In this document: positions 1-64,000 of the stretch, one piece after another | How positions within the stretch are numbered: the first letter of the stretch is position 1 | How the letters are laid out: the number at the start of each line of letters is the position of its first letter | Assembly: GCF_054482525.1 (NCBI RefSeq) | Contig: NZ_CM137006.1 | Direction: 5' to 3' (one strand) | Length of the DNA: 64,000 bases | The notes under the pieces: model-generated | Database searches by the model: none | Told to the model about the DNA's origin: nothing | Seen by the model: only the letters and a program-made list of their open reading frames with translations | Program-made: the position numbers and the translations under genes

Positions 1-729
1 GGTGGAACCGACCGCATCCGCCATATCGACAATAGCTTGTGGTGATTCTGGATGCACCAGTATGGCAGCATCCGGGTATTCTTCTTGCAAGCGGGTTAAC
101 GCCTGAGTCTTAAATTCATCATGCACAATGCAGGCACCCTGCCAGCATAAAATGTCTGCGCCCGTCTGTTTTTGCACGTAACGCCCCAGATGTTTGTCGG
201 GAGCCCAGATGATTTTTTCACCCAAACTATCCAGATGATCAATAAGTTCGACGGCAATGCTTGAAGTTACCACCCAATCTGCCCGCGCTTTTACCGCAGC
301 AGAAGTGTTGGCGTAGACGACGACAGTATGATCGGGATGGGCATCGCAAAATGCGTTAAATTCTTCAACTGGGCAGCCGAGATCCAGTGAACATTCAGCC
401 TGAAGTGTCGGCATCAGAATTGTTTTTTCCGGACTGAGAATTTTGGCGGTTTCTCCCATAAATCTCACCCCAGCGACTAACAACGTAGAAGCGGGATGCT
501 TTGCACCGAAGCGCGCCATTTCCAGAGAATCAGAAATACAGCCACCGGTTTCTTCTGCCAGTTGTTGAATTTCGGGATCGGTATAGTAATGGGCAACCAT
601 CACCGCATTACGTTCTTTTAGCAGACGTTTTATCTTCTCGCGGTAATACGCTTTTTCATCAATGCTTAACGGCGTCGGCTTCGGGGGGAAAGGATAAATC
701 GCCGTGTCTGGATCAAACATCACGCTCAT
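1..729 (-). CDS. nadA: Quinolinate synthase NadA, N-terminal part (gene continues beyond window start)
   Basis: Reverse-strand translation from ATG at 727-729 reads [49 protein letters not shown], the NadA N-terminus; rest of gene lies off-window. Confidence 0.9.
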
Positions 730-800
730 CTTACCATCTCGTTTTACAGGCTTAACGTTAAAACCGACATGAGCGTAATATTCGCTGTTATCGGTGTAAT

Positions 801-820
801 TTGTTTTATATGCTAAACAA
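801..820. promoter_or_regulatory. Palindrome TTGTTTTATATGCTAAACAA upstream of nadA, candidate NadR operator (NAD box)
   Basis: Inverted repeat TGTTTTA/TAAAACA about 75 bp upstream of the nadA start; NadR is known to repress nadA. Exact consensus recalled from memory only. Confidence 0.4.
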
Positions 821-944
821 GATAGTCGAATGGTGGGGAAAAGTCACTCGAATTACGCCTAATTCCACCGACGTAGAGTTGCTTGCAAAGTAAGCTCTGA
901 AGATGTCATCAGGTTACAAAGTGAAATTGAGGATGCCTGAATAG

Positions 945-972
945 CAAAAAAGCGCCTTTAGGGCGCTTTTTT
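945..972 (-). terminator. Rho-independent terminator-like hairpin (AGCGCC-loop-GGCGCT flanked by A6/T5), distal copy
   Basis: GC stem with flanking A and T runs; part of a 53-bp direct repeat also present at 1098-1150. Confidence 0.5.
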
Positions 973-976
973 ACAT

Positions 977-1097
977 TGGTGGGTCGTGCAGGATGACTCG
1001 CTTCGCTCGCCCTTCGGGCCGTCGCCGCGAGCGGCTCCGTTGTTTCGCTGCGCTCAACTCGAACCTGCTGCAGGTTCGAATCTTTGAGTATCGCAGA
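977..1097 (-). repeat. tRNA-Lys 3'-end fragment (18 nt) plus associated ~100 bp repeat unit, copy A
   Basis: TGGTGGGTCGTGCAGGAT matches the 3' end of the adjacent tRNA-Lys genes, then diverges into GATGACTCGCTTCGCTCGCCCTTCGGGCCG, a sequence shared with copies B and C. Confidence 0.6.
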
Positions 1098-1101
1098 TAG
1101 C

Positions 1102-1128
1102 AAAAAAGCGCCTTTAGGGCGCTTTTTT
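1102..1128 (-). terminator. Rho-independent terminator of the lysT tRNA operon (proximal copy)
   Basis: AAAAAAGCGCCTTTAGGGCGCTTTTTT hairpin immediately 3' of the last tRNA on the minus strand. Confidence 0.6.
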
Positions 1129-1132
1129 ACAT

Positions 1133-1208
1133 TGGTGGGTCGTGCAGGATTCGAACCTGCGACCAATTGATTAAAAGTCAACTGCTCTACCAACTGAGCT
1201 AACGACCC
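1133..1208 (-). tRNA. lysQ: tRNA-Lys (anticodon UUU)
   Basis: 76-nt reverse complement matches canonical E. coli tRNA-Lys (GGGTCGTTAGCTCAGTTGGTAGAGCAGTTGACTTTTAATCAATTGGTCGCAGGTTCGAATCCTGCACGACCCACCA). Confidence 0.95.
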
Positions 1209-1241
1209 CTTGCGGGATTATGCTGCTTTAATCATTCAGGA

Positions 1242-1317
1242 TGGTGGGTCGTGCAGGATTCGAACCTGCGACCAATTGATTAAAAGTCAACTGCTCTACC
1301 AACTGAGCTAACGACCC
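1242..1317 (-). tRNA. lysZ: tRNA-Lys (UUU)
   Basis: Identical 76-nt tRNA-Lys sequence on minus strand. Confidence 0.95.
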
Positions 1318-1365
1318 ATACGGGTGTTACCTGAAAGATTTCTACTCGGAACCAATCTTTAAAAT

Positions 1366-1463
1366 TGGTGGGTCGTGCAGGATGACTCGCTTCGCTCGCC
1401 CTACGGGCCGTTGCTAGCGCAACGTTATCCTTCACGCTTAACATCTGAGTTTGATGTTAAAAT
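1366..1463 (-). repeat. tRNA-Lys 3'-end fragment plus associated repeat unit, copy B
   Basis: TGGTGGGTCGTGCAGGAT followed by GACTCGCTTCGCTCGCCCTACGGGCCGTTGCTAGCGCAACGTTATCCTTCACG, near-identical to copy C. Confidence 0.6.
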
Positions 1464-1539
1464 TGGTGGGTCGTGCAGGATTCGAACCTGCGACCAATTG
1501 ATTAAAAGTCAACTGCTCTACCAACTGAGCTAACGACCC
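1464..1539 (-). tRNA. lysY: tRNA-Lys (UUU)
   Basis: Identical 76-nt tRNA-Lys sequence. Confidence 0.95.
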
Positions 1540-1542
1540 GAG

Positions 1543-1618
1543 TGGTGGGTGATGACGGGATCGAACCGCCGACCCCCTCCTTGTAAGGGAGGTGCTCTCC
1601 CAGCTGAGCTAATCACCC
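1543..1618 (-). tRNA. valZ: tRNA-Val (UAC)
   Basis: Reverse complement matches E. coli tRNA-Val GGGTGATTAGCTCAGCTGGGAGAGCACCTCCCTTACAAGGAGGGGGTCGGCGGTTCGATCCCGTCATCACCCACCA. Confidence 0.95.
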
Positions 1619-1669
1619 GATACTGCGCTGGATACTACAAACTACTTCCACCGAACCCACCGTAATTAG

Positions 1670-1745
1670 TGGTGGGTCGTGCAGGATTCGAACCTGCGAC
1701 CAATTGATTAAAAGTCAACTGCTCTACCAACTGAGCTAACGACCC
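1670..1745 (-). tRNA. lysW: tRNA-Lys (UUU)
   Basis: Identical 76-nt tRNA-Lys sequence. Confidence 0.95.
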
Positions 1746-1747
1746 GG

Positions 1748-1823
1748 TGGTGGGTGATGACGGGATCGAACCGCCGACCCCCTCCTTGTAAGGGAGGTGC
1801 TCTCCCAGCTGAGCTAATCACCC
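1748..1823 (-). tRNA. valT: tRNA-Val (UAC)
   Basis: Identical 76-nt tRNA-Val sequence. Confidence 0.95.
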
Positions 1824-1858
1824 GATACTACGCTGGATACTACAACTAACTAGGTTAG

Positions 1859-1958
1859 TGGTGGGTCGTGCAGGATGACTCGACTTCGTCTCGCCCTTCG
1901 GGCCGTTGCTGACGCAACGTTATCCTTCACGTTTTACTACCGCGTCCACCTTAGCGAT
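1859..1958 (-). repeat. tRNA-Lys 3'-end fragment plus associated repeat unit, copy C
   Basis: TGGTGGGTCGTGCAGGAT followed by GACTCGACTTCGTCTCGCCCTTCGGGCCGTTGCTGACGCAACGTTATCCTTCACG. Confidence 0.6.
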
Positions 1959-2034
1959 TGGTGGGTCGTGCAGGATTCGAACCTGCGACCAATTGATTAA
2001 AAGTCAACTGCTCTACCAACTGAGCTAACGACCC
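1959..2034 (-). tRNA. lysT: tRNA-Lys (UUU), first gene of the operon
   Basis: Identical 76-nt tRNA-Lys sequence; most promoter-proximal position on the minus strand. Confidence 0.95.
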
Positions 2035-2198
2035 ACTTTTTCGTTGCTTTCGGTTTGTTTGATATCCCGTGGCAACGGCGGCATATATTACTGATTTCAG
2101 ACTTGAGCGCAACAAAAATTTCGATGTAGATCACTCAACTGCTTATGATTCGCACGACACGACCAGAAATAATGCGACTTCTGGTCGTGTGTTATGCA

Positions 2199-2990
2199 TT
2201 ACATCGCGTTAAGACGTTTTTGTGCCTGTTTAGCGCCATCAGTACCAGGGTATTTACTGATAACCTGCTGGTATACGGCTTTCGCTTTTGCGGTGTCACC
2301 TTTGTCCTGCATGATGACACCGACTTTAAACATCGCATCTGCAGCCTTTGGCGACTTCGGATAGTTTTTTACTACCGAAGCAAAATAGTACGCCGCATCA
2401 TCTTTTTTACCCTTGTTGTAGTTTAACTGACCCAGCCAATAATTGGCGTTTGGCAGGTAAGTTGAATCAGGGTAATTTTTGATGAAATTCTGAAATGCCA
2501 CCATTGCGTCATCCTGGCGGGATTTATCCTGCACCAGCGCAATTGCTGCATTGTAATCCGTGTTTGCATCGCCGCTTTTCACCGGCGCGCCAGCATTCGC
2601 AGTACCAGCATCAGCTGTCGGCGTCGTTGATGCCGCCGCACCGCTTTGATCACCGCTGGTTGATTGCGCCGCTGCACCACCGCTGCTGAGGCTGTCGATC
2701 TGCAACAGGATCTGCTTTTGCCGCTCCACGACCTGATTCAGTTGATACTGATTTTCCTGAATCTGACCGCGCAGGGAATCAATATCGGATTGATTATCAG
2801 AGAGTTGTTGCTGGAGTTGGGTTAAAAGCTGGCTGTGAGCATTTGAAATACGCTCAAGTTGAGTGACGCGGTCTTCGACCGAGCCTGAGCCGACACTACT
2901 GATTGGTGCCTGAGCAAAAGCGGCCCAGGGGGCCGCTATACCAACCAGTAACGACAGACTCAATAGTTGATGTCTGAAGTTACTGCTCAT
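2199..2990 (-). CDS. cpoB: Cell division coordinator CpoB (YbgF), TPR protein
   Basis: 263-aa ORF MSSNFRHQLLSLSLLVGIAAPWAAFA... with signal peptide, Gln-rich coiled coil and C-terminal TPR region; synteny after pal. Confidence 0.9.
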   Translation of the reverse strand: MSSNFRHQLLSLSLLVGIAAPWAAFAQAPISSVGSGSVEDRVTQLERISNAHSQLLTQLQQQLSDNQSDIDSLRGQIQENQYQLNQVVERQKQILLQIDSLSSGGAAAQSTSGDQSGAAASTTPTADAGTANAGAPVKSGDANTDYNAAIALVQDKSRQDDAMVAFQNFIKNYPDSTYLPNANYWLGQLNYNKGKKDDAAYYFASVVKNYPKSPKAADAMFKVGVIMQDKGDTAKAKAVYQQVISKYPGTDGAKQAQKRLNAM

Positions 2991-2999
2991 GCAATTCTC

Positions 3000-3545
<546 letters not shown>

Positions 3546-3555
3546 TTAATTATTA

Positions 3556-4848
3556 TCACAGATACGGCGACCAGGCAGGGAATTTGACCTGTCCATCAGT
3601 TGCCGGAAGACGCGCTTTGAAACGCCCATCTGTAGAAACCAAATTCAGCACGGATCCCATCCCCTGAGAAGAGCTGTAGATTACCATAGTGCCGTTAGGT
3701 GCCAGACTTGGCGTTTCATCCAGGAACGTGGACGACAGAACTTGTACGCCTCCCGTTGCCAGATCTTGTTTGGCAATGTGCTGCTGCCCACCATTGGAGC
3801 TGACCATTACCATAAATTTACCGTCGCTGCTGACATCCGCATCCTGGTTCTGCGAACCTTCCCAGGTAATACGTTGTGGCGCACCGCCGTTGATATTCAC
3901 TTTATAAACCTGTGGACGACCGGCCTGGTCAGAAGTAAATGCCAGGTTCTGGCTGTCCGGGAACCAGGTCGGTTCGGTATTGTTACTGCGACCATCCGTC
4001 ACCTGGCGGATCTGACCAGAAGCCAAATCCATTACGTACAGGTTCAGACTACCGGTTTTCGACAAGGCGAATGCCAGTTTGCTGCCGTCTGGCGAGAATG
4101 CAGGTGCACCGTTGTGACGCGGGAATGAAGCCACCTGACGTACAGCGCCATTTGCCAGCGTTTGGATGACCAGCGCGGAACGACCGCTTTCGAAGGTCAC
4201 ATAAGCCAGTTTAGAACCGTCTGGTGACCACGCCGGAGACATCAGCGGCTGCGGTGAACGGTGAACGACAAACTGGTTGTAACCGTCATAGTCAGATACG
4301 CGCAGTTCATACGGGAACTGACCGCCGTTGGTCTGAACAACGTAGGCAATACGGGTACGGAACGCACCTTTAATGCCGGTCAGTTTTTCAAACACTTCAT
4401 CACTGGCGGTATGACCAGCATAACGCAGCCACTGCTTGTTCACTTTGTACGAGTTCTGAGCAAGTACAGTACCCGGTGCGCCGCCAGTGTCAACAAGTTG
4501 ATAAGCAACATTGTAAGAACCATCCGGATTCGGAGTGACCTGACCGACAACTACAGCGTCAATGCCCAGTGCGGACCATGCAGCTGGTTGTACTTCCTGC
4601 GCACTACCCGGCTGCTGTGGCAGACGAGCGCGATCTAACGGATTAAATTTACCGCTGTTACGCAAGTCAGCAGCAACGATGCCGCCAATATCTTCAGGTG
4701 CCGCACCAGGACCCGCCCACTGGAAAGGAACAACTCCAATAGGACGACCGGAATCTACACCGCTGTCGATCACAATGCGGACTTCAGCATGCAGAACTGA
4801 TGCCCACAGTATGAGAAAACCAAATGCTACTCGTAATGCCTGCTTCAT
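3556..4848 (-). CDS. tolB: Tol-Pal system periplasmic beta-propeller protein TolB
   Basis: 430-aa product [21 protein letters not shown]...; start taken as second Met of the ORF. Confidence 0.92.
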
Positions 4849-4980
4849 CATATCTCCCTTATCTGGACCGATGGCCCACGATAATTTAGCAGAATGTTAA
4901 CAAACTAAAATACACAAAACTACCAGAACCCCGTGGCAACCGGTGCCTGATGTTGACCGTCGGAACAGTCAACATCGCGA

Positions 4981-6246
4981 TTACGGTTTGAAGTCCAATG
5001 GCGCGTTTTTGAACACTTCATATACTGCCTGGCTTGGTGGTTTCGGGATCTTCGCAAGTTTAGCTGCTGCCAACGCAGCCTGACAAAGTGCGGGATCGCC
5101 ACCTTCAGGTTTGATATCCAGTAACATACCATCGGGTGCCAGTTTTATGCGCAGCGTACAGGTTTTGCCTGCATAGGACGATGCGTCATAGAACTTACTT
5201 TCGATAGCAGATTTAATCTGCCCGGCATAGTTATTGATATCGGCCCCTGATGCGCCATTGTTTTTAGTATTACCACTCCCGGCTGGCGAAGCATTGTTCC
5301 CTTTCGCCCCTCCCCCCGTTTTCGGTGCATTCTTACCAGAGCTTAGCTCACCGAAAATATCATCTGCCTCTGCGGCAGCTTTTGCTGCAGCGGCTTTTTC
5401 AGCTGCTGCTTTTGCCGCTGCCGCTTTTTTGTCTGCGGCGGCTTTTTCTGCCGCTGCTTTCTTATCAGCTGCTGCCTTTTCAGCAGCCGCTTTTTCTGCT
5501 GCTTTTTTGTCGGCTGCAGCTTTCTCTGCTGCCGCTTTCTTATCAGCTGCAGCCTTTTCAGCAGCCGCTTTCTTCTCAGCTTCTGCTTTGGCTTTTTCAG
5601 CAGCTTCAGTTGCCGCTTTCTTTCTTGCTTCAGCTGCAGCTGCTTCTGCCGCTTCCGCTTTCTTCTTCAGTGCCGCCGCGGCTGCCTCGGCTTTTTTCTG
5701 CGCTTCGGCTGCGGCTTTGGCGGCTTCTGCTTCTGCTTTTTTCTTCGCGTCTGCAGCCGCTTTCTTCGCAGCTTCTTCCGCAGCTTTAGCATCCGCTTCG
5801 GCCTTCGCTTTAGCATCTGCCGCCGCTTTCGCTGCCGCTTCTTCCGCTTGCTTCTGCTTTAACTCGGCCTGTTTTGCGGCTTCTTCAGCCTGCTTTTTCT
5901 GTTCCTGAGCAGCTAACCGCTCTTTCTCAAGTTGCTTCAGGCGTTCCTGTTCAGCCGCTTGTTTCTCACGCAGTTCTTCAGCGGCCTGCTGTTCCTTCAT
6001 CTTGCGCTGCTCATCAGAACGCTTCGCGCTTGATTCCTGGCTTTGCATGCGTTTGTACTGCTCAACTACCGCACCTGAATCAACCATGACAGCGTCGATG
6101 GATGAACCACCGCCGCCTCCGGCTGAAGCTTCTATATTCTCATCGAACGAACTCCAGATCAGCGCCGCAAATAAGATGACATGCAGCACTGCTGAAATAA
6201 TTATCGCCCGCTTGAGCTTGTCGTTTTGTTCGGTTGCCTTTGACAC
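4981..6246 (-). CDS. tolA: Tol-Pal system protein TolA
   Basis: 421 aa, N-terminal TM segment, long Ala/Lys/Glu-rich helical domain II, C-terminal domain III. Confidence 0.92.
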   Translation of the reverse strand: MSKATEQNDKLKRAIIISAVLHVILFAALIWSSFDENIEASAGGGGGSSIDAVMVDSGAVVEQYKRMQSQESSAKRSDEQRKMKEQQAAEELREKQAAEQERLKQLEKERLAAQEQKKQAEEAAKQAELKQKQAEEAAAKAAADAKAKAEADAKAAEEAAKKAAADAKKKAEAEAAKAAAEAQKKAEAAAAALKKKAEAAEAAAAEARKKAATEAAEKAKAEAEKKAAAEKAAADKKAAAEKAAADKKAAEKAAAEKAAADKKAAAEKAAADKKAAAAKAAAEKAAAAKAAAEADDIFGELSSGKNAPKTGGGAKGNNASPAGSGNTKNNGASGADINNYAGQIKSAIESKFYDASSYAGKTCTLRIKLAPDGMLLDIKPEGGDPALCQAALAAAKLAKIPKPPSQAVYEVFKNAPLDFKP

Positions 6247-6310
6247 TCTCGGTTTCCAAAAACTGTTCGCCTGTTACCCGCTCTCTTTCAAGCAAGGGAA
6301 ACGCAGATGT

Positions 6311-6739
6311 TTAGATAGGCTGCGTCATTAAACCAACCGATTTCACACCCGCACTATGTAACAAGTTCAGTGCTTTAATTATTTCATCGTAAGGCACATC
6401 TTTTGCGCCACCGATCAGAAAGACCGTTTTCGGGTTGGCCTTGAAACGGCTGGACACTTCCGCCACCACCTGCTCTGGTGGTAAACGCTCCAGGCGATCT
6501 TTATCAACCACCACGGTGTACTGACCAATACCAGACACTTCAACAATCACTGGCGGATTATCGTTACTGCTCACCGCCTGTGATTCAGTAGCGTCTGGCA
6601 GATCGACCTCCACGCTCTGGGTGATGATGGGCGCTGTCGCCATAAAGATCAGCAACAGCACCAGCAGTACGTCCAGCAACGGTACAATGTTGATTTCGGA
6701 CTTGAGATCGCGACGACCTCGTCCACGCGCTCTGGCCAT
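6311..6739 (-). CDS. tolR: Tol-Pal system protein TolR
   Basis: 142 aa MARARGRGRRDLKSEINIVPLLDVLLVLLLIF..., ExbD/TolR family. Confidence 0.92.
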   Translation of the reverse strand: MARARGRGRRDLKSEINIVPLLDVLLVLLLIFMATAPIITQSVEVDLPDATESQAVSSNDNPPVIVEVSGIGQYTVVVDKDRLERLPPEQVVAEVSSRFKANPKTVFLIGGAKDVPYDEIIKALNLLHSAGVKSVGLMTQPI

Positions 6740-6742
6740 GGC

Positions 6743-7836
<1,094 letters not shown>

Positions 7837-7932
7837 TTTACATCCCGGTAATGCAACAAAAGTTAGAGCTTTTAAACGCTGCTACTATACGCGCGCGATT
7901 GAGGTTTGGGAATGAGGGCAAGTTAAGGGAGC

Positions 7933-7962
7933 GTAAAAATTTATGGGCCTGGAGCGGCCCAT
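7933..7962 (-). terminator. Terminator-like hairpin (ATGGGCC-loop-GGCCCAT with flanking T/A runs) after ybgE
   Basis: GC stem followed by T-run on the minus strand between ybgE and ybgC. Confidence 0.45.
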
Positions 7963-7985
7963 AATTTTTTAAAGAGAATTCTGAT

Positions 7986-8279
7986 TTAAAAGAAGAAGAA
8001 AATCAGCCCGACAATGAGAACAATATCGGCAAGCAATGGGCAAAAAATCCCTTGCCAAAGAACCTTCTGCGGACGAAAGCCCACGCCGTGAATCACACCA
8101 GCACAGACGGCCCACATCAGCAATAAACCATGCCAGATTTCCAGTTCACTGGTCTTCGCGGCGAAACGTGATGGGTCCCAAAACATACATCCTGCTAACA
8201 GAAGCGCCATCACGAAGGAAAGCGCCCGCAGGGGGCGCTTGTCCATTACCGCATACAAGGTTGCGATAATCTTACTCAT
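7986..8279 (-). CDS. ybgE: Cyd operon small membrane protein YbgE
   Basis: 97 aa hydrophobic ORF MSKIIATLYAVMDKRPLRALSFVMALLLAGCMFW...; synteny after cydX. Confidence 0.85.
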   Translation of the reverse strand: MSKIIATLYAVMDKRPLRALSFVMALLLAGCMFWDPSRFAAKTSELEIWHGLLLMWAVCAGVIHGVGFRPQKVLWQGIFCPLLADIVLIVGLIFFFF

Positions 8280-8392
8280 CAGATGTCTTCTTGACCGGCT
8301 TTGCCTGATTCGACGTGCTCAAGCGCCAGCGCGGTGATTACCCCAAACGAACAGGCAAGAAGCGTTCCCAGAATCCATGCGAAATACCACAT
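8279..8392 (-). CDS. cydX: Cytochrome bd-I accessory subunit CydX (YbgT), 37 aa
   Basis: Reverse translation from ATG at 8390-8392 gives MWYFAWILGTLLACSFGVITALALEHVESGKAGQEDI; stop TGA overlaps ybgE ATG by 1 nt. Too short for the ORF track. Confidence 0.85.
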   Translation of the reverse strand: MWYFAWILGTLLACSFGVITALALEHVESGKAGQEDI

Positions 8393-8406
8393 TTTTAGCT
8401 CCTTAC

Positions 8407-9546
8407 TTAGTACAGAGAGTGGGTGTTACGTTCAATATCTTCTTTGGTGATACGACCGAACATTTTCCAGTAACACCAGGCGGTGTAGAGCAGAATGATC
8501 GGTACCAGAACCACCGCAACCCAGGTCATGACGTTAAGCGTCAGCTGGCTGGATGTTGCATCCCACATTGTCAGACTTGCGTTCATCATGGTGCTGGACG
8601 GCATCACAAACGGGAACATTGCGATACCGGCAGTCAGGATGATGCAGGCCAGCGTCAGGGAGGAGAACACAAACGCCCACGCGGCTTTATCCATACGTGC
8701 AGTCAGGATGGTCAGCAGCGGCAGAACCACACCCAGTGCCGGAATAGCCCACAGAATTGGCGTGTTGTTGAAGTTAACCAGCCATGCGCCAGCTTCACGA
8801 ACCACTTCTTTATTCAGCGGGTTAGAGGCTGCGTAATGGTCCATTGTCGATTTCACGACATAACCATCGATACCGTACATCACCCATACGCCAGCCAGTG
8901 CGAAACAGACCAGTGTCACCAGTGCCGCCACCTGAGCCGTTGCACGGGTACGCAGGTGCAGTTCGCCCACGGTACGCATTTGCAGGTAAGTCGCGCCCTG
9001 AGTAATGATCATCCCTACGCTCACCACGCCAGCCAGCAGGCCGAACGGGTTAAGCAGCTGGAAGAAGTTACCGGTGTAGTACAGACGCAGATATTCATCA
9101 ACGTTGAACGGTACGCCCTGCAACAGGTTACCGAACGCCACACCAATCACCAGCGGCGGAACGAAGCTACCAATGAAGATGCCCCAGTCCCACATGTTAC
9201 GCCAGCGGGTTTCTTCAATCTTGGAGCGGTAGTCAAAACCGACCGGACGGAAGAACAAAGATGCCAGCACGAGGATCATCGCCACATAGAAGCCGGAGAA
9301 CGCAGCGGCATAGACCATCGGCCAGGCAGCAAAGAGTGCGCCGCCCGCGGTGATCAGCCAAACCTGGTTACCGTCCCAGTGTGGTGCAATGGAGTTAATC
9401 ATAATTCGACGCTCGGTGTCGTTACGACCGAGGAAACGGGTGAGCATGCCCACCCCCATGTCGAAACCGTCAGTGACTGCAAAACCAATCAGCAGAACGC
9501 CAACCAGCAGCCACCAGATAAAACGCAATACTTCATAATCGATCAT
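8407..9546 (-). CDS. cydB: Cytochrome bd-I ubiquinol oxidase subunit II
   Basis: 379 aa MIDYEVLRFIWWLLVGVLLIGFAVTDGFDMG... polytopic membrane protein. Confidence 0.93.
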   Translation of the reverse strand: MIDYEVLRFIWWLLVGVLLIGFAVTDGFDMGVGMLTRFLGRNDTERRIMINSIAPHWDGNQVWLITAGGALFAAWPMVYAAAFSGFYVAMILVLASLFFRPVGFDYRSKIEETRWRNMWDWGIFIGSFVPPLVIGVAFGNLLQGVPFNVDEYLRLYYTGNFFQLLNPFGLLAGVVSVGMIITQGATYLQMRTVGELHLRTRATAQVAALVTLVCFALAGVWVMYGIDGYVVKSTMDHYAASNPLNKEVVREAGAWLVNFNNTPILWAIPALGVVLPLLTILTARMDKAAWAFVFSSLTLACIILTAGIAMFPFVMPSSTMMNASLTMWDATSSQLTLNVMTWVAVVLVPIILLYTAWCYWKMFGRITKEDIERNTHSLY

Positions 9547-9561
9547 TTGACGACTCCTGTC

Positions 9562-11130
9562 TTAGCGTGCCGGCTGAGTAGTCGTGGAAGACTGCTCAAA
9601 GTGATAGCGACCGGTTTTCAGGCTGCTTGGGCCGAGGCGTGCAAACTTGAACATTAAGAACAATTCTGCCACCAGGAACAGGGTATACAGGCCGCAAATC
9701 AGCACCATTGAGAAGATGAGATCGCCTGCGGTCAGTGACGAGTTCGCCACAGCTGTCGGCAGCACTTCACCGATAGCCCACGGTTGGCGGCCATATTCAG
9801 CCACGAACCAGCCCGCTTCTACAGCAATCCACGGCAGCGGAATACCGTACAGCGCGGCGCGCAGCAGCCATTTTTTCTCGCCAATGCGGTTGCGGATGAC
9901 ACTCCAGAAAGAGAGCGCGATGATTGCCAGCAGCAGGAAGCCACACGCCACCATGATACGGAACGCGAAGTACAGCGGCGCTACACGCGGAATGGAGTCT
10001 TTGGTTGCCTGTTGAATCTGCGCTTCAGTCGCATCAGCCACGTTTGGCGTATAGCGTTTCAGCAGCAGACCGTAACCGAGGTCTTTCTTCATGCTATTGA
10101 ACTGGTCACGAACCGCCTGGTCGGTAGAACCAGAACGCAGTTGCTCGAGCAGAGAGTACGCCTTCATCCCGTTACGAATGCGTTCTTCATGCTGCACCAT
10201 CAGTTCTTTCAGGCCGATAACTGGAGTATCCACGGAACGCGTTGCAATGATGCCCAGCGCGTAAGGGATCTGGATCGCAAATTTGTTCGTCTCCTCTTCC
10301 TGATCAGGAATGCCGAACAGAGTAAAGGCAGCAGGCGCAGGTTGCGTTTCCCACTCGGCTTCAATAGCAGCCAGTTTGGTTTTCTGCACGTCGCCCATTT
10401 CGTAACCAGATTCATCACCCAGAACAATAACAGACAGAACGGCAGCCATACCGAAGCTGGCAGCGATAGCAAAGGAGCGTTTAGCGAAGGCGAAGTCACG
10501 ACCTTTCAGCATATACCATGCGCTGATACCGAGGATGAACATCGCGCCAGTCACATAACCAGACGCTACAGTGTGAACGAATTTCACCTGAGCAACCGGG
10601 TTAAGCACCAGCTCGGAGAAGCTCACCATCTCCATACGCATAGTTTCAAAGTTGAAATCGGACGCGATTGGGTTTTGCATCCAGCCGTTCGCAACCAGAA
10701 TCCACAGTGCGGACAGGTTTGAACCGAGCGCCACCAGCCAGGTGACACACATATGCTGAACTTTACCCAGACGATCCCAACCGAAGAAGAACAGACCTAC
10801 AAAGGTGGATTCGAGGAAGAAGGCCATCAGACCTTCGATTGCCAGCGGCGCACCGAAGATATCCCCTACATAGTGGGAATAGTAAGACCAGTTAGTCCCG
10901 AACTGGAACTCCATGGTCAGACCGGTTGCCACACCCAGAGCGAAGTTGATACCAAACAACTTGCCCCAGAACTTGGTCATATCTTTATAAATCTGTTTGC
11001 CGGAAAGGACGTAGACCGTTTCCATAATGGCCAGCAGGAACGCCATACCGAGCGTCAGTGGCACAAAAAGGAAGTGGTACATCGCGGTCAAGGCAAACTG
11101 TAAGCGCGACAGTTCGACTATATCTAACAT
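9562..11130 (-). CDS. cydA: Cytochrome bd-I ubiquinol oxidase subunit I
   Basis: 522 aa from [28 protein letters not shown]...; start set at the second Met of the ORF. Confidence 0.93.
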
Positions 11131-11467
11131 CATGACTCCTTGCTCATCGCATGAAGACTCCGAGAGTGAACCCCGTTAGAAAGGGTCACACGCATGCCCC
11201 AATACAAAATTATTTGCTCGCCTCTATCGTTGCCATTTCATCAAAAGAGGAAAAGACAATGATAAAAAAGTTACAAATATGTTAATGAATAAACCAAATT
11301 GATCCCGTAATTATATTACGCCGCAAAATCCTTACAATAAACAGGTTTTTATTGAGCAAATTTGCATTTTTCGACAGTGATCAATTTATAGCGAAATTGT
11401 CACGATCTCACCAATTTGATCTACGACAATTTATCGTGTTTTGCAGATTTTTTTCAAGAATTAAAAA

Positions 11468-11481
11468 TTGATTTATATCAA
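11468..11481. promoter_or_regulatory. FNR consensus box TTGAT-TTAT-ATCAA in the cydA upstream region
   Basis: Perfect match to TTGAT-N4-ATCAA about 340 bp upstream of cydA; cydAB is known to be FNR/ArcA regulated. Confidence 0.5.
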
Positions 11482-21709: not shown

Positions 21710-23362
21710 ATGTCCAAACCATTTATCTGGCAAGAACCGTTTCTACAAAATAAAGACGGTACAGAATATACATTAATTAGCGATCAACATATTACAGTAA
21801 CGGAATTAGACGGCGAAGAAGTGATAAAAATCGCTCCTGAAGCATTAACGCTGCTTGCCCGGCAGGCATTTTATGAAGCCTCTTTTTTCTTACGTTCCGC
21901 TCATTTGCAACAGGTCGCCAGCATTTTTAACGATCCGCAGGCCAGCAGTAATGATAAATACGTTGCGTTGCAGTTATTACGTAATGCTGAAGTCTCAGCA
22001 AAAGGGGTATTACCCAACTGTCAGGATACCGGCACCGCAACTATTGTTGCCAGTAAAGGGCAACAGATATGGACCGGAGGTAACGACGCTGAAGCCTTAA
22101 GCAAAGGCATTTACACCACTTTCCAGGAAAATAATCTGCGCTTTTCACAAAATGCGCCGCTGGATATGTACACCGAAGTCAATACGCAAACCAATCTCCC
22201 GGCGCAGATTGATATCAGCGCTGTCGCTGGTGATGAGTACCATTTTCTCTGTGTTAATAAAGGGGGCGGCTCTGCCAATAAAGCCGCGCTTTATCAGGAA
22301 ACCAAATCCTTATTGCAACCAGAAAAACTGACCGCATTTTTAATCGAAAAAATGAAATCGCTGGGCACCGCTGCCTGCCCGCCTTACCACATCGCCTTTG
22401 TCGTCGGAGGGCTTTCAGCCGATCAAACCTTAAAAGTTGCCAAGCTGGCCTCTACGAAATATTACGACAATTTGCCCACCAGCGGAAACGAGCAGGGACA
22501 AGCATTCCGTGATATTGAGCTGGAAAAAGTGTTGCTCGAGGCCAGTCAGCAATTTGGTATTGGTGCGCAATTTGGGGGTAAATATTTCGCTCATGATATT
22601 CGCGTCATTCGTCTGCCGCGTCACGGTGGCTCTTGCCCGATAGCTATGGCGCTCTCCTGTTCTGCGGATCGCAATATCAAAGCAAAAATTAACAAGCACG
22701 GTATCTGGCTGGAAAAACTCGAACACAATCCTGGGCAATATATTCCAGCCTCACTACGGGAAGAAAATCACGCGCAACATGTACAACTGGATCTAAACCG
22801 TCCGTTGCGTGAAGTGATGCAGGATCTCGCCAGATTACCGGTAGGTACCCGCGTGTCGTTAAGTGGTCCCATCGTAGTGGCGCGCGATATCGCCCACGCC
22901 AAAATAAAAGTGCGGCTGGATAGCGGCGAACCGATGCCGGATTACCTGAAGCATCATATTGTCTATTACGCTGGCCCGGCGAAAACACCGGAGAACATGG
23001 CCTGCGGTTCACTGGGTCCAACCACGGGCGGTCGAATGGACGGTTATGTCGATACCTTCCAGGCTGCTGGCGGCAGTCTGGTAATGTTATCGAAAGGTAA
23101 CCGCAGCCAGCAGGTCACCGATGCCTGTCACAAACATGGCGGCTTCAATCTGGGAAGTATTGGCGGTGCAGCTGCGTTACTGGCGCAAGAATATGTCAAA
23201 AGTCTGCGTTGCCTGGAATACCCGGAGCTGGGTATGGAAGCGGTGTGGATGATGGAAGTGGAAAATTTACCCGCATTCATCCTGGTAGATGATAAAGGCA
23301 ATAATTTCTTTAGTCAGTTTGAGCAGCAACACCGCTGTGCCAGTTGCCCTGCGGGACATTAA
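21710..23362 (+). CDS. fumD: Class I fumarate hydratase paralog, probable mesaconase (FumD-like)
   Basis: 550 aa with strong similarity along its length to FumA/FumB ([44 protein letters not shown] motifs); located in the methylaspartate gene cluster. Confidence 0.85.
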
Positions 23363-23371
23363 GGAAAATGA

Positions 23372-23974
23372 ATGGAAGCGCGAATTTCAACTGAACGGCA
23401 TGTGCAGCACCAGCAAAAATTGAAGGAACAGGTCGATACGCGCGTCGCGGCGGCGATAGAGAAAAAAGGGATCTTGATTGTTTTCACCGGCAACGGCAAA
23501 GGGAAATCCACTGCCGCGTTTGGTACTGTGACGCGCGCGGTGGGTCATGGCAAAACGGTGGGGGTTGCGCAGTACATCAAGGGGCAATGGGACAACGGCG
23601 AATACAACCTTCTCCAGCCGCTGGGGGTTGAGTTTCATATTATGGGAACCGGTTTTACCTGGGAGACACAGAACCGGCAAGCGGATATCGACGCGGCGAA
23701 AGAGGTCTGGTCGGAAAGCAAACGGATGCTGGCTGACAAGCGTTACGACTTAGTGGTGCTTGATGAGCTGACCTATATGCTGGCTTACCATTATCTGGAC
23801 ACCGAAGAAGTGATCGCTTCTCTGCAAAACCGCCCGGCACAACAAAGTGTCATTGTCACCGGACGCGGTTGCCACAGTCAGATATTAAAAATGGCGGATA
23901 CGGTCAGCGAAATCCGCCCCGTCAAACATGCTTTTGATAACGGCATTCAGGCGCAGCCGGGTATCGACTGGTAA
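23372..23974 (+). CDS. Cob(I)alamin adenosyltransferase paralog (CobA/BtuR family)
   Basis: 200 aa; GILIVFTGNGKGKSTAAFG P-loop and overall similarity to E. coli BtuR (IIVFTGNGKGKTTAAFG). Confidence 0.85.
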   Translation: MEARISTERHVQHQQKLKEQVDTRVAAAIEKKGILIVFTGNGKGKSTAAFGTVTRAVGHGKTVGVAQYIKGQWDNGEYNLLQPLGVEFHIMGTGFTWETQNRQADIDAAKEVWSESKRMLADKRYDLVVLDELTYMLAYHYLDTEEVIASLQNRPAQQSVIVTGRGCHSQILKMADTVSEIRPVKHAFDNGIQAQPGIDW

Positions 23975-23981
23975 TAAATAT

Positions 23982-24005
23982 CCTCCGGCATAGCCGGAGG
24001 TTTTT
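23982..24005 (+). terminator. Rho-independent terminator of the glutamate-catabolism operon
   Basis: CCTCCGGC-ATA-GCCGGAGG followed by TTTTT immediately after the adenosyltransferase stop. Confidence 0.7.
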
Positions 24006-24712
24006 CAAATGCGCCTATAAGGCTCTCTTACCAGCCGCGCCCTAACAGGCGCACACGATCTGACATTTGCATCCAACTTCGTTACTTACGGCCCGTAAAC
24101 GGGCTGCCCGGATAGGGAATCGATAACTGCTCTCCCATTTTATCCTCTTCAAGCTGGTGCTTTATGTAATCCTGTATCTTCGCCGTGTTCTTACCCACCG
24201 TATCGACGTAGTACCCTCTGCACCAGAACTCCCTGTTCCTGTATTTGAATTTCAAATCACCAAACTGCTCGTAAAGCATCAGACTGCTTTTCCCTTTCAG
24301 ATATCCCATAAAGCCGGATACGCTCATTTTGGGCGGGATCTCCACAAGCATATGGATATGATCTGCACAGCATTCAGCTTCCAGAATCCGTACACTTTTC
24401 CACTCACACAGCTTTCTCAAAATACTGCCTATTGCTCTACGCTTCTCTCTGTAGAACACCTGTCTTCGGTATTTTGGCGCAAAAACTATGTGATATTTAC
24501 AGTTCCATCGGGTGTGCGCTAAGCTCTTTTCGTTCCCCATTGGGACCCCCTTTTGATTTCTTGTTTGACACTTGCAGTTGCCAGACCGCAAGGTGTTTTA
24601 ACAAATCAAAAGGGGTTTTAATAACTGGCTTAAAGCTGAAAGCTTTCCGGAACCCCCAGCCTAGCTGGGGGTTTTCTGTGCACAATAACTGCGCCTGGCA
24701 TCCCGCCAGGCG
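24006..24712 (-). mobile_element. IS200-like element (IS200/IS605 family), boundaries approximate
   Basis: Contains a Y1-transposase gene, a perfect palindrome AACCCCCAGCCTAGCTGGGGGTT about 120 bp upstream of tnpA and a 13-bp inverted repeat sequestering the tnpA start region, as in IS200. Confidence 0.6.
24082..24540 (-). CDS. tnpA: IS200 transposase TnpA (HUH Y1 transposase)
   Basis: 152 aa MGNEKSLAHTRWNCKYHIVFAPKYRRQVFY...HIHMLVEIPPK... with HuH motif and catalytic Tyr-containing C-terminus. Confidence 0.9.
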   Translation of the reverse strand: MGNEKSLAHTRWNCKYHIVFAPKYRRQVFYREKRRAIGSILRKLCEWKSVRILEAECCADHIHMLVEIPPKMSVSGFMGYLKGKSSLMLYEQFGDLKFKYRNREFWCRGYYVDTVGKNTAKIQDYIKHQLEEDKMGEQLSIPYPGSPFTGRK

Positions 24713-24718
24713 CAGGTT

Positions 24719-25624
24719 TTACATCTCCTGCGGTACAACCGATTTCGCCAGCAACCATTCACGAAATTGCTGCAAGTGCGGTGAGTCAGACTTCTCTTCC
24801 TGCCACGTCATAATAAAACGATTACCGGTACGAATAGGCACATCACAGGGAATCACCATATCGCCACTATCCAAATCATGTTGAATAGCGAACCGTGGTA
24901 ACAGCGCCACGCCGAGATTAGAGCGCACGGCGGCAATCAGCATTGAAAGCAAATCGAAACGTGGTCCGTTGTTGACCAGCGGACTGCTAACGCCAGATAA
25001 GGCAAACCACTCTTCCCAGCCAGTAATACGGGTACTTTGATGCAGAAGTGGTAACTCTGTAAGCAGTTCTGCCACTGACAGTTTTTGATCGGACATTGCA
25101 AGCAAACTGCCGCTGCATACCGGCAAAATCTCCTCTTCAAAGAGATATTCTACTTCCGCCCAGGGCGCGCAAAAATTTTCGCGCATAATGACAGCATCGT
25201 ACTCCCGATTAAGAAAATCGCCGTTATTAGCTAAAGAGTGAATATTAACAATAATATCGGGATGTAACTTTGTGAATTCATGTAAATTTGGGATTAACCA
25301 GTGGGTACTAAACGTAGGATTCACGGCAAGTTCAATAACCTTAACTGTAGGTTGCCAGGTCATAATGGTATTGGTATCGCGTTCCAGCTTATTTAATGTT
25401 TCTTTTACTATCCCCAGGTAATACTTCCCTGCATCATTAAGAAAAATACGTTTTTTAGAGTGTGAAAATAACGGAGTATGTAAAAATTCCTCCAGCGCAC
25501 TCACTTGTCTGAATACTGCACTTTGGGTTAACGCTAACTCCTCTGCCGCTCTGGTATAACTTTCATGACGTGCGACGACCTCAAAAGTCACCAGCAGTTC
25601 CGTTTTAGGTATTTTTCCTCGCAT
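24719..25624 (-). CDS. LysR-family transcriptional regulator
   Basis: 301 aa; N-terminal HTH (TFEVVARHESYTRAAEELALTQSAVFRQVSALEE) and LysR substrate-binding domain. Confidence 0.85.
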   Translation of the reverse strand: MRGKIPKTELLVTFEVVARHESYTRAAEELALTQSAVFRQVSALEEFLHTPLFSHSKKRIFLNDAGKYYLGIVKETLNKLERDTNTIMTWQPTVKVIELAVNPTFSTHWLIPNLHEFTKLHPDIIVNIHSLANNGDFLNREYDAVIMRENFCAPWAEVEYLFEEEILPVCSGSLLAMSDQKLSVAELLTELPLLHQSTRITGWEEWFALSGVSSPLVNNGPRFDLLSMLIAAVRSNLGVALLPRFAIQHDLDSGDMVIPCDVPIRTGNRFIMTWQEEKSDSPHLQQFREWLLAKSVVPQEM

Positions 25625-26190
25625 AATGCCGTCCCTTAAAAATAGTTTAAACCATCAAAAATACATTACTTATTACGAAGTAATGGTAACCAAAGCAGCA
25701 ATAAATAATTTATAAGAATCATGATTGACATTTATAACCCAGTAAGCCTGGCGTGACAAATATCTTAATCAGATAATAATAATCCGAAAAGCACAGCGCC
25801 TTTCGAATTATCCGGAATCACATTAAGTGAAAATTATTAAATTGATATCATTTATCATATCTGTGGATATTATGATAAACAATCAACAAAGATTTTATTT
25901 TTGATTTATAGCATATCCCTCTAAGAATTTTTGCGATGCTGCAATATCCGGGGTAAAGACCCGATCCTGGCTGACAAATGGCACGACTTGACGATAAGCG
26001 GTGAACATCGCTTTTGTTGATTTACTTAACGCTACGGTCAAACGCTGGGAAGCCAGTGCATCAGGTAACGATTCGAAATTCGCCGTCGTTCTTATTCGTG
26101 GCTTGCGGTCGGTTGCGGCAATCCACAGTGGCTGTGGTCATGCAGTCAAGCCAGCGGTCAGATTTCGACCGTGGTTAACATTTAAGGCAT

Positions 26191-26289
26191 AAAAAAGGCC
26201 ATCATACGATGGCCAACCATGTCGAAACCGACAGCCCTTCGCCATTCCTGTAGAGGGAAGCGGCGAGGGCTATTTCTTATTACAGATAT
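26191..26289 (-). ncRNA. sdhX: sucD 3'UTR-derived sRNA SdhX (RybD) with intrinsic terminator
   Basis: About 100 nt between sucD stop and hairpin GGCCATCGTATGATGGCC + U6 on the minus strand; position matches the known SdhX locus. Sequence identity not checked. Confidence 0.5.
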
Positions 26290-27159
26290 TTATTTCAGAA
26301 CAGTTTTCAGTGCTTCACCGATATCCGCCAGGCTGCGAACGGTTTTCACGCCTGCGGCTTCCAGAGCAGCGAATTTCTCATCCGCAGTCCCTTTCCCACC
26401 GGCAATGATGGCACCCGCGTGGCCCATACGTTTGCCTTTCGGCGCAGTCACACCAGCGATGTAACCCACAACAGGCTTGGTAACGTGCTCTTTGATGTAC
26501 GCAGCCGCTTCTTCTTCAGCGCTACCGCCGATCTCACCGATCATCACGATCGCTTCGGTCTGCGGATCTTTTTCGAACATTTCGAGGATGTCGATAAAGT
26601 TAGAGCCAGGGATCGGGTCGCCGCCGATACCAACACAGGTCGACTGACCGAAACCGTAATCCGTGGTCTGTTTAACCGCTTCATAGGTCAGTGTACCGGA
26701 ACGGGAAACGATACCCACTTTACCCGGTTTGTGAATGTGACCAGGCTGGATACCGATTTTGCATTCACCCGGAGTGATAACGCCTGGGCAGTTCGGGCCG
26801 ATCATGCGAACGCCCGCTTCATCCAGTTTCACCTTCACGGTCAGCATATCCAGCGTCGGGATGCCTTCAGTGATGGTGATAATCAGTTTGATGCCTGCAT
26901 CAATAGCTTCCAGAATGGAGTCTTTGCAGAACGGTGCTGGTACGTAGATAACAGAAGCGGTAGCGCCAGTAGCAGCAACAGCTTCACGCACGGTGTTGAA
27001 CACCGGCAGGCCGAGGTGGGTGGTGCCGCCTTTACCTGGGGTTACGCCGCCAACCATTTTAGTGCCGTATGCAATGGCCTGTTCTGAGTGGAAAGTCCCC
27101 TGGCTACCGGTAAAGCCCTGGCAGATAACCTTGGTGTTTTTATCAATTAAAATGGACAT
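26290..27159 (-). CDS. sucD: Succinyl-CoA synthetase alpha subunit
   Basis: 289 aa [45 protein letters not shown]... Confidence 0.95.
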
Positions 27160-28325
27160 TATTTCCCCTCCACTGCGGCAACAACCTGCTGAGCTGCATC
27201 CGTCAGACCTTTTGCTGCAATAATATTCAGGCCGCTGTCAGCCAGTTTCTTCGCGCCGAGTTCGGCGTTGTTACCTTCCAGACGTACCACGACCGGTACG
27301 TTAACACCCACTTCCGCTACCGCGCCGATGATACCGTCAGCGATCAGGTCGCAACGAACGATACCGCCGAAGATGTTAACCAGAACGGCTTTCACTTTGT
27401 CGTCAGAGAGGATGATTTTGAACGCTTCGGTTACACGTTCTTTGGTTGCGCCGCCGCCAACGTCAAGGAAGTTAGCTGGTTCGCCGCCGTGCAGTTTAAC
27501 GATGTCCATCGTACCCATCGCCAGACCTGCGCCGTTAACCATACAACCGATGTTACCGTCCAGCGCAACGTAGTTCAGTTCCCACTGTGCAGCCTGTGCT
27601 TCACGTGGATCTTCCTGCGACTGGTCACGCATTTCGCGCAGATCAGGCTGGCGGAACAGTGCGTTGCCATCAGCGCCCAGTTTGCCGTCGAGGCAAATCA
27701 GATCGCCCTGTTTGGTGATGACCAGTGGGTTGATTTCGATCAGCGCCAGGTCGCGCTCCAGGAAAATGGTCGCCAGGCCCATGAAGATTTTGGTGAACTG
27801 CTGAACCAGTTTACCTTCCAGACCCAGTTTGAACGCCAGCTCGCGTCCCTGATACGGCATCGGGCCAGTCAGCGGATCAAGCGCAACTTTATGGATCAGG
27901 TGCGGAGTTTCTTCCGCCACTTTTTCGATTTCCACGCCGCCTTCGGTGGAGGCCATAAAGACCACACGACGGGAACTACGGTCAACAACGGCACCGAGAT
28001 ACAGCTCTTTAGCGATATCGGTCGCTGCTTCAACCAGAATCTGGTTAACCGGTTGGCCATTGGCATCTGTTTGATACGTTACCAGACGCTTGCCCAGCCA
28101 GTTTTCTGCAAAAGCACGGATGTCTTCTTTGCTGTTTACCACTTTCACACCGCCCGCTTTACCGCGGCCACCAGCGTGAACCTGACATTTCACTACCCAC
28201 GGACCGGCACCGATTTTTGAAGCGGCTTCTTCTGCTTCGCGCGGAGTAGTACAGGCATAACCCACCGGTGCTGGTAAGCCATAGCGGGCAAAAAGTTGTT
28301 TTGCCTGATATTCATGTAAGTTCAT
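27159..28325 (-). CDS. sucC: Succinyl-CoA synthetase beta subunit
   Basis: 388 aa [39 protein letters not shown]...; 1-nt overlap with sucD. Confidence 0.95.
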
Positions 28326-28418
28326 GTGTTCTGTCCATCCTTCAGTAATCGTTATCTTTTAAACCGTAGACCGACACCCTATCCACGTCGGTCTACAGTG
28401 CAGGTGAAGCTTAAACTA

Positions 28419-29636
28419 CTACACGTCCAGCAGCAGACGAGTCGGATCTTCCAGCAACTCTTTGATCGTTACCAGGAAGCCCACGGATTCGCGACCATCG
28501 ATCAGACGGTGATCGTAGGACAGCGCCAGGTACATCATCGGCAGGATCTCAACCTGACCATTCACCGCCATCGGACGATCTTTGATAGCGTGCATACCCA
28601 GAATTGCGCTCTGCGGCGGGTTGATGATCGGCGTAGACATCAGGGAACCGAACACACCACCATTGGTGATGGTGAAGTTACCACCGGTCAGATCTTCAAC
28701 CGTCAGCTTGCCGTCACGGCCTTTAACTGCCAGCTCTTTGATTTTCTTCTCGATGTCTGCCATGCCTAGGGTATCGACATCACGCAGTACCGGCGTCACC
28801 AAGCCGCGCGGCGTAGAAACCGCCATGCTGACGTCGAAATAGTTGTGGTAAACCACATCATCGCCGTCGATAGAAGCATTCACTTCAGGGTAACGTTTCA
28901 GGGCTTCAACCACCGCTTTCACGTAGAAGGACATAAAGCCCAGACGGATGCCGTGGCGTTTTTCAAACGCTTCACCGTACTGCTTACGCAGATCCATAAT
29001 CGGCTTCATATTGACTTCGTTGAACGTGGTCAGCATGGCGGTGGAGTTTTTCGCTTCCAGCAGACGCTCTGCCACACGCTTACGCAGGCGAGTCATCGGG
29101 ACACGTTTTTCGCTACGTGCAGCCAGAGCCGGTTGCGCCGCCGGAGCAGCCGCTGCCGGAGCAGACTCTTTCGCCGGGGCTTTCGCCAGATGTTTTTCCA
29201 CATCTTCACGAGTCAGACGACCACCCACACCGGTGCCTTTAATGGCGCTGGCGTCGAGGTTGTGTTCAGCCAAGAGTCGGCGGATCGCCGGGCTTAACGC
29301 ATCGTTGTTTTGCTCTTCCAGAGACGCCTGCTGGCGTTGCGCCGGAGTGGACGCTTTCTCTTCAGATTTGGCGCTGGTTTCTTTACCCGCGCTGTTGCCT
29401 TCACGCAGGCGACCAAGGATCTGACGAGACGTTACCGTTGTACCTTCATCTTCCAGAACCGCATCCAGAATGCCGTCTGCTGATGCCGGTACTTCCAGTA
29501 CCACTTTGTCAGTTTCGATTTCTACCAGCACTTCATCACGTACGACTGCGTCGCCGGGTTTTTTATGCCAGGTTGCGACGGTGGCATCGGCTACGGATTC
29601 AGGCAGGTCAGGGACCAGAATATCTACGCTACTCAT
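28419..29636 (-). CDS. sucB: 2-Oxoglutarate dehydrogenase E2 (dihydrolipoyl succinyltransferase)
   Basis: 405 aa with lipoyl domain and catalytic acyltransferase domain. Confidence 0.95.
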
Positions 29637-29650
29637 TGTGTATCCTTTAT

Positions 29651-32452
29651 TTATTCGACGTTCAGCGCGTCATTAACCAGATCTTGTTGCTGTTTCTGGT
29701 GAACGGACATATACCCTACCGCCGGAGAGGCGGAGGCCGGGCGGCCTGCATAACGCAGAGAAGCCCCAAACGGAATCACTTCACGGAAATGATGCTGGCT
29801 GCAGTACCATGCGCCCTGGTTGAGCGGCTCTTCCTGGCACCAGACAAAATCCTTGACGTGAGCAAACTGCTGCAACACTTCCTGCATCGCTTTATGCGGG
29901 AACGGGTAGAGTTGCTCGATACGCACAATGGCGACATCGTGTTGATTGTTCTTACGACGTTGTTCCAGCAGGTCGTAATAAACCTTACCAGAACACATCA
30001 CTACACGCTTAACGCCCTTCGGATCAAGCTCGTCGATTTCACCGATGGCTGGCAGGAAGGTGCCGTTCGCCAGTTCTTCGAGGCTGGAAACCGCCAGCGG
30101 ATGACGCAGCAGGGATTTCGGCGACATCACGACCAGCGGACGACGCATCCCGCGCAGCGCCTGACGACGCAGCATGTGGTAAACCTGTGCCGGGGTAGAC
30201 GGTACGCACACCTGCATGTTTTGCTCAGCGCAAAGTTGCAGATAACGTTCCAGACGCGCGGAGGAGTGCTCCGGTCCCTGCCCTTCGTAACCGTGCGGCA
30301 GCAACATCACCAGACCACACATCCGGCCCCATTTCTGCTCGCCAGAGGAGATGAACTGGTCGATAACCACCTGAGCACCGTTAGCGAAGTCACCGAACTG
30401 TGCTTCCCAGATAGTCAGAGTGCGTGGTTCTGCGGTGGCATAACCGTATTCAAACGCCAGCACTGCTTCTTCAGACAGTACGGAGTCCCAGACACGGAAC
30501 GCGCCCTGACCGTTATGGATGTGCTGCAGCGGCGTGTAAGTGGAACCGTTAGACTGGTTGTGGATCACCGCGTGGCGGTGGAAGAAGGTACCGCGACCGG
30601 AGTCTTCACCCGACAGGCGAACCGGAATGCCTTCGTCAACCAGCGTGGCGTAAGCGAGGTTTTCCGCGCCGCCCCAGTCGAACAGTTTCTCACCAGCTGC
30701 CATCGCCTGGCGATCGCCATAAATCTTGGCAACGCGAGACTGCATTTCAACTGCTTCCGGCACCGTGCTGATGCGTTTAGCCAGTTCCTGCAGGCGCTTC
30801 ATCTCAACTTTGTTCGGGTACTCTTCGTCCCATTCGTGGTTGAGGTACGGCGACCAGGTGAAAGAGTGCATGTTCATCGGACGCCACTCTGTTACCACGC
30901 AATCGCCAGCATCCAGCGCATCGCGGTACAGGTTAACCATCTCAGTGGCATCTTCCAGCGTCGCGACTTTTTCCTGCTCCAGCTTGTCAGCGTAGATTTT
31001 GCGCGGCGTTGGATGTTTTTTGATTTTCTGATACATCAGCGGCTGGGTTGCGCTCGGCTCGTCGGCTTCGTTGTGGCCGTGACGGCGGTAGCACACCAGA
31101 TCGATGAAGACATCACGTTTAAAGGTGTTACGGAAATCGAGCGCCAGACGGGTCACAAAAGCAACGGCTTCCGGATCATCCGCGTTTACGTGGAAAATCG
31201 GTGCCTGAACCATCTTACCGATATCAGTACAGTACGGCGTAGAACGGGCATCCAGCGGATTAGAGGTGGTGAAGCCAACCTGGTTGTTGATAACGATACG
31301 TACCGTACCGCCAACTTCATAACCACGCGCTTTCGACATGTTCAGAGTTTCCTGAACCACGCCCTGCCCGGTCACTGCGGCGTCACCATGAATGGTGATT
31401 GGCAGCACTTTGTTGCTGCTCGGCTCATCAAGTCTGTCCAGACGGGCACGAACAGAACCGATAACTACCGGGCTGACAATCTCAAGGTGAGACGGGTTAA
31501 ACGCCAGCGCCAGGTGCACCAGGCCGCCATCGGTCTGGAAGTCAGACGAGAAGCCCATGTGGTATTTCACGTCGCCCGTGCCGAGGTGTTCTTTATGTTT
31601 ACCGGCAAACTCGTCGAACAAGTCTTGCGGTTTTTTACCCAGCACGTTCACCAGCACGTTCAGACGACCACGGTGCGCCATCCCGAGAACCACTTCGCGG
31701 GTGCCGCTGTTGCCAGCGTGGCGGATCATCTCTTTAAGCATCGGGATTAACGCGTCACCGCCTTCCAGCGAGAAGCGTTTTGCGCCAGGGAATTTTGCGC
31801 CGAGGTAACGTTCAAGGCCTTCAGCGGCGGTCAGTTCGCTTAAGAAGCGTTTTTTCTCTTCGCTATTGAAAGTCGCGCGACCAGACTCGATACGCTGTTG
31901 GATCCAGCGTTTTTCTTCGGTGCTGGTGATGTGCATATACTCGGCACCAATCGGGCCGCAGTAGGTTTGCTTGAGGGCTTCCAGCAGCTCGCCGAGTTTC
32001 ATGGTTTCTTTGCCGCTGGCAAATGAACCGACGTTGAAGGTCTCCTGGAAGTCTGCTTCGGTCAGATCGTGGAAAGACGGATCCAGATCGGCCACTTTAT
32101 CTTGCTGCCACAGTCCCAGCGGATCGAGATTCGCATGCTGGTGACCACGGAAGCGGTATGCGTTAATGAGCTGCAGGACTTTAACCTGCTTCACATTGGT
32201 GTCAGGGTCGGAGATCGTTGAAGAGTAACGTGAAGCGTCTTTCGCCAGGCGGCGGAAATATTCACGCGTTTGAGAGTGGAATTGATCCGGTTTGACTCCC
32301 GTACCAGGTAACTGCTGGAACGTCGAACGCCAGTTAGCGTCAACCGAGTCAGGATCGGTTAAGAAGTCTTCATAGAGCTGTTCTATCCAGCTCTGGTTTG
32401 CGCCAGAGAGGTAAGAAGAGTCCAACCAGGCTTTCAAAGCGCTGTTCTGCAT
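29651..32452 (-). CDS. sucA: 2-Oxoglutarate dehydrogenase E1 component
   Basis: 933 aa [38 protein letters not shown]... Confidence 0.95.
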
Positions 32453-32651
32453 CGTGATCCCTTAAGCATCTTTTTTATGCTTACTTCGCCGTGGATACTA
32501 CCACGCACAGTGATGTGCGTGCCGGGGTTCACTTGCGAGCTCTTGTCTACGTAGTGGCTCGCGAAGGAACCTTTAAAAACTGTCTTAGTGTCAGGGGCAG
32601 TTTTTAAAGATTTCCTGAATAGCCGGGGATTTCCCCGGCATCAACATTTAA

Positions 32652-33368
32652 TTACGCATTACGCTGCAACAACATCGACTTGATATGGCCGATGGCGCGC
32701 GTCGGGTTCAGCCCCTTCGGACATACACTGACGCAGTTCATGATGCTGTGACAGCGGAATACACTGAATGCATCGCTCAAACCGTCGAGGCGGCTGTCAG
32801 TCTCGGTATCACGGCTATCGATCAGGAAACGATATGCCGCTAACAAGCCTGCCGGGCCGATAAACTTATCGGGATTCCACCAGAAAGACGGACAAGAGGT
32901 TGAACAACATGCGCAGAGAATACATTCATACAGCCCGTCGAGTTTTTCGCGCTGCTCTGGCATCTGTAAATGCTCGCGAGCTGGCGGATTTTGTCCATTA
33001 TTCAACAGGTAAGGCTTAATTTTCTCATATTGCGCATAGAATTGTCCCATGTCTACCACCAAATCGCGGATCACCGGTAAACCTGGCAGCGGGCGAATCA
33101 CAATCTTCTTGCCCGGCTGGTTGAGTGCCGAAATCGGGGTAATACAGGCCAGACCATTCTTGCCGTTCATGTTCAGACCGTCGGAACCGCACACACCTTC
33201 ACGGCAGGAACGGCGGAACGACAGGCTGGGATCTTTCTCTTTCAGCTGGATAAGCGCATCCAGCAGCATCATGTCGCGACCTTCTTCCGCTTCCAGGGTG
33301 TAATCCTGCATACGCGGAGCATCATCAACATCCGGGTTATAGCGATAAATTGAAAACTCGAGTCTCAT
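32652..33368 (-). CDS. sdhB: Succinate dehydrogenase iron-sulfur subunit
   Basis: 238 aa MRLEFSIYRYNPDVDDAPRMQDYTLEA... with Cys clusters. Confidence 0.95.
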   Translation of the reverse strand: MRLEFSIYRYNPDVDDAPRMQDYTLEAEEGRDMMLLDALIQLKEKDPSLSFRRSCREGVCGSDGLNMNGKNGLACITPISALNQPGKKIVIRPLPGLPVIRDLVVDMGQFYAQYEKIKPYLLNNGQNPPAREHLQMPEQREKLDGLYECILCACCSTSCPSFWWNPDKFIGPAGLLAAYRFLIDSRDTETDSRLDGLSDAFSVFRCHSIMNCVSVCPKGLNPTRAIGHIKSMLLQRNA

Positions 33369-33383
33369 TTTCCTGTCTCCGCA

Positions 33384-35150
33384 TTAGTAAGTACGAATCT
33401 TCGGCGGGAATGCCGGGCGCAGTTTCGGTTCCATGTTGACGCTTCGGCGCGTCATGGATTCCGACTCTGGCAGATACAGGGAGTGGCACAGCCAGTTTTC
33501 ATCATCACGATCCGGGAAGTCGAAGCGGCTATGCGCGCCACGGCTTTCGGTACGGAAGTTGGCAGAAACAGCCGTTGCATACGCCGTTTCCATCAGGTTA
33601 TCAAGTTCCAGGCACTCAACGCGCTGGGTGTTGAACTCGCTGGAAGTGTCATCCAGACGGGCATTTTTCAGGCGCTCGCGGATAACTTTCAACTGCTCAA
33701 GACCTTTCGCCATCGCATCACCTTCACGGAAGACCGAGAAGTTATGCTGCATACATTCTTGCAGTGCTTTACGGATCGCCACCGGATCTTCACCGTTACG
33801 GTTGTTGTTCCAGCGGTTCAGGCGATCCAGAGACGCTTCTACATCAGACTCGCTGGCATCGCGCAGTGCGCCCTGCTCGGCGATAGACTCTTGCAGATGC
33901 AGACCCGCTGCGCGACCAAAGACCACCAGGTCCAGCAGCGAGTTGCCGCCAAGACGGTTAGCGCCGTGTACCGATACGCAGGCAATTTCACCTACCGCGA
34001 ACAGCCCCGGAACCACCACATCTTCGCCTTTCTCGTTCACCGTCAGCGCCTGACCGGTCACTTTGGTCGGAATACCGCCCATCATGTAGTGACAGGTTGG
34101 GATAACCGGAATCGGCTCTTTCACCGGATCGACGTGAGCGAAGGTACGGGAGAGTTCCAGGATACCCGGCAGACGGGATTCAAGAACTTCTTTACCCAGG
34201 TGGTCGAGTTTCAGTTTCGCATGTGGCCCCCACGGACCATCACAGCCGCGACCTTCACGGATTTCAATCATGATGGAACGCGCCACCACGTCACGGCCCG
34301 CCAGGTCTTTGGCGTTCGGCGCATAACGCTCCATAAAGCGTTCGCCATGTTTGTTCAGCAGATAACCGCCTTCACCACGGCAACCTTCGGTGACCAGGAC
34401 GCCCGCACCTGCAATACCGGTCGGGTGGAACTGCCACATTTCCATATCCTGCACCGGTACGCCTGCACGGATAGCCATGCCGACACCGTCGCCAGTGTTA
34501 ATGTGGGCGTTAGTGGTGGACTGATAAATACGCCCTGCCCCGCCAGTCGCCAGCACGGTAGCGCGGGCTTTGAAATAAACCACTTCACCAGTTTCGATGC
34601 ACAGTGCAGTACAACCCACCACCGCGCCATCCTGGTTTTTCACCAGATCCAGCGCATACCACTCGGAGAAAATAGTGGTGTGGTTTTTCAGGTTCTGCTG
34701 ATAAAGCGTGTGCAACAGTGCGTGACCGGTACGGTCAGCAGCCGCCGCAGTGCGTGCCGCCTGCTCGCCGCCGAAGTTTTTCGACTGACCGCCAAACGGA
34801 CGTTGATAGATACGACCATCATCAAGACGCGAGAACGGCAGGCCCATGTGTTCGAGTTCCAGAATCGCTTCCGGCCCGGTTTTACACATATATTCAATCG
34901 CGTCCTGGTCACCGATATAGTCCGACCCTTTTACGGTATCGTACATATGCCATTCCCAGTTATCTTCATGGGTATTACCCAGCGCAACGGTAATGCCGCC
35001 TTGCGCAGAAACGGTATGGGAACGGGTCGGGAAGACTTTAGAGAGCAGCGCACAGGTCTGACCGCTCTGGGAAATTTGCAGCGCCGCGCGCATACCTGCG
35101 CCACCGGCACCAATCACAACTGCATCAAATTCTCTGACTGGCAATTTCAT
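33384..35150 (-). CDS. sdhA: Succinate dehydrogenase flavoprotein subunit
   Basis: 588 aa from [25 protein letters not shown]... (start set 4 codons inside the ORF). Confidence 0.95.
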
Positions 35151-35497
35151 CACACACCCCACACCACAACGAATCCATAAATCACGTAAACCACCAGTGC
35201 AACGACAATCACCAGTTGCAGCATCAGGCGCAAGGCCAGCGGTTTAACGTAGTCGGTCAACACCTGCCACATGCCGATCCAGGCATGAATCAAGATAGAA
35301 AACAGCGCCAGCAGGGTGAACACTTTGGTGAACGCAGAGGCGAAGAAACCGATCCAGACTTCATATGTCAGCTCGCCACTGGTAGCGAAAAAACCGACCA
35401 TATAAATGATGTAGAGCGTCAGGACGATAGCGGTAGCGCGAACGAGGATGAAATCATGTACGCCATTGCGTCCTAATGCGGAGGCGTTGCTTACCAT
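35150..35497 (-). CDS. sdhD: Succinate dehydrogenase membrane anchor subunit
   Basis: 115 aa hydrophobic protein; overlaps sdhA start. Confidence 0.93.
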
Positions 35498-35880
35498 ACG
35501 AGGACTCCTGCGAGAAGTGAAAGCACGACAGTAATAACAAAGGAGATTTTGGCGGAGCGTTTACCCGCTTCGAATGTTTCTTCCAGATAGCCAAAATCCA
35601 TCATCATGTGGCGAATACCTACGACGACGTGATACGCCAGAGCGGTAAGGATGCCCCACATGATAAATTTGACGAAGAAGCTGCCCATAATCGCAGAAGC
35701 TTGCTCGAAACCTTCAGGGGAAGAGAGGCTGGTACCCAGAAGCCACAGCAGGATGCCCACTGCAACAAAGGTGATCATACCGGAAACGCGATGGAGAATG
35801 GACGCTATCGCCGTGACGGGGAACCGGATGGTCTGTAGGTCCAGATTAACAGGTCTTTGTTTTTTCACATTTCTTATCAT
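35491..35880 (-). CDS. sdhC: Succinate dehydrogenase cytochrome b556 subunit
   Basis: 129 aa from [34 protein letters not shown]... Confidence 0.93.
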
Positions 35881-36588
35881 GAATAACGCCCACATGCTGT
35901 TCTTATTATTCCCTGGGGACTACGGGCACAGAGGTTAACTTTCTGTTACCTGGAGACGTCGGGATTTCCTTCCTCCGGTCTGCTTGCGGGTCAGACAGCG
36001 TCCTTTCTATAACTGCGCGTCATGCAAAACACTGCTTCCAGATGCGAAAACGACACGTTACAACGCTGGGTGGCTCGGGATTGCAGGGTGTTCCGGAGAC
36101 CTGGCGGCAGTATAGGCCGTTCACAAAATCATTACAATTAACCTACATATAGTTTGTCGGGTTTTATCCTGAACAGTGATCCAGGTCACGATAACAACAT
36201 TTATTTAATTTTTAATCATCTAATTTGACAATCATTCAACAAAGTTGTTACAAACATTACCAGGAAAAGCATATAATGCGTAAAAGTTATGAAGTCGGTA
36301 TTTCACCTAAGATTAACTTATGTAACAGTGTGGAAGTATTGACCAATTCATTCGGGACAGTTATTAGTGGTAGACAAGTTTAATAATTCGGATTGCTAAG
36401 TACTTGATTCGCCATTTATTCGTCATCAATGGATCCTTTACCTGCAAGCGCCCAGAGCTCTGTACCCAGGTTTTCCCCTCTTTCGCAGAGCGGCGAGCCA
36501 AATAACAAACGGGTAAAGCCAGGTTGATGTGCGAAGGCAAATTTAAGTTCCGGCAGTCTTACGCAATAAGGCGCTAAGGAGACCTTAA

Positions 36589-37872
36589 ATGGCTGATACA
36601 AAAGCAAAACTCACCCTCAACGGGGATACAGCTGTTGAACTGGATGTGCTGAAAGGCACGCTGGGTCAAGATGTTATTGATATCCGTACTCTCGGTTCAA
36701 AAGGTGTATTCACCTTTGACCCAGGCTTCACTTCAACCGCATCCTGCGAATCTAAAATTACTTTTATTGATGGTGATGAAGGTATTTTGCTGCACCGCGG
36801 TTTCCCGATCGATCAGCTGGCGACCGATTCTAACTACCTGGAAGTTTGTTACATCCTGCTGAATGGTGAAAAACCGACTCAGGAACAGTATGACGAATTT
36901 AAAACTACGGTGACCCGTCATACCATGATCCACGAGCAGATTACCCGTCTGTTCCATGCTTTCCGTCGCGACTCGCATCCAATGGCAGTCATGTGTGGTA
37001 TTACCGGCGCGCTGGCGGCGTTCTATCACGACTCGCTGGATGTTAACAATCCTCGTCATCGTGAAATTGCCGCGTTCCGCCTGCTGTCGAAAATGCCGAC
37101 CATGGCCGCGATGTGTTACAAGTATTCCATTGGTCAGCCATTTGTTTACCCGCGCAACGATCTCTCCTATGCCGGTAACTTCCTGAATATGATGTTCTCC
37201 ACGCCGTGCGAACCGTATGAAGTTAATCCGATTCTGGAACGTGCTATGGACCGTATTTTGATCCTGCACGCTGACCATGAACAGAACGCCTCTACCTCCA
37301 CCGTGCGTACCGCTGGCTCTTCGGGGGCGAACCCGTTTGCCTGTATCGCAGCAGGTATTGCTTCACTGTGGGGACCTGCGCACGGTGGTGCTAACGAAGC
37401 GGCGCTGAAAATGCTGGAAGAAATCAGCTCCGTTAAACACATTCCGGAATTTGTTCGTCGTGCGAAAGATAAAAATGATTCTTTCCGCCTGATGGGCTTC
37501 GGGCACCGCGTGTACAAAAATTACGACCCGCGCGCCACCGTAATGCGTGAAACCTGCCATGAAGTGCTGAAAGAGCTGGGTACCAAAGATGACCTGCTGG
37601 AAGTGGCTATGGAGCTGGAAAACATCGCGCTGAACGACCCGTACTTTATCGAGAAGAAACTCTACCCGAACGTCGATTTCTACTCTGGTATCATCCTGAA
37701 AGCGATGGGTATTCCGTCTTCTATGTTCACCGTGATCTTCGCTATGGCACGTACCGTTGGCTGGATCGCCCACTGGAGCGAAATGCACAGTGACGGTATG
37801 AAGATTGCCCGTCCGCGTCAACTGTATACAGGATATGAAAAACGCGACTTTAAAAGCGATATCAAGCGTTAA
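36589..37872 (+). CDS. gltA: Citrate synthase
   Basis: 427 aa [47 protein letters not shown]...; divergent from sdhC. Confidence 0.95.
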
Positions 37873-37900
37873 TGGTTGATTGCTAAGCCGTTTACTTTCC

Positions 37901-37932
37901 GGACCCGCCTTTAATAGAGCGGGTTCTTTTTT
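37901..37932 (+). terminator. Rho-independent terminator of gltA
   Basis: GGACCCGC...GCGGGTTC hairpin followed by T6. Confidence 0.6.
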
Positions 37933-38261
37933 ATATGGCTGAACATAATAAATTGTAAAAATTAAACCAGATGCAAATACCCATTAATAAGGTGAAAAAA
38001 TGTGACAAGTCACATACTGAGCAGAATGATAAGTTTATTTTTATACTTTCCTGCCGGTAGCATTGTTAACCCAATGAAAATTATGCATATCCATCCCACC
38101 CCATCTTTCATCTCATTAAACAATAAATTTATACACTCAATTATTCCATTCTTTATATAACAAGATTTTTAATATTGTTAAATAAAACCAAATACATTCA
38201 ACTGTCAGTTAATATATTCTTGCCTCGCAACACTCTATCTCATTATTTAAAGGACTCAGCT

Positions 38262-38828
38262 ATGTTTAAAGGACAAAAAACATTGGCCGCACTGGCCATA
38301 TCTCTGCTATTCACAGCACCTGTTTATGCGGCTGATGAAGGATCCGGTGAAATTCACTTTAAAGGTGAAGTTATTGAAGCACCGTGTGAAATACATCAGG
38401 ATGATATTGATAAAGAGGTTGAACTCGGTCAGGTGACCACCAGCCATATTAATCAGTCGCATCACAGCGATGCCGTTGCTGTCGACCTGCGCTTAGTCAA
38501 CTGCGATCTGGAAAACTCCAACAACGGTTCCGGCGGCAAGATTTCTAAAGTTGCAGTCACCTTTGAAAGCTCAGCGAAAACCACCGGCGCAGATCCGATT
38601 CTCAACAACACCAGCACGGGTGAAGCCACCGGCGTCGGCGTGCGTTTAATGAATAAAGATCAAAGCAATATCGTTTTAGGCACCGCTACTCCAGATATCG
38701 ACCTGGCTCCGACCTCCAGCGAACAAACGTTAAATTTCTTTGCGTGGATGGAACAAATTGATCAGGCTACACCTGTAACGCCAGGCGCAGTTACGGCGAA
38801 TGCGACCTACGTGCTGGATTATAAATAA
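38262..38828 (+). CDS. ybgD: Fimbrial major subunit-like protein
   Basis: 188 aa from MFKGQKTLAALAISLLFTAPVYA (signal peptide), type 1 fimbrial fold signature. Confidence 0.85.
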   Translation: MFKGQKTLAALAISLLFTAPVYAADEGSGEIHFKGEVIEAPCEIHQDDIDKEVELGQVTTSHINQSHHSDAVAVDLRLVNCDLENSNNGSGGKISKVAVTFESSAKTTGADPILNNTSTGEATGVGVRLMNKDQSNIVLGTATPDIDLAPTSSEQTLNFFAWMEQIDQATPVTPGAVTANATYVLDYK

Positions 38829-38878
38829 GTATCACTTTGGCGGCGTCATCGCCGCCTTTCTTCAAATATTTATCAGGT

Positions 38879-41338
38879 ATGGACACCGTGAATATTTATC
38901 GACTCTCTTTTATATCCTGCCTGGTCATGGCGATGCCTTCCGCATTGGCGGTCGAATTCAATCTGAATGTTCTCGATAAATCAATGCGCGACCGCATTGA
39001 TATTTCATTATTAAAGGAAAAAGGAGTCATTGCTCCCGGTGAATATTTTGTTAGCGTTGCGGTGAATAACAACCAAATCAGTAATGGGCAAAAAATCAAC
39101 TGGCAAAAAAAGGGTGACAAAACCATTCCATGCATCAATGATTCACTGGTCGATAAATTTGGTTTAAAACCAGATATCCGTCAGTCCTTGCCACAGATAG
39201 ATCGGTGTATTGATTTCAGTTCCCGACCTGAAATGCTCTTCAATTTCGATCAAGCCAATCAGCAACTGAATATTAGTATTCCGCAAGCCTGGCTGGCGTG
39301 GCACTCAGAAAACTGGGCTCCCCCCTCTACATGGAAAGAAGGTGTTGCCGGTGTCCTGATGGATTACAACTTGTTTGCCAGCAGCTACCGCCCACAGGAC
39401 GGCAGCAGCAGCACTAATCTGAATGCCTACGGTACCGCCGGAATTAACGCCGGGGCATGGCGCTTACGCAGTGATTACCAGCTTAATAAGACCGATAGCG
39501 AAGATAACCATGACCAGTCAGGCGGAATATCGCGCACCTATCTTTTTCGTCCATTACCGCAATTAGGCTCTAAGTTAACCCTCGGCGAAACCGATTTCAG
39601 TTCCAATATTTTCGACGGCTTTTCTTATACCGGCGCGGCACTGGCAAGTGACGATCGGATGTTACCGTGGGAGCTACGCGGCTACGCCCCACAAATCAGC
39701 GGCATTGCACAAACCAACGCCACCGTCACCGTGAGTCACTCAGGGCGAGTTATTTACCAGAAAAAAGTCCCACCAGGTCCGTTTATCATTGATGACCTTA
39801 ATCAGTCCGTCCAGGGTACGTTGGATGTCAAAGTGACGGAAGAAGATGGTCGGGTGAACAATTTCCAGGTTTCGGCAGCATCGACGCCCTTCCTGACTCG
39901 CCAGGGACAGGTTCGCTATAAATTGGCCGCGGGTCAGCCACGGCCCTCCATGTCACATCAAACTGAAAATGAAACCTTTTTTAGCAATGAAGTTTCCTGG
40001 GGGATGCTGTCAAATACCTCGCTGTACGGCGGCCTGCTGATTTCGGGTGACGACTACCATTCTGCCGCAATGGGTATCGGGCAAAATATGCTCTGGCTTG
40101 GTGCATTGTCGTTTGATGTCACCTGGGCCAGTAGTCAGTTTGATACTCAGCAGGACGAGCGGGGCTTAAGTTACCGCTTTAATTACAGCAAACAAGTGGA
40201 TGCCACTAACAGCACGATTTCGCTCGCCGCTTATCGCTTTTCAGATCGTCATTTTCACAGCTACGCCAACTATCTGGATCACAAATACAACGACAACGAT
40301 GCGCAGGACGAAAAACAGACGATCAGCTTATCCGTGGGGCAACCGATTACCCCACTGAACCTCAATCTGTACGCCAACCTGCTGCATCAAACCTGGTGGA
40401 ATGCAGACGCCTCCACGACCGCCAACATCACGGCGGGTTTTAATGTTGATATTGGTAACTGGAGAGATATCTCGATCTCGACGTCATTCAATACAACCCA
40501 TTACGAAGATAAAGATCGCGACAATCAGATTTACCTGTCGATTTCGCTTCCCTTCGGTAACGGGGGGCGGGTCGGTTATGACATGCAAAACAGTAGTCAA
40601 AGCACCACGCACCGCATGTCGTGGAATGATACGTTGGATGAACGTAATAGCTGGGGCATGTCTACCGGACTGCAATCCGACCGTCCGGATAATGGAGCCC
40701 AGGTGAGCGGTAACTATCAGCACCTGAGTTCAGCGGGTGAGTGGGATATTTCTGGTACCTATGCCGCCAATGATTACAGTTCCGTCAGCAGCAGCTGGAG
40801 CGGTTCTTTCACGGCAACTCAATATGGTGCGGCGTTCCATCGTCGCAGCTCCACCAATGAACCACGTCTGATGGTCAGTACCGATGGCGTGGCAGATATT
40901 CCGGTTCAGGGCAATCTCGACTACACCAACCATTTTGGCATTGCGGTGGTGCCGTTGATTTCCAGTTATCAGCCTTCCACCGTGGCGGTGAACATGAATG
41001 ATTTACCCGACGGCGTAACAGTGGCAGATAACGTTATCAAAGAAACGTGGATTGAAGGCGCGATAGGTTACAAATCGCTGGCTTCCCGTTCCGGTAAAGA
41101 CGTTAACGTCATCATTCGCAACGCCAGCGGTCAGTTCCCTCCCCTCGGTGCGGATATCCGCCAGGATGATAGCGGCATTAGCGTGGGGATGGTTGGCGAG
41201 GAAGGACATGCCTGGTTAAGTGGAGTCGCTGAAAATCAACAATTTACCGTGGTCTGGGGTAATAGCCAGCGTTGCTCGATCCATCTTCCTGAACATATGG
41301 AAGACACCGCAAATCGCCTGATTTTACCTTGTCATTAA
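38879..41338 (+). CDS. ybgQ: Fimbrial outer-membrane usher protein
   Basis: About 819 aa from MDTVNIYRLSFISCLVMAMPSALA; PapC/FimD-like usher; start codon choice uncertain (ORF track begins at a TTG at 38837). Confidence 0.8.
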   Translation: MDTVNIYRLSFISCLVMAMPSALAVEFNLNVLDKSMRDRIDISLLKEKGVIAPGEYFVSVAVNNNQISNGQKINWQKKGDKTIPCINDSLVDKFGLKPDIRQSLPQIDRCIDFSSRPEMLFNFDQANQQLNISIPQAWLAWHSENWAPPSTWKEGVAGVLMDYNLFASSYRPQDGSSSTNLNAYGTAGINAGAWRLRSDYQLNKTDSEDNHDQSGGISRTYLFRPLPQLGSKLTLGETDFSSNIFDGFSYTGAALASDDRMLPWELRGYAPQISGIAQTNATVTVSHSGRVIYQKKVPPGPFIIDDLNQSVQGTLDVKVTEEDGRVNNFQVSAASTPFLTRQGQVRYKLAAGQPRPSMSHQTENETFFSNEVSWGMLSNTSLYGGLLISGDDYHSAAMGIGQNMLWLGALSFDVTWASSQFDTQQDERGLSYRFNYSKQVDATNSTISLAAYRFSDRHFHSYANYLDHKYNDNDAQDEKQTISLSVGQPITPLNLNLYANLLHQTWWNADASTTANITAGFNVDIGNWRDISISTSFNTTHYEDKDRDNQIYLSISLPFGNGGRVGYDMQNSSQSTTHRMSWNDTLDERNSWGMSTGLQSDRPDNGAQVSGNYQHLSSAGEWDISGTYAANDYSSVSSSWSGSFTATQYGAAFHRRSSTNEPRLMVSTDGVADIPVQGNLDYTNHFGIAVVPLISSYQPSTVAVNMNDLPDGVTVADNVIKETWIEGAIGYKSLASRSGKDVNVIIRNASGQFPPLGADIRQDDSGISVGMVGEEGHAWLSGVAENQQFTVVWGNSQRCSIHLPEHMEDTANRLILPCH

Positions 41339-41353
41339 TTAAGGAAATGAAAA

Positions 41354-42085
41354 ATGACATTTATGAAAGGACTTCCCCTTTTGTTGTTGATTGCCAGTCT
41401 GTGCAGCTACGCTGCGCTACAACCCGATCGCACTCGCATTGTGTTTAACGCTAATGATAAAGCCACCAGCCTGCGAGTGGATAATCGTAGCGATAAACTC
41501 CCCTACCTCGCTTATTCCTGGCTCGAAAATGAAAAAGGGGAGAAAAGCGACGATCTTCTGGTCGCCCTGCCACCGATACAACGTCTGGAACCGAAAGCAA
41601 CAACGCAGGTGCGGATAGTCAAGCAAGCCTCGACCGCGAAATTACCTGGCGATCGCGAAACGCTATTTTTCTACAATATGCGTGAAATTCCTCCCTCCCC
41701 AGAAAAAAACAGCGGCCATGCCGTTCTGCAGGTCGCCATCCAGAGTCGTATCAAGGTGTTCTGGAGACCGTCCGCGTTACGCAAGAAAGCAGGAGAAAAA
41801 GTCGAGCTACAGTTACAAGTCAGCCAGCAGGGCAATCAACTTAACTTAAAAAACCCGACCGGCTATTACCTGACAATCGCCTACCTCGGACGAAATGAGC
41901 AAGCTGTTCTCCCGGGCTTCAAAACCGTGATGGTTGCGCCTTTTAGTACAGTAATTACAAACACCGGAAGTTATAGCGGCAGTCAGTTTTATCTCGGTTA
42001 TATGGATGATTACGGCGCGTTACGCATGACGACGCTCAATTGCAACGGACATTGCCGTTTACAAGCAGTGGAGGCGAAGAAATGA
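41354..42085 (+). CDS. ybgP: Periplasmic fimbrial chaperone
   Basis: 243 aa with signal peptide, PapD-like chaperone. Confidence 0.85.
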
Positions 42086-43143
42086 GTACTGGCAAAGGAT
42101 TGTTGCTCGTCATCTGTCTGTTATTTCTGCCATTGAAGTCTGCGCTAGCGCTGAACTGCTATTTTGGTACTTCCGGCGGAACGGTAGAAAAATCGGAAGC
42201 GATTCAACCCTTTGCTGTGCCAGGTAATGCCAAACCCGGCGATAAGATCTGGGAATCTGACGATATTAAAATTCCCGTCTATTGTGACAACAATACCAAC
42301 GGCAACTTTGAAAGCGAACATGTCTACGCATGGGTAAACCCCTACCCGGGGGTACAGGATCGTTATTATCAACTCGGCGTGACATACAATGGTGTCGATT
42401 ACGATGCCAGTCTGGGGAAAAGCCGCATCGACACCAACCAGTGTATCGACAGTAAGAACATTAACATTTATACCCCTGAGCAGATTATCGCGATGGGCTG
42501 GCAGAACAAAATATGTTCGGGTGACCCCGCTAATATTCACATGTCGCGAACCTTTCTCGCTCGTATGCGGTTATACGTTAAGATTCGCGAAATGCCGCCG
42601 CATGATTATCAAAGTACGCTTAGCGACTACATCGTCGTGCAATTTGATGGTGCCGGTAGCGTTAACGAAGACCCTACCGCCCAAAACCTGAAATACCATA
42701 TTACTGGTCTGGAAAACATTCGTGTACTGGATTGCAGCGTCAATTTTTCTATTTCACCAGAAACACAGGTGATTGATTTTGGTAAATTTAACCTGCTGGA
42801 TATTCGCCGCCACACAATGTCGAAAACATTCAGTATTAAGACGACAAAATCACAAAATGACCAGTGCACCGACGGATTTAAGGTCAGCTCTTCGTTTTAT
42901 ACCGAAGAAACATTGATTGAAGAGGATAAAGCACTGCTGATTGGTAATGGACTGAAGCTACGTTTGCTGGATGAAAATTCTTCACCCTATACTTTCAACA
43001 AATACAGCGAATATGCTGATTTCACCAGCGATATGTTGATCTACGAAAAAACCTATACGGCTGAACTTTCGTCCATTCCCGGCACCCCCATCGAAGCGGG
43101 TCCCTTCGATACAGTGGTGCTTTTTAAGATTAACTATAACTAA
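42082..43143 (+). CDS. ybgO: Fimbrial adhesin-like protein
   Basis: 353 aa from [23 protein letters not shown] with GGAGG RBS; terminal gene of the chaperone-usher operon. Confidence 0.8.
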
Positions 43144-43295
43144 TTTATCATGATGCCCTTTGCAGTCAGTAAAGGGCCTCTCTTTCAGAAAATTGCTGAT
43201 TTTCCCCTTTTCCTTGATTGCTGTTATTTTTTCCTGGCCCGGCTTTCTTTATGCTGTATCGATACACCAAAGAAAAAATAATGAGGGAGCGAAGG

Positions 43296-44342
43296 ATGCC
43301 AGTTTTGCAGTGGGGAATGTTATGTGTGCTCTCACTTCTCCTTTCTATTGGCTTCCTCGGATTACATCTCCCGGCGGCGCTATTACTTGGGCCGATGATC
43401 GCCGGGATCATCTTCAGTATGCGCGGGGTTACCCTGCAACTCCCCCGCTCCGCTTTTCTCGCCGCGCAGGCCATTCTTGGCTGCATGATTGCGCAAAACC
43501 TGACCGTTTCGATCCTGACCACGCTAGCGGTGAACTGGCCGATTGTGTTAGCTATTTTACTGGTGACGTTACTTTCCAGCGCCATCGTGGGTTGGTTATT
43601 GGTGCGCTATAGCTCACTGCCTGGAAATACCGGTGCCTGGGGTTCTTCTCCTGGCGGCGCGTCGGCAATGGTCGCTATGGCGCAAGATTACGGCGCAGAT
43701 ATTCGCCTGGTGGCGTTTATGCAATATCTGCGAGTGCTGTTCGTCGCGGGGGCGGCTGTTCTGGTCACCCGCATGATGCTGGGCGATAACGCTGAAGCGG
43801 TTAACCAGCAGATCGTCTGGTTCCCGCCAGTGAGCATTAATCTCCTGCTTACGATTTTGCTCGCAGTCGTTGCCGGTACAGTGGGATGCTTGCTACGTCT
43901 TCCTTCCGGCACGATGCTCATCCCGATGCTGGCGGGCGCAGTGCTCCAGTCTGGTCAGCTCATCACCATCGAACTACCGGAATGGCTGCTTGCGATGGCG
44001 TATATGGCAATTGGTTGGCGGATTGGTCTTGGTTTCGATAAACAAATATTACTGCGGGCATTGCGCCCGCTGCCACAAATCCTGCTGTCGATTTTTGCTC
44101 TGCTGGCTATTTGTGCGGGTATGGCGTGGGGACTGACCCGATTTATGCACATTGATTTTATGACTGCCTACCTCGCCACCAGCCCCGGCGGGCTTGATAC
44201 CGTGGCAGTCATCGCCGCAGGGAGCAATGCCGATATGGCGCTCATTATGGCGATGCAAACCCTGCGCCTGTTCAGTATTTTGCTGACGGGACCTGCCATT
44301 GCGCGGTTTATTTCAACCTATGCGCCGAAACGTACGGCCTAG
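43296..44342 (+). CDS. abrB: AbrB-family membrane protein (putative regulator of aidB/transporter-like)
   Basis: 348 aa from [37 protein letters not shown]...; polytopic membrane protein. Confidence 0.85.
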
Positions 44343-45130
44343 TGCTGACAGCCAGGGCACCAGTAAAACGGGCGAGATGACAGCGTGGTTTTCTCAATGA
44401 TGCCGCCACAGCGTTCGCACAGTTCGCCATCACGATGAAAAACCTTAAAGCGAAACAGCGCCCCATGATGCTTATTCTCATCCACCTGCCCCCGCGTAGC
44501 GTAAGAAAGTCGAGGAATATCCAGTAACGCGTGTGCGAGTGCATCCAGTTGCGCCGCATTGAGATCTTTCGCTTTATGATTTCCAGTCAACCCAACCTGC
44601 CAGAGGATCTCCACCCGCAAATAATTGCCAAGCCCAGCCAGAAACGCCTGATCGAGCAGTAATCCAGCAAACTGACGGTTACGAAAGCGCGGCGACAATA
44701 ATCGTTCTTTCGCCACCTCCGGCGTCAGATTCGGATCCAGCACATCTGGACCAACGCGTTGTAAAAACGGATGCGTGGTCAGTTGTTCCGGGGTCAACAT
44801 CTCAATATCCGAGGCGCTATAAAGCAGAATGGTTTTGTCAGCCGTTTGCAGTTTTACCCGCAATACTCGCGTGGTCTGCGGCTCTTCGCCGGTTTCAACC
44901 ACGCGCCAGACGCCGTAAAGCTGATTATGGCTGTAGAGCGTTAAACCGTTGGAAAAATGAGTTAACAACGCCTTACCTCGCGTTTCCACATGGGTAACGT
45001 GTTGACCGATAAGTTGTGATTGATAAGGTTCTAACTGCGGGAAGGCAAACCAGACATCAGTTAGTGGTTTGCCTTTGATCGCCGCCTCCAGGTTATCCGC
45101 TGCACGGCGGATCTCCGGGCCTTCAGGCAT
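44339..45130 (-). CDS. nei: Endonuclease VIII (DNA glycosylase/AP lyase)
   Basis: 263 aa [23 protein letters not shown]... with C-terminal zinc finger CxxC...CxxC. Confidence 0.93.
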
Positions 45131-45165
45131 GGTGATATCCTTTTTTCATTCTTTATTAAGCGGGG

Positions 45166-45900
45166 TTATGCTGCGACAACAATCCCCTTTTCGGCAAATG
45201 TAGAGCGTAGTCGGCGGGCGAATGCCAGTGCGTGTTCTCCATCGCCATGCAGGCAGACCGTTTGCGCCGTGACCGTTGCCCATTCGCCGGTGATACTTTT
45301 GACTCTGCCGTGTTGCACCATCTCCAACGTTTGCGCCAGCGCCTGTTCTTCGTTTTCAATCAACGCGCCTGGCTGGCTTCGCGGCACCAGCGAGCCGTCA
45401 GCCTGATAACCGCGATCGGCAAACACTTCCTCGCGCGTTATCAGACCATATCGCTTGCCTGCACGAATCAGCTCGCTTCCCGCCAGCCCGACGAGAATCA
45501 ATGACGGATCGCAAGCGTATACCGCTCTGGCGATGGCGTCTGCCAGTTGTGCCTCTTTCGCCGCCTGGTTGTATAACATGCCGTGCGGTTTGACATGACG
45601 CATTACGCCCCCTTGTGCACGGGTAATCGCTGCCAGCGCGCCAATTTGATACAGCGTCTGGGCGTAAACGGTTTCTGGCGGCAGCTGCATGGCACTGCGA
45701 CCAAAATTTTCCCGGTCGGGAAAACTCGGGTGAGCGCCAATCGCGACACCATTTTTTATTGCTTCACGCACGCAAACCTGCATGGTTTGCGCATCGCCTG
45801 CATGAAATCCACAAGCAATATTGGCAGAGGAAACCAGCGTTAATAGCTCTGCGTCGCTGGCGCAGCCTTCGCCCAGATCGGCGTTCAGGTCAATTTTCAT
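45166..45900 (-). CDS. pxpA: 5-Oxoprolinase subunit A (LamB/YcsF family)
   Basis: 244 aa [36 protein letters not shown]... Confidence 0.9.
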
Positions 45901-46822
45901 TGTGCAGCCGCCACGCTAATTGTTCGAAATAACGTTGTTGATCTTGCCGCGCTTTCAGTGCCTCTTCCAGTGAACACTGGACAAAATGAATCGGCTGACC
46001 GAGCGGAATTTGCGCCAGATGGTACATATCAGCCTCAATGATACAGGCAATACGCGGATAACCACCGGTGGTCTGTGCGTCGTTCATCAATACAATCGGC
46101 TGGCCGTTATGCGGCACTTGCACCACACCCGGCAACAAACCGTGAGATAACAGTTCGCGATCGGTGGTGCGTTTTAAAATTTGCCCCTGTAAGCGATAGC
46201 CCATGCGGTTACTTTGCGGACTAAGCTGCCAGGGCGAACGCCAGAATGCATCCTGCGAGGCGCGATCGAACTCATGATATTCCGGCCCCGGCAAGGCGCG
46301 AATGCGGTTGCCCCACAGCAGCTGTTTAACGCCCTGCGCTTCCATAAAATCACGCTTCGATTTACCCATCGGGAGTCGGTCACCATCCTTCAGTAAACGG
46401 CCTTCCAGCCCGCCAATCCCCACTTTGAGATCGGTACTGCATGACCCCATTACCGGCGGAACATCAATACCCCCCGCGACCGCCAGATAACTGCGCATCC
46501 CGTGCTGCGGGCGTTTAAGCGTTAAACGCTGGCCTGCTTTCATCGGCAAGCGCCAGCCAGTCCAGACGGCATTATCATCCAGCCGCGCTTCGCAACCTGC
46601 CCCCGTCAGGGCAAACCAACCATCAGTTTCGAACTCTACCGTTAACTGACCGAGCGTTATCTCCAGCGCGGGGGCATTGGCGTCATTACCCACCAGCAGG
46701 TTAGCAATGCGTAACGCAGGCATATCCAGTGCGCCGCAGTGGCTGATACCCGACTGGCGAAAACCGTGACGACCGCCATCCTGCACAGTGGTATACATGC
46801 CCGCACGAATAATCTTCAGCAT
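45890..46822 (-). CDS. pxpC: 5-Oxoprolinase subunit C (allophanate hydrolase subunit 2-like)
   Basis: 310 aa; synteny between pxpA and pxpB. Confidence 0.88.
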
Positions 46823-47472
46823 ACTCCCTCCTTCTGCGGTACAAAGCGCACGCTGTCTCCCGGACGTAATAAGATGGGTTCGTCACGCGCCGGATCAAAC
46901 AGGCTGAGTGAGGTATGACCAATCAACTGCCAGCCACCCGGCGTTGCCAGCGGATAAACACCAGTCTGCGGCCCGCCGATCCCGACAGAACCTGCCGGAA
47001 CGAGCAAGCGCGGTTCAGCGCGCCGTGGCGTGTGTAGTTGTTCCGGCAAACTCCCGAGATACGGGAAGCCCGGTTGAAAACCTAAAAACCAGACCACGTA
47101 TTCCACGGAGGAGTGCAATTCAACAACCTGTTTCTCACTCAACCCACAATGCGCCGCGACCACCGCTAAATCCGGTCCGCCTGCACCACCGTAAACCACC
47201 GGAATTTCAATAAAGCGAGACTCAGGTTCCAGGGCCTCGCTCTCCTCCCACCAGCGTTGCAAACGCTCTATGGCATCCAGCGCCAGCGACTCAGGATTAC
47301 GCAAAATCACCGTGATATTGTTCATGCCGGGAATGGCTTCAACCACATTCGGCATATCCACCAGACGCTGTGCCAGTCGCCAGATCCGTTTCTGGCTAGC
47401 CAGCGTCACCGGCGGTTCCAGTTCCAGCACTACCGCCGTTTCACCTATCAGATAACAACGCACTCGTTGCAC
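46816..47472 (-). CDS. pxpB: 5-Oxoprolinase subunit B (allophanate hydrolase subunit 1-like)
   Basis: 218 aa; synteny. Confidence 0.88.
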
Positions 47473-47494
47473 TTTCGATCCCTCTGATTATTCG

Positions 47495-48238
47495 TTATGC
47501 AGGATTAGGAATATCAATAAAGGTCACATCAAGATCGGTATTTTCATTCAGCCACTCGCTCAATGCGCGAATACCACCACGTTCAGTGGCATGGTGACCC
47601 GCAGCATAAAAATGCAATCCCTGCTCGCGGGCTGAATGAATGGTCTGTTCAGAAACTTCGCCAGTAATAAAAGCATCCACGCCAAAACGCGCGGCGCTAT
47701 CGATAAAACTTTGCCCGCCGCCCGTGCACCAGGCAACGCGCTGGACCACCTCAGGTCCGGTATCGCCACACCATAACGGCTTACGTCCCAGACGCGCTTC
47801 AATCCAGGAGGCTAGTTCCAGTCCCGGCACAGGCATGGTCAGTTCGCCCCACGGCACCAACGGCTCAATTTCGCCCATGACCGTGATCCCCAGTAACGCC
47901 GCCAGCTGTGCGTTATTGCCCAGCTCAGGATGTGCGTCAAGCGGCAAATGCCAGCCATACAGGTTGATATCATTTGCCAGCAACGTTTTTAAACGGTTAC
48001 GCTTCATGCCGCGAATGACCGGAGATTCGCCTTTCCAGAAGTAGCCATGATGCACAATGACCGCATCCGCGCCCAGACGCACTGCCTCATCGAGCAAAGC
48101 CTGGCTGGCAGTGACACCGGTAACAATTTTTTGCACCGTCTCTTTGCCTTCCACCTGCAAACCATTCGGCGCGTAATCACTAATCGCCGCGCTGTTCAGT
48201 TTTTCGTTAATCAGTTGTTCCAGTTCGGTGTTTTTCAT
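47495..48238 (-). CDS. ybgI: Nif3-family metal-binding protein YbgI
   Basis: 247 aa MKNTELEQLINEKLNSAAISDYAPNGLQVEGKETVQKIVTGVTASQALL... Confidence 0.9.
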   Translation of the reverse strand: MKNTELEQLINEKLNSAAISDYAPNGLQVEGKETVQKIVTGVTASQALLDEAVRLGADAVIVHHGYFWKGESPVIRGMKRNRLKTLLANDINLYGWHLPLDAHPELGNNAQLAALLGITVMGEIEPLVPWGELTMPVPGLELASWIEARLGRKPLWCGDTGPEVVQRVAWCTGGGQSFIDSAARFGVDAFITGEVSEQTIHSAREQGLHFYAAGHHATERGGIRALSEWLNENTDLDVTFIDIPNPA

Positions 48239-48325
48239 CTTCGCGCCTTCCGTATTCTGATAGCTACACCGTTAACATAGCGTTACCTCGCCTGTTCGTC
48301 GATAGCCAATCTTTTGACATATTAA

Positions 48326-49990
<1,665 letters not shown>

Positions 49991-50005
49991 CAGGCCAGCA
50001 CCATA

Positions 50006-50036
50006 CCTGATAAAACGCTCGCTGCGTTTTATCAGG
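50006..50036. terminator. Bidirectional terminator-like hairpin between convergent dtpD and phr
   Basis: Perfect 13-bp inverted repeat CCTGATAAAACGC-TCGCT-GCGTTTTATCAGG. Confidence 0.55.
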
Positions 50037-51450
50037 CTCCTTTCCTCGCTTCTTCGTACGCTGCCAGCGTTCGCAGCCTTGCCTCTTTGTGATCAACTAT
50101 CGGTTGCGGATAATCCAGCGTCACACCTGCTTTCTGCACCCACTTCCACGGCTCATGCACCGCTTTCCCTGGTACATCGCGCAGTTCCGGTAGCCACCGG
50201 CGGATAAACTCGCCTTCGCGGTCAAATTTCTCGCCCTGGGTTGTCGGGTTAAAAATACGAAAATACGGCGCTGCATCGGTTCCGGTTGAAGCGGCCCACT
50301 GCCAGCCACCGTTATTGGCTGCCAAATCACCATCAATCAGCTGCGACATGAAATATCGCTCGCCTTCGCGCCAGTCGATCAATAAATCTTTCACCAAAAA
50401 ACTGGCTGTAATCATCCGTAGCCGGTTATGCATCCAGCCAGTGCTGTTAAGCTGACGCATGGCAGCATCAACAATCGGGTATCCCGTTTTACCTTCTTGC
50501 CAGGCTTTAAAATGGGCGGGATTGCGCTGCCACTGCACACGATCCGTCCAGACAATAAACGGACGATGTTTACACAACGAGGGGTAATACGTCATCAAAT
50601 GGCGGTAGAACTCGCGCCAGATCAGCTCATTAAGCCAGACACTACCGGCCCCACCGTCCAGCGCCTGCGGCTGTTCCGCCAACAGGCGATGCAGACACTG
50701 GCGAGGCGATAACCCGCCCGTTGCCAGGCTGGCGGACAAACGGCTGGTACCTTCAACTGCCGGAAAATCTCGTTGTTGCTCATACTCTCCGGCACCGTTC
50801 TGGCAAAACTGGCGTAATTGCGCAATCGCCGCTTTTTCTTCCACCGGAAAATGCGCAGTATCGAAAGACTGACGAGGATAATTCAGCGTAATGGATGGCG
50901 CGGGCTCTATCGATCCGCTACTACGAACTTTTGGTGCAGCGACGCACTCCGGCATCCCTTCCCGCAGCCGTTTCAGCCAGGCATTCTTAAAAGGCGTAAA
51001 GACTTTGTACATCTCGTGATTGCCGGTCATCACCGCGCCAGGCGGCAGGATCACGCTGTCATCAAACCCTTCGCACAACACGTTACGCAGCGTTCTCTCA
51101 ACCTGCACATCCCGCGCCCGCTCATTCACCTCATACTGATAGTTATAAAAAAGATGAGTAACGCTGTTTTCCGCGCACACCTGTTTAATTATTTCGACGC
51201 TGGCGGCAAAGTCATCCACTTCACGGAACAATAAAGGAATACCTTTTTCCGCCAGCGCTATTCGTAGCCCATTCAGTTGAGCATTGATAAGTTTAGCCTG
51301 ACGCGGCGACATGTTATGCGTCGCCCACTGGCGTGGTGTAGCGATATACAGCGCCAGCACGCGTGCAGACGAATTGCGGCAGGCGGCAGCCAGTGCGAGA
51401 TTATCGTGCAGACGTAAATCCTGGCGAAACCAGACCAGATGAGTAGTCAT
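50032..51450 (-). CDS. phr: Deoxyribodipyrimidine photolyase
   Basis: 472 aa MTTHLVWFRQDLRLHDNLALAAACRNSSARVLALYIATPRQW... Confidence 0.93.
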   Translation of the reverse strand: MTTHLVWFRQDLRLHDNLALAAACRNSSARVLALYIATPRQWATHNMSPRQAKLINAQLNGLRIALAEKGIPLLFREVDDFAASVEIIKQVCAENSVTHLFYNYQYEVNERARDVQVERTLRNVLCEGFDDSVILPPGAVMTGNHEMYKVFTPFKNAWLKRLREGMPECVAAPKVRSSGSIEPAPSITLNYPRQSFDTAHFPVEEKAAIAQLRQFCQNGAGEYEQQRDFPAVEGTSRLSASLATGGLSPRQCLHRLLAEQPQALDGGAGSVWLNELIWREFYRHLMTYYPSLCKHRPFIVWTDRVQWQRNPAHFKAWQEGKTGYPIVDAAMRQLNSTGWMHNRLRMITASFLVKDLLIDWREGERYFMSQLIDGDLAANNGGWQWAASTGTDAAPYFRIFNPTTQGEKFDREGEFIRRWLPELRDVPGKAVHEPWKWVQKAGVTLDYPQPIVDHKEARLRTLAAYEEARKGA

Positions 51451-51956
51451 AAAACTCCTGAATGGCGCAAGTTAATCACACGCGGCCAAAGTTCGAAATA
51501 ACGCTGCCCTGAAAGCCAGGCGTCAGGATAAAGCGCCATATAGTGTTTGATACGCATCAGCGGCGCAAGAAGCTGTTGCTCGCCACGGCGATAACTGTCG
51601 ATAAGCGCCGCCAGCTGCTGGCGTTCTGTGGAATCAATATGTGGGCGAAAATATCCCTGAACGTGCATCAAAACGTTAGTATGATCACGCCGGTTGGCAG
51701 GGTGAGAAAGCAAAACAATTACGCGTTGGCGGTACTGGTTGTAATAGTCATCCAGATTTTGCCACCGGTGAATATCTGCCACGAACGGGCCAAGTTTGCG
51801 GTACTCGGGCTGGGAATGGGCCAGAAAGACGAGTTTATAGCGGCTGTGATAATCGTTGAGTGCCCCGCGCGTTAAGCCATGTTCTTTCAGTCGATATAGC
51901 TCATAAATCGCGAAGATGCGGATTAGGGTGCTTTCATCAAATCGTTGCTGATTCAT
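51447..51956 (-). CDS. ybgA: DUF1722 protein YbgA
   Basis: 169 aa from MNQQRFDESTLIRIFAIYELYRL...; ATGA overlap with phr. Confidence 0.85.
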   Translation of the reverse strand: MNQQRFDESTLIRIFAIYELYRLKEHGLTRGALNDYHSRYKLVFLAHSQPEYRKLGPFVADIHRWQNLDDYYNQYRQRVIVLLSHPANRRDHTNVLMHVQGYFRPHIDSTERQQLAALIDSYRRGEQQLLAPLMRIKHYMALYPDAWLSGQRYFELWPRVINLRHSGVL

Positions 51957-52240
51957 TACTGCTCCTGAACGGTTTACAGGAGTAAGTGTAGACGATGGTA
52001 AATGAATTTTGTGGGGCAGAGTTTTTGCGGGGAAGTATTTTGTTGGTAAAAATATTATCAACTTCATCTGAGCGAGAATTATTCTACTATTTTCCGAGCT
52101 GCATTCATTTTTTGTATTTTTTATTTTTAGAAAATAACAATTCTCAAAGCTTAACTACCTCACTATTAATTGTATTTCAAACCAATAATCGCACTCCATT
52201 TTCTCTTTTTAAAAAATATAAACACTGTTAAAACAAATAT

Positions 52241-52615
52241 TTATTTCGTTATCTTAAATGCTATTTCTATATCACTCGTCCTTATAATCAAATTATTCTT
52301 ATTCATAGCTATTTTTGCAGGTTTAAAATAGCGGCTTTCACCAAAGTTAGCCATAAAAATTAGACTACAAGTTCTCCCAGCCTTTGCACATGAGAAAAAC
52401 CACCCATCAACTCTATTTATTCCTGAACCTTTAACACCATAATAAATCAGAATTTCTGGGTATTGTTCATCCTTCACGTTTTCATATTTTTGGTATTTAA
52501 TTGAAAACCAAGAGTCTATACTGCCAACATCTTCAAAAAATATTGGAGCTGATGTTTCCGCATGAACATATGCAGAAAATGCTAACAAAATGGCAATACT
52601 TAGTTTGGTAAACAT
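52241..52615 (-). CDS. Putative Rhs-toxin immunity protein with N-terminal signal peptide
   Basis: [24 protein letters not shown]... signal peptide; overlaps the 3' end of the Rhs C-terminal domain; AT-rich; alternative GTG start at 52627. Confidence 0.55.
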
Positions 52616-55600
52616 ATCGTTCCACACTTTTCAGGATAATCTATTGGGGGGAGGGGATCTTTTCCTCTAAATCTAATTGCACCCACGCCTTGTTTGTCAG
52701 ACCATTCGCCATTTGCATCCTGACGATACCAGTGATAATCCCCACCCATTCCTATAAAATTGTGAGGACGAATAAACAATTGAGCTTTATGGTAACCAGA
52801 TGGACAACTCCCATTATCTAAATCCTTGGCACCATCATTTTTTGACGCTTCAAAAATACTACTACAAGTGAGTTTAGAAAACTCTTTTCCAGATAATTCT
52901 CCAGGTTGTAATCCTCCGCCGCCAAAATTCCTACTCCCAGGATTTCCATACCTATTTAGAGCATATGAATAGCAATTATTTACGGCAAGATAATACGCAT
53001 CTGAATTTAGTTCTCGATTGAATACTGGAGCAGGTTTATCAATTAAGCCCAACGGATCAATAGAATAGGTTGGATGTATGGAAGCATATACATACTGATT
53101 CCACCCGCCTTCCAGCCCAATCGGATCCTGAGTGATATACCGCCCCTGCAGCGGGTCATAATAGCGGTGGCGGTTGTAATACAGGCCTGACTCCTCATCA
53201 TACTGCTGACCCGGCAGGCGGATGAGCTGCTGCAGCTGGTGCGGGTTCTCTTCATTCAGCTAGTTACCCCATTCATCGTATTCTGCGCACCATTCTGTTG
53301 CCCCTTCCGTGCTGACAAGCGCCAGCGGCAGGCCGCGATGGTCGCAGTGGTACAGGTGGATTTTTCGCGCCGGCGTGTACACCGGGTCCATCTGGTTTTG
53401 CATCTGCTCCACCGTCAGGCCGCACGATGCCAGCCAGCGGCGGCTTTCCTCACTCACCCGGTCAGTAAGGATTTCACTTTCCAGCCGGTCGAGCATCTGC
53501 ACCAGCACCGGCGGGAACACCACATCACCACCGTCTTCACCGCCGGACTGCTGAAGCGCATCCGCCAGGCTGCGGCGCTGCGTTTTCGCCAGCTCACCGG
53601 TGGCAGTTTCAACTCTGATGAGTGGCGTGAAGCTCCCCGGCTGATAAACCGTCTGGATGCGGGTTCTGTCGTTCTGTATCGTGGTCAGCCGGTCGCCGTC
53701 CCAGCCGTACCAGGTCACTTCCGGTTTCCGTGACAGCGACATCCAGCCCGTCAGGTCCCGTTCACGCCGCCACACCCGTTTTGCCACCCTGCGGCCCAGC
53801 GGGTCGTAAAGATAGCGACTTTCGACCAGCGGCTCTGCATATTGTGTCCGCGTGTAGTGCACCAGCCGGTGCTGACTGTCGTAATGGTACTGGTGAGTCC
53901 GCTCATCATCCGTGCGGATAACCCCTTCCGGGATGAGGTCGGTTTTCTCTGTCAGCCTGCCGTGACGGTCATACCGGTAAAGATAGTGCGCGTCACGGGC
54001 GATACGGTTATCCGGCCACATGCTGAGGGTGCTGTCCGGGTGCAGCTCCGGGTCGGGCAGGCGGTTACCTGCCGGGTCTGTGGCATACGGGATGCGGATA
54101 TCAAGGTTCGCTGCCGTGGTGTGAACGCCGGTCAGCCTGCCGGAGTCGCTGTAGCTGTAACTCCGGGTCTGGCGCGGGCTGCTGATGCGGATGAGTTCGC
54201 CGTTGTCGTTCCAGGTGTAATCGCGGTCATACTGCAGGCTGTTCAGATGCTGGCTCTGTAACTGCCCGGCAGGGGTGTAAGCGGTGGTGAGTTCATAACG
54301 GCCGAAGCTGCGCAGCGTTTCCCGGTGCAGGCGGTCGCGGGTGAAATCCACCAGCGGTGTGTCGCCGAGTTTCATGCCTGACAGCCAGCCGCTGCCGTAG
54401 GTCAGCCATTCCACGGCGGGCAGGCTGTCCGGTATACAGCGGTTCGCCAGTCCCTGCGCGTTGTAAGCGTGTCTGGTTTCATGCTGCCAGAGCAGTGCTT
54501 CCGTCTGCGGGTGATGCACCGTCTGGCGCTCACCGGTCAGGCGGCCTTTCTCATCATACCCGTAATGCACCGTCACCCGGTGGCCTTCGCTGAGATGGCT
54601 GATTTGTGTCAGCCAGCCGCGTTCGTCATACTGCCACTGCTCTGCCGGTTCACCCTTCACGGTGCGGTGAGTGAGGCGGTCTGCTTCGTCATAGTGCCAG
54701 TGGGTGACCAGCCCCTCATCCTCGCTGCGGATAAGTTTGCCGGTCAGGTCGTGGTGATAACGCTGTGTGCGGCCGTCAAAGCCGGTTTCCTGTATCAGCC
54801 GGTCAAGTACATCGTAACGGAAGGTGGTGTGGCTGCCGTTTTCACTGGTCAGGCGGATGACCCGTCCGGCAGCATCGTATTCCATACTGCGCGTCAGACC
54901 GCCCTGCGTGGTACGGATGGCCTTTCCCCACGCATCGTACTGTGTCCCGTTTCTGCTGCCGTCCGGGGCAATGACGGCGGTCAGGTCACCGGCGGCGTTG
55001 TATTCATACCGCGTTTCATGGCCCTGCATGTCTTTCACCGCAATTAACTGTCCACGGCTGTCGTATGCGCGGTACTGGCTCAGGCCTTCCTCGCGGTGCA
55101 CCGCCGTCACCTGACCAAAACGGTCATGGTCATAACGGGTTACATAACCGGAACAGTCAGTGACGGTCAGCAACTGACCGTAACGGCTCCATGTCATGGT
55201 TTTCCGGCTGCCGGTGGCATCCTCCGTTGCGCAGGGTAAGTCACTGTGTGGATTATCATAACGGTAGCGGGTGATATCGCCGTCAGGGGCAGTTTCCTGA
55301 ATCAGACGGCCGGATTCATCATATTCCCGGCGTATTTCCAGCCCGTCAGTCCCGGTGGCTGACGTTAACTGGCTGTGGTGGTTATAGTAAAACGCCGATG
55401 CCCTGCCATCCGGCGTGGTGATGCGCGTGATGAGGCCCGTCACCACATCCGGGCTGTATTCTGTTGTCCGGCCTGCGGCATCCGTCTGTGCCTTAAGCCT
55501 GCCCACCGCATCAAACTGACTCTGCGTGACGCTGCCGTCCGCGTGTTCCTTTTTCACCACCCGCTTCAGCCCGCCTTCGCCCTGCGTGTGCAGCACTTCA

Positions 55601-56775
55601 CGGCGGTCCAGACTGTCGGTGATGGTGATGCGGTCTTTCTCATACTGATACGTGTAGCTTAAGCCTGCCGGGTTTAGCTGCTCTGTCACCCGCCCGTCGC
55701 TGTCGTAACGGTAACGGATTTCCGGCCGGCCCGTGTGACGGTGCGCCACCATCCGGCCCCGGTATTTATCATCGTAAGTAAAGCTGCGCACCTGTGTATT
55801 GCTGCGGTCATACACCGCCGCCAGTTCGCCGCGCGGCGTCCAGCCATAGCGTACCAGCGGCGCGGCTGGCAGGTTATCCGGATATTCCGGGTCGTGCGTC
55901 AGCCACACGGCAGACAGACGGATGCCGTTGTCCCGGCCATATTCGGTGTAACCCGGCAGGGTATCAGGAAAAGCGGACGGTTCCGTCCCGCCGGAAATGG
56001 CCTGCTGCCGGGCTTCTTCTGCCCGCTGCGCCTGCGTGGTCAGTACCAGCCGGAAGTGACGCCCGGCACCATCCGTCACGCCGCTGAATTCGCCGCCAGC
56101 CTCACGGTGGAACGTCTGTGTGCGCCCGAAGCGGTCCACCAGCCCGGTCAGTACCCGGTACGGCGGCAGCGGCGCAGGCAGCACCTCATCCGCCTCCGGC
56201 ACCCGCTCACACCAGCCGAGTACCCACCACGGCCCCTGCGGACTGTTCGTCGCCAGATAACGATGCGGACTCAGGCGAAGCTCTTCCGGCAGCGCCTGCC
56301 AGAGTGCGGCCAGCCGGTGACCTTCATCCAGTTTCGCCACGCCGCCACGCACCAGCCAGAGTGACTCGCTGCGGCTGTAACCGTCCTCACCGGGAAACAG
56401 GTGCTCAAAATACAGGCTCCTGCCGCCGTTATCACTGAGTATCAGTGTGTTATCGCGCAGCTGTAAGCGGATATCCGCGGGCATTTTCCAGCCGGGGCCG
56501 AGGCTCCCCACCGGCGCGGGCGTTTTTGTCCGGTAACTGCTGTAGGTGCGGGAGAGGATGAACGGCAGCGGGCCGGGCAGGGCAAGGTCGGTTTCGCCGG
56601 GAAGGACCTTCGCACCGAGCAGCGGATTGACCGGATGGCCGGACGTCACCCCGCCGGGGCACACCGAACAGGCCACGCCGGTGGGGGCACCGATGCGCAC
56701 CCCGGCTGAACCCTGAACAATGCTACCGCCATACTGCGTCATGTCGCCCTGACGCGCCGCCGGTTTTCCGCTCAT
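52600..56775 (-). pseudogene. rhsC: rhs element gene (RhsC-like) interrupted by in-frame TAG at 53260-53262; core 53263-56775, C-terminal toxin region 52600-53259
   Basis: N-terminus [17 protein letters not shown] and YD-repeat core match Rhs proteins; expected WGNLLNEENP reads WGN-stop-LNEENP; same frame continues through DPIGL...DPLGL into a 145-aa C-terminal domain. Confidence 0.8.
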
Positions 56776-56963
56776 CTGCTCATCCTTGTTTTATCGGGTT
56801 ATTTGTCTGCTGACAGGCGAAACCCTACAGATTTATAAGAAAGCCTTAAGTGAGATATCCGTCAGATAGAAACAATTAGGAAAATATTTATATATGTTTC
56901 ATGAATATATGTTTCGATTGGTATAACGGTGTCTAAATATTCCTCTGAACATCTTCCTGATAC

Positions 56964-56996
56964 AAAAAAACCGCCAGCGTTTCCGCTGGCGGTTTT
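56964..56996 (-). terminator. Terminator hairpin after ybfA
   Basis: AAAAAAA-CCGCCAGCG-TTTC-CGCTGGCGG-TTTT. Confidence 0.6.
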
Positions 56997-57018
56997 CAAT
57001 GTATTCAGAACTCAGCAA

Positions 57019-57225
57019 TCAGTAAAAATCACCAGTTGCCTTTTCTGCCTGATCCATCCACACCGGTTTCTCGCTGGTTTTCGACCAGACGCGGTGCAGG
57101 TAGCTGTAAAAGCGGGCGCGGTCTTTCCAGAAAAGCATGAAAGGCAGCGCCAGAACGCCCGCTGCAACCGCATAAGTACGGCGTAAAAAGATAAGCCATG
57201 CAGGATATTCTCTGTAGAGTTCCAT
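57019..57225 (-). CDS. ybfA: DUF2517 small membrane protein YbfA
   Basis: 68 aa [68 protein letters not shown]. Confidence 0.85.
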
Positions 57226-57434
57226 ACTTTTCTCCCCCTTTTGTATCTACCCGGTGAATGGCACCGGAAAAATGAATTTGTTTATCTGATGAAAATAGTA
57301 CCGCCTTTTGTGTAATTTTACTACTCATCCGACCACTTATTTTTGCTTATTGATGGTTTATTTACATTCACCGTGTAATTAAGTTACATGAAAGTTAAAT
57401 TAATACTAATCATTAGTTAAATCATGGCTTTTGC

Positions 57435-57464
57435 CATTTTTATACTTTTTTTACACCCCGCCCG
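57435..57464 (+). promoter_or_regulatory. kdpFABC promoter region with candidate KdpE binding site
   Basis: CATTTTTATACTTTTTTTACACCCCGCCCG about 75-100 bp upstream of kdpF resembles the described KdpE operator; recalled from memory. Confidence 0.45.
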
Positions 57465-57537
57465 CAGATTTTTGCGAAATCTTTGCAGCCAGAATTCTAC
57501 CCTTCCGGTATCACTTTTAGGCCACTGGAGGTGCACT

Positions 57538-57627
57538 GTGAGTGCAGGCGTGATAGCCGGCGTGTTGCTGGTGTTTTTATTACTGGGTTATCTGGTTTAT
57601 GCCCTGATCAATGCGGAGGCGTTCTGA
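57538..57627 (+). CDS. kdpF: Kdp ATPase small subunit KdpF (29 aa, GTG start)
   Basis: (V/M)[36 protein letters not shown]; stop overlaps kdpA ATG. Confidence 0.85.
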
Positions 57628-59300
57628 TGACTGCGCAAGGGTTCTTACTGATCGCCACGTTTTTACTGGTGTTAATGGTGCTGGCACGTCCTTTAGGCAG
57701 CGGGCTGGCGCGGCTGATTAATGACATACCTCTTCCCGGTACAGCGGGTGTTGAACGCGTACTCTTTCGTTTACCTGGCGTCTCTGACAGTGAGATGAAC
57801 TGGAAGCAGTATCTCTGTGCCATTCTCGGCCTGAACATGCTGGGGCTGGCGGTGCTGTTTTTTATGTTGCTCGGTCAGCACTATCTGCCGCTTAATCCAC
57901 AGCAGTTGCCAGGGCTGTCATGGGATCTGGCGCTGAATACCGCCGTCAGCTTTGTCACCAATACCAACTGGCAATCTTATAGCGGTGAAACCACGTTGAG
58001 CTATTTCAGCCAGATGGCGGGCTTAACGGTGCAAAACTTTCTTTCTGCCGCCAGCGGGATTGCGGTGATTTTTGCCCTCATCCGTGCGTTTACCCGCCAG
58101 AGCATGAGCACACTCGGGAATGCCTGGGTCGATCTGCTACGCATCACGTTATGGGTGCTAGTCCCTGTGGCGTTGTTGATCGCACTGTTTTTTATTCATC
58201 AAGGTGCGTTGCAAAACTTTCTGCCCTATCAGGCAGTGAATACCGTTGAAGGAGCGCAACAGCTGTTACCAATGGGTCCGGTGGCTTCTCAGGAAGCGAT
58301 CAAGATGCTCGGCACTAACGGTGGTGGCTTCTTTAATGCCAACTCGTCGCATCCGTTTGAAAACCCAACCGCACTGACCAACTTCGTGCAGATGCTGGCG
58401 ATCTTCTTGATCCCAACAGCGCTGTGCTTTGCCTTTGGTGAAGTGGCGGGCGATCGCCGCCAGGGGCGCATGTTGCTGTGGGCGATGTCAGTGATTTTTA
58501 TCATCTGCACAGGCGTGGTGATGTGGGCAGAAGTTCAGGGTAATCCGCATCTGCTGGCACTGGGCGCGGACAGCAGCATCAATATGGAAGGTAAAGAGAG
58601 TCGTTTCGGCGTGCTGGTCAGTAGCCTGTTTGCGGTCGTGACTACGGCGGCTTCCTGCGGCGCGGTGATTGCGATGCATGATTCGTTTACCGCTCTTGGT
58701 GGCATGGTGCCGATGTGGCTGATGCAAATTGGTGAAGTGGTGTTCGGCGGTGTCGGTTCTGGTCTTTACGGCATGATGCTGTTTGTCCTGCTGGCGGTGT
58801 TTATTGCCGGGCTGATGATTGGTCGTACACCGGAATATCTGGGTAAAAAAATCGACGTACGCGAGATGAAACTGACTGCACTGGCAATTCTGGTTACCCC
58901 GACGCTGGTGCTGATGGGCGCGGCGTTGGCGATGATGACCGACGCCGGACGTAGCGCCATGCTCAACCCTGGCCCGCATGGTTTTAGCGAAGTGCTGTAC
59001 GCCGTGTCATCCGCCGCTAACAACAACGGCAGCGCCTTTGCCGGATTAAGCGCCAACTCTCCGTTCTGGAACTGTTTACTGGCGTTCTGCATGTTTGTCG
59101 GTCGCTTCGGGGTGATTATCCCGGTGATGGCAATTGCCGGTTCGCTGGTGAGTAAAAAGAGCCAACCCGCCAGCTCCGGCACGCTGCCAACGCACGGCCC
59201 GCTGTTTGTTGGCCTGTTAATCGGCACCGTGTTGCTGGTTGGCGCACTGACCTTTATCCCTGCCCTGGCGCTTGGTCCGGTGGCGGAATATCTCTCCTGA
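57627..59300 (+). CDS. kdpA: Potassium-transporting ATPase subunit A
   Basis: 557 aa from [24 protein letters not shown]... Confidence 0.95.
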
Positions 59301-59322
59301 TGATATTGAGTGAGCACTGAAT

Positions 59323-64000: not shown

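Follow-up and report, generated by a model that had tools for sequence, protein, structure and literature searches.

The lysT tRNA operon in the window (the whole stretch of 64,000 nucleotides analysed here, from contig NZ_CM137006.1 of assembly GCF_054482525.1) raises the question of why an array of intact tRNA genes also carries repeat units built around a copied tRNA-Lys 3' end, and of what these units are. ARAGORN identified seven tRNA genes in this array and no others, every one on the minus strand, five for Lys(UUU) and two for Val(UAC), in agreement with an earlier reading made from the sequence alone, which had counted seven intact tRNAs. From the first gene of the operon to the final one, these genes are as follows.

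1959-2034, minus strand: lysT, tRNA-Lys(UUU), gene 1 of the operon (ARAGORN; Rfam tRNA model, 79.2 bits; orthologous position in K-12)
1748-1823, minus strand: valT, tRNA-Val(UAC) (ARAGORN)
1670-1745, minus strand: lysW, tRNA-Lys(UUU) (ARAGORN)
1543-1618, minus strand: valZ, tRNA-Val(UAC) (ARAGORN)
1464-1539, minus strand: lysY, tRNA-Lys(UUU) (ARAGORN)
1242-1317, minus strand: lysZ, tRNA-Lys(UUU) (ARAGORN)
1133-1208, minus strand: lysQ, tRNA-Lys(UUU), final gene of the operon (ARAGORN)

The lysT array is flanked by nadA and cpoB-pal-tolB in 5,407 of 5,426 E. coli genomes. The operon is expressed as a single transcript, and this precursor is resolved by RNase P with the help of RNase E (Agrawal et al. 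2014).

The 18-mer TGGTGGGTCGTGCAGGAT occurs eight times in this region, five times as the 3' end of a tRNA-Lys gene and three times elsewhere, at 977, 1366 and 1859. The latter three copies run on as GACTCG and the tRNA-Lys genes run on as TCGAAC. The earlier observation that three units carry an 18-nt tRNA-Lys 3'-end fragment was confirmed, with an 18/18 match to ATCCTGCACGACCCACCA in each, as was the presence of a sequence of approximately 80 bp common to all three units (repeat-family identities of 93% and 90%). The hairpin described as common to the units is identical in two of them (GCCCTTCGGGC at 1009-1019 and 1893-1903), but the middle unit carries a one-base variant, GCCCTACGGGC, at 1398-1408. 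Similarly, the units begin with the 18-mer on the strand shown, but the operon is read from the minus strand, and thus in the RNA AUCCUGCACGACCCACCA is the end of every unit and not its start. The units and the two empty slots are listed below, where TLR denotes the tRNA-linked repeats, RtT the Rfam family RF00391 and R1 a covariance model from related short units.

1859-1958, minus strand: short-type TLR/RtT unit in slot a, after lysT (RF00391, 60.6 bits; R1, 103.8 bits; fold z-score -2.2), with the 18-nt tRNA-Lys 3' copy at 1859-1876, the antisense arm CGUGAAGGAU at 1922-1931 and, on the basis of pair counts, the hairpins CGUUGC/GCAACG, GCCC/GGGC (1893-1903) and GAC/GUC
1619-1669, minus strand: empty slot b, the lysW-valZ spacer of 51 nt, equal to the 149-nt spacer of K-12 minus exactly one 98-nt unit
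1366-1463, minus strand: short-type TLR/RtT unit in slot c, after lysY (RF00391, 53.7 bits; R1, 91 bits; fold z-score -3.2), comprising the 18-nt copy (1366-1383), the GCCCUACGGGC hairpin (1398-1408) and the antisense arm (1427-1436)
1209-1241, minus strand: empty slot d, the lysZ-lysQ spacer of 33 nt, equal to the 132-nt spacer of K-12 minus exactly one 99-nt unit
977-1102, minus strand: long-type (full-length) TLR/RtT unit in slot e, between both terminators (RF00391, 51.6 bits; fold z-score -2.4), comprising the 18-nt copy (977-994), the 5' half of the sense T-arm (GCAGGUUCGA, 1059-1068) and the antisense T-arm (AUUCGAACCUGC, 1070-1081)

The units of slots a and c begin 0 nt past lysT and lysY, and the terminal unit lies after lysQ and a terminator. 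The two internal units are of a truncated short type that lacks the antisense/sense T-arm hairpin.

The terminal unit lies between two putative terminators, each of which is part of a direct repeat.

1097-1150, no strand assigned: 54-bp direct repeat, copy 1, terminator and genuine lysQ 3' end (100% identity)
941-994, no strand assigned: 54-bp direct repeat, copy 2, terminator and 18-nt fragment (100% identity)
1102-1128, minus strand: proximal operon-terminator palindrome, A6-GCGCC-loop-GGCGC-T6 (inverted-repeat arms)
946-972, minus strand: distal copy of the terminator palindrome (inverted repeat and 54-bp direct repeat)

The duplication of a segment holding the terminator and the tRNA fragment, previously given as 53 bp, is therefore real, with a length of 54 bp (941-994 identical to 1097-1150). 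Both palindromes show GCGCC-loop-GGCGC followed by T6, and neither was listed by a consensus terminator scanner, which is probably an artefact of stem extension absorbing the A6/T6 runs. In PMC4176162 this hairpin is taken as the Rho-independent terminator of the lysT operon.

A covariance-model scan of the units, a check proposed together with the earlier reading, identified RtT RNA (RF00391, 51.6-60.6 bits), and the tRNA model detected only the seven genes. All three units scored above the curated gathering score of 45 bits, with E-values ranging from 4e-11 to 7e-9. In a scan of the 64-kb window, the R1 model gave the two internal units scores of 104 and 91 bits and, beyond these, matched the terminal unit alone. 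Since the RtT E-values are this low and the R1 hits are confined to the units, these are not chance matches. The terminal unit aligns contiguously with RF00391 positions 1-130, with non-canonical pairs in the outer helix; the internal units match only approximately the 3' 70 positions of the model, and upstream tRNA sequence, set apart by a 44-nt insertion, fills the 5' half. In other strains, PGAP tags the orthologous terminal unit of the lysT operon as "RtT sRNA"; only this full-length unit is labelled, and the short internal units are left unannotated. The accompanying PGAP note, "processed from tyrT transcript", is wrong for the lysT locus.

The TLRs comprise 22 copies at ten K-12 loci, numbering one to five per locus, and the last 18-19 bp of each match the upstream tRNA or rRNA exactly; the family is traced to Egan & Landy 1978 and Rudd 1999, as summarised by Stenum et al. 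2021 (PMC8144298). The units in the window lie in a tRNA operon, downstream of tRNA genes, and all three end in an 18/18 match to the upstream tRNA-Lys 3' end. The five units of the K-12 lysT operon correspond to the stated maximum of "one to five". Thus, judged from the sequence by the definition of the family and by the K-12 count, the lysT-operon units are members of the published TLR family. They resemble the K-12 TLRs in their location downstream of a tRNA gene whose final 18 nt they repeat at their own 3' end and in the presence of several units per locus, and they differ in nothing essential, except that the window carries three of the five K-12 copies. The units are ordinary RtT/TLR members, from a family of structured spacer RNAs found behind tRNA genes in enteric bacteria, and little weight is given to them as a discovery because this family is curated in Rfam, annotated by PGAP and described since 1978/1999. 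The rttR, or RtT, element of the tyrT-tyrV operon, reportedly the work of Bosl and Kersten in 1991, shares with the lysT-operon units a homologous core (a CGUUGC hairpin, a GCCCGAAGGGC hairpin and a variable third hairpin) together with a host 3'-end copy and an antisense arm. The two differ in that the tyrT units score 133-137 bits and the lysT-operon units 52-61 bits, that the host-derived parts are Tyr-specific in rttR and Lys-specific in the lysT operon, and that the short internal units lack the T-arm hairpin and the lysT operon lacks a tpr-like ORF. The ORFs of at least 25 aa in this region all overlap tRNA genes or are unconserved, with no tpr-like ORF of the kind in tyrT among them, and the GGAUGAGAA start context is missing from the Lys units. 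The RtT text is absent from the current version of the CoCoNuT preprint. In addition, rrA, rrB and rrF are TLRs located between T1 and T2 of rrnA, rrnB and rrnD (PMC8144298). The terminal lysT-operon unit has the same layout, i.e. a gene end, a terminator, a TLR with an 18-nt copy of the gene 3' end and a second terminator; in contrast, the host in rrA, rrB and rrF is 5S rRNA and not a tRNA, and binding by Hfq and CsrA has been observed in vitro (PMC8144298).

The units are predicted to fold in a conserved manner. Single-sequence folds (z-scores from -2.2 to -3.2) regained the hairpins as well as the helix between the antisense arm and the fragment. Across 21 short units, the fraction of cells that pair was 94.9%, compared with 28-47% when the partners were slid. 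The covariation score on these units was 0.096, compared with 0.034 in shuffles, and 0 of 500 shuffles reached 0.096, in a test in which most base pairs are invariant and the structure tested came from the same sequences. Compensatory pairs were observed, with U-A in Lys units and G-C in Arg units, five pair types in hairpin 3 and, in the long units, a host T-stem pair that is C-G (Lys), G-C (Pro) or A-U (Tyr). The antisense arm is complementary to the host-specific 3' fragment, and this match is kept host by host. The antisense strand is about equal to the sense strand in folding stability; U-G wobbles point to the sense strand as the one that folds, and the direction of the operon agrees.

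Among the matches listed, the same core was observed in approximately 20 genera, behind Tyr, Lys, Arg and Pro tRNAs; where the host is a Tyr, Lys, Arg(ACG) or Pro(UGG) tRNA, the final 18-22 nt of the unit reproduce the 3' end of that same host. This survey was a scan for the 19-nt core, from which the matches listed with a matching upstream tRNA were used; in GC-rich non-enteric genomes the scan returns many chance matches (approximately 9,000 expected by our estimate). Dispersed repeats in Alcanivorax and Arsukibacterium resemble the core weakly, with scores of 15-25 bits that are inflated by locus selection. The distribution behind several hosts bears on two explanations. First, the units might be attL/attR-like scars of the insertion of an integrative element or prophage into tRNA-Lys genes, since att sites are classically recognised by a second copy of a tRNA 3' end downstream of the intact gene, and at tRNA att sites a direct repeat of the tRNA 3' end likewise flanks extra DNA beside an intact gene. 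However, the "insert" here is just 80-107 nt of structured RNA, with neither integrase nor cargo, and the same core is present after Tyr, Lys, Arg and Pro tRNAs; moreover, in the same 5,407 of 5,426 E. coli genomes nadA and cpoB are the immediate neighbours of the locus, and an integrase would not fit between them. As the core stands behind four to five tRNA species, each time with the 3' end of its own host, a past integration at lysT cannot account for it, and this explanation is effectively refuted. Searches with the terminal unit for carriage by phages or plasmids returned no genuine copies; the apparent plasmid matches were mislabelled chromosome fragments (multi-Mb or non-mobilizable records), and the apparent phage matches were unannotated records of 1.6-2 kb. 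Second, the units might be decayed tRNA-Lys pseudogenes, i.e. degenerate duplicate genes. Real pieces of tRNA-Lys are present, namely the last 18 nt of the tRNA in every unit, to which the terminal unit adds the T-arm piece GCAGGUUCGA. Nevertheless, the seven intact genes are all that ARAGORN and the Rfam tRNA model detect, remnants of the D-arm and anticodon arm are absent, no intermediates with such arms were seen in approximately 60 units, the conserved non-tRNA core is common to the units of other tRNA hosts, and the T-arm piece is preceded by a T-arm copy in antisense and not by tRNA 5' sequence, so that this origin is extremely improbable.

A further reading of the same distribution, which we regard as a long shot, is that the core is a two-hairpin module repeatedly installed in the T-loop of a host stable-RNA 3' fragment with sense and antisense copies. 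The hosts could then include Tyr, Lys, Arg-ACG, Arg-CCG and Pro tRNAs and 5S rRNA. If true, repeated installation would imply active copying of the host, for example by template switching where tRNA genes are strongly transcribed or by a small mobile element targeting T-loops, and the module might be kin to the dispersed repeats of the Alcanivorax / Arsukibacterium group.

Herein, we propose that the units are TLR/RtT structured spacers of the lysT operon that undergo tRNA-like 3' processing and also act as recombining repeats, and we consider this joint explanation highly probable. Each unit would be co-transcribed with the tRNAs, with its hairpin core closed by pairing of the antisense arm with the 18-nt tRNA-Lys 3' copy, including the CCA. 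By analogy with tRNA maturation, the tRNA-like 3' end might direct the 3'-maturation nucleases (RNase E, then exonucleases) to cut after the unit, and RNase P, cutting at the 5' end of the next tRNA, might then free the spacer to be discarded as a discrete piece. The antisense arm may keep the tRNA-derived fragment from mispairing with the 5' strands of neighbouring tRNAs; a host-specific arm thus offers a testable idea, in which a tRNA-like fragment is insulated and a tRNA-type 3'-processing signal is provided. At the DNA level, the 18-bp and 54-bp repeats do act as substrates for precise loss and duplication, each slot is filled or empty independently between strains, and the units are dispensable. 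Our best guess for the unit itself, again drawn by analogy, is a spacer that is transcribed with the tRNAs and cut out by their 3'-processing machinery. The K-12 annotation of rttR stops exactly at the CCA of the unit, and the 3' end of the rrnB TLR maps 3 nt past its repeat, for which recognition by RNase E has been proposed (PMC8144298). In the lysT operon, spacer probes detected essentially only precursors, which build up in RNase mutants, and few intermediates were seen in the wild type (Agrawal et al. 2014); the repeats go unmentioned in that report on lysT-operon processing.

Alternatively, the units might be trans-acting sRNAs freed from the tRNA precursor that regulate genes or titrate proteins. 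The structure of the units is conserved, RrA, RrB and RrF, likewise located between dual terminators, are bound by Hfq and CsrA in vitro (PMC8144298), and RtT homologues have been detected in Actinobacillus by Northern blot. Despite these observations, we consider such a role improbable: the one early claim, a role of rtT in the stringent response, was retracted, and the 19 tRNA-operon TLRs scored <0.01 for CsrA binding (PMC8144298). The probe results of Agrawal et al. (2014) also argue against this role, and a range of 0 to 5 copies between strains is hard to square with a dosage-sensitive regulator.

This range is one modest addition to what is known: the number of units per lysT operon varies from 0 to 5 between E. 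coli strains. In the alignment with the K-12 operon that had been suggested, K-12 carries five units and the window three, and some strains carry none. The number of terminal units ranges from 0 to 2 and that of tRNA-Lys genes from 3 to 5 per operon. Among 17 decoded loci, 13 distinct architectures were observed, including zero-unit forms and forms with two terminal units, and approximately 16 span classes were found among 59 sampled genomes. The sequence-only reading would have been refuted by a universal arrangement, invariant in copy number, but the architectures do vary between strains. Zero-unit strains exist on two different flank backgrounds, and therefore any role of the units is non-essential. 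This dispensability, the frequent gain and loss of units, 18-mer SNPs in some strains (ACACACCA, ACCTACCA and ATCTTGC), which show that exact identity with the tRNA is not strictly kept, and the lack of a known TLR function in the literature (PMC8144298) would all fit a neutral origin, in which unequal crossing-over duplicated the tRNA 3' end and its trailer, the copies are maintained solely by hitch-hiking and concerted evolution in a tandem array, and the RNA is unselected. Against this, the core and its architecture are conserved in approximately 20 genera and behind four to five host tRNAs among the matches listed, both the outer helix and hairpin 3 show compensatory changes, and the host-specific antisense arm stays complementary to the fragment, which a plain tandem duplication cannot create. 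A purely neutral origin, the most credible of the rivals, is rather unlikely.

The recombining-repeat component of the joint explanation is seen directly in the spacers. At all four internal slots, an empty slot equals an occupied slot minus one unit, base-exact at the 18-nt repeat. Thus, where recombination within the array or past insertion of an integrative element had been suggested as the source of the repeats, the former is supported by these exact indels, and the latter is contradicted by conservation of the core across tRNA hosts. With their 0 to 5 copies, the strains form a natural series in which any effect of TLRs could be tested. In E. coli, the lysT operon is a hotspot of structural change, even where the background is otherwise identical, and strains with identical 2.8-kb flanks have different architectures; this matters for comparisons of tRNA dosage and for the assembly of this repeat-rich region.

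The repeat units of the lysT operon are an already known element, since the family to which they belong, the tRNA-linked repeats (TLRs) or RtT, has been named and described in the literature. First, the layout was verified. Seven tRNA genes were identified in the operon of the window using ARAGORN, and a repeat finder located eight copies of the 18-mer TGGTGGGTCGTGCAGGAT, of which five belong to tRNA-Lys genes and the other three lie at 977, 1366 and 1859, together with approximately 80 bp common to the three units. The duplicated segment, given as 53 bp in the sequence-only reading, is a perfect 54-bp repeat (941-994 and 1097-1150). Because the operon lies on the minus strand, each unit comes after a tRNA-Lys in the RNA and carries AUCCUGCACGACCCACCA, i.e. 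the last two T-loop bases, the 3' strand of the T-stem, the acceptor 3' strand and CCA, at its end. Second, the three units scored 60.6, 53.7 and 51.6 bits with Rfam RF00391 (RtT RNA), all above the curated threshold of 45 bits. The terminal unit (977-1102) is a contiguous match to the entire model. The true match of the two internal units covers only about the 3' 70 positions, the remaining positions being filled by Infernal from the upstream tRNA over a 44-nt insertion, and these units are therefore a truncated short type. When the 64-kb window was searched with a model built from the short units, its hits were these three units and no others. In K-12 tyrT-tyrV, the RtT type locus, four units score 133-137 bits, each with the tRNA-Tyr 3' end as its terminus.

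These repeats were first seen in 1978 by Egan & Landy, catalogued in 1999 by Rudd and described as TLRs in Stenum et al. [quoted passage not shown] The same source gives TLRs 'no known function' and records that the claim of a role for rtT in the stringent response was retracted (PMC8144298). In other strains, the ortholog of the terminal unit bears the RefSeq/PGAP annotation 'RtT sRNA'. In five E. coli loci (L005-L008, L013), this label is on the full-length terminal unit only, and the short internal units are above the Rfam threshold too, yet carry no annotation; the accompanying note, which reads 'processed from tyrT transcript', is incorrect for the lysT operon.

The number of units varies among E. 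coli strains. K-12 has five, one behind every tRNA-Lys, and the window is without those after lysW and lysZ; the corresponding K-12 spacers, 149 and 132 nt long, become the empty spacers of the window (51 and 33 nt) once precisely one unit is taken away. Likewise, K-12 and a zero-unit strain differ to the base by one unit in all four internal slots. A flank-only query found one joined place, with at least 80% of the query covered, in 5,407 of 5,426 genomes, and in a spread sample of 59 genomes the span ranged between 3326 and 4271 bp, in approximately 16 classes. Architectures were decoded from one representative per span class, the window and K-12. Among the decoded representatives, each slot is present or absent independently, terminal units number 0, 1 or 2, and some operons have shrunk to K-V-K-V-K-K or K-K-K (K, tRNA-Lys; V, tRNA-Val). 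The units are dispensable. On the assumption that operons of equal span share one architecture, those of the sample carry zero (about 22%), one (12%), three (25%), four (24%) or five (17%) units. The exact arrangement of the window occurred once in this sample, in E. coli SCU-102 (H31; NZ_CP051753.1), which is 100% identical to the window across the tested 1.6 kb and 2.9 kb.

Although their 2.8-kb flanks are identical, L004 departs from L005 and L006 in the terminal unit, and L015 from L016 in tRNA content, and operons with zero units were found on flanks separated by 64 SNPs; therefore, rearrangement at the 18-bp, 54-bp and whole-tRNA repeats is faster than point mutation. The repeats described in the sequence-only reading were confirmed, and its interpretation stands in part: recombination within the tRNA array is supported, whereas the scar of an integrative element is effectively excluded, as is a tRNA pseudogene. 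Natural strains have lost tRNA genes from this operon, namely M24 (L015) and strain 472 (L010), both K-V-K-V-K-K, and IPCEC42 (L016), which is K-K-K with no Val genes; the larger deletion (L016 versus L015) looks recent, given the identical flanks. In E. coli TUM20902 (L013, 1007-1288), the terminal unit and terminator stand in two tandem copies, and in Klebsiella sp. and Pantoea sp. (L037, L111) in three, at 156-nt spacing; unequal crossing-over at the 54-bp repeat is expected to give such arrays. Two further changes may be real or may be assembly errors: the terminator arms after lysQ are homopolymer-expanded (A8 and T11) in SCU-152 (L005), and the antisense T-arm of the AMA1167 (L007) terminal unit lacks 8 bp, AGATTCGA.

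The species-level scan for the conserved core was polluted by chance hits, and only matches with a matching upstream tRNA were kept. [quoted passage not shown] A fifth host, tRNA-Arg(CCG), takes the family outside Enterobacterales; clear long-type units follow it in Marinobacterium lutimaris (L039, 8773-9024) and an Amphritea MAG (L110, 1856-1937), scoring 38-41 bits with the short-unit model and carrying a host-specific antisense arm, CUGGAGGGU, with a host match of 11 nt. The long type (Tyr and Pro units and the Lys terminal unit) is made up of, in order, the host T-arm in antisense, a sense T-arm interrupted within its loop (GGUUCGA / AUCC) by the core of about 65 nt, the acceptor 3' strand and CCA. 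The short type (Lys internal and Arg units) retains only the antisense arm, which ends in GGAU directly 5' of the core. The antisense arm is specific to each host, and its best pairing partner is the fragment derived from that host.

In the consensus folds, three hairpins are enclosed by an outer helix, which is formed by the arm and the tRNA-derived fragment or, in long units, by the reconstituted T-stem. Compensatory changes were seen: Lys units have U-A at an outer pair where Arg units have G-C, a T-stem pair is C-G (Lys), G-C (Pro) or A-U (Tyr), and hairpin 3 shows five pair types. In 21 short units, 94.9% of cells pair, compared with 28-47% with slid partners, and the covariation score is 0.096 versus 0.034 in shuffles (reached by 0 of 500); since few pairs vary and the tested sequences had themselves served to derive the structure, these statistics are supportive rather than decisive. 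Single-sequence folds gave z-scores of -2.2 to -3.2, the antisense strand folding similarly; U-G wobbles and operon direction identify the sense strand as the folded RNA. That the units are a neutral by-product of duplication is plausible in part, considering their dispensability and the SNPs inside the 18-mer in some strains, although cross-genus conservation and the compensatory changes weaken this explanation.

According to the literature, the lysT operon is one transcript resolved 3' to 5' by RNase P with the help of RNase E, and what spacer probes pick up in RNase mutants is mostly precursors. Read-through produces the rrnB TLR, which is located between terminators T1 and T2; it ends 3 nt past its repeat, and its authors attribute this end to RNase E recognition (PMC8144298). 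In K-12, rttR is annotated up to the CCA of the unit. We propose that the 18-mer might supply the spacer with a tRNA-type 3'-processing site, and that the antisense arm might sequester the 18-mer away from the 5' strands of neighbouring tRNAs. For TLRs of tRNA operons, action as a trans-acting sRNA finds no support. The A6-GCGCC-loop-GGCGC-T6 palindrome at 946-972 and 1102-1128, the operon terminator according to the literature, was not flagged by a consensus terminator scanner; being symmetric, it could act as a terminator for either direction of transcription.

A dispersed, partly tandem repeat of about 74 nt was observed in Alcanivorax sp. 24 (L042-L056; 19 places among the matches listed) and in Alishewanella, Arsukibacterium and Alkalimonas (L068, L101-L104, L125, L130). 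It carries AACGTTGC-NNN-GCGACGGCCCGAAGGGTGA, the TLR two-hairpin core, apparently with no linked tRNA. Its homology to this core is unproven, since the short-unit model gives it only 15-25 bits and a 19-nt pattern had been used to choose the loci. Active installation of the core into 3' fragments of host RNAs, with possible kinship to dispersed gammaproteobacterial repeats, is improbable. NZ_CP098226.1 (50 kb), listed as an E. coli plasmid, contains tRNA-Val, tRNA-Lys and a terminal unit at about 20289-20599 (H30, H100; 98% identity) and is probably a misassigned chromosomal fragment. Two other Rfam matches were observed in the window:

2961-3099, minus strand: CpoB/ybgF ICR thermometer (RF02782), 142 bits against a gathering score of 51, pal-cpoB intergenic, a known element
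24550-24673, minus strand: STnc490 Hfq-binding sRNA (RF01405), 146 bits against a gathering score of 56

Follow-up and report, generated by a model that had tools for sequence, protein, structure and literature searches.

In-frame length variation of the tandem-repeat tract of Escherichia coli tolA

The tolA gene and its neighbours

The window analysed here is a stretch of 64,000 nucleotides (NCBI RefSeq assembly GCF_054482525.1, contig NZ_CM137006.1). On its minus strand, at 4981..6246, lies an open reading frame with a GTG start that encodes a protein of 421 aa. This product matches NF007065, the NCBIfam equivalog model for TolA, the cell envelope integrity protein of the Tol-Pal system, at 554 bits (cutoff 213, E = 1.7e-166) and TIGR02794 at 308 bits (cutoff 59, E = 7.5e-92). 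The DNA of the surrounding 1,666 bp (4781-6446) shows 100% identity with E. coli SCU-102 and 99.1% with K-12. Every complete E. coli genome but one has a match to this stretch (5,425 of 5,426), the gene being annotated as tolA in all records. Together with the TolA models, these matches identify the window as E. coli chromosome and the gene under the repeat as E. coli tolA. In the same set of genomes two of the matches lie on plasmid-typed records, some chromosomes match in two places, and one genome of the 5,426 gives no match.

The cluster ybgC-tolQ-tolR-tolA-tolB-pal-cpoB is intact: the six neighbours of tolA match equivalog models, in the expected order and on one strand. The two motor partners of TolA are encoded at 6311-6739 (tolR, E = 3.8e-82) and 6743-7435 (tolQ, E = 6.2e-154), both recognized by their NCBIfam equivalogs. 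On the other side of tolA the NCBIfam equivalogs are tolB (3556-4851, as an open reading frame), pal (3000-3545, likewise as an open reading frame) and cpoB, also called ybgF (2199-2990), all on the minus strand. The reading frames of ybgC and tolQ overlap by 4 bp (7432-7435). Upstream of ybgC, at 7986-9546 of the minus strand, are open reading frames for membrane proteins of 97 aa and 379 aa, which we take to be ybgE and cydB. Downstream of cpoB, at 1133-2034 of the same strand, stand seven consecutive tRNA genes, five for tRNA-Lys(UUU) and two for tRNA-Val(UAC). They are presumably the known E. coli lysT-valT-lysW-valZ-lysY-lysZ-lysQ cluster, itself a tandem array.

How is the 421-aa protein laid out? 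Domain III, the globular C-terminal domain, is encoded at 4990..5274 of the minus strand (Pfam PF06519, aa 325-419, E = 2e-38). When the sequence was compared with the PDB, aa 292-421 were matched by the domain III structures 1TOL, 1S62, 2X9A and 3QDP. Cryo-EM entries with full-length TolA constructs also exist (9k49, 9ddm and others); the search was by sequence only, and the resolution of their repeat region is not visible from it. In the translation, the N-terminal membrane anchor of domain I, AIIISAVLHVILFAALIWSSF, is encoded at 6145..6207 of the minus strand and contains S18, H22, L29 and S33, of which we take L29 and S33 to be the leucine and the second serine of the SHLS motif. This motif of the TolA anchor has been described, and H22 is essential (PMC10666116). 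The region that contains the repeats holds 88 Ala, 41 Lys and 25 Glu in 171 aa, a composition consistent with an extended α-helical domain II.

Structure of the repeat tract

The canonical repeat tract occupies 5368..5574 of the minus strand and encodes aa 225-293. Parsed unit by unit, it comprises 13 imperfect units, four of 18 bp and nine of 15 bp, for a total of 207 bp. Their order, identical to that in K-12, is KKAAAE KAAAD KKAAAE KAAAD KKAAE KAAAE KAAAD KKAAAE KAAAD KKAAAA KAAAE KAAAA KAAAE. Within the repeat region the translation contains KKAAAEKAAADKKAAAEKAAADKK. A tract of 13 imperfect 15/18-bp repeats is on record for the tolA of MG1655 (Zhou, Michiels & Aertsen 2012, PLoS One, PMC3477136).

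An earlier sequence-only reading had placed imperfect tandem repeats here, visible on the plus strand and coded on the minus strand, and had assigned them to the Ala/Lys/Glu-rich helix of TolA domain II. Both statements are borne out. The 41-nt unit that it quoted, GCTGCCGCTTTCTTATCAGCTGCAGCCTTTTCAGCAGCCGC, occurs exactly at 5528-5568, the arrays are returned by Tandem Repeats Finder (TRF), and the reading frame 4981..6246 runs on the minus strand; the TolA models, Pfam, the operon and the unit parse, in which the acidic residue is Glu or Asp, confirm that the helix segment is that of TolA domain II. The interval that it had given, 5390-5900, does contain the repeats, but its limits need correction: compared with 5368..5574, its start clips about 1.5 of the last units and its end adds about 325 nt of more degenerate sequence.

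TRF had also been named as a check on the repeats. It returned overlapping arrays at 5369-5589 with periods of 15, 30, 33, 45 and 78 bp. The top one is a higher-order repeat on the minus strand with a period of 78 bp, equivalent to five units, which spans 5418..5576 in 2.0 copies with 88% matches and a score of 255. The 41-nt unit lies inside this 78-bp repeat, and a diverged copy of it stands 78 nt upstream on the plus strand. In self-comparison the top offset is again 78 bp, with 0.88 identity over 60 nt and the sole exact run of 20 nt; offsets of 33 and 111 bp follow.

Upstream of the canonical tract in tolA, at 5575..5900 of the minus strand (aa 116-224), are degenerate, indel-prone Ala/Lys/Glu-coding repeats that also belong to domain II. 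A weaker TRF block with periods of 12 and 24 bp covers 5688-5859, and the degenerate repeats reach to about 5860. Less conserved units upstream of TR1 in tolA have been noted before (PMC3477136).

Is the periodicity of the DNA more than the periodicity of the peptide demands? Codon shuffles of the region gave a best TRF score of 65.7 ± 20.5 with a maximum of 187, and none of the 300 reached the observed 255. When the protein was held fixed and synonymous codons were permuted among identical residues, the score was 179.6 ± 44.4. Since these synonymous permutations still score high, most of the repeat signal comes from the peptide. The DNA repeat might then be a mere by-product of selection for a periodic Ala/Lys/Glu helix, with neither duplication nor instability at the level of the DNA. 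This proposal draws support from the mean of 180 that synonymous permutation alone retains, and from the longest exact repeat, which, at 20 nt, does not reach significance on its own against the shuffles. However, the observed score exceeds 299 of the 300 synonymous permutations, with one reaching 255. The copies of the repeat thus share their codon choices too, as expected from duplication or conversion of DNA. The natural alleles described below bear on the same question.

What of the opposite strand? The sequence-only reading had noted there a 224-aa open reading frame and called it spurious; the frame exists, at 5234..5908 of the plus strand in the list of open reading frames, and the dismissal was sound. 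Its product is low-complexity and rich in Ala, Phe and Ser. It matches no NCBIfam or Pfam family, and it is annotated in none of the 22 RefSeq records inspected. A stop in this antisense frame needs a tolA codon that starts with TA or CA and is preceded by a suitable wobble base. The Ala/Lys/Glu/Asp tract almost never supplies such codons, so that the antisense frame stays open. It ends at the TGA of 5906-5908, which faces GCT-CAG (Ala-Gln), the earliest point at which a codon of the tolA frame ending in T is followed by Gln. The wobble positions of the two frames coincide, all at coordinates congruent to 1 mod 3, so the codon-position bias of SNPs cannot discriminate between them. Its length might be taken to mark a real overlapping gene. 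Set against the lack of a family match, the lack of annotation in the inspected records, the low complexity and an openness that follows from composition, the chance of this is negligible. Judged by its sequence, the frame is a compositional by-product of the tolA frame, and 5234..5908 should stay unannotated.

Natural length variation

If the repeats are copies made at the level of the DNA, how does their number behave among natural strains? Length frequencies were taken from two systematic samples of 60 rows each, rather than from a full census, of the 5,425 matching complete E. coli genomes. Allele-specific BLAST counts are unsuited to a census, because with short queries SNPs and 15-bp indels share one identity band. 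In the first sample 59 rows covered the query completely; 39 of them had the span of the window, and 20 departed from it by -108 to +78 bp. The second sample, with a shorter query, showed the length of the window in 41 of 60; in this search large indels break 1,040 of the 5,425 alignments. About one third of the sampled complete genomes therefore differ in length, as the sequence-only reading had anticipated when it named the tract a site of potential length polymorphism. An earlier survey of 234 isolates (Zhou, Vanoirbeek, Aertsen & Michiels 2012, Res Microbiol 163:316, PMID 22659144), as cited in PMC3477136, found 8-16 units, with 13 units in 66%. That figure agrees with the 66-68% of genomes that have the length of the window in our two samples.

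Twenty-two RefSeq records were fetched, 21 of them with an intact annotated tolA. Repeat number is not identical in all strains: these TolA proteins span 384-447 aa, with lengths of 384, 385, 394, 399, 400, 404, 410, 411, 416, 419, 420, 421, 424, 425, 426, 429, 432, 436 and 447 aa. Their unit counts are 6, 9, 11, 12, 13, 14, 15, 16, 17 and 18. In alignments of the 21 alleles with the window, all coding indels were multiples of 3 and confined to 5369-5806, with the CDS intact; the placement of gaps within the repeats is ambiguous in such alignments.

The units can be recognized by their unit-specific codons, and each allele proves to have lost or duplicated a contiguous block of them. The 18-unit allele runs 1 2 3 4 5 6 2 3 4 5 6 7...13, and one of the 6-unit alleles runs 1 2 10 11 12 13. 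An allele of 384 aa and 6-unit size is present in at least five genomes and a distinct 6-unit allele of 385 aa in one, giving at least six genomes with 6 units overall. The 385-aa TolA, that of UTAK-8 (NZ_CP168991.1), consists of units 1 2 3 4 8 9/13 without units 10-12 and is known from this single genome. Some lineages are fixed for alleles other than that with 13 units, among them the ST131-type, with 16 units, and the O157-type alleles.

Changes also occur upstream of the canonical tract. O157-type alleles carry a 48-bp deletion at 5575-5622 (aa 209-224), a 24-bp insertion after 5782 is a duplication, and in strain JA0072 a stretch of 6 bp, 5631-5636, is deleted in frame. JA0072, which is labelled a spontaneous mutant, also has a 1-bp deletion at 4875, in the tolB-tolA spacer, the sole noncoding indel among the alleles. 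Strain AF23 differs by a net 3 bp only, yet has 16 units together with the 48-bp upstream deletion. Equal length of tolA can thus conceal differing structure.

Among strains whose tolA flanks show no SNP over 687 nt, up to five tract lengths are found, from which it follows that the tract changes faster than point mutations accumulate. Conversely, the 394-aa allele with an 81-bp deletion (window 5530-5610) sits on two backgrounds that differ at 6 of 687 flank sites and at 10 mid sites, which suggests that the deletion arose more than once or that lineages recombined. Point differences between strains cluster in the repeat-rich third of the compared stretch: 5340-5900 holds 8 of the 15 that separate the window from K-12, and 12 of 20 when several other strains are compared. 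Such a pattern could come from relaxed constraint or from gene conversion between units.

These alleles bring us back to the by-product proposal. If the peptide alone were responsible, natural alleles would hardly differ by whole units traceable through unit-specific codons, nor would unit numbers differ on identical flanks; spontaneous contractions have moreover been measured directly (PMC3477136). A purely peptide-driven periodicity is excluded by the synonymous permutations, the unit-specific codons and the differing tracts on identical flanks, and we consider a DNA repeat without duplication or instability very improbable.

Might the length classes instead be artefacts of assembling a low-complexity region? 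Assemblies can err here. In NIPH17_0036 (NZ_AP024561.1) tolA is frameshifted and annotated as a pseudogene with an internal stop. Its departures from the window, 104 mismatches and some 50 small indels, are confined to the repeat-rich part equivalent to window 5232-5907, and the flanks are normal. This pattern looks like local noise of assembly or polishing rather than biology. The single occurrence of the UTAK-8 allele could be read in the same way. But the change of +45 bp recurs in five of the sampled rows, ST131 among them, two unrelated records share the 394-aa protein WP_000030680.1, the short allele with a span of 498 bp is found in five records, and the 21 other alleles are all in frame. 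The PCR-based survey of 2012, as it is cited, found the same kind of variation. Recurrence over independent assemblies and the published PCR survey exclude artefact as a general explanation, and the chance that it accounts for the length classes is exceedingly small.

Mechanism, meaning and known systems

We conclude that the feature is almost certainly an intragenic tandem-repeat tract of E. coli tolA, with in-frame length variation of a helical spacer. Each 15- or 18-bp unit encodes K(K)AA(A)E/D/A and contributes 5-6 residues to the long α-helical domain II. At one end of this domain is the inner-membrane anchor, docked on the TolQR motor; at the other is the C-terminal domain, through which TolA reaches TolB and Pal at the outer membrane. 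Misaligned homologous recombination or replication slippage between similar units would delete or duplicate whole units. Such changes would always be in frame and would yield a functional TolA with a shorter or longer spacer. An ideal α-helix rises 0.15 nm per residue; each unit would then add some 0.75-0.9 nm, and the sampled range of 63 aa might amount to as much as about 9 nm, or less if the domain folds back.

Which units would be expected to misalign? The commonest registers should be those of best higher-order similarity, at offsets of 78, 33 and 111 bp, and changes of +78, ±33 and -111 bp are found among the natural alleles. Spontaneous contractions of tolA occur at 6.9e-5, in an assay that selected contractions only; the value falls to 15% of this in recA, rises 3.3-fold in uvrD and is unaffected by mutS (PMC3477136). 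The differing tracts on identical flanks lend indirect support to such instability. Most of these contractions were deletions of five units, some of which reached the less conserved upstream units (PMC3477136). The bias towards five units was noted in that work without explanation and was not attributed to a 78-bp periodicity. The 78-bp higher-order repeat, itself five units long, may explain it simply. Taken whole, the claim that natural tolA alleles exceed the published 8-16 units, and that their breakpoints follow a 78/33/111-bp periodicity which explains the predominance of five-unit changes, is put forward tentatively, and we think it rather doubtful.

It has been speculated that units 12-13 may be indispensable because they overlap the region that binds CpoB/YbgF (PMC3477136). 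If the UTAK-8 allele is real and functional, then contact with CpoB is more flexible than proposed, or is dispensable in that strain.

What might the variation mean for the cell? TolA carries force from the TolQR motor to the outer membrane, and filamentous phages, like group A colicins, use it as a co-receptor for entry. Given these roles, variation in the length of the spacer is a plausible trade-off between bile tolerance, stability of the envelope and susceptibility to phages and colicins. In chromosomal variants built with 2, 6, 8, 13, 26 and 39 units, tolerance of deoxycholate spans four orders of magnitude and climbs monotonically as units are added, while tolerance of SDS and hyperosmolarity is wild-type in all of them (PMC3477136). 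Plating at high salt and low pH favoured 6-13 units, and phage fd plated best on 13 units, with 28-43% for every non-13 allele, 8 units included (PMC3477136). Domain II must be structured for transmission of force, and its nature tunes stabilization of the outer membrane (PMC10666116).

The natural variation may nevertheless be real and essentially neutral, the mark of a tolerant spacer under weak stabilizing selection around 13 units rather than of an adaptive contingency locus. A single length prevails in about two thirds of genomes, much like the published 66%, which suggests an optimum and not diversifying selection; the unrelated domain II of TonB, put in place of that of TolA, leaves partial function (PMC10666116). 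The wild-type tolerance of SDS and hyperosmolarity in all variants points the same way, as does the finding that strong effects appear mainly in synthetic extremes (PMC3477136); the alleles behind the adaptive interpretation are synthetic (2, 6, 8, 26 and 39 units), and most of them fall outside the natural range. On the other hand, neutrality fits poorly with the monotonic response to deoxycholate, with the reduced plating of fd on an 8-unit allele that falls inside the natural range, or with the lineages fixed for non-13 alleles. We regard neutrality as a serious possibility, though not the one that we favour. Natural variation of the tract may thus tune properties of the envelope and not merely be tolerated.

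The idea of a trade-off was proposed and partly tested in 2012, and the window adds no new biology to it. The polymorphism itself had by then been described and subjected to experiment, and the window carries the commonest allele, that with 13 units. Our additions are modest, namely a wider natural range and a 78/33/111-bp periodicity that matches three common indel sizes. In practice the tract can serve as a typing marker, and it is known to cause trouble in assembly and alignment.

How does the tract compare with other repeat-built systems? Classical contingency loci, such as those of Neisseria and Haemophilus, are built of simple-sequence repeats and switch ON and OFF by frameshifts. The tolA tract resembles them in being repeat-mediated, hypermutable and of consequence for the cell envelope. 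Unlike them, it consists of 15/18-bp units whose in-frame changes modulate the length of a protein, with no ON/OFF switch. We rejected an ON/OFF phase-variable locus, since the natural coding indels are all multiples of 3 and the sole frameshifted record looks like noise. The contractions of tolA also depend on RecA and not on MutS (PMC3477136), in contrast to classical contingency loci.

A closer analogue is domain II of TonB, a repeat-built spacer of Glu-Pro/Lys-Pro repeats that spans the periplasm in a homologous force transducer and is partly interchangeable with domain II of TolA (PMC10666116). It forms, however, a polyproline-II helix and not an α-helix, and it has no sequence similarity to domain II of TolA (PMC10666116, PMC12204202). 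A domain II that is helical in TolA is peculiar to proteobacteria (PMC12204202).

Nearest of all stand the tolA genes already described. The TolA of the window has the same length, unit order and operon as that of K-12, with 99.1% DNA identity over 1,666 bp; of the 15 point differences in this stretch, 8 fall inside 5340-5900. Levengood et al. reportedly gave the length of K-12 TolA as 421 aa in 1991. The tract of Zhou et al. 2012 shows the same in-frame variation in copy number, about two thirds of strains having 13 units, and nothing essential separates it from the tract described here, the range being 6-18 units in our alleles and 8-16 units as published.

Follow-up and report, generated by a model that had tools for sequence, protein, structure and literature searches.

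The closest described relative of the locus studied here is the E. coli O157:H7 gene cluster that includes the FumD mesaconase, in which a LysR-type regulator (LTTR) is already listed (Kronen and Berg 2015, PMC4682846, Fig. 5 legend). For the insertion sequence next to it, the closest descriptions come from Salmonella, where the length of IS200 is quoted as 707 bp (PMC4513863), compared with 711 bp here, and where RNAs derived from the IS200 5'UTR are known to regulate genes (PMC5435999). According to a preprint, terminator-like sequences are enriched in the DNA upstream of IS200/IS605 elements (10.1101/2025.07.22.666184).

The window, the whole 64,000-nt stretch of DNA that was analysed, is from the chromosome of E. 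coli PCN033. It holds cobO, IS200C and a LysR gene in that order, then gene relics, then sucD. According to the RefSeq annotation, glmS-glmL-glmE-mal-atuA-DUF4387-gltP-fumD-cobO and the LTTR are co-localised in one cluster. The locus is made of two ordinary features side by side, an IS200C copy at its usual kind of target and the LTTR of a known cluster. We consider it probable that the complete picture is an IS200C copy placed after a shared terminator, an LTTR resident in the glm cluster and most likely acting on a box upstream of glmS, and the scar of a ~9.7-kb deletion. The main features were:

23372–23974, plus strand: cobO, cob(I)yrinic acid a,c-diamide adenosyltransferase; final gene in the operon for glutamate fermentation (RefSeq)
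23973–24683, minus strand: IS200C, 711 bp (RefSeq name; ends from empty-site comparison)
24689–24715, unstranded: native bidirectional intrinsic terminator, common to cobO (plus strand) and the LysR gene (minus strand)
24719–25624, minus strand: LysR-type regulator, 301 aa, GcvA-like, putative regulator of the glutamate-fermentation cluster (Pfam, synteny)
26197–26214, minus strand: sucD terminator, where the core genome restarts (terminator scan)

The original prediction had recognized an IS200-like element, and its transposase confirmed this (Pfam Y1_Tnp; NCBIfam transpos_IS200, NF033573, 147.7 bits vs a cutoff of 55, 1.9e-43). Its start at 24006 was misplaced. In empty-site genomes, e.g., GF43, cobO-TAATAA is followed at once by the hairpin at 24689–24715, so the inserted block is the 711 bp between 23973 and 24683. 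On the cobO side, the element had been cut 33 bp short, and two hairpins were therefore assigned to the wrong owners. The supposed operon terminator at 23982–24000 lies within the IS, is its right-end hairpin and is missing in empty-site genomes. The boundary hairpin, placed at 24689–24713, is indeed strong (stem of 11–12 bp, -25.0 and -24.4 kcal/mol), but it is the native bidirectional terminator and not an IS by-product, being present past the cobO stop in empty-site genomes as well. The chief value of these results is a correct annotation, with an IS 33 bp longer and an apparent operon terminator that belongs to it. The parts of the element and its target were:

23982–24000, unstranded: IS200 right-end subterminal hairpin (-15.5 kcal/mol, z -3.85)
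24082–24540, minus strand: tnpA, 152-aa Y1 (HUH) transposase (PF01797, 3.8e-38; WP_000526135.1)
24550–24673, minus strand: IS200 left end plus tnpA 5'UTR (Rfam STnc490 RF01405, 146 bits; fold)
24651–24673, minus strand: IS200 left-end terminator hairpin (fold; anatomy as in PMC4513863)
24684–24688, minus strand: TTATT, the target pentanucleotide; T-rich tail of the terminator as read on the LysR strand, abutted by the IS left end

Beyond tnpA, no ORF in 23973–24683 matched any family. In tnpA orientation, the element starts with GTGCACAGAAAACCCCC and finishes with GGAGGATATTTATT. Its ends, GTGCACAG... and ...ATATTTATT, are not mutual inverted repeats, and both have subterminal hairpins. The right-end hairpin scored terminator-like on both strands in the scan, with TTTTT next on the plus strand. 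All 711 positions of the PCN033 element were identical to copies from four other strains. In the PCN033 record, tnpA of this one copy is on the plus strand, at 0.807 Mb; assuming that the record has the K-12 orientation (sdh-suc on the plus strand, right replichore), the lagging-strand template would be the top strand, and this concerns a single copy.

A 5-bp ambiguity in the end placement (AATAA) was settled by comparing 16 copies at 13 sites. The right end was constant, ...GGAGGATATTTATT whatever the left flank, with TTATT in 15 of the 16 copies (sole exception L061, TTTGTT), while the left flanks varied (TTATT, TAATT, TTTTT, TTCTT, TTGTT). For this reason, we rejected both the alternative register 23978–24688 and a 5-bp target duplication as the origin of the AATAA at the two junctions; insertion took place without target duplication, as shown by the empty site and the 16 copies compared.

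At all 13 distinct sites, which were drawn from a BLAST list and are not a census, the left end directly followed five T-rich nucleotides, the last two being TT, at the base of a hairpin. These hairpins ranged from -13.9 to -24.4 kcal/mol over the 16 copies, each with a T-run. The generic IS200C target consists of a GC-rich hairpin and then a T-run with TT at its end. Two sites had been used twice. Strain Ch1 carried a distinct IS200 variant (23/711 mismatches) at the same cobO/lysR nucleotide and in the same orientation, in flanks 98.7–100% identical to those of PCN033, and the sbcB/plaP terminator had two insertion positions, 3 nt apart. In single-stranded form, a GC hairpin plus T-run would resemble the right end of IS200 itself (hairpin, then ATATTTATT). 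TnpA would then take terminators for pseudo-right-ends, and would attach the left end precisely past the T-run. We offer this use of intrinsic terminators as a structural target only tentatively. It would explain the repeated independent insertions at cobO/lysR and sbcB/plaP and, if true, convergent gene pairs would offer IS200 safe harbours that are transcriptionally silent. The nucleotide-level placement after T-tracts could provide the basis for a simple in vitro test of Y1 transposase targets.

At this locus, IS200C entered the 33-bp gap between the convergent cobO and LysR gene, immediately 3' of TTATT, the LysR-strand tail of the shared bidirectional terminator. The LysR gene retains its own terminator and cobO its stop codon, the TAA being restored by one flank T plus the IS-terminal AA, as seen in the junction sequences. 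The operon transcript would now run into the IS right-end hairpin followed by UUUUU, where the operon terminator formerly stood, and the left-end hairpin would stop read-through into tnpA. On sequence evidence, the insertion is probably neutral. It is very improbable that it is adaptive, uncoupling the convergent units or altering cobO/LysR expression through IS-borne RNAs (tnpA 5'UTR sRNA, art200). The independent double occupation of the cobO/lysR site and the gene regulation by IS200 5'UTR-derived RNAs known in Salmonella would fit such a role. However, an IS was found at this site in only 4 of 5426 E. coli genomes, and the coding regions of cobO and the LysR gene were kept, each with a terminator. 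Recurrence at the site is explained by target specificity, all 13 sites being terminators.

The LysR gene had been called an orphan. It is intact, with HTH_1 (PF00126, 7.3e-18) and LysR_substrate (PF03466, 4.2e-28) domains. Its best NCBIfam match was the GcvA subfamily (PRK11139), at 221.6 bits; this falls under the cutoff of 288, so the protein is not GcvA, its closest solved relative (PDB 8y6u, 6.8e-43). In 34 of 38 species-level loci, the gene faced cobO in convergent orientation where the glm-mal-fumD-cobO cluster ends. These loci were from about eight genera (Citrobacter, Salmonella, Klebsiella, Enterobacter, Lelliottia, Pluralibacter, Buttiauxella and Escherichia), across which the orthologues had 80–93% amino-acid identity. 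No other regulator gene was common to all cluster versions, a PocR/AraC gene being found only in Salmonella, Citrobacter and Klebsiella. Homology with K-12-type genomes began at window position 26183, with none before, signifying that the LysR gene belongs to the island. Taken with its listing in the O157:H7 cluster, the supposed orphan is a conserved LTTR of a published catabolic cluster, the putative resident regulator of the enterobacterial methylaspartate/mesaconate pathway of glutamate fermentation.

LTTRs are usually divergent from their target gene, an arrangement that is typical but not obligatory. As the original prediction stated, no intact divergent gene was found next to the LysR gene within the window, so the typical arrangement is not seen here; the gene was also absent from island-free (K-12-type) genomes. 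The convergent orientation to cobO, seen in every genus covered, and the distant placement are atypical for LTTRs and speak against control of the operon.

Two candidate operator sites were recognized:

13782–13818, plus strand: block before glmS, invariant; candidate site for LTTR recognition at the operon promoter (phylogenetic footprint)
25636–25650, unstranded: candidate autoregulatory LTTR box TTAAAAATAGTTTAA (TTAA-N7-TTAA), 12–26 nt upstream of the LysR start codon

The glmS block holds a TTGA-N7-TCAA (T-N11-A) dyad at 13799–13813, TTGAAAATAGATCAA, which the footprint found invariant in five genera (Escherichia, Klebsiella, Citrobacter, Lelliottia and Buttiauxella). It is the only copy on the island, the 19-mer being unique within the window at ≤3 mismatches. 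A search of the LysR upstream region for T-N11-A boxes gave no exact TTGA-N7-TCAA, the remaining window matches lying in tRNA genes and elsewhere, but it gave the candidate at 25636–25650. This matches the glmS box at 12/15 positions, with a chance P of about 0.05–0.06 for a match that good (shuffles, 276-bp AT-rich region); the degenerate motif was moreover defined post hoc from these two sites themselves. The box was preserved as TTAAACTATTTTTGT in Citrobacter and others, and E. coli form A had no box upstream of the LysR gene. Between E. coli and the other genera, only the last ~40 nt of the LysR upstream region aligned.

Together, the glmS box and its 12/15 copy suggest that the LTTR controls the operon. 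It would most likely act over ~11 kb on the TTGA-N7-TCAA box, with the box centre ~56 nt before the putative start site, and would probably repress itself via the related box before its own start codon. The regulator would presumably bind these candidate boxes and have an effector. Regulation of the island was one of two alternatives in the original prediction, and it is the better supported one. We consider it unlikely that a global regulator such as IHF or a member of the FNR/CRP family binds the glmS block, with the LTTR acting elsewhere or on another cluster promoter. Glutamate fermentation is anaerobic, and the block has half-sites, ATCAATTGC and TTGA...TCAA, that recall sequences of the IHF/FNR type. 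Yet its spacing is N7, which fits T-N11-A, vs N4 in TTGAT-N4-ATCAA of FNR, and a related sequence is present at the LysR gene's own promoter. Positions 13799–13813 offer a concrete candidate operator for an uncharacterised glutamate-fermentation regulator in pathogenic E. coli.

Between the LysR gene and sucD, the following segments were found:

25625–25894, unstranded: AT-rich LysR upstream region, 95% identical to L003 11085–12433
25895–26086, minus strand: hutH-like (HAL/PAL family) ammonia-lyase relic (tblastn; blastn vs strain LR-60)
26092–26192, plus strand: rtcB relics, an internal fragment plus the last 15 codons (blastn with L003 21919–21975 and 22151 onward; tblastn)

The AT-rich region was as predicted (GC 0.27–0.33 over 25600–25900), but it is followed by relics at 25895–26192 and not by the sucD 3' region. 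The hutH-like relic comprises aa 511–556 plus the stop codon (25895–26035; tblastn 89%, 8.9e-25), with a second piece, aa 378–397, fused on (26027–26086; tblastn 90%, 2.9e-7). The ORF at 26001–26192 corresponds to rtcB relics by tblastn. A reading of 25920–26190 as the mngR 3' end was rejected, given the start of K-12 homology and the lack of a Pfam match in this ORF. No family was matched in the sucD 3'UTR by an Rfam scan at gathering thresholds.

In the long island form, the 25625–25894 region separates the hutH-like stop codon from the LysR gene; in 144 genomes, the hut operon lay upstream of this gene and ended 270 bp before it. Intact rtcB, found in L003 and L055, was the divergent neighbour of the LysR gene, 589 bp off, in up to ~180 E. 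coli genomes. A hut-less short form occurred in 835 genomes, with a full-length LysR ORF. The island exists in at least three forms, one with rtcB only, one with hut plus rtcB and one with relics. The second couples the hut operon (histidine to glutamate) to glutamate-fermentation genes, and the PCN033 island is a decayed derivative of the hut-containing form. The LysR-sucD interval is the scar of a ~9.7-kb deletion, by which the hut operon and most of rtcB were lost from a longer ancestral island. The second alternative of the original prediction, a remnant of a deleted divergon, held insofar as upstream DNA was deleted and rtcB is divergent elsewhere. It failed in that the main lost block is the co-directional hut operon, and in that, in other genera, the regulator has neither hut nor rtcB beside it.

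The relics directly upstream of the LysR gene, together with the genomes having divergent rtcB or the adjoining hut operon, could mean that the gene is a functionless leftover, either the surviving half of a divergent lysR–rtcB pair or a regulator that served the lost hut operon, its target gone from this strain. The full-length ORF in the 835 short-form genomes makes this improbable, as do the orthologues (80–88% identity) that go with the glm cluster in genera without hut or rtcB there. Upstream of hutU in the long form, there was no related box, the best match to the glmS box being only 11/15, and RtcB systems usually have RtcR, rather than an LTTR, as their regulator.

As laid out in PMC4682846, the O157:H7 cluster has the same order as in PCN033 (glmS, glmL/mutL, glmE, mal, DUF1446/AtuA, gltP, fumD, cobA/cobO, LTTR) and, as there, lies between cydA and sucD on the chromosome. 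PCN033 differs by the extra IS200 copy, and in its account of the cluster PMC4682846 makes no mention of hutH/rtcB relics or a longer, hut-containing island form. With the GcvA/DsdC/AmpR branch, the regulator has in common HTH_1 plus a substrate-binding domain, and its candidate site is likewise a T-N11-A dyad. Unlike that branch, it points towards the operon's final gene, in convergent orientation, and is ~11 kb from its presumed target promoter. IS200C shows nothing structurally different from IS200 of Salmonella/E. coli and IS1541 of Yersinia (IS200/IS605 family, IS200 group). They share a single Y1 HUH tnpA, the lack of terminal inverted repeats and of target duplication, a left-end terminator hairpin, an STnc490-type 5'UTR stem-loop and a right-end hairpin. 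Its placement strictly after terminator T-tracts (13 of 13 sites) is a sharper pattern than the preprint's general "terminator-like" (10.1101/2025.07.22.666184).

The window matched the chromosome of Escherichia coli PCN033 at 100%. In the cydAB-sucD interval, where K-12 has mngR-mngAB, this strain carries an island with the following gene order in the RefSeq annotation:

Plus strand: two hypothetical genes, glmS, glmL, glmE (glutamate mutase), methylaspartate ammonia-lyase, an AtuA-like gene, DUF4387, a dicarboxylate/amino-acid symporter, class I fumarate hydratase, cobO (23372-23974)
Minus strand, after cobO: tnpA of an IS200 element, here IS200C (24082-24540), then a LysR-type regulator gene (24719-25624)

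The island is the glutamate-fermentation (methylaspartate/mesaconate) cluster known from E. coli O157:H7, whose class I fumarase was characterised as mesaconase FumD (Kronen and Berg 2015, PMC4682846); the legend to Fig. 5 of that paper counts this LysR-type regulator among the cluster genes. The two hypothetical genes (11936-13383; 314 and 140 aa) were separated from glmS by 550 bp of very AT-rich DNA, and a Pfam scan of the 314-aa protein gave no match. In the type strain Salmonella enterica subsp. arizonae CCUG 6322T, glmE (glutamate mutase E subunit; L045 17733-19175) was interrupted by an in-frame stop near codon 24, and the cluster may therefore be inactivated there. Two further regions of the window (977-2034 and 2961-3099) hold a cluster of seven tRNA genes with RtT repeats between them, and the CpoB/ybgF RNA thermometer; both are ordinary for the core genome.

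Among 5426 complete E. coli genomes only 4 had the IS at the cobO/LysR site, and many others had the same flanks without it. At the empty site of strain GF43 (...gactggTAATAActgcgcctggcatcccgccaggcgcaggttttacat...), a hairpin came immediately after the cobO stop codon, the LysR stop codon lay just beyond it, and the two genes were 33 bp apart. By comparison, the inserted block measured 711 bp, with the 5-bp AATAA at each junction. We compared 16 IS200C copies from 13 distinct sites, read in tnpA orientation. All started with GTGCACAG(A/G)AAACCCC, and 15 ended in GGAGGATATTTATT, the exception (L061) having TTTGTT. The 5 nt preceding the left end differed by site (TTATT, TAATT, TTTTT, TTCTT, TTGTT). 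With a nearly constant right end and a variable left flank, TTATT was therefore assigned to the IS right end, ruling out a target duplication. The cobO stop codon was preserved because the terminal IS bases equal the target bases. The original prediction of an IS200-like element was right in kind, this being a canonical IS200, but off in registration: the comparisons with empty sites and among copies place the element at 23973-24683, without target duplication.

The hairpins at the element and its border were:

23982-24000, IS200 right-end hairpin, CCTCCGGCATAGCCGGAGG then TTTTT, absent from empty sites
24651-24673, IS left-end hairpin, matching Rfam STnc490 together with the 5'UTR (146 bits)
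24689-24715, native terminator hairpin, terminator-like on both strands (-25.0 kcal/mol on plus, -24.4 on minus)

The first of these had been taken for the operon terminator and belongs to the IS, while the last, described as a feature of the IS/LysR boundary, is native and present at the empty site. The transposase matched Y1_Tnp profiles and, like the left-end hairpin and 5'UTR, is canonical. The left end and 5'UTR agree with the published IS200 anatomy, which comprises a terminator (nt 12-34), a stem-loop (nt 69-138) and art200, an antisense RNA (PMC4513863). The Rfam STnc490 match (24550-24673, minus strand; IS nt 11-134) was on the tnpA-sense strand, whereas STnc490/art200 is antisense to the tnpA 5'UTR (Ellis et al. 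2015); the model strand may therefore differ from that of the sRNA.

After insertion, the LysR gene would keep its stop codon and own terminator, and the left-end hairpin would stop LysR read-through into tnpA. For the operon transcript, the right-end hairpin with UUUUU (-15.5 kcal/mol) would replace the native hairpin. Nothing points to a phenotype of the insertion.

The LysR-type gene was intact (301 aa, HTH_1 and LysR_substrate domains) and fell in the GcvA/DsdC/AmpR branch, but its score stayed below the GcvA family cutoff. Its best solved relative was GcvA (8y6u). The regulator is island-borne: K-12-type genomes matched the region only from 26183. Among 38 orthologue loci from species-representative genomes, 34 had the orthologue (80-93% identity) convergent with cobO at the cluster end. 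They came from Citrobacter spp., Salmonella enterica arizonae and diarizonae, Klebsiella oxytoca, K. grimontii, K. michiganensis, Enterobacter, Lelliottia, Pluralibacter, Buttiauxella and other Escherichia. In species-level loci sucD often adjoined the cluster, and those loci of Klebsiella and Citrobacter that were examined had cydA beside it as well. On its upstream side, the regulator had a PocR/AraC regulator and a divergent uroporphyrinogen methyltransferase in Citrobacter, the PocR/AraC gene only in Salmonella and Klebsiella, and unrelated genes in Lelliottia, Enterobacter and Buttiauxella. These neighbours vary across genera, and the LysR-type gene is thus the sole regulator shared by every version of the cluster.

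In Lelliottia (L053 2855-4145) and Buttiauxella (L054 2719-4166), the cluster was not between cydA and sucD, and glmS was divergent from a small B12-related operon (tetrapyrrole methylase, aminotransferase, GHMP kinase; in Lelliottia only, a siroheme-synthase-like NAD_binding_7 protein).

A long island form was found in 144 of 5426 E. coli genomes, e.g., LR-60 (L003 12296-22192). Its order was sucD, rtcB (plus strand) and then, all on the minus strand, hutU, a permease, hutD, hutI, hutG and a HAL-family lyase (hutH-like), whose 3' end lies 270 bp upstream of the regulator gene. This form physically joins histidine-to-glutamate (hut) genes to the glutamate-fermentation cluster; E. coli is usually taken to lack hut. 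The MAG labelled Citrobacter sp. HRGM_Genome_0066 had one contig (contig 67, L012) 97-99% identical to the long form and another (L017) with a Citrobacter-type cluster (87%); it is probably a mixture. What remains in the window is a pseudogene scar on the upstream side of the LysR gene:

25895-26035, HAL relic, codons 511-556 plus stop (89% identity)
26027-26086, HAL relic, codons 378-397
26092-26148, rtcB internal fragment
26145-26189, last 15 codons of rtcB

The PCN033 form, whose junction occurred in 835 genomes, therefore derives from the long form by deletion. In a third form, present in up to about 180 genomes (e.g., E. coli MFDS1019527, L055 2614-5506), rtcB is intact and transcribed divergently from the LysR gene; the 589 bp between the two genes are unrelated DNA, with no match in the window or in the long form. 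The suggestion that the regulator is the remnant of a deleted divergon is borne out as far as a deletion occurred, but outside Escherichia neither hut nor rtcB was found as its companion.

We aligned 420 bp upstream of glmS from seven sequences (three Escherichia, Klebsiella, Citrobacter, Lelliottia, Buttiauxella). Amid poorly conserved AT-rich DNA there was one long near-invariant block, with the core TGAAAATAGATCAATTG identical in all seven:

13782-13818, conserved block upstream of glmS, ATTTCCCGAAAGACATTTTGAAAATAGATCAATTGC in the window

Inside it, TTGA-N7-TCAA (13799-13813) has the T-N11-A dyad format. A conserved GACACTCC...TATTAA, which could be a -10 region, follows about 45 nt downstream. 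The closest other island match to the glmS box (TTAAAAATAGTTTAA, 25636-25650, 12/15 identical) was upstream of the LysR gene, where a search for T-N11-A boxes had originally been proposed; about 5-6% of shuffled versions of this 276-bp region contained an equally good match by chance. It lies 12-26 nt upstream of the start codon, the usual position of LysR-type autorepression sites. In Citrobacter and related loci it was kept as TTAAACTATTTTTGT at the equivalent position, in otherwise unalignable DNA. No comparable site was found upstream of hutU in the long form. We take the candidate boxes as a suggestive but not conclusive sign that the LysR-type regulator controls the glm promoter as well as its own.

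At all 13 sites, the IS200C left end was directly preceded by a GC-rich hairpin (RNAfold -13.9 to -24.4 kcal/mol) and its T-rich tail, which ended in TT; together they form the intrinsic terminator of the gene co-oriented with tnpA. The flanking genes converged on the IS wherever both were annotated. Strain Ch1 carried an IS200 variant (23/711 differences) at the identical nucleotide and orientation of the cobO/lysR site, with flanks 98.7-100% identical to the window; IS200 has used this site twice. At the sbcB/plaP terminator, insertions in two strains were 3 nt apart. Copies at four further loci, all in different strains from PCN033, agreed with the window copy at 711/711 positions, indicating a recently active element. 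The top strand of the window copy appears to be on the lagging-strand template, assuming K-12-like numbering of PCN033, for this one copy.

The terminator association is already known in outline, since a 2025-26 preprint (10.1101/2025.07.22.666184) reports terminator-like sequences enriched upstream of ISs, most strongly IS200/IS605. Overall, the observation behind the original prediction was real, though mis-registered, and its interpretation partly right: this is a standard IS200 at the type of site that is standard for it, next to the as yet uncharacterised regulator resident in a published catabolic island. The novelty is limited to one new IS200 insertion instance and some annotation-level insights. 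IS608 and ISDra2 enter single-stranded DNA on the 3' side of a short target; by analogy, the corresponding target of IS200C would be the T-rich pentanucleotide at the hairpin foot.

Follow-up and report, generated by a model that had tools for sequence, protein, structure and literature searches.

A non-coding segment beside sucD in Escherichia coli is probably a composite deletion scar of hut and rtcB genes

Introduction

Between the gene for a LysR-family regulator and sucD, a stretch of Escherichia coli DNA (64,000 nucleotides of contig NZ_CM137006.1, assembly GCF_054482525.1; hereafter the window) includes a segment in which no convincing gene is recognised. A first-pass annotation, made from the sequence alone, placed this segment at 25921-26190 and considered that it may be a deletion scar at the site of K-12 mngR, the right-hand junction of an island, or the source of a small RNA. 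What is this segment, and which genes, if any, did it once belong to? Our analysis indicates, with a probability of about 0.93, that positions 25895-26192 of the window are a composite pseudogene, a non-functional deletion scar of hut and rtcB genes.

Results

The segment and its limits

In the window, sucD occupies 26290-27159 (minus strand), with sucC, sucB (annotated as odhB), sucA and sdhCDAB upstream of it. To the left of the segment lie the LysR-family regulator gene (24719-25624, minus strand), an IS200 copy, cobO, a class I fumarase gene and methylaspartate/glutamate-mutase genes. The IS200 copy (23978-24683; tnpA ORF 24082-24591, minus strand) has inserted into the 33 bp that separate cobO from the 3' end of the LysR gene. 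Strain N3 does not carry this copy and is otherwise ~99% identical to the window across the island.

The natural limits of the segment are 25895-26192 rather than 25921-26190. The latter interval starts 26 bp within a hutH remnant described below, and the right end of the segment is set by an rtcB stop codon (26190-26192) that overlaps the T-tract of the sdhX terminator. Within these limits both the ORF listing and the PGAP annotation agree with the earlier view that there is no intact gene, and RefSeq/PGAP annotates no feature here in most genomes with identical sequence. The ORF 26001-26192 had been described as the only one listed; there are in fact four short ORFs, none of them convincing. 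They are given here together with the intergenic region to their left:

26001-26192, plus strand: short ORF, 63 aa, GTG start
26014-26178, plus strand: short ORF, 54 aa
25895-26041, minus strand: short ORF, 48 aa, TTG start
26138-26245, minus strand: short ORF, 35 aa
25625-25894, no strand: AT-rich intergenic region from the LysR start codon (25624, minus strand) to the hutH stop, 29% GC

The GC content is 0.50 in 25921-26190 and 0.29 in the adjacent LysR upstream region, 25625-25894. With 50% GC against 29% in the neighbouring intergenic DNA the segment is compositionally gene-like, which suggests that it may be former coding DNA. The AT-rich region, which presumably holds the LysR promoter, lies outside the scar and is collinear and ungapped with positions 8734-9003 of the corresponding locus (L003) of strain EC17GD31 (NZ_CP031293.1), at 85-93% identity.

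Remnants of hutH and rtcB

A blastn search with 25890-26182 over 28 Gb of sequence matched 25892-26088, in two pieces, to a gene for a HAL/PAL/TAL family ammonia-lyase (~87% identity, E = 1e-38) and 26092-26148 to a gene for an RtcB family protein (93% identity, E = 9e-14). By megablast, 26151-26295 matches the rtcB-sucD junction of strain TCM3e1 (NZ_CP066806.1). Local blastn and blastx resolve the segment into four collinear fragments of two genes, encoding a hutH-like HAL and RtcB; the blastx E-values below refer to a two-sequence database of the HAL and RtcB proteins alone.

25895-26032, minus strand: hutH-like remnant A, HAL aa 511-556 plus the stop codon (25895-25897), the last 45 codons; blastx 89% identity, E = 9e-26; blastn match to the EC17GD31 locus, 9004-9141
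26027-26088, minus strand: hutH-like remnant B, HAL aa 378-397, in the same frame as remnant A; blastx 90%, E = 1e-7; blastn 87% to the EC17GD31 locus, 9484-9545
26092-26148, plus strand: rtcB remnant C, internal, RtcB aa 376-394; blastx E = 5e-12; blastn 93%
26149-26192, plus strand: rtcB remnant D, last codons, ~aa 451-465, PAVRFRPWLTFKA, plus the stop codon 26190-26192; blastx E = 1e-6

Remnant B was placed by its blast coordinates, as the MAFFT alignment misplaced this hutH fragment. We judge the similarity to hutH and rtcB to be far beyond chance. Clear identity to an intact gene, which the first-pass annotation had named as evidence against its reading, thus exists in a modified form: the segment consists of pieces of two genes, both of which other strains carry intact.

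The intact HAL reference protein belongs to PF00221 (E = 2e-123) and the intact RtcB reference to PF01139 (E = 7e-95); the fragments alone, too short to score, have no Pfam match. The hutH-like remnant is homologous to a PF00221 family member at the syntenic position and lacks a full ORF that includes the catalytic N-terminal and central domain. With 65 of 556 codons left and no Pfam match, it would be a pseudogene remnant and no functional member of the family. The rtcB remnant is likewise homologous to a PF01139 family member at the syntenic position and has no complete in-frame ORF; ~34 of 465 codons are left, and pieces C and D are in different frames because of a 173-bp deletion.

Both genes are part of a module that is intact in some strains. 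TCM3e1 and EC17GD31 have the order LysR (minus), HAL (minus), hutG, hutI, hutD/Ves, a permease gene and hutU (all minus), RtcB (plus) and sucD (minus), and strain RM14723 (NZ_CP027103.1) shares this gene set and has, in addition, mngB-mngA-mngR between rtcB and sucD. The transporter of the intact module is of the 'cytosine permease' family. Its HAL (EC17GD31 locus, 9004-10674, minus strand; 556 aa) has a hydrophobic, signal-peptide-like N-terminus, MKGLIRRVTVTVVLWSVCSIAMAKS... Histidine ammonia-lyase is a cytoplasmic enzyme, and a signal-peptide-like N-terminus would be unusual for it.

Junctions and deletions

All four junctions were read base by base against intact references. Compared with the intact-module strains, the window has lost 9.6 kb in three deletions (348, 9,082 and 173 bp). 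The junctions, and the terminator that follows them, are:

26027-26032: J1, TAACGC microhomology at the 348-bp (116-codon, in-frame) internal hutH deletion; both reference flanks read TAA(T/C)GC and the blast HSPs overlap at 26027-26032
26089-26091: J2, TTC, three bases that are either filler or of ambiguous origin, where the main deletion (9,082 bp) closed (flank comparison)
26148/26149: J3, 173-bp rtcB deletion, which shifts the frame (flank comparison with strain DCE7, locus L004)
26183-26188: J4, rtcB end TTTAAGG joined to CATAAAAAAGG, which in mngR-bearing strains stands right behind the mngR stop codon; TAAG microhomology (comparison with RM14723)
26189-26214, minus strand: intrinsic terminator of the sucD 3'UTR/sdhX, stem 26197-26214, T-tract 26189-26196 (terminator scan; 98% identity to K-12 downstream of sucD)

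The terminator downstream of sucD, which has no match to an Rfam model, we take to be that of sdhX, as is established. According to the annotation of TCM3e1 and EC17GD31, the 9,082-bp deletion, whose size was computed from coordinates 2688-11769 of the TCM3e1 locus (L005), took the 5' 1,129 nt of hutH, hutG, hutI, hutD, the permease gene, hutU, the hutU-rtcB spacer and rtcB nt 1-1125.

RM14723 holds both ...GTTTAAGGGGTAA (the rtcB end) and ...GATAAGCATAAAAAAGG (the mngR end). We read J4 as the scar of an older, 5.6-kb loss of mngB-mngA-mngR; since EC17GD31 has exactly the J4 sequence of the window, the mng loss preceded the loss of hut and rtcB. The true island/backbone junction is J4, 6 bp at 26183-26188. 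The segment as a whole had been proposed as the right-hand junction of the island; the scar instead lies inside the island and results from the loss of hut and rtcB, with the junction restricted to those 6 bp.

The following history would account for the present arrangement. In an ancestor, the interval between the LysR gene of the methylaspartate island and sucD would have held a hut module on the minus strand (hutH-like HAL, hutG, hutI, hutD, permease, hutU), an rtcB-family gene on the plus strand, and then mngB-mngA-mngR. A 5.6-kb deletion would have dropped mngB-mngA-mngR, bringing the stop region of rtcB up against the sdhX/sucD terminator. Deletions of 9,082, 348 and 173 bp would have followed, leaving two pieces of the 3' half of hutH and two pieces of the 3' end of rtcB. 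The microhomology at the junctions, 0-6 bp, points to illegitimate recombination or replication slippage and not to site-specific or IS-mediated excision. Intermediates that carry just one or two of these later deletions were not seen. Homology, collinearity, junction sequences, the distribution among genomes and the broken reading frames are direct observations; we infer the order of the three later deletions, their mechanism and the lack of function of what they left.

Divergence from the intact allele

Over the glm genes and LysR the window and EC17GD31 are 98-99% identical. The identity falls abruptly to 85-87% right at the start codon of LysR, and it stays low through the scar (window 25625-26032 compared with 8734-9141 of the EC17GD31 locus). 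We regard this drop as a haplotype boundary. Eighteen of the 27 differences between the hutH fragments and the intact allele are at third codon positions (P = 4e-4), and the codon changes are synonymous in 17 cases and non-synonymous in 6. The third-position bias indicates that the hutH sequence once evolved as coding DNA. Together with the synonymous bias it suggests that most of the divergence arose under purifying selection, so that the scar would derive from a distinct, divergent haplotype and not from heavy decay after the deletions. Strain XH992 is mosaic, with the intact-type haplotype on the left (~window 25631-25762) and the scar type to the right of the intergenic region; as it combines two haplotypes, it appears to be a recombinant.

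Neither the complete E. coli genomes nor one GTDB scan yielded an intact hutH allele with more than ~87% identity to the scar fragments, and the direct pre-deletion ancestor was not observed. The sole match in an exact-pattern scan of GTDB species representatives, a 'Citrobacter sp.' MAG (DXKH01000067.1), was set aside, its LysR-hutH being of the E. coli intact type and not of the scar type. In this human-gut MAG, binned as Citrobacter, the LysR-hutH 3' region (67-2913) is nearly identical to the intact allele of E. coli, and reflects either a recent transfer or a mis-binned Escherichia contig.

A more far-reaching interpretation is that the scar has no descent from the hut-rtcB alleles present intact in E. 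coli today but is the relic of a second, ~13% divergent and once-functional hut-rtcB module of another lineage or species, spread by recombination as the mosaic XH992 would suggest, and further that its fragments are perhaps kept beside the sdhX terminator and the LysR promoter for a residual role in cis, such as insulating LysR from sdh-suc read-through. We consider this combination unlikely.

Distribution and variation among E. coli genomes

Counting genomes in which at least 80% of the query was covered in one place, we found the scar in 832-835 of the 5,426 complete E. coli genomes; O157:H7 and O55:H7 are among the carriers. An intact hut-rtcB module was counted in 144 of the 5,426 (~3%), and other genomes, roughly 158, carry rtcB-only forms. 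Strain DCE7 (L004, 7002-9274) has a different, independent deletion that extends from glmE to upstream of rtcB. Its locus consists of a truncated glmE pseudogene, ~390 bp, an intact rtcB and then mngB-mngA(pseudogene)-mngR-sucD.

Five scar alleles (the window, PK8261, O157 180-PT54, XH992 and 33E), taken from diverse strains, have every junction in common, so each deletion probably occurred once. Across the five, 12 of 269 columns are variable in the scar, 4 of 290 in sucD and 1 of 100 in the sdhX region. O157 180-PT54 and 33E have a 1-nt insertion (TTAACCG vs TTAACA) in the rtcB tail remnant, at window 26178-26182, and SNPs are clustered near this indel (8 variable columns in 52).

Alternative explanations

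The position of the segment raises the question of mngR, which is the neighbour of sucD in K-12 and whose stop-codon region aligns from 26183 onward. We nevertheless rejected, as deserving almost no credence, the explanation that the segment is a remnant of mngR itself that marks the K-12 mngR site, since neither DNA nor protein similarity to mngR is found left of 26183. In tblastn searches K-12 MngR gave noise against 25600-26300 (best E = 0.43) and no match at E <= 1e-3 in the whole 64-kb window. The comparison with K-12 mngR and sucD-mngR DNA proposed in the first-pass annotation gave no support either: in a megablast of 25625-26295 against the 5,426 complete genomes of E. coli, the match to genomes of K-12 type begins only at ~26183-26191, at the mngR stop codon. 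The blastn search with 25890-26182 matched 1,134 genomes, and among the matches listed all are carriers of HAL, RtcB or the scar, with no K-12-type genome. All 298 bp are accounted for by the HAL and RtcB fragments, and at most ~10 bp after the junction come from the mngR end. It had also been supposed that mngR would begin here, but in K-12 this gene is convergent with sucD, so that its 3' end (the stop codon) would abut the sdhX terminator. What was right in the earlier idea is that the segment is a non-coding deletion scar; its attribution to mngR was not.

Two further explanations would give the segment a product of its own. That it is a small regulatory RNA gene, either independent or with a product made by read-through or processing downstream of sdhX, might be thought of because it adjoins a known locus of a 3'UTR-derived sRNA, 15% of E. 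coli genomes retain its sequence and there is a weak terminator-like hairpin at 25996-26013 (plus strand). This option, raised by the earlier annotation, nonetheless appears highly improbable in view of Rfam, folding, the promoter and terminator scans and the variability. No Rfam 15 covariance model matches in 25895-26192 at E <= 1; across 24000-28000 the only Rfam matches are to STnc490 in the IS200 copy at 24550-24712, one strong (24550-24673, 146 bits) and one weak, below the gathering score. The MFE z-scores against shuffled sequence are -0.23 (plus) and -0.34 (minus). Two promoter-like sites compare with 2.0 expected, neither of them inside the segment, and two terminator-like sites with 0.9 expected, one of them being the sdhX terminator. 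SNP and indel density is above that of the flanking sucD, and the sequence is fully explained as debris of coding genes. A small protein, be it the 63-aa ORF 26001-26192 (plus) or the 84-aa WP_001309348.1 (minus), is scarcely credible. PGAP does call an 84-aa CDS in PK8261 (L007, 406-660) and LR-58-2, at the equivalent of 25895-26149 (minus), yet most RefSeq genomes have no annotation here, and neither an intact ORF nor a conserved frame was found for WP_001309348.1 across the carriers. In the window a TGA at 26138-26140 interrupts its frame, and what remains is a 48-aa ORF with a TTG start; one SNP in PK8261 relative to the window removes this TGA and opens the 84-aa frame. The product would be a chimera of antisense rtcB and two hutH fragments. 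Similarly, the 63-aa ORF is made up of an rtcB fragment read out of frame and of hutH sequence in antisense, and it is broken by the 1-nt indel in O157 and 33E. None of the scar ORFs has a Pfam match. The 84-aa 'hypothetical protein' is likely a spurious call, and we infer no function for the scar.

Discussion

The composite scar of hutH and rtcB is an ordinary, previously unannotated gene-decay scar inside a known accessory island, and is not biologically surprising. It implies no new mechanism or biology, and its use is in annotation and in tracing how the locus evolved. An unannotated stretch for which hutH and rtcB pseudogene fragments would be the proper label is found here in about 15% of complete E. 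coli genomes, and a few carry a spurious 84-aa 'hypothetical protein' on the scar. The interval between cydA and sucD is a hotspot of deletion variants. For this cydAB-sucD variable locus our results outline a stepwise reductive history, from the full form through mng loss to the loss of hut and rtcB. K-12 has no hut genes; ~3% of E. coli have them intact, and a larger group has lost them. A literature search gave nothing specific on the hut/rtcB scar or on the sdhX-mngR junction.

The intact module of TCM3e1, EC17GD31 and RM14723 has the same chromosomal place, order and orientation as the remnants in the window. The 3' ends of hutH and rtcB, the two terminal genes, survive in the window, whose junction of rtcB with the sdhX terminator is identical to that of TCM3e1 and EC17GD31. 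The retained fragments, in contrast, are only 87-93% identical to the intact module, compared with 98-99% for the adjacent LysR and glm genes.

Compared with the sucD-sdhX-mngR junction of K-12, the window has the sdhX/sucD terminator and sucD at 98% identity, and the bases directly after the mngR stop codon survive from 26188. In contrast, mngR, mngA and mngB are absent from the window, and the DNA left of 26183 is island DNA.

A glutamate-fermentation (methylaspartate pathway) cluster with FumD, CobA and an LTTR has been described for E. coli O157:H7 (Kronen and Berg 2015, PMC4682846). A term search of that paper gave no mention of histidine, sucD or mng genes, and the hut/rtcB remnants and the sucD junction are apparently undescribed there. 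The window has this cluster directly to the left of the scar (glmS/L/E, methylaspartate ammonia-lyase, a transporter, class I fumarase, cobO and LysR), and O157:H7, the source of the described cluster, has the same scar as the window.

Follow-up and report, generated by a model that had tools for sequence, protein, structure and literature searches.

The sdhB-sucA spacer

The sequence considered here is the 199-nt spacer between sdhB and sucA, which occupies exactly positions 32453-32651 of the window (the whole 64,000-nt stretch of DNA that was analysed) and is read as minus-strand RNA. It lies between the sdhB open reading frame (33368..32652, minus strand) and that of sucA (32452..29651, minus strand), with sdhCDA upstream of sdhB and sucBC downstream of sucA among the open reading frames of the window. 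The 399-nt stretch around the spacer is 100% identical to E. coli PCN033, and BLAST finds a match to it in 5425 of the 5426 complete E. coli genomes, with sdhB and sucA annotated beneath the match; by these identities the window is E. coli DNA and the spacer is a transcribed part of the sdhCDAB-sucABCD operon. The locus is already known as a regulatory region, hairpin-rich and well studied. It has been established in K-12 that one 10-kb transcript gives rise to two TCA-cycle enzyme complexes, whose ratio is set by the spacer, and that the spacer is where nitrogen status enters carbon flux, by way of GlnZ and Nac. The features found in the spacer and at its edges are as follows, in the order in which they would be transcribed.

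32652..32654, minus strand: sdhB stop codon TAA, the upstream edge of the spacer (ORF 32652..33368, annotated as sdhB in the matching E. coli genomes).
32622..32639, minus strand: proximal GC hairpin, GCCGGGG, loop AAAU, CCCCGGC; a perfect inverted repeat, present in the minimum free energy (MFE) fold.
32566..32615, minus strand: long AU-rich hairpin, GGAAAUCUUUAAAAACUG, loop of about 15 nt, CAGUUUUUAAAGGUUCC; from the MFE fold and the repeat scan.
32535..32562, minus strand: hairpin B, GCGAGC, 16-nt loop, GCUCGC; from the MFE fold and the repeat scan.
32526..32533, minus strand: conserved single-stranded AGUGAACC, invariant in 11 Enterobacteriaceae.
32502..32521, minus strand: hairpin C, CACGCACA, loop UCAC, UGUGCGUG; a perfect 8-bp stem.
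32486..32495, minus strand: GlnZ target site UCCACGGCGA, complementary to the seed UUGCCGUGGAAA of GlnZ and located between hairpins C and D.
32463..32483, minus strand: hairpin D, UAAGCAU, loop AAAAAAG, AUGCUUA; purine/A-rich, just upstream of the ribosome-binding site (RBS).
32450..32463, minus strand: Shine-Dalgarno sequence AAGGGA (32458-32463) and sucA start codon AUG (32450-32452), at the start of the ORF.

Stem-loops of the spacer

The initial annotation had singled out three palindromes here, and a repeat scan recovers all of them at the same coordinates. Two are exactly as described: CACGCACA/TGTGCGTG at 32502-32509 and 32514-32521, with a 4-nt loop, and GCCGGGGA/TCCCCGGC at 32622-32629 and 32632-32639, just after the sdhB stop, which as RNA forms a 7-bp stem with a 4-nt loop and begins 13 nt past the stop codon. 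The pair TAAAAACTG...CAGTTTTTA is also present, but it is an ordinary hairpin with about 15 nt between its arms and not the "long-range repeat" for which it had been taken; the arms are 15 nt long and 93% complementary in the repeat scan, and the RNA fold extends them to about 17-18 bp. Two further hairpins, GCGAGC/GCTCGC (32557-32562 and 32535-32540) and TAAGCAT/ATGCTTA (32463-32469 and 32477-32483), had been missed, and the GlnZ/Hfq target site, which is the best-documented function of the spacer, had also been overlooked.

The spacer holds three perfect stems of at least 8 bp in 199 nt. In 2000 shuffles that preserve dinucleotides the mean is 0.03, and not one (0/2000) reached three; the spacer is also the only 199-nt tile with three such stems among 639 overlapping tiles of the window. 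Tiles of this length with two perfect stems of at least 8 bp are found at 901-1200, 24601-24800, 45601-45900 and 62101-62300. The minus-strand RNA folds with -70.8 kcal/mol, vs. -47.4 +/- 4.4 in shuffles (z = -5.27), and its MFE fold is a series of five consecutive stem-loops.

Conservation in the Enterobacterales

A scan of species-representative genomes for SdhB yielded 80 loci, 27 of them from Enterobacterales and 53 from an outgroup comprising Vibrio, Aliivibrio, Aeromonas, Alteromonas, Pseudoalteromonas, Shewanella, Colwellia and similar gammaproteobacteria; sdhB is followed by sucA in all of the 80 loci that could be checked. Apart from the exceptions that are named individually, the 27 Enterobacterales spacers (27/27) share one plan, with a GC hairpin, the AU hairpin, more hairpins, the CCACGGCGAA block, an AAGCNN hairpin and AAGGGAUCA just before the AUG. 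The CCACGGCGAA block is found in 24 of the 27 loci and AAGGG[A/C]UCA in all 27, while the AU hairpin ends in an invariant AAAGGUUCC, the exception being Acerihabitans, with a spacer of only 68 nt. None of the conserved leader blocks appears in the 53 outgroup loci. A covariance model built from 11 Enterobacteriaceae matches directly upstream of sucA in every one of the 27 Enterobacterales loci (E 3e-35 to 0.06) and in 0 of the 53 outgroup loci; a cmscan of positions 26000-38000 on both strands gave no Rfam family at E <= 1, the sucA, sucA-II and sucC motifs included.

The initial annotation was to be given up if its hairpins proved not to be conserved in related genomes. They are kept across the Enterobacterales, with compensatory changes, and stem pairing that is kept while the sequence changes is the signature of an RNA structure rather than of a sequence recognized by a protein.

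The segment following sdhB and its alleles

The 165 nt adjoining sucA, which include the AU hairpin, hairpins B, C and D, the GlnZ site and the RBS, are identical to the corresponding sequence of K-12 MG1655 and HB101. The comparison with K-12 proposed in the initial annotation shows a difference on the sdhB side: the GC hairpin after the sdhB stop is absent from K-12, HB101 and O157:H7, all of which have three REP elements directly after the stop. The 35-nt segment with the GCCGGGG hairpin here replaces REP67, the three-element cluster of K-12, and the spacer measures 199 nt vs. 300 nt in K-12 (NC_000913.3 758406-758705).

The proximal GC hairpin is strain-variable. Among 5426 complete E. coli genomes, 1760 carry the hairpin allele after the sdhB stop, in single copy and always at the sdhB-sucA locus, and 3369 have REP sequence directly after the stop. 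An exact match to the allele of the window is found in 122 of the 1760; the other 1638 have one extra C in the loop, with the stem intact. The 43-nt hairpin segment has a median of 1 copy per genome, always at the 3' end of sdhB, and so is not a dispersed multi-copy family. The possibility that the hairpin is itself a REP was rejected, since it is single-copy and without a match to the K-12 REP sequences. Roughly a third of the E. coli sequenced, this strain among them, are thus without the K-12 REP cluster and have a simple hairpin instead, so that the K-12 maps of termination and RNase III cleavage may not transfer directly to them. Longer REP arrays are also found; the spacer then measures 349 or 361 nt in E. 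coli and 550 nt in E. albertii. A limited literature search turned up no published description of this REP/hairpin polymorphism at sdhB-sucA, which is no proof that there is none.

The insertion sequence IS1397 inserts specifically into the palindromic units of REP/BIME elements. In E. coli SK0832 (NZ_AP046542.1; locus L004, 1-1308, upstream of sucA), which has a REP-bearing allele, the transposase gene of this IS3-family element is found inside the sdhB-sucA spacer; taken together, the two observations fit the REP-bearing allele, unlike the hairpin allele, as an insertion target. The hairpin allele, for its part, contains an 18-codon open reading frame, MLMPGKSPAIQEIFKNCP (32591-32647, minus strand), which starts 4 nt past the sdhB stop and crosses the GC hairpin into the AU hairpin. 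We judged it to be probably a chance occurrence rather than a gene; it is found in the hairpin allele only, without a visible ribosome-binding site.

In every sampled Enterobacterales species a GC hairpin is present after the sdhB stop and before the AU hairpin, though its sequence differs between genera, taking the form of a simple hairpin, a CCCTCTCCC/GGGAGAGGG-type palindrome or REPs. That the position of the hairpin is kept through the turnover of unrelated elements argues that the hairpin itself is functional. The hairpins of Citrobacter sp. FP75 and of Mangrovibacter resemble the one in the window (GTTG..CCGGGGAA..CCCCGGC..CAGG), a likeness that makes the hairpin allele probably the ancestral one and the K-12 REP cluster derived.

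The AU-rich hairpin and RNase III processing

There is no long duplex in this allele other than the AU hairpin, whose sequence is the same in K-12, where it would lie at 758544-758593 if the helix has the bounds seen in the window. The hairpin consists of 17-18 pairs with one bulge, where the usual guide for an RNase III substrate is about two helical turns (about 20 bp), and it is a probable RNase III substrate and entry site. Of the 25 Enterobacterales species checked for its base helix, 24 have kept it. In an alignment of 21 Enterobacterales species, pairing is seen in 89% of cells, and 11 of 18 pairs have changed on both sides, pair counts that are biased upward because complementarity served to choose the 5' arms; controls with a shifted register give 27-59% pairing. 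The apical loop tolerates insertions of 35-141 nt with the base helix kept, which suggests that it is the base helix that matters for function.

Several genera have insertions inside the spacer (at loci L011 ~2014-2148, L012 ~2022-2162, L024 ~1556-1740 and L008 ~2084-2196). Those of Enterobacter, Phytobacter, Pluralibacter and Serratia sit in this apical loop. Citrobacter sp. FP75 has its insertion between the GlnZ site and hairpin D, a position that would explain the location of the Salmonella GlnZ site at -166. The inserts of Citrobacter, Serratia and Phytobacter are related to one another and presumably resemble the ERIC repeat.

Processing of the read-through transcript by RNase III is reported by Cunningham & Guest 1998, as cited in PMC9731577 and PMC5371410, and PMC6393394 and PMC4161252 describe RNase III/RNase E processing in the spacer. 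The region 5' of sucA is one of two RNase III sites called "well-known" in PMC5371410, with a peak in the rnc/wild-type RNA-seq coverage at K-12 position 758515. That position falls in the third K-12 REP, a sequence missing from this strain, so that the pattern of processing in K-12 may in part not hold here. PMC9731577 places three RNase III sites upstream of the GlnZ site and describes both targets as having "relatively long stem-loop structures"; in the same work SucA, not SucB, changes in an rnc mutant.

The sucA leader and the GlnZ site

When 11 Enterobacteriaceae are aligned without bias by MAFFT, 95% of the cells of hairpins B, C and D are paired and 10 of 22 pairs are compensatory, vs. 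21-51% pairing in shifted registers. Within the same 11 species hairpin B has 100% of its cells paired, and hairpin C has compensatory changes in 7 of 9 pairs in that alignment. Hairpin D takes the forms AAGCAC/GUGCUU, AAGCUU/AAGCUU and AAGCC/GGCUU in other genera.

An alternative form of hairpin B, GCGGAC/GUCCGC, with the pairing kept and with a longer loop in hairpin C, is found in 1140 of the 5426 E. coli genomes and is common to E. albertii; its middle pairs change from A-U and G-C to G-C and A-U, one of the changes being one-sided and one two-sided. This second E. coli leader allele (for example in E. coli S6, locus L003 ~520-600), in which the loop of hairpin C is 12 nt, matches E. albertii (L065) and not K-12, which suggests either that the polymorphism is old or that there has been recombination between species.

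The loose form of the AGUGAACC motif, [GA]TGAAC[CT], is not specific as a pattern on its own: 22 of the 27 Enterobacterales loci have it, but so do most of the 53 in the outgroup. The AGUGAACC segment pairs with GGGAUCAC, in the Shine-Dalgarno region, in the single-sequence MFE fold. On the minus strand both this block (32526-32533) and a second invariant single-stranded block, GGUUCCUU (32563-32570), are complementary to the RBS region AAGGGAUCAC (32454-32463).

The GlnZ target site UCCACGGCGA forms 10 pairs with UUGCCGUGGAAA, one of them G-U, upstream of the sucA RBS. The seed UUGCCGUGGAAA and its validated pairing with the sucA 5' UTR are described in PMC9731577 and bioRxiv 10.1101/2022.04.01.486790, where compensatory mutants show that GlnZ represses sucA by direct pairing; the repression of SucA depends on RNase III (bioRxiv 10.1101/2022.04.01.486790) and, according to the literature, also needs a purine-rich 15-nt element adjoining the RBS. 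Either CCACGGCG or YUACGGCG is present in 24 of the 27 Enterobacterales loci and in 0 of the 53 outgroup loci. The CCACGGCG GlnZ block is absent from Pantoea stewartii, Rosenbergiella and Pantoea sp. 1.19 (L025, L032, L037), all of which keep the AU hairpin, the AAGCAU-type hairpin and the RBS; Erwinia psidii has the block. From these sequences, the Pantoea/Rosenbergiella lineage (Erwiniaceae) may have lost GlnZ control of sucA or shifted it elsewhere.

Promoter, terminator and DNA-binding proteins

The internal suc promoter of this region, Psuc, was reportedly found by Cunningham & Guest in 1998 to be weak, repressed by IHF and partly sigma-38 dependent, with sucABCD expressed mainly from the sdh promoter. 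A consensus scan of positions 32300-32800 gave no sigma-70-like promoter with at least 9 of 12 matches (-35/-10, 16-18 nt spacing) and no intrinsic-terminator-like site, so that neither Psuc nor a terminator can be placed from the sequence. An extended -10-like TG-n-TAGTAT, noted by eye at 32495-32503 on the minus strand, is a candidate, and the IHF pattern WATCARNNNNTTR has no exact match in the spacer.

Published work on K-12 supports the suggestion of the initial annotation that the region combines a partial terminator or processing site with an internal suc promoter, in that termination, a promoter and RNase III processing have all been described there. Internal termination as well as a further promoter between sdhB and sucA are given in the introduction of PMC6393394 and in Fig. 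3 of PMC4161252, and in the latter Conway et al. present the locus as an example of an internal terminator with partial read-through and a secondary promoter. Transcription of sucABCD mainly from the sdh promoter, with Psuc weak, is stated in PMC6393394; the repression of Psuc by IHF is noted in PMC10197701, and Nac is described in the literature as binding the sucA promoter. The "pSucAB" of PMC10197701 was considered as a sucA promoter and rejected, as it is an expression plasmid. The experiments cited here were all carried out in K-12, O157/EPEC or Salmonella, none of them in a strain with the hairpin allele. A "partial terminator" role is one that we can only infer for the GC hairpin, since it is absent from K-12, where all of the mapping was done.

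Interpretation

We read the palindromes as RNA stem-loops of the transcript that reads through from the sdhC promoter, with roles in the separation of sdh from suc and in the control of sucA, and give this reading a probability of roughly 0.85. The GC hairpin would mark and protect the 3' end of the sdhCDAB mRNA, by blocking 3' exonucleases or by weakly attenuating transcription, and would thereby do the job that three REP elements (REP67) do in K-12. The 18-bp AU hairpin would be the long duplex at which RNase III parts the sdh and suc halves of the 10-kb transcript. In the leader of about 115 nt, the covarying hairpins B and C would frame the single-stranded UCCACGGCGA, where GlnZ, with Hfq, would pair under nitrogen limitation and repress translation of sucA; GlnZ/Hfq repression at sucA has been shown in K-12 and Salmonella (PMC9731577, bioRxiv 10.1101/2022.04.01.486790), and the site is identical here. 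The A-rich hairpin D and AAGGGA would complete the leader as the translation initiation region, and the weak internal promoter Psuc, reported to be IHF-repressed and Nac-bound, would also lie within the DNA of the spacer.

Several other readings have to be weighed against this one. The GC hairpin could be a true Rho-independent terminator that ends most sdhCDAB transcripts, leaving sucABCD mainly on its own promoter in this allele. Its 7-bp stem is made up of G-C pairs only, as the GC-rich stem-loop of an intrinsic terminator should be, and reaches about -17 kcal/mol with its flanks only 13 nt past the stop codon; in Rosenbergiella and Pantoea the corresponding hairpins have 4-5 U in the 10 nt that follow them, and the K-12 "internal terminator" with partial read-through (described in PMC4161252) would fit as well. 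In E. coli, however, the tail of the hairpin is UAUUCAGG, without a U-tract, which makes an intrinsic terminator unlikely. The terminator scan is empty, the regulation by GlnZ and RNase III acts on the read-through leader, and the main supply of sucABCD transcript is from the sdh promoter, Psuc being weak, as PMC6393394 has it. The palindromes could also act mainly as DNA, bound by IHF, Nac or other regulators of the internal promoter, given that the repression of Psuc by IHF and the binding of Nac at the sucA promoter show proteins at work on the DNA of the spacer, and that the region of the AU hairpin is rich in AT, which is often true of IHF sites. This we think quite improbable, for the stems have stayed paired while 10 of 22 pairs (B, C and D) and 11 of 18 (AU) underwent compensatory changes, G-U pairs are tolerated on the transcribed strand, and there is no exact IHF consensus in the spacer. 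As for the palindromes being chance features of intergenic sequence, short palindromes do occur at random in general, but with 0 of 2000 shuffles reaching three stems, z = -5.27 and conservation with covariation, this idea is refuted and its likelihood is close to nil.

The leader could, finally, be an unrecognized cis-regulatory RNA, either a sensor of a metabolite or protein or a switch in which GGUUCCU or GUGAACCC sequesters the RBS AAGGGAUCAC. Orphan "sucA" RNA motifs do exist in other proteobacteria, and the combination of covarying stems with invariant single-stranded blocks, kept order-wide and without an Rfam match, is what such an RNA might look like; a GGUUCCU:AGGGAUC helix is suggested by RNAalifold, folds of single sequences join GUGAACCC to GGGAUCAC, and the change of SucA but not SucB in the rnc mutant (PMC9731577) would be in keeping with control at this point. 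The columns of the candidate anti-Shine-Dalgarno are invariant, however, and so provide no covariation for the pairing, the A-to-C variants of the RBS in Erwinia and Xenorhabdus are uncompensated, and the predicted occupancy of the RBS, 0.36-0.63, is inconsistent across 5' ends. The known functions (RNase III, GlnZ/Hfq and the RBS) already explain much of the conservation, and we hold such a sensor or switch to be very doubtful. A further proposal, in which the leader of about 165 nt would be a processing- or ligand-dependent translational switch for 2-oxoglutarate dehydrogenase, with AAAGGUUCCUU and AGUGAACC pairing with the RBS, seems to us distinctly unlikely. Independently of it, the GC hairpin may be ancestral and the REP cluster its derived functional equivalent, in which case the locus would be a natural allelic series for the effects of REPs on operon polarity.

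Comparison with known systems

Returning to the reading of the spacer as a series of RNA stem-loops in the read-through transcript, what is added here to the picture from K-12 is the order-wide covariation of the sucA leader, the REP-free allele and the kept position of the hairpin, which we regard as useful annotations rather than surprises. The Rfam sucA, sucA-II and sucC motifs, orphan cis-regulatory candidates from Burkholderiales and Pseudomonas, are alike in being structured RNA upstream of a gene for 2-oxoglutarate dehydrogenase or succinyl-CoA synthetase, but the structure of the Enterobacterales sucA leader differs from theirs. The hairpins processed by RNase III at pnp, rpsO-pnp and the aceE 5' UTR resemble the AU hairpin as long stem-loops in an untranslated segment of a metabolic operon, and sucA is listed beside pnp as a classic RNase III target in PMC5371410; in contrast to them, the AU hairpin here, a putative site of RNase III cleavage, is AU-rich and only about 17-18 bp.

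The closest relative is the sdhB-sucA region of K-12 itself, the same locus and base-for-base identical over 165 nt, which has REP67 where this strain has one GC hairpin. The REP/BIME elements that act as 3'-end stabilizers or attenuators are like the hairpin of the window in their position after a stop codon inside an operon and in their form as a GC-rich stem-loop. The window's hairpin differs in being single-copy and not obviously a target for IS1397, yet the roles of the two may be interchangeable.

Follow-up and report, generated by a model that had tools for sequence, protein, structure and literature searches.

The hairpin between the major-subunit gene ybgD and the usher gene ybgQ is probably a leaky Rho-independent terminator that would also act as the protective 3′ end of a short ybgD transcript. 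We favor this reading on balance from the predicted anatomy of the element, its position, its selective conservation among ybgD alleles and the parallel architecture of sister operons. Full-text literature searches found no earlier description of a ybgD-ybgQ hairpin.

The ybg operon and the hairpin at its first junction

The window, that is the whole 64-kb stretch of DNA analyzed, is identical in sequence to E. coli PCN033, and the RefSeq annotation of that strain was used for the genes. Combined with Pfam searches, the annotation bore out the original prediction of an intact operon with the order subunit-usher-chaperone-adhesin, here ybgD-ybgQ-ybgP-ybgO. The features of this region are as follows:

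37901..37932, + strand: gltA terminator, an 8-bp stem followed by TTTTTT (37927-37932), read from the sequence
38262..38828, + strand: ybgD, major fimbrial subunit, 188 aa (RefSeq; Pfam Fimbrial PF00419, E 3.5e-30)
38879..41338, + strand: ybgQ, outer-membrane usher, 819 aa from the ATG (RefSeq; Pfam PapC_N, Usher and PapC_C over the full length)
41354..42085, + strand: ybgP, periplasmic chaperone (RefSeq; Pfam PapD_N and PapD_C)
42082..43143, + strand: ybgO, putative two-domain tip adhesin, 353 aa (RefSeq)
43155..43177, + strand: operon-end stem-loop GCCCTTTGC-AGTCA-GTAAAGGGC, 11 nt past the ybgO stop, putative end of read-through transcripts

The C-terminal pilin-like domain of YbgO was matched by Pfam Fimbrial at 218-353 with 24.0 bits, just below the 25.6-bit cut-off. 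The K-12 annotation starts ybgQ at a GTG equivalent to 38888, versus the ATG at 38879 in PCN033, and ybgQ is frequently a pseudogene in other strains. Upstream of the operon, the gltA terminator is predicted to isolate ybgD from transcription of gltA, and the very A+T-rich promoter region of ybgD lies 3′ of it.

The inverted repeat GGCGGCG-TCAT-CGCCGCC was found at the ybgD-ybgQ junction exactly as first written, but it occupies 38839-38856 and not 38840-38857, the earlier coordinates being off by one base. Its placement "immediately after" the ybgD stop was a fair description: the stem begins 10 nt past the TAA (38826-38828) and ends 22 nt upstream of the ybgQ ATG (38879). The 3′ tail of the hairpin reads TTTCTTCAAA. 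It is located at the right edge of the ybgD cassette, which is hypervariable. The elements of the junction are:

38821..38827, + strand: tentative outer A-U helix, 5′ strand ATAAATA, which overlaps the final codons of ybgD (weak evidence)
38829..38838, + strand: stop-to-stem spacer of 10 nt, variable in sequence and fixed in length in all haplotypes
38839..38845, + strand: 5′ arm GGCGGCG, first 6 bases invariant in 60/60 junctions
38846..38849, + strand: loop TCAT; alleles TCAT, CTAT, GATT and GCCC, the loop being widened to 6 nt in those with a mismatched closing pair
38850..38856, + strand: 3′ arm CGCCGCC, last 6 bases invariant
38857..38863, + strand: interrupted short U-tract TTTCTTC, first TTT invariant and the remainder variable; expected release site if the element terminates
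38867..38873, + strand: tentative outer A-U helix, 3′ strand TATTTAT, 5 nt upstream of the ybgQ ATG

Folded alone, the hairpin has a ΔG of -15.4 kcal/mol, compared with a mean of -5.0 ± 2.0 for shuffled sequences (z = -5.25), none of the 200 shuffles being as stable. It also ranks first among the terminator-like sites scanned in the 36-45 kb interval of the window.

Terminator anatomy and proposed read-through into ybgQ

In its predicted anatomy the element matches a Rho-independent terminator whose U-tract is short and interrupted. The stem of seven G-C pairs and the loop of 4 nt fall within the ranges of intrinsic terminators (approximately 5-14 bp, G/C-rich, and 3-8 nt, respectively). Five of the eight nucleotides 3′ of the stem are T, as many as the scan called for, with just three of them consecutive, which makes the tract weak. 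This T-rich tail is present on the sense strand alone. A terminator serving the opposite strand was ruled out, as the complement of the stem is followed there by AAAGTGATAC, with no T-run, and there is no convergent gene. Canonical Rho-independent terminators such as that of gltA, 900 nt upstream, share the G/C-rich stem, the short loop, the immediate 3′ T-run and the position just past a stop codon; the gltA run is TTTTTT, whereas that of ybgD is interrupted after three bases (TTTCTTC), which would fit a partial stop better than a full one.

In the mechanism that we propose, transcription would start upstream of ybgD, past the gltA terminator, and eleven nucleotides beyond the ybgD stop codon RNA polymerase would make the 7-bp all-G/C hairpin followed by UUUCUUC. 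Because the U-run is short and interrupted, we infer that a fraction of the polymerases would release at this point, giving a monocistronic ybgD mRNA whose 3′ hairpin would block 3′-to-5′ exonucleases. The other polymerases would continue through ybgQ, ybgP and ybgO as far as the stem-loop that follows ybgO, where they would stop. The net effect would be an excess of mRNA for the subunit, thousands of copies of which are needed, over mRNA for the usher, chaperone and adhesin. If the hairpin works as proposed, one promoter would supply thousands of YbgD per usher, as in pap and fim, and anyone expressing the cryptic Ybg fimbriae for study would have to retain the hairpin or delete it on purpose. 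A further idea, which we consider improbable, is that the fixed 10-nt gap between stop and stem would allow the terminating ribosome to tune folding of the hairpin and so couple read-through into the usher gene to translation of ybgD.

Leakiness of the terminator is logically required, since the 22 nt before the ybgQ start leave no room for a promoter and YbgD is not assembled without YbgQ and YbgP. It is very unlikely that the hairpin is an efficient terminator, with ybgD effectively monocistronic and ybgQPO either unexpressed or reliant on a promoter inside ybgD. The stem is strong enough for such a role, and the many strains with a ybgQ pseudogene would fit it. However, polymerases from a promoter inside ybgD would still need to cross the hairpin, the U-run is weak compared with that of the gltA terminator, and all four genes are intact in PCN033. 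Moreover, transcript levels of the four genes shift in concert in STEC transcriptomes (log2 values of 1.61 for ybgD, 2.34 for ybgQ, 1.98 for ybgP and 2.03 for ybgO; PMC6033998).

Conservation of the stem among ybgD alleles

Comparison of 60 ybgD-ybgQ junctions, which make up 10 spacer haplotypes, revealed that the 12 core stem columns (GGCGGC/GCCGCC) and the TTT that follows are invariant in all 60, with 26 of the 50 spacer columns being invariant overall (P = 8e-5). The 10-nt stop-to-stem spacer has zero invariant columns and zero indels in the haplotype alignment. The closing pair of the stem is G-C, U-A (two haplotypes, a compensatory change) or mismatched, the last being found in the commonest haplotype. 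The latter is of the K-12 type. In the comparison with the K-12 junction, suggested in the original prediction as a check, the six-pair core is kept and the closing pair is an A.C mismatch. PCN033 has G-C at this position, strain 110 has U-A together with an AA/UU extension of the stem, and the L023 hairpin has a tail of five U. All hairpin variants have a ΔG between -13.1 and -15.6, and the stem core is kept in lineages whose ybgD and ybgQ are 71-76% and 77% identical to the window, respectively.

Judging from these alignments, the stem is under purifying selection across highly divergent alleles. The case for selection comes from stem positions that stay constant while their flanks vary; covariation does not carry it, because only one pair varies: six of the seven pairs never change, there is one compensatory change, and 76 out of 500 shuffles scored as high as the real alignment. 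A chance origin of the hairpin is untenable given the conservation data. The number of perfect all-G/C 7-bp hairpins with loops of 3-8 nt is also above chance, with three in the 64-kb window against 0.59 ± 0.93 in dinucleotide shuffles.

A conserved palindrome need not act as RNA. Conserved arms around a free 6-nt center (GGCGGC-N6-GCCGCC) would also fit the DNA site of a dimeric protein; the palindrome might otherwise be a recombination boundary, or a functionless sequence kept by hitch-hiking. The location at the edge of the ybgD cassette and the weak statistical covariation also speak for readings of this kind. We regard all of these as improbable. The T-rich tail is confined to the sense strand, the closing pair swaps from G-C to U-A, and comparable structures occupy the equivalent position of eight other operons although their sequences are unrelated (see below), which argues for structure over sequence. 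Hitch-hiking in particular is hard to square with 12 invariant G/C bases lying between variable flanks and a variable loop.

Several other readings of the conserved element were rejected. The ybgQ frame is open back to a TTG at 38837 in both PCN033 and K-12, so that the hairpin could encode an N-terminal extension of the usher; this coding explanation was discarded, since in-frame stops interrupt the hairpin region in the E69 and strain-110 haplotypes and L023 uses another frame. A repeated palindrome of the REP/BIME type was ruled out, as GGCGGC-N6-GCCGCC has a single exact match within the window and a 1-kb query finds one place per genome among 4188 E. coli genomes (median 1, maximum 2). 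Similarly, a known RNA family was ruled out, no Rfam match overlapping 38820-38880 even at E ≤ 10. A YbgQ scan of genome contigs for orthologues outside Escherichia returned just three loci, all Escherichia-like; one of them is labeled as a Collinsella MAG, yet is 98% identical to E. coli.

The A-U pairings around the hairpin raise the question of whether the structure mainly tunes translation of ybgQ, with either the hairpin plus the outer A-U helix or a second A-U pairing that spans the ybgQ start (38864-38870 with 38891-38897) limiting access of the ribosome to that start. Both pairings were detected as inverted repeats, 98.6% of alignment cells in the outer helix are paired, with one compensatory change (A-U to C-G), and the ATATT upstream of the ybgQ start is invariant across the junctions. 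Such a role is nevertheless highly improbable: the A-U helices add just about -3.7 kcal/mol, one strand of each is coding and hence conserved anyway, and the strong G/C hairpin stands clear of the ribosome-binding region.

Post-subunit hairpins in sister operons and related systems

A strong stem-loop is present in the spacer after the major-subunit gene in 9/10 chaperone-usher operons of K-12. In each operon no other spacer is as long as this one, and the post-subunit spacers also fold more stably than the rest (Mann-Whitney P = 0.0018). Six of the nine sister hairpins have 3-4 U directly 3′ of the stem, and those of fimA, ygiL and elfA have no adjacent U-run. A hairpin after the major subunit is an ordinary, long-known design of fimbrial operons, and the ybgD case belongs to this known kind: it has the placement of the pap and fim type, between a major-subunit gene and the assembly genes, and a stable structure that appears to be kept by selection.

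One example from the literature is the terminator/stabilizer stem-loop 3′ of papA (Baga et al. 1988; Bricker and Belasco 1999, both summarized in PMC5927463). Like that of ybgD, it lies directly 3′ of the major-subunit gene, ahead of the assembly genes. The pap element, which has experimental support where the ybgD hairpin is predicted, makes pilin mRNA more stable and abundant than the other pap mRNA. The two systems also differ in that papB precedes the pilin gene, that an RNase E cut and a 5′ stem-loop contribute in pap, and that papH, not the usher gene, comes after papA; the two hairpins have no sequence similarity. A further comparison is the paralogous Yqi operon of K-12, which has the same unusual subunit-usher-chaperone-adhesin order and a ygiL-yqiG spacer of about 59 nt. 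Its G/C-rich hairpin of 8 bp, UGGCCGGG-UUCG-CCCGGCCA, begins 7 nt past the stop codon; it differs from that of ybgD in sequence, has no U-run after the stem, is followed by a second A/U hairpin and is likewise uncharacterized. The terminator anatomy, position, purifying selection, K-12 sister operons and the papA and fimA literature together lend in silico support to the intra-operon attenuator that the original prediction had proposed.

Given the poor U-tract (UUUC...), termination by the ybgD hairpin could be negligible. The hairpin would then be a decay barrier alone: read-through would be near-constant, the RNA would be cut (for example, by RNase E) or left ragged downstream, and exonucleases would trim it to the hairpin, so that the ybgD segment outlives the ybgQPO segment. 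This explanation is possible but rather unlikely. Differential decay is the mechanism documented for papBA and cfaAB in PMC5927463, which also cites the intercistronic stabilizer hairpins of malE-malF (REP) and of the puf operon (a decay terminator). As in these, the intra-operon stem-loop of ybgD would shield the cistron 5′ of it against 3′ exonucleases and make expression within the operon unequal, although it is single copy per genome and not a repeated element like REP. The lack of a U-run in the fimA, ygiL and elfA hairpins suggests that the shared function is stabilization rather than termination, and at fimA a defined RNA 3′ end is found at such a hairpin. However, in ybgD the TTT next to the stem is invariant while later bases vary, and a pure exonuclease barrier would not require TTT; the U directly after the stem in most of the sister hairpins argues in the same direction. 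Partial termination combined with 3′-end protection remains our preferred reading. The stem-loops of the K-12 operons, with or without a U-run, form a natural series in which the shares of termination and decay protection in setting the ratio of subunit to machinery could be compared, and which also suits asking whether operons besides fim release small RNAs from the post-subunit position.

The ybg operon is silent in K-12. In the Term-seq supplement to PMC7815308, an RNA 3′ end is mapped at 4543708 for the fimA hairpin, but neither ybgD nor ybgQ is listed and the other cryptic fimbrial operons are without sense 3′ ends. The same fimA-fimI spacer yields the small RNA FimR2, whose ends are made by RNase E cutting of the fim transcript (PMC9723502) and which the RefSeq K-12 annotation places at 4543674-4543708, between fimA and fimI. 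Besides its role in cis, the ybgD 3′ UTR might also be released as a FimR2-like small regulatory RNA of about 25-35 nt, a suggestion that we consider improbable. The ybgD hairpin has the same genomic position as fimR2, and an RN|WUU-like site (AC|UUU, 38834-38838) lies in the A/U-rich single-stranded RNA 5′ of the stem. RNase E motifs are, however, common in A/U-rich RNA, there is no Rfam match, and none of the positions in the single-stranded 5′ part is constant among alleles, unlike in a seed region. A FimR2-type RNA would moreover have GGA motifs, one of them in the hairpin loop; none occurs in 38829-38863, in or near the ybgD hairpin, so that the CsrA-binding feature of FimR2 is absent. 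It is similarly doubtful that the post-subunit hairpins of cryptic chaperone-usher operons in general, that of ybgD included, are precursors of FimR2-like 3′ UTR-derived small RNAs. If they were, activation of a single fimbrial operon would be relayed by a trans-acting RNA to other genes for surface structures or motility.

Both the fim and ybgD elements are G/C hairpins in the spacer that follows the gene for the major subunit; that of fim has its defined RNA 3′ end inside the operon. The fim hairpin is the weaker one, with 5 bp, CsrA-binding GGA motifs, no adjacent U-run and a distance of 29 nt from the stop codon, whereas that of ybgD has seven G-C pairs, no GGA, a TTT tail and a spacing of 10 nt.

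Setting of the hairpin in the ybg operon

Positions 38100-39100 match the E. coli PCN033 chromosome at 100% identity; its RefSeq annotation, combined with Pfam roles, gives the gene content listed below. The subunit-usher-chaperone-adhesin order and the intact state of the operon, both part of the original prediction, are correct for this strain, with the C-terminal pilin-like domain of YbgO scoring 24.0 bits, slightly below the Pfam cut-off of 25.6.

Features of the region (window positions; genes from the RefSeq annotation of PCN033)
sdhCDAB, minus strand
36589-37872, gltA
37901-37926, stem of the canonical gltA terminator, then TTTTTT at 37927-37932
38262-38828, ybgD, fimbrial protein gene (Pfam Fimbrial family), stop codon TAA at 38826-38828
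38839-38845, 5' arm of the hairpin, GGCGGCG
38846-38849, loop of the hairpin, TCAT
38850-38856, 3' arm of the hairpin, CGCCGCC
38879-41338, ybgQ, usher (Pfam PapC_N, Usher and PapC_C, full length)
41354-42085, ybgP, chaperone (Pfam, both PapD domains)
42082-43143, ybgO, 353 aa
43155-43177, second stem-loop, 11 nt past the ybgO stop
Beyond ybgO, abrB and nei

As gltA has its own terminator, followed by a very A+T-rich stretch up to the ybgD start, ybgD opens a separate transcription unit, and the stem-loop after ybgO marks the operon end. In STEC transcriptomes, ybgD, ybgQ, ybgP and ybgO shift together (log2 1.61, 2.34, 1.98 and 2.03, respectively; PMC6033998), which is consistent with co-transcription.

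The inverted repeat between ybgD and ybgQ is present, but sits one base further left than predicted (38839-38856, not 38840-38857). The stem begins 10 nt past the ybgD stop, and the hairpin is followed on its 3' side by TTTCTTCAAA. Its RNA fold reaches -15.4 kcal/mol, compared with -5.0 +/- 2.0 for shuffles (z -5.25), and it is the top-ranked terminator-like site within 36-45 kb. Perfect all-G/C 7-bp hairpins number three in the window against 0.59 expected, and GGCGGC-N6-GCCGCC has one exact match there. Another of the three is GCGGCCC-AGG-GGGCCGC at 2920-2936. The perfect all-G/C hairpin GCCGGGG-ATTT-CCCCGGC at 32622-32639, which is without a U-run, is found on the minus strand ~13 nt past the end of sdhB, in the sdhB-sucA spacer, and may be another intra-operon stem-loop.

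Several readings were rejected. The ybgQ frame is open upstream to TTG 38837 in PCN033 and K-12; coding sequence is excluded by stops that fall within the hairpin region of the E69 and strain-110 haplotypes and by a frameshift in metagenome contig L023. The locus is single-copy per genome and the pattern unique within the window, which excludes a repeated element. No Rfam model matched the hairpin even at E <= 10, eliminating a known RNA family. Finally, an opposite-strand terminator was discarded, as only the sense strand has the T-run and there is no convergent gene.

Conservation of the ybgD-ybgQ junction

Junctions were taken from complete genomes, species-representative genomes and a metagenome scan, the last anchored on the conserved first ybgQ codons and therefore blind to the hairpin itself. 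Among the 60 junctions there were 10 different spacer haplotypes and, within these, six variants of the hairpin.

Hairpin variants and where they were found
GGCGGCG-TCAT-CGCCGCC, window
GGCGGCG-CTAT-CGCCGCC, GN4554, O104:H4 and several metagenome contigs
GGCGGCA-TCAT-CGCCGCC, K-12 (A.C mismatch; in effect 6 bp and a 6-nt loop)
GGCGGCG-ACGT-AGCCGCC, E69 type (G.A mismatch)
GGCGGCT-GATT-AGCCGCC, strain 110 and Escherichia sp. E1V33
GGCGGCT-GCCC-AGCCGCC, L023

In every haplotype the six outer pairs are unchanged, as is the TTT directly 3' of the stem, while variation is free in the loop, in the 10 bases leading up to the stem and past the TTT; each of the 12 core columns is invariant, against only 26 of the spacer's 50 (hypergeometric P = 8e-5). 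The K-12 junction, which had been proposed as the comparison to make, keeps the six-pair core and the TTT, with A.C at the closing pair. This pair, next to the loop, is U-A instead of G-C in two haplotypes and a mismatched intermediate in three, and all variants fold at -13.1 to -15.6 kcal/mol. No haplotype has an indel between the ybgD stop and the stem. The core is intact where ybgD is 71-76% and ybgQ 77% identical to the window, including a lineage in which gltA is only 89.6% identical. Formal tests of covariation are weak, as variation is limited to one pair and shuffles match the score in 76 of 500 trials; the case for conservation of the putative element is built on invariance between neighbours that vary. 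It is very improbable that this pattern comes from a DNA-level site or from hitch-hiking.

L023 (an ERZ773186 contig) comes from a divergent Escherichia lineage, with gltA at ~9585-10178, ybgD at 689-1192 and a gap of ~8.4 kb between them rather than 0.4 kb; its hairpin is closed by U-A and followed by a longer tail, TTTTT. A 3.2-kb contig labelled Collinsella sp. MAG (JAIJJM010000367.1) also carries ybgD-ybgQ, with a YbgQ match at 98% protein identity to that of the window and exactly the K-12 spacer, and is probably a mis-binned E. coli contig.

Around the hairpin and the start of ybgQ are two weak A-U pairings that exclude each other (38821-38827/38867-38873 and 38864-38870/38891-38897). 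The first, an outer helix ATAAATA/TATTTAT, has 98.6% of its cells paired and shows one compensatory change from A-U to C-G. Tuning of ybgQ translation by these helices is highly unlikely. The 10-nt direct repeat AATATTTATC occurs at 38865-38874 and 38891-38900, either side of the ybgQ start codon. This start differs by annotation: ATG 38879 in PCN033 (PGAP, 819 aa) versus, three codons downstream, GTG 38888 in curated K-12 (815 aa), an AGG lying 1 nt ahead of the ATG and 10 nt ahead of the GTG.

Sister operons and the probable role of the hairpin

Every intergenic spacer of ten K-12 chaperone-usher operons (loci L002 and L010-L018) was folded. In each operon, the longest spacer is the one that follows the major-subunit gene (34-219 nt, all others being <= 66 nt), and it contains a strong stem-loop in nine of the ten (fim, yad, sfm, elf, yfc, ygiL-yqi, yra, ecp and ybg), the exception being the yehD-yehC spacer of yeh. 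Per nucleotide, these spacers have more stable folds than the remaining ones of >= 20 nt (Mann-Whitney P = 0.0018, with spacer length as a confounder). The ygiL-yqiG-yqiH-yqiI operon shares the unusual gene order of ybg, and its hairpin starts 7 nt past the stop, compared with 10 nt for ybgD. The ybgD hairpin is an ordinary, hitherto undescribed member of a well-known class of intra-operon stem-loops, and sequence analysis, within its limits, supports the attenuator-like role first proposed for it.

In the best-supported reading, which we consider somewhat better than an even bet, the hairpin is a partial Rho-independent terminator: it would stop some transcription after ybgD and then shield the 3' end of the resulting short ybgD transcript. 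The invariance of the TTT argues for a genuine termination component, and the short interrupted U-run, set against the TTTTTT of gltA, for low efficiency. Three to four U also follow the stem directly at yadN, sfmA, yfcV, yraH and ecpA (6/9 with ybgD). The remaining three (fimA, elfA and ygiL) have no such U-run, which speaks for the main rival, a pure decay barrier without termination; we hold this to be doubtful. The 22 nt from the hairpin to the ybgQ ATG are too short for a promoter, and one within ybgD would still need to cross the hairpin. As subunit assembly needs usher and chaperone, a functional operon needs read-through, and the hairpin must then be leaky, if it terminates at all; a full stop of transcription has very little likelihood. 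The ybg operon is silent in K-12.

A primary 3' end of fimA was placed by K-12 Term-seq at 4543708, within the fimA-fimI spacer (PMC7815308 supplement). The stretch with this end is annotated in RefSeq as the small RNA fimR2, which RNase E cuts from the fim transcript and which binds CsrA via GGA motifs (PMC9723502). A FimR2-like small RNA from the ybgD hairpin region is improbable: the region has no GGA motifs, and its single-stranded part lacks conservation.

Variability of ybgD and lesions in other strains

ybgD is among the most variable genes of the region, a 1-kb query giving E. coli identity bands from 60-80% to >99%. Between the gltA terminator and the stop codon of ybgD, identity to K-12 is 58-88%, compared with ~100% at the ybgQ start. 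Positions 37895-38830, ybgD and the A+T-rich DNA upstream of it, make up a hypervariable cassette bounded on the right by the ybgD stop and the hairpin; gltA, its left neighbour, is ~98% identical between PCN033 and K-12. The cassette looks as if recombination had replaced the major-subunit allele.

Ybg fimbriae have been described as a core-associated, frequently disrupted E. coli type (PMC3559732). ybgQ is often broken in other strains, by an IS1 insertion in O104:H4 (L004, FWSEC0009, 1768-2989) and by internal stops in strain 110 and ETEC4068 (L005 and L006). In metagenome contig L035, an IS1-like end replaces the 3' end of ybgD and abuts the spacer 9 nt before the hairpin. The hairpin is retained in all four.

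Follow-up and report, generated by a model that had tools for sequence, protein, structure and literature searches.

The window analyzed here, a stretch of 64,000 nucleotides, belongs to E. coli, and the 2.4 kb around the junction between abrB and nei are 100% identical to strain PCN033. As presented in Table 1, the two genes converge and end on one and the same CTAG. The sequence-only reading of this DNA had placed both stop codons on that tetramer, and the sequence and its open reading frames bear this out to the base. It had further described a convergent pair that leaves no intergenic room for a terminator; this geometry is right, the spacer being zero, and nothing fits between the two genes. 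nei is reportedly the terminal gene of an operon.

Table 1. Features at and around the nei/abrB junction (positions are those of the window)
Feature	Position	Strand	Description
Shared stop tetramer CTAG	44339-44342	both	abrB TAG at 44340-44342 (+); nei TAG at 44339-44341 (-)
abrB CDS	43296..44342	+	348 aa; PF05145 / TIGR03082; start from RefSeq
nei CDS	44339..45130	-	endonuclease VIII, 263 aa
ybgI-pxpB-pxpC-pxpA	45166..48238	-	upstream of nei, same strand
Hairpin GCGGGCGCAATGCCCGC	44054..44070	-	T-rich tail, weak; within abrB in antisense, 270 nt beyond the nei stop
C-rich, G-poor stretch	43979..44058	-	27 C and 11 G in 80 nt, 280-360 nt past the nei stop; candidate Rho loading/termination zone
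C-rich windows, C/G 1.9-2.0	44423..44662	+	abrB readthrough RNA, antisense inside nei; candidate Rho entry region

The two stop codons and the proteins they end

Every E. coli annotation record that we examined besides the window carries the 4-bp overlap. RefSeq annotates the identical nei/abrB overlap in PCN033 and, in K-12 MG1655, places nei at 745935-746726 (+) and abrB at 746723-747769 (-); the overlap is likewise annotated in Sakai, ZJ3920 and Ecol_AZ161, always as CTAG. Of 5426 complete E. coli genomes, 5424 contain the 2.4 kb junction region, and an 84-mer around the junction is identical to K-12, CTAG included, in at least 1502 genomes. The class of this overlap has been described before, and the reference annotation already contains it. 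At the other two convergent junctions of the window, 41 nt separate phrB from dtpD and 107 nt separate IS200 tnpA from cobO.

Re-evaluation of the two stop positions, by means of crystal structures, family profiles and RefSeq, found both of them genuine. Nei aligned end to end with the crystallized 262-residue protein (1K3W and others), down to the terminus ...CPGCQH, and the NCBIfam endonuclease VIII equivalog NF007763 covers residues 1-263 of 263 with 499 bits. The Pfam domains of Nei are PF01149 (Fapy_DNA_glyco), PF06831 (H2TH) and PF06827 (Fpg zinc finger), and the zinc finger match extends to the last residue; as in Fpg/Nei DNA glycosylases, the glycosylase domain is N-terminal, an H2TH domain is present and the zinc finger is C-terminal. 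The annotated AbrB C-terminus is ...APKRTA, and the profiles PF05145 and TIGR03082 ("membrane protein AbrB duplication") stop 9 residues short of the annotated stop. Pfam and NCBIfam scans of the abrB product gave only these two profiles, and an AbrB/SpoVT-type DNA-binding domain is absent. RefSeq names the product of 43296-44342 "AbrB family transcriptional regulator"; judging from the domain content, the name that it has in common with the Bacillus DNA-binding AbrB (transition-state regulator) looks misleading.

We also considered all 505 CTAG, TTAA, CTAA and TTAG tetramers of the window, and only the one at 44339 is approached on both strands by long open frames, of 374 and 268 codons; every other one falls short of 100 codons on at least one side. 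Therefore, the nei/abrB overlap is a real gene junction and no chance pairing of open reading frames.

The shortest tail-to-tail overlap and its variation

Opposed stop codons cannot overlap by one, two or three bases; the minimum is 4 nt and, because of the sequences of the stop codons, only CTAA, TTAA, CTAG or TTAG can occur at this length. These four tetramers have been named for convergent overlaps by Lillo and Krakauer (2007; PMC2174442), who counted 58 convergent overlaps in E. coli. As they describe, the terminators of such genes lie necessarily inside the partner gene, and intrinsic terminators were predicted there in 21 of the 58 E. coli overlaps. Tables 2 and 3 of the same paper give 1890 convergent overlaps in 58 genomes, 1218 of which measure at least 5 nt, leaving by subtraction 672 of the 1890 (36%) for the 4-nt class. 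All the traits of this class are present at nei/abrB and nothing essential is different. Within the class, nei/abrB carries the double-TAG tetramer CTAG; as E. coli uses few TAG stops and CTAG is rare in it, this tetramer should be the least frequent of the four in that species. In the window, CTAG is the rarest tetranucleotide: it occurs 15 times, whereas base composition predicts about 249 copies and a Markov model about 42. When these positions were mapped onto the annotation, the copy at 44339 was the only one of the 15 used as an annotated stop. Two of the 15 are inside tRNA genes, at 1414 and 1850 (tRNA-Lys, tRNA-Val).

For the comparison across species, we fetched 80 Enterobacteriaceae loci containing nei and measured each junction. 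We observed the CTAG overlap with abrB in E. coli, E. whittamii and Escherichia clade MOD1, and a CTAA overlap in E. albertii and two Citrobacter-like genomes; in the eight Citrobacter-like genomes with a 4-nt overlap, the tetramer is TTAG, CTAA or TTAA. All four permitted tetramers were found at orthologous nei/abrB junctions. The first base of the tetramer is the third position of the last AbrB codon, where the change from GCC to GCT is silent at Ala348, and the fourth base is the third position of the last Nei codon, where the change from CAC to CAT is silent at His263. The two outer bases are free to vary because each transition is silent in the partner and keeps the stop in its own gene. 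The arrangement would persist on these terms, with only C/T exchanges at base 1 and G/A exchanges at base 4 being tolerated as silent in both genes, because any other change in the tetramer removes a stop codon.

In other relatives, the two genes are apart. The gap between nei and abrB measures 6 nt in Salmonella arizonae, 54 nt in S. diarizonae and 25, 75 or ~940 nt in other Citrobacter. The S. arizonae gap (locus L026, 4790-4801) resembles a 10-nt duplication of the overlapped CAG...TAA end. The S. diarizonae gap (locus L011, 4793-4850) contains the motif CTTATCGGGCCTAC, which recurs in other loci; we take it to be REP-like from this recurrence and from its likeness to the REP consensus. An inverted pair of the same motif stands right after nei in Kluyvera georgiana (locus L040, 4793-4870), and the REP motif had no match in the window. 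The overlap is probably ancestral to the Escherichia/Salmonella/Citrobacter group and was later opened by small insertions. In terms of overlap evolution, the stop bases would drift among the four tetramers, and small insertions would open the overlap.

In Klebsiella, Enterobacter, Kluyvera, Leclercia, Buttiauxella and others, abrB does not adjoin nei; gltA is the convergent gene, 40-120 nt away, and the nei-gltA spacers often contain an A-run, a hairpin and a T-run, e.g. AAAAAAACGCGCCTTCAGGCGCGTTTTTT. Escherichia, Salmonella and Citrobacter have abrB between nei and gltA, and E. coli also has the ybg fimbrial operon there. The gltA gene of the window is found beyond abrB and this operon, with a hairpin and T-run downstream (~37900-37935), and over the region 36589-44342 such an element was found only beside gltA. 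An AT-rich stretch (~37950-38260) follows the gltA-side hairpin. Both in E. coli and in Klebsiella, Enterobacter and Kluyvera, nei ends a unit that faces a convergent gene. However, in the latter genera the spacer holds a bidirectional intrinsic terminator made of A-run, G+C hairpin and T-run, whereas the E. coli nei/abrB junction has neither spacer nor such an element. From these gene orders, we infer that, within the Escherichia/Salmonella/Citrobacter lineage, abrB came to abut nei, which lost its intrinsic terminator. nei may be a clean natural example of a unit that is left without its former intrinsic terminator, the one seen in the nei-gltA spacer of other genera, and that relies on Rho inside its neighbor.

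Some Citrobacter (loci L013, L016, L017, L022 and L028, at ~4795) have a different convergent partner, AraC-like by sequence and 282-304 aa long (longest ORF), the stop of which is only 2 nt from the nei stop. In a Pluralibacter metagenome-assembled genome (L051), a related AraC-like gene overlaps nei by 10 nt. The 3' end of nei draws tight junctions with different partners.

A TTAA version of the K-12 junction was queried against 5416 E. coli genomes, and a perfect match was obtained in a single one, NZ_CP025268.1, a K-12 MG1655 derivative from Boston. Across 3084 nt, this genome differs from MG1655 only in the two outer bases of the tetramer, and prfA is absent between hemA and prmC. Therefore, NZ_CP025268.1 is an RF1-less, TAG-free recoded strain; we infer that it belongs to the C321.deltaA lineage. 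Since this viable recoded strain carries TTAA, the palindromic CTAG itself is dispensable. Both genes could be recoded from TAG to TAA since neither change alters the partner protein. In the genome-reduced strain DGF-298, the abrB-ybgD deletion destroyed the nei stop, with His263Gln and a 9-residue extension as the outcome, and nei is annotated as a pseudogene (PMC10652928). Deleting or recoding one of the two genes requires protecting the stop of its partner.

Transcription beyond the two stops

As presented in Table 2, expression at the locus was read from strand-specific RNA-seq of the wild type (sense and antisense RPM, Table S1c of Huang et al., 2020; PMC7373196). In these K-12 data, the sense signal drops about 8-fold over the 35-nt gap between pxpA and nei, which may point to attenuation, to 3' decay or to a weak, separate promoter of nei. 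The p19-captured dsRNA of the same study amounted to 6.5-21 RPM for nei, 5-12 RPM for abrB and 136-293 RPM for pxpC and pxpA, and far less dsRNA was obtained from 3' than from 5' overlaps (Huang et al., 2020; PMC7373196). Overlapping transcription of nei and abrB exists, with little dsRNA and at very low levels. The supplements of PMC10407733 mention neither nei nor abrB, and PMC3734233 holds nothing on either gene.

Table 2. Strand-specific reads over the nei operon and abrB in the wild type (RPM; PMC7373196)
Gene	Sense	Antisense	Remark
ybgI	121.5	1.2	
pxpB	76.9	1.3	listed as ybgJ
pxpC	102.9	2.8	listed as ybgK
pxpA	40.6	5.0	listed as ybgL
nei	5.4	4.1	
abrB			8.2 and 2.3, sense and antisense unassigned; the entries for abrB and ybgL look inconsistent in the strand column

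In K-12, Adams et al. (2021; PMC7815308, Supplementary file 2) mapped a Rho termination region at 747036 (+), antisense to abrB (Rho score 2.87, p = 7.6e-5). The reads upstream and downstream of it were 68 and 30 in the untreated culture and 75 and 95 with bicyclomycin, counts which are low and refer to 800-nt windows. This coordinate corresponds to position 44029 of the window, ~310 nt past the nei stop, where the window strain is 96% identical to K-12. The nei readthrough RNA is untranslated past the stop and is C-rich and G-poor, as Rho-dependent terminators require. The nei strand thereby resembles the Rho-dependent antisense termination of that study, which combines a bicyclomycin-sensitive drop a few hundred nt past the stop with a C-rich, G-poor RNA, but the resemblance covers the nei-strand direction only and comes from K-12 at low read counts. 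No Rho region is given in PMC7815308 for K-12 abrB transcripts entering nei, a signal that low abrB expression may mask, and no Term-seq 3' end was mapped there at the junction genes on either strand. Rho may also terminate the abrB transcripts inside nei, in the candidate entry region of Table 1.

The sequence-only reading had proposed strand-specific RNA-seq as a check for antisense readthrough, and the published K-12 data support such readthrough by the Rho region inside abrB and by antisense reads close to the sense reads over nei. Its suggestion of possible transcriptional interference held in part: the K-12 data contain readthrough and overlapping transcription at a low level, and an effect of either gene on the other is only hypothetical.

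In the explanation that we propose, the two coding regions abut so tightly that their stops occupy one CTAG and, the spacer being zero, each transcript would end inside the other gene. Polymerase leaving the nei operon would continue into abrB, antisense to it; because the RNA past the nei stop is untranslated, Rho would load on it and terminate over the next few hundred nt, a step shown in K-12. Equivalent Rho termination would apply to abrB transcripts entering nei. Overall, nei/abrB is very probably an ordinary minimal tail-to-tail overlap, with a tetramer that has no function beyond the two stops and with readthrough that is ended in the partner gene. Such a junction has little biological weight and is a textbook example of the shortest tail-to-tail overlap.

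A promoter/terminator consensus scan found no terminator-like site at the junction, and the region contained 4 terminator-like matches for 4.4 expected from shuffles. Folding of the 121 nt around CTAG did not surpass that of shuffles on either strand (z = +0.86 and +0.46), and an Rfam scan of 41000-48000 at E <= 1 gave no match. A G+C hairpin flanked by an A-run and a T-run is not present between nei and abrB, where there is no spacer. A hidden bidirectional terminator at the junction was rejected on the empty consensus scan and on folding equal to that of shuffles on both strands.

An intrinsic terminator inside abrB could also end the transcripts of the nei operon, namely the hairpin at 44070-44054 of the minus strand with its T-rich tail. 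This hairpin has 7 pairs, 6 of them G-C, followed by the tail AGTAATATTT, and is one of the terminator-like matches; its local fold reaches -14 to -18 kcal/mol, and it lies 270-300 nt past the nei stop, adjoining the mapped Rho-region coordinate. The intrinsic terminators predicted inside the partner gene for 21 of the 58 E. coli overlaps (PMC2174442) offer a precedent. However, terminator-like matches in the region are at the level of shuffles, the z score of the hairpin is only -1.5, its T-run is interrupted and no Term-seq 3' end has been reported there (PMC7815308), while the increase of readthrough by bicyclomycin points to Rho. An intact stem is confined to E. coli proper, being disrupted in E. 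whittamii, E. albertii and clade MOD1 and missing from Citrobacter and Salmonella, and no compensatory changes or covariation were found. As a conserved terminator, the hairpin was rejected on the cross-species alignment. We consider it unlikely that it ends the nei operon transcripts; at best, it may shield a 3' end that has been trimmed.

Besides Rho termination inside an ordinary overlap, we weighed whether the overlap is a working cis-antisense or interference device, acting in either direction through polymerase collision or RNase III-cleaved dsRNA. In favor of this, the antisense signal over nei nearly equals the sense signal (4.1 vs. 5.4 RPM), with the upstream operon genes at ~100:1-3, and the sense signal falls from pxpA (ybgL) to nei as described above. 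In addition, p19-captured dsRNA is found at a low level on both nei and abrB, nei-strand RNA runs into abrB in K-12, and K-12 genomic SELEX peaks for minor sigma factors lie within ybgO, upstream of abrB (PMC5493296). However, at such a very low expression collisions should be rare, and the dsRNA of 5-21 RPM is far under that of the neighboring genes, at a 3' overlap of the dsRNA-poor type. Furthermore, the geometry is not conserved: nei and abrB are separated by 6, 25, 54, 75 or ~940 nt in Salmonella and several Citrobacter, and in most genera gltA, not abrB, lies opposite nei. The variability of the junction in close relatives argues against a conserved interference device. Compared with the excludon or RNase III sense-antisense pairs (PMC7373196), nei/abrB likewise has overlapping 3' ends and small amounts of captured dsRNA, but this dsRNA is low, the arrangement is not conserved in close relatives and a regulatory effect is only hypothetical. 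Taken together, we regard a working device at this overlap as quite improbable.

Two further readings of the overlapping transcription are less probable. abrB is a reported regulator of aidB. There is a very slight chance that the ybgI-pxpBCA-nei readthrough serves as antisense RNA on abrB, or that stress-induced transcription of abrB by minor sigma factors damps nei; if true, such an antisense reading would couple oxidative base-excision repair to an alkylation-response circuit via the zero-spacer junction. The second reading is collision-driven bidirectional termination, in which polymerases coming from both sides pause at a common element and bring about each other's termination. nei and abrB converge and their transcription overlaps, and this model has been described for E. 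coli gene pairs in the hundreds (Ju et al., 2019, summarized in bioRxiv 10.1101/2022.10.23.513370). According to this preprint, the model needs a bidirectional element with pausing hairpins and is best for well-expressed pairs, but the nei/abrB junction has no excess structure, its expression is low and the nei-strand readthrough is Rho-sensitive, which makes this mode of termination exceedingly improbable here. Finally, there is next to no chance that the overlap is an annotation artefact with one true stop codon elsewhere: no support for it was found; the final 2-3 residues of AbrB do differ between species, but the Nei C-terminus matches the crystal-structure chains exactly (for nei, the solved structures have already refuted this reading), the family profiles reach the ends of both proteins (to within 9 residues for AbrB), and the stops are set by reading frames that homology backs over their full length in the 80 loci.

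Other features of the window

Just past the ybgO stop and before abrB, a terminator-like hairpin, GCCCTTTGCAGTCAGTAAAGGGC, with a T-rich tail is found at 43155-43177 (+). Between sucD and cydA, the segment 13931-24540 holds a methylaspartate (glutamate mutase) pathway cluster, cobO, a class I fumarase and an IS200C transposase, and appears to be a strain-variable island. At 52600-57000, a gene for an RHS element core protein (4176 nt) and a small downstream ORF adjoin ybfA.

Follow-up and report, generated by a model that had tools for sequence, protein, structure and literature searches.

The 64,000-nucleotide stretch of DNA analysed here (the window) carries an rhs gene on its minus strand at the rhsC locus, which has the compact gene order ybfA-rhs-ORF-ybgA. 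The rhs reading frame (56775..52600) is interrupted by an in-frame TAG at 53260-53262, leaving an ORF of 1171 codons (56775..53260) that closes with the residues EYDEWGN directly ahead of the stop. Pfam places DUF6531 (aa 46-123), YD/RHS repeats, and the start of an RHS domain (aa 1139-1171) behind the N-terminal region of this truncated product. Past the TAG, a further 219 in-frame codons run without a stop to a TAA at 52600-52602, reading LNEENP, DPIGL, and DPLGL in that order and then 147 more residues. The TAG is codon 1172 of the 1244-codon Rhs core; the remaining 72 codons of the Rhs-associated core (53044..53259), which hold the autoproteolysis motifs and whose translation is lost, lead into a C-terminal toxin domain of 147 aa plus the TAA (52600..53043), for which a papain-like fold is predicted. 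Its predicted catalytic residues are Cys24 in an NNCYSYA motif (codon at 52972..52974) and His104 in a DYHWYRQD motif (codon at 52732..52734).

Overlapping the end of rhs by 16 nt on the same strand is a candidate immunity gene (52241..52615), which begins with the ATG at 52615 and encodes 124 aa according to PGAP. It is intact, and its product is identical to WP_000494464.1, present in SCU-102 and PCN033. Under heuristic n/h/c-region and AXA rules, the N terminus resembles a Sec signal peptide of 19 residues (52559-52615) cut before ETS. The locus is flanked upstream by ybfA (57019..57225) and downstream by ybgA (51447..51956), both on the minus strand. GC content falls from 61.8% in the Rhs core to 39.2% in the C-terminal domain and 32.0% in the downstream ORF. 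Between rhs and its flanks there are no ybfB/ybfO/ybfC or H-repeat ORFs and no orphan rhs fragments; K-12 rhsC, with its orphan modules and H-repeat, is much less compact. The initial annotation had recognised this compactness, the frame running on through DPIGL and DPLGL into an intact toxin domain, and the overlapping signal-peptide ORF, all of which hold. It had also counted 145 rather than 147 aa in the C-terminal domain and set the TAG at the core/C-terminal junction; the in-frame TAG near the 3' end of the core stands, and that position was approximate, the junction lying 72 codons further downstream.

Within the E. coli RhsA/RhsC toxin-delivery family, this gene is the member found at the rhsC locus. 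Its core differs by only 7 nt from that of an intact orthologue, the PCN033 "RHS element core protein" WP_047938335.1, in which NF041261 (RHS_core) spans aa 1-1244 at 2596 bits against a cutoff of 2000 and TIGR03696 (Rhs_assc_core) spans aa 1166-1244. The two genes share the ybfA-rhs-ybgA locus, a length of 1391 codons, YD repeats, DPxGL motifs (DPIGL and DPLGL lying in frame past the TAG in the window), a variable toxin tip, and a downstream candidate immunity gene. What sets the window copy apart is the amber at codon 1172, which breaks the frame and makes it a pseudogene. An intact RhsC would comprise an N-terminal region, a YD-repeat shell, the Rhs-associated core with its DPxGL autoprotease motifs, the 147-aa tip, and the immunity protein encoded downstream. 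There are no T6SS genes within the window; what support there is for T6SS-dependent delivery comes from published work on PAAR-Rhs toxins of E. coli and on the PCN033 T6SS (PMC6730261, PMC4882540).

The initial annotation called the C-terminal domain uncharacterised, and we agree: neither the toxin domain nor the immunity protein has a match in Pfam, NCBIfam, or PHROGs, a Pfam hit of the toxin domain to OCRE (i-E 0.021) being dismissed as noise. A word-indexed homologue search returned just 5 toxin and 7 immunity relatives; the family became visible only by exhaustive search, which recovered 3447 representatives of the toxin domain at E <= 1e-3. These relatives are joined to PAAR, RHS, DUF4157, and ChW domains, occur also in lipoproteins, and are spread over bacteria, archaea, giant viruses, and some eukaryotes. 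Within E. coli, the toxin/immunity module is present in 40 of 5426 complete genomes and recurs as a unit, intact in ST2747 and as a displaced orphan in GF43. Across 258 family domains, N23, C24, P47, H104, K117, and Y136 are essentially invariant, Cys24 and His104 being present in every one; D102, S115, and K117 are conserved and are candidates for the third catalytic residue. Cys60, Cys80, and Cys140 are each conserved at 81-91% in the same set, which suggests that they form disulfide bonds.

An AF2 model of the toxin domain built from 48 sequences reached a pLDDT of 93.2 (a shallower input of 4 sequences gave a pLDDT of 56 and was unusable). In this model, Cys24 opens a helix (24-29) and His104 lies within a strand (102-108), giving the papain-like arrangement of a Cys at a helix N terminus packed on a His-bearing beta-sheet. 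The tip is thus predicted to be a Cys24/His104 papain-like hydrolase belonging to a large family without a name. Foldseek weakly matched the C39 peptidase domain of PCAT1 (E 0.4-0.8), and the fold-search lists include Tae3, Tse1, and Tae2. LytA amidase, the sole PDB sequence match (E 0.13 over 38 residues with a shallow profile), disappeared when a deeper profile was used and was set aside.

Several known toxin families resemble the E. coli tip in part. The T6SS peptidoglycan amidases (Tse1/Tae1, Tae2, Tae3, and Tae4, with periplasmic Tsi/Tai immunity proteins) likewise combine a compact papain-like hydrolase of the Cys-His type with an immunity protein that is secreted; there was no Pfam match to the Tae families, NlpC/P60 (PF00877), or CHAP (PF05257), either for the query at E <= 10 or for 48 relatives at E <= 0.1. 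RHS or PAAR proteins can also end in the papain-like toxin domains Tox-PL1, Tox-PL-2, and Tox-PL3 (Zhang et al. 2012, PMC3482391). In the E. coli tip, the NC ahead of the catalytic Cys recalls the NC-H-DxQ signature of Tox-PL1, but the residues from the His onward, HWYRQD, differ. Neither Tox-PL1 nor Tox-PL-2 appears among the Pfam matches of the query (OCRE only) or of the 48 relatives, whose matches are to five unrelated families only (DUF7689, Imm53, DsbD_N, E1_dh, and DUF3309); since we take both to have Pfam models, we read this absence as a negative test. Tox-PL3 is set apart by its description: the E. coli tip agrees neither with its signature (C,[DE]H,[DE],R) nor with the taxonomy reported for it, nor with its being confined to polymorphic toxins. 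DUF7689 (PF24738) is the only Pfam family with any signal among the relatives, 2 of 48 matching at E <= 1e-3 (best 8.1e-05) and 6 of 48 at E <= 0.1, while the E. coli domain itself has no match. Full-text literature searches found no papers on DUF7689 or on the motifs of the toxin family, and the domain is not described in recent surveys of T6SS and contractile-injection-system toxins or in the Cpe1 paper. Among the closest known systems are the C39-like cysteine protease toxins Cpe1/TsaP/EvpQ (PMC12136450) and the permuted NlpC/P60 lipid-targeting Tox-Act1/TseH (PMC12994826).

An immunity protein with a signal peptide would be expected to neutralise its toxin in the periplasm or envelope. Two relatives, P0030 and P0027, have partner ORFs that share homology with the E. 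coli immunity protein and begin with a signal peptide or hydrophobic N-terminal segment; the partner of P0008 has a signal-like N terminus, and that of P0024, with two or more strongly hydrophobic segments, resembles a membrane-embedded protein. The signal peptides and transmembrane segments in these partners strengthen the periplasmic targeting proposed in the initial annotation, although one PAAR-linked relative has a partner ORF without a clear signal peptide, which counts against an envelope site. Judging from these sequence features and from the probable disulfides of the toxin family, the toxin most likely acts outside the target-cell cytoplasm, in the periplasm or envelope, and our leading guess for its substrate is a peptidoglycan amide or peptide bond. 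It is unlikely that the domain is instead a cysteine protease acting in the cytoplasm in the manner of Cpe1, a C39-type toxin that cleaves GyrB/ParE (PMC12136450); papain-like interbacterial toxins with cytosolic targets are known from that work, and the weak PCAT1 matches point the same way.

The TAG that silences this domain is real. The independently assembled genome of SCU-102, separated from the window by just 2 SNPs over 11.2 kb and 4 SNPs over 47.6 kb, has the same TAG at both rhsC and rhsA, and PCN033 rhsA carries it too; a sequencing error in the window is therefore ruled out. Intact orthologues of the same length are found in PCN033, ST2747, 1190, and 19KM1831, and since their lengths are exactly equal, the toxin-bearing frame past the TAG is not there by chance. 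At codon 1172, the intact PCN033 rhsC has CAG, as does E2865 rhsA, where the 61-mer around the codon is otherwise identical to the TAG-bearing one; the remaining alleles examined, among them rhsC of 1190, 19KM1831, and ST2747, have CTG. Since CAG stands in the allele whose flanks are otherwise identical, the ancestral codon was CAG (Gln) and the change a C>T transition. The TTG-to-TAG change first suggested for the stop is ruled out, as TTG occurs in none of the alleles examined.

The idea that the stop is special finds no support: only 2 among 5426 complete E. coli genomes contain the exact TAG 61-mer, and SCU-102 rhsC is already marked by PGAP as a pseudogene with an internal stop. The check for amber suppressors called for in the initial annotation found none among the glutamine tRNAs examined; glnV and glnX of SCU-102 have normal CTG anticodons, so that neither is a supE-type suppressor, and the only tRNA genes within the window are for Lys and Val. 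The TAG is an ordinary, recent pseudogenising mutation.

How the TAG reached rhsC is indicated by the differences around it. The window and PCN033 differ at ten positions in 11.2 kb, five of which (53288, 53262, 53255, 53251, and 53248) are packed into 41 bp around the TAG; we roughly estimate the chance of such clustering at ~4e-8. All five match PCN033 rhsA, itself TAG-bearing, and because this 41-bp cluster is identical to a TAG-bearing rhsA, the TAG was most likely copied from rhsA to rhsC by gene conversion. The five differences define a minimal conversion tract of 53248..53288. Its 3' limit is 53117, the point at which rhsA and rhsC diverge, while no 5' limit can be placed, since upstream of the tract nothing distinguishes the two cores; in SCU-102, rhsA and rhsC are identical over nt 1-3659. 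Most likely, then, the CAG>TAG nonsense mutation would have arisen first in the paralogue rhsA, and a short non-reciprocal recombination between nearly identical cores would then have moved it into rhsC.

The direction of conversion, most likely as given, rests on parsimony and on the availability of a donor. Horizontal gain of the CAG allele by PCN033 rhsC is a conceivable alternative, in which rhsA and rhsC of the common ancestor both carried TAG and the PCN033 gene was later repaired. Two observations lend this some substance: the PCN033-type tract is absent from the other rhsC genes examined with this toxin (CTG in 1190, 19KM1831, and ST2747), and the PCN033-type 61-mer occurs in 115 other genomes, so that a foreign donor can be imagined. 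That 61-mer is nevertheless found at a single place in the PCN033 genome, leaving the reverse scenario with no internal donor, whereas a TAG-bearing rhsA donor is present in both strains; repair would also require horizontal transfer plus one further event, and we consider it improbable, slightly more so than a cytoplasmic site of action for the toxin. Less probable still is a second, independent point mutation in rhsC by recurrent C>T change. In its favour, one transition is enough for CAG>TAG and this codon is affected at two loci, but the TAG is accompanied within 41 bp by four more linked substitutions that match rhsA exactly, its context (AACCAGCTG) reads CCAGC and is not a Dcm CCWGG deamination hotspot, and the identity of the SCU-102 cores over 3659 nt speaks of ongoing homogenisation.

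Least credible of all is a functional stop, at which programmed read-through or suppression would yield a regulated, low level of full-length toxin with a near-cognate tRNA-Gln restoring the ancestral Gln: of the stop codons, UAG is the one that leaks most in E. coli, with Gln inserted in its place, and both the frame past the TAG and the immunity gene are undamaged, but orthologues have sense codons (CAG or CTG), the TAG is confined to the two genomes noted above, glnV and glnX are not suppressors, and an undamaged downstream frame is equally expected of a very recent mutation, PCN033 and the window showing zero extra differences in the toxin and immunity region.

Translation of the window copy would end at codon 1172; since the stop precedes the segment that would close the shell and release the toxin, no toxin would be produced. 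The immunity gene being intact, the strain would be disarmed yet protected. We hold the account as a whole, a recent pseudogene created by rhsA-to-rhsC conversion and bearing a Cys24/His104 papain-like tip that most likely acts in the envelope, with good confidence.

The stop itself carries little weight, being a routine and already annotated pseudogene. It does offer a clean case from nature in which gene conversion has most likely carried a nonsense mutation from one rhs paralogue to another, which would have disarmed both full-length RhsA-family toxins of the strain and left their immunity genes intact. The part worth pursuing is the toxin domain, with its high-confidence papain-like model, absence of any clear profile match or solved relative, thousands of homologues, and periplasm-directed immunity protein. 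We tentatively suggest, at somewhat short of even chances, that E. coli is represented by this tip in a very large papain-like family that has no name and seems not to have been characterised, its members numbering in the thousands and marked by an invariant Cys, His, and Lys and by probable disulfides, and that the family may have an envelope target and a chemistry new to T6SS effectors. If so, the intact PCN033 or ST2747 allele together with the signal-peptide immunity protein would offer a ready genetic model. Knowing the substrate would give a large set of proteins now listed as "hypothetical" an annotation and might extend the known activities of interbacterial toxins by a new one aimed at the envelope.

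The rhsC locus of this E. coli lies on the minus strand of the window in the order kdpA-kdpF-ybfA, rhs, small ORF, and ybgA-phrB-dtpD. The truncated rhs ORF starts at 56775 and runs for 1171 codons, ending in EYDEWGN, to an in-frame TAG at 53260-53262; past it the frame stays open through a 147-aa domain that terminates at 52600-52602. The downstream ORF (52615..52241, minus strand; 124 aa) overlaps the end of rhs by 16 nt, and its N terminus, judged by inspection, reads as a textbook Sec signal with a predicted cut before ETS. The rhs core is 61.8% GC, against 39.2% for the C-terminal domain and 32.0% for the downstream ORF. All the descriptive elements of the initial annotation (TAG, open frame, C-terminal domain, and signal-peptide ORF) were borne out by the window sequence. 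Elsewhere in the window, positions 11936-25624 (mapped from 1419943-1433631 of E. coli strain SCU-102) hold an accessory island between sucD and cydA, a position at which K-12 carries mngRAB. The island is a glutamate-fermentation (mesaconate pathway) gene set, with genes for methylaspartate mutase (glmS/glmL/glmE), methylaspartate ammonia-lyase, a class I fumarate hydratase, a dicarboxylate symporter, cobO, and a LysR regulator, as well as an IS200C transposase at about 24082-24540.

The TAG is an ordinary stop and is already annotated: SCU-102 (NZ_CP051753) is near-identical to the window (2 differences in 11.2 kb, 4 in 47.6 kb), and its counterpart is labelled "RHS element core protein, pseudogene, internal stop" by PGAP, the NCBI annotation pipeline. 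The close relative PCN033 has an intact orthologue of equal length (WP_047938335.1, 1391 aa) that reads CAG at this position; ST2747, 1190, and 19KM1831 likewise have intact copies, in which the codon is CTG. Because CAG is read both in PCN033 rhsC and in the rhsA allele of E2865, which otherwise matches the window 61-mer exactly, the nonsense change is a single CAG (Gln)-to-TAG transition. The TTG-to-TAG origin first proposed was not upheld, since TTG is found in none of the alleles examined, which have CAG or CTG. The context of the codon is not a Dcm hotspot, and this source of the C-to-T change was rejected.

We found nothing to support a special role for the stop in read-through or suppression. 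The exact TAG-bearing 61-mer occurs in 2 of the 5426 complete E. coli genomes searched, SCU-102 and PCN033, and the TAG is not conserved across that set. The initial annotation had also raised amber suppression; glnV and glnX of SCU-102 both have the normal CTG anticodon rather than a supE-type one, and the tRNAs inside the window are Lys and Val only. Natural low-level misreading of UAG by tRNA-Gln would bring back the ancestral Gln. An intact frame after the TAG is what a very recent mutation would leave; the toxin and immunity genes show no additional differences between the window and PCN033.

The position of the TAG is explained most economically by transfer from rhsA, the paralogue at the yibF-rhsA-yibA locus. 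The window and PCN033 differ at 10 positions over 11.2 kb, 5 of which fall inside 41 bp (53288, 53262, 53255, 53251, and 53248), a clustering with a chance of about 4e-8 by rough estimate. At all five the window equals PCN033 rhsA, in which the TAG is likewise present and is noted as "internal stop" in the annotation. SCU-102 rhsA (1118-5305 of its locus, L016) also carries the TAG and is 100% identical to SCU-102 rhsC (L001 1686-5861) over nt 1-3659, up to the exact point where the toxin-specific ends part, a case of concerted evolution of rhs cores through gene conversion. The TAG would thus have arisen in rhsA before PCN033 and SCU-102 diverged, and its tract would later have been copied into rhsC in the lineage of SCU-102 and the window. 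The reverse history, in which the TAG-type rhsC is older and PCN033 rhsC was repaired later, is improbable: import is conceivable, given that the PCN033 rhsC-type tract is present in 115 other genomes, but that tract occurs once in the PCN033 genome, which leaves no internal donor for repair. Under transfer from rhsA to rhsC, the spread of the TAG is a neat but expected trait of rhs genes. The third 61-mer match in the PCN033 and SCU-102 genomes is an orphan rhs fragment adjoining yibA that reads CTG, so both full-length RhsA-family genes of the window/SCU-102 lineage are knocked out at the same codon; in SCU-102 both of these toxin genes carry the TAG and both immunity genes are intact.

In the intact orthologue, NF041261 (RHS_core) spans aa 1-1244 and TIGR03696 (Rhs_assc_core) aa 1166-1244. 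The truncated window ORF keeps DUF6531 (46-123) and the RHS repeats. The stop at codon 1172 costs it the toxin and nearly all of the Rhs-associated core, with its DPxGL autoproteolysis and plug region; going by what is established for Rhs proteins, the product would be incapable of toxin encapsulation or release. The immunity gene in the window is intact and identical to the PCN033 copy (WP_000494464.1), and its expression may drop with lost translational coupling. A 1.2-kb block comprising the core end, the toxin, and the immunity gene was found in 40 of the 5426 genomes, adjoining ybgA in all cases inspected. GF43 has a newer rhs toxin/immunity pair in front of the block, which has become a displaced "orphan", as is typical of polymorphic toxins. 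Absent from the compact rhsC locus of the window are the orphan modules that trail behind rhsA (L003 and L016; e.g., L003 7439-11977): immunity genes of the NTF2 fold, a gene for DUF6258, disrupted pentapeptide-repeat genes, an Rhs fragment with a frameshift and, after it, a tlde1-domain toxin, and an Imm57 immunity gene that is also frameshifted.

The toxin belongs to a distinct family without a name. Searches of the 147-aa domain against Pfam, NCBIfam, PHROGs, and PDB sequences gave no match, and Foldseek of its model against the PDB returned nothing at E ≤ 1e-3; against AFDB, Foldseek retrieved the family itself, nearly all labelled "uncharacterized". An exhaustive HMM search yielded 3447 representative proteins at E ≤ 1e-3 (1684 at ≤ 1e-10), with the domain at the C terminus of Rhs, PAAR, DUF4157, and ChW proteins and also in lipoproteins, LamG and Ig proteins, and giant-virus metagenome and eukaryotic (Acrasis, Tetradesmus) proteins; 2 of 48 family members touched Pfam DUF7689 at E ≤ 1e-3. 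Over 258 aligned domains, N23, C24, P47, H104, K117, and Y136 are essentially invariant, D70, D102, R107, W114, and G119 are conserved at ≥98%, and Cys60, Cys80, and Cys140 at 81-91%. The AlphaFold2 model (48-sequence alignment; pLDDT 93.2, pTM 0.88) begins a helix at Cys24 and places His104 within the central beta-sheet, in agreement with the papain-like fold suggested at the outset; the predicted fold is that of a canonical (non-permuted) papain-like Cys-His hydrolase. The domain is not a member of the C39-like Cpe1 family or of the permuted Tox-Act1/TseH group, and it departs from the published signatures of Tox-PL1 and Tox-PL3.

The toxin probably acts in the periplasm or envelope, because of the signal or membrane features of the partner proteins encoded beside it and its relatives, its conserved cysteines, and its many secreted or lipoprotein relatives. 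The E. coli partner, the candidate immunity protein, has a signal peptide, as first proposed, and two conserved cysteines, and its homologues beside the nearest toxin relatives share the motif GSGI..DGWF.SC....C. Of these homologues, the P0030 partner has a clear N-terminal signal peptide and the P0027 partner an N-terminal hydrophobic signal or anchor segment. The partner of another relative, P0008, has a signal-like N terminus; the P0024 partner, in which two or more segments are strongly hydrophobic, is membrane-embedded by appearance, and in one PAAR-linked relative the signal of the partner is not clear. The cell-wall target suggested at the outset is a tentative leading guess, in the form of amidase or endopeptidase action on peptidoglycan as in Tae effectors; the evidence is equally compatible with lipid, lipoprotein, or protein substrates. 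On the metagenome contig carrying P0024 (L006 1-7977), at least five Rhs C-terminal cassettes stand in tandem, and behind every one is a small ORF of its own. Imm44, GH-E with SUFU, and Tox-HDC are the known domains among them; one cassette carries the papain-like domain of this family, and the small ORF after it has two or more strongly hydrophobic segments.

In one very numerous subgroup (P0199, P0236, and P0261; about 290 aa), the papain-like domain is preceded by a conserved N-terminal module of some 130 aa (motif D[IM]FSGRENP…TLGYRG) that is without annotation and had no Pfam match. Other relatives (P0045, P0048, P0150, and AFDB A0A6C0C5X6, A0A6C0HNK3, A0AAW2YU97, and A0A383WCF6) are "viral metagenome" (giant-virus-like) or eukaryotic proteins, the latter from Tetradesmus obliquus and from Acrasis kona, where they are named "insoluble matrix shell protein"; their His motif is often DYHFYRQD. 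The residual interest of the locus is this uncharacterized toxin family, whose viral and eukaryotic members suggest a role beyond bacterial warfare.
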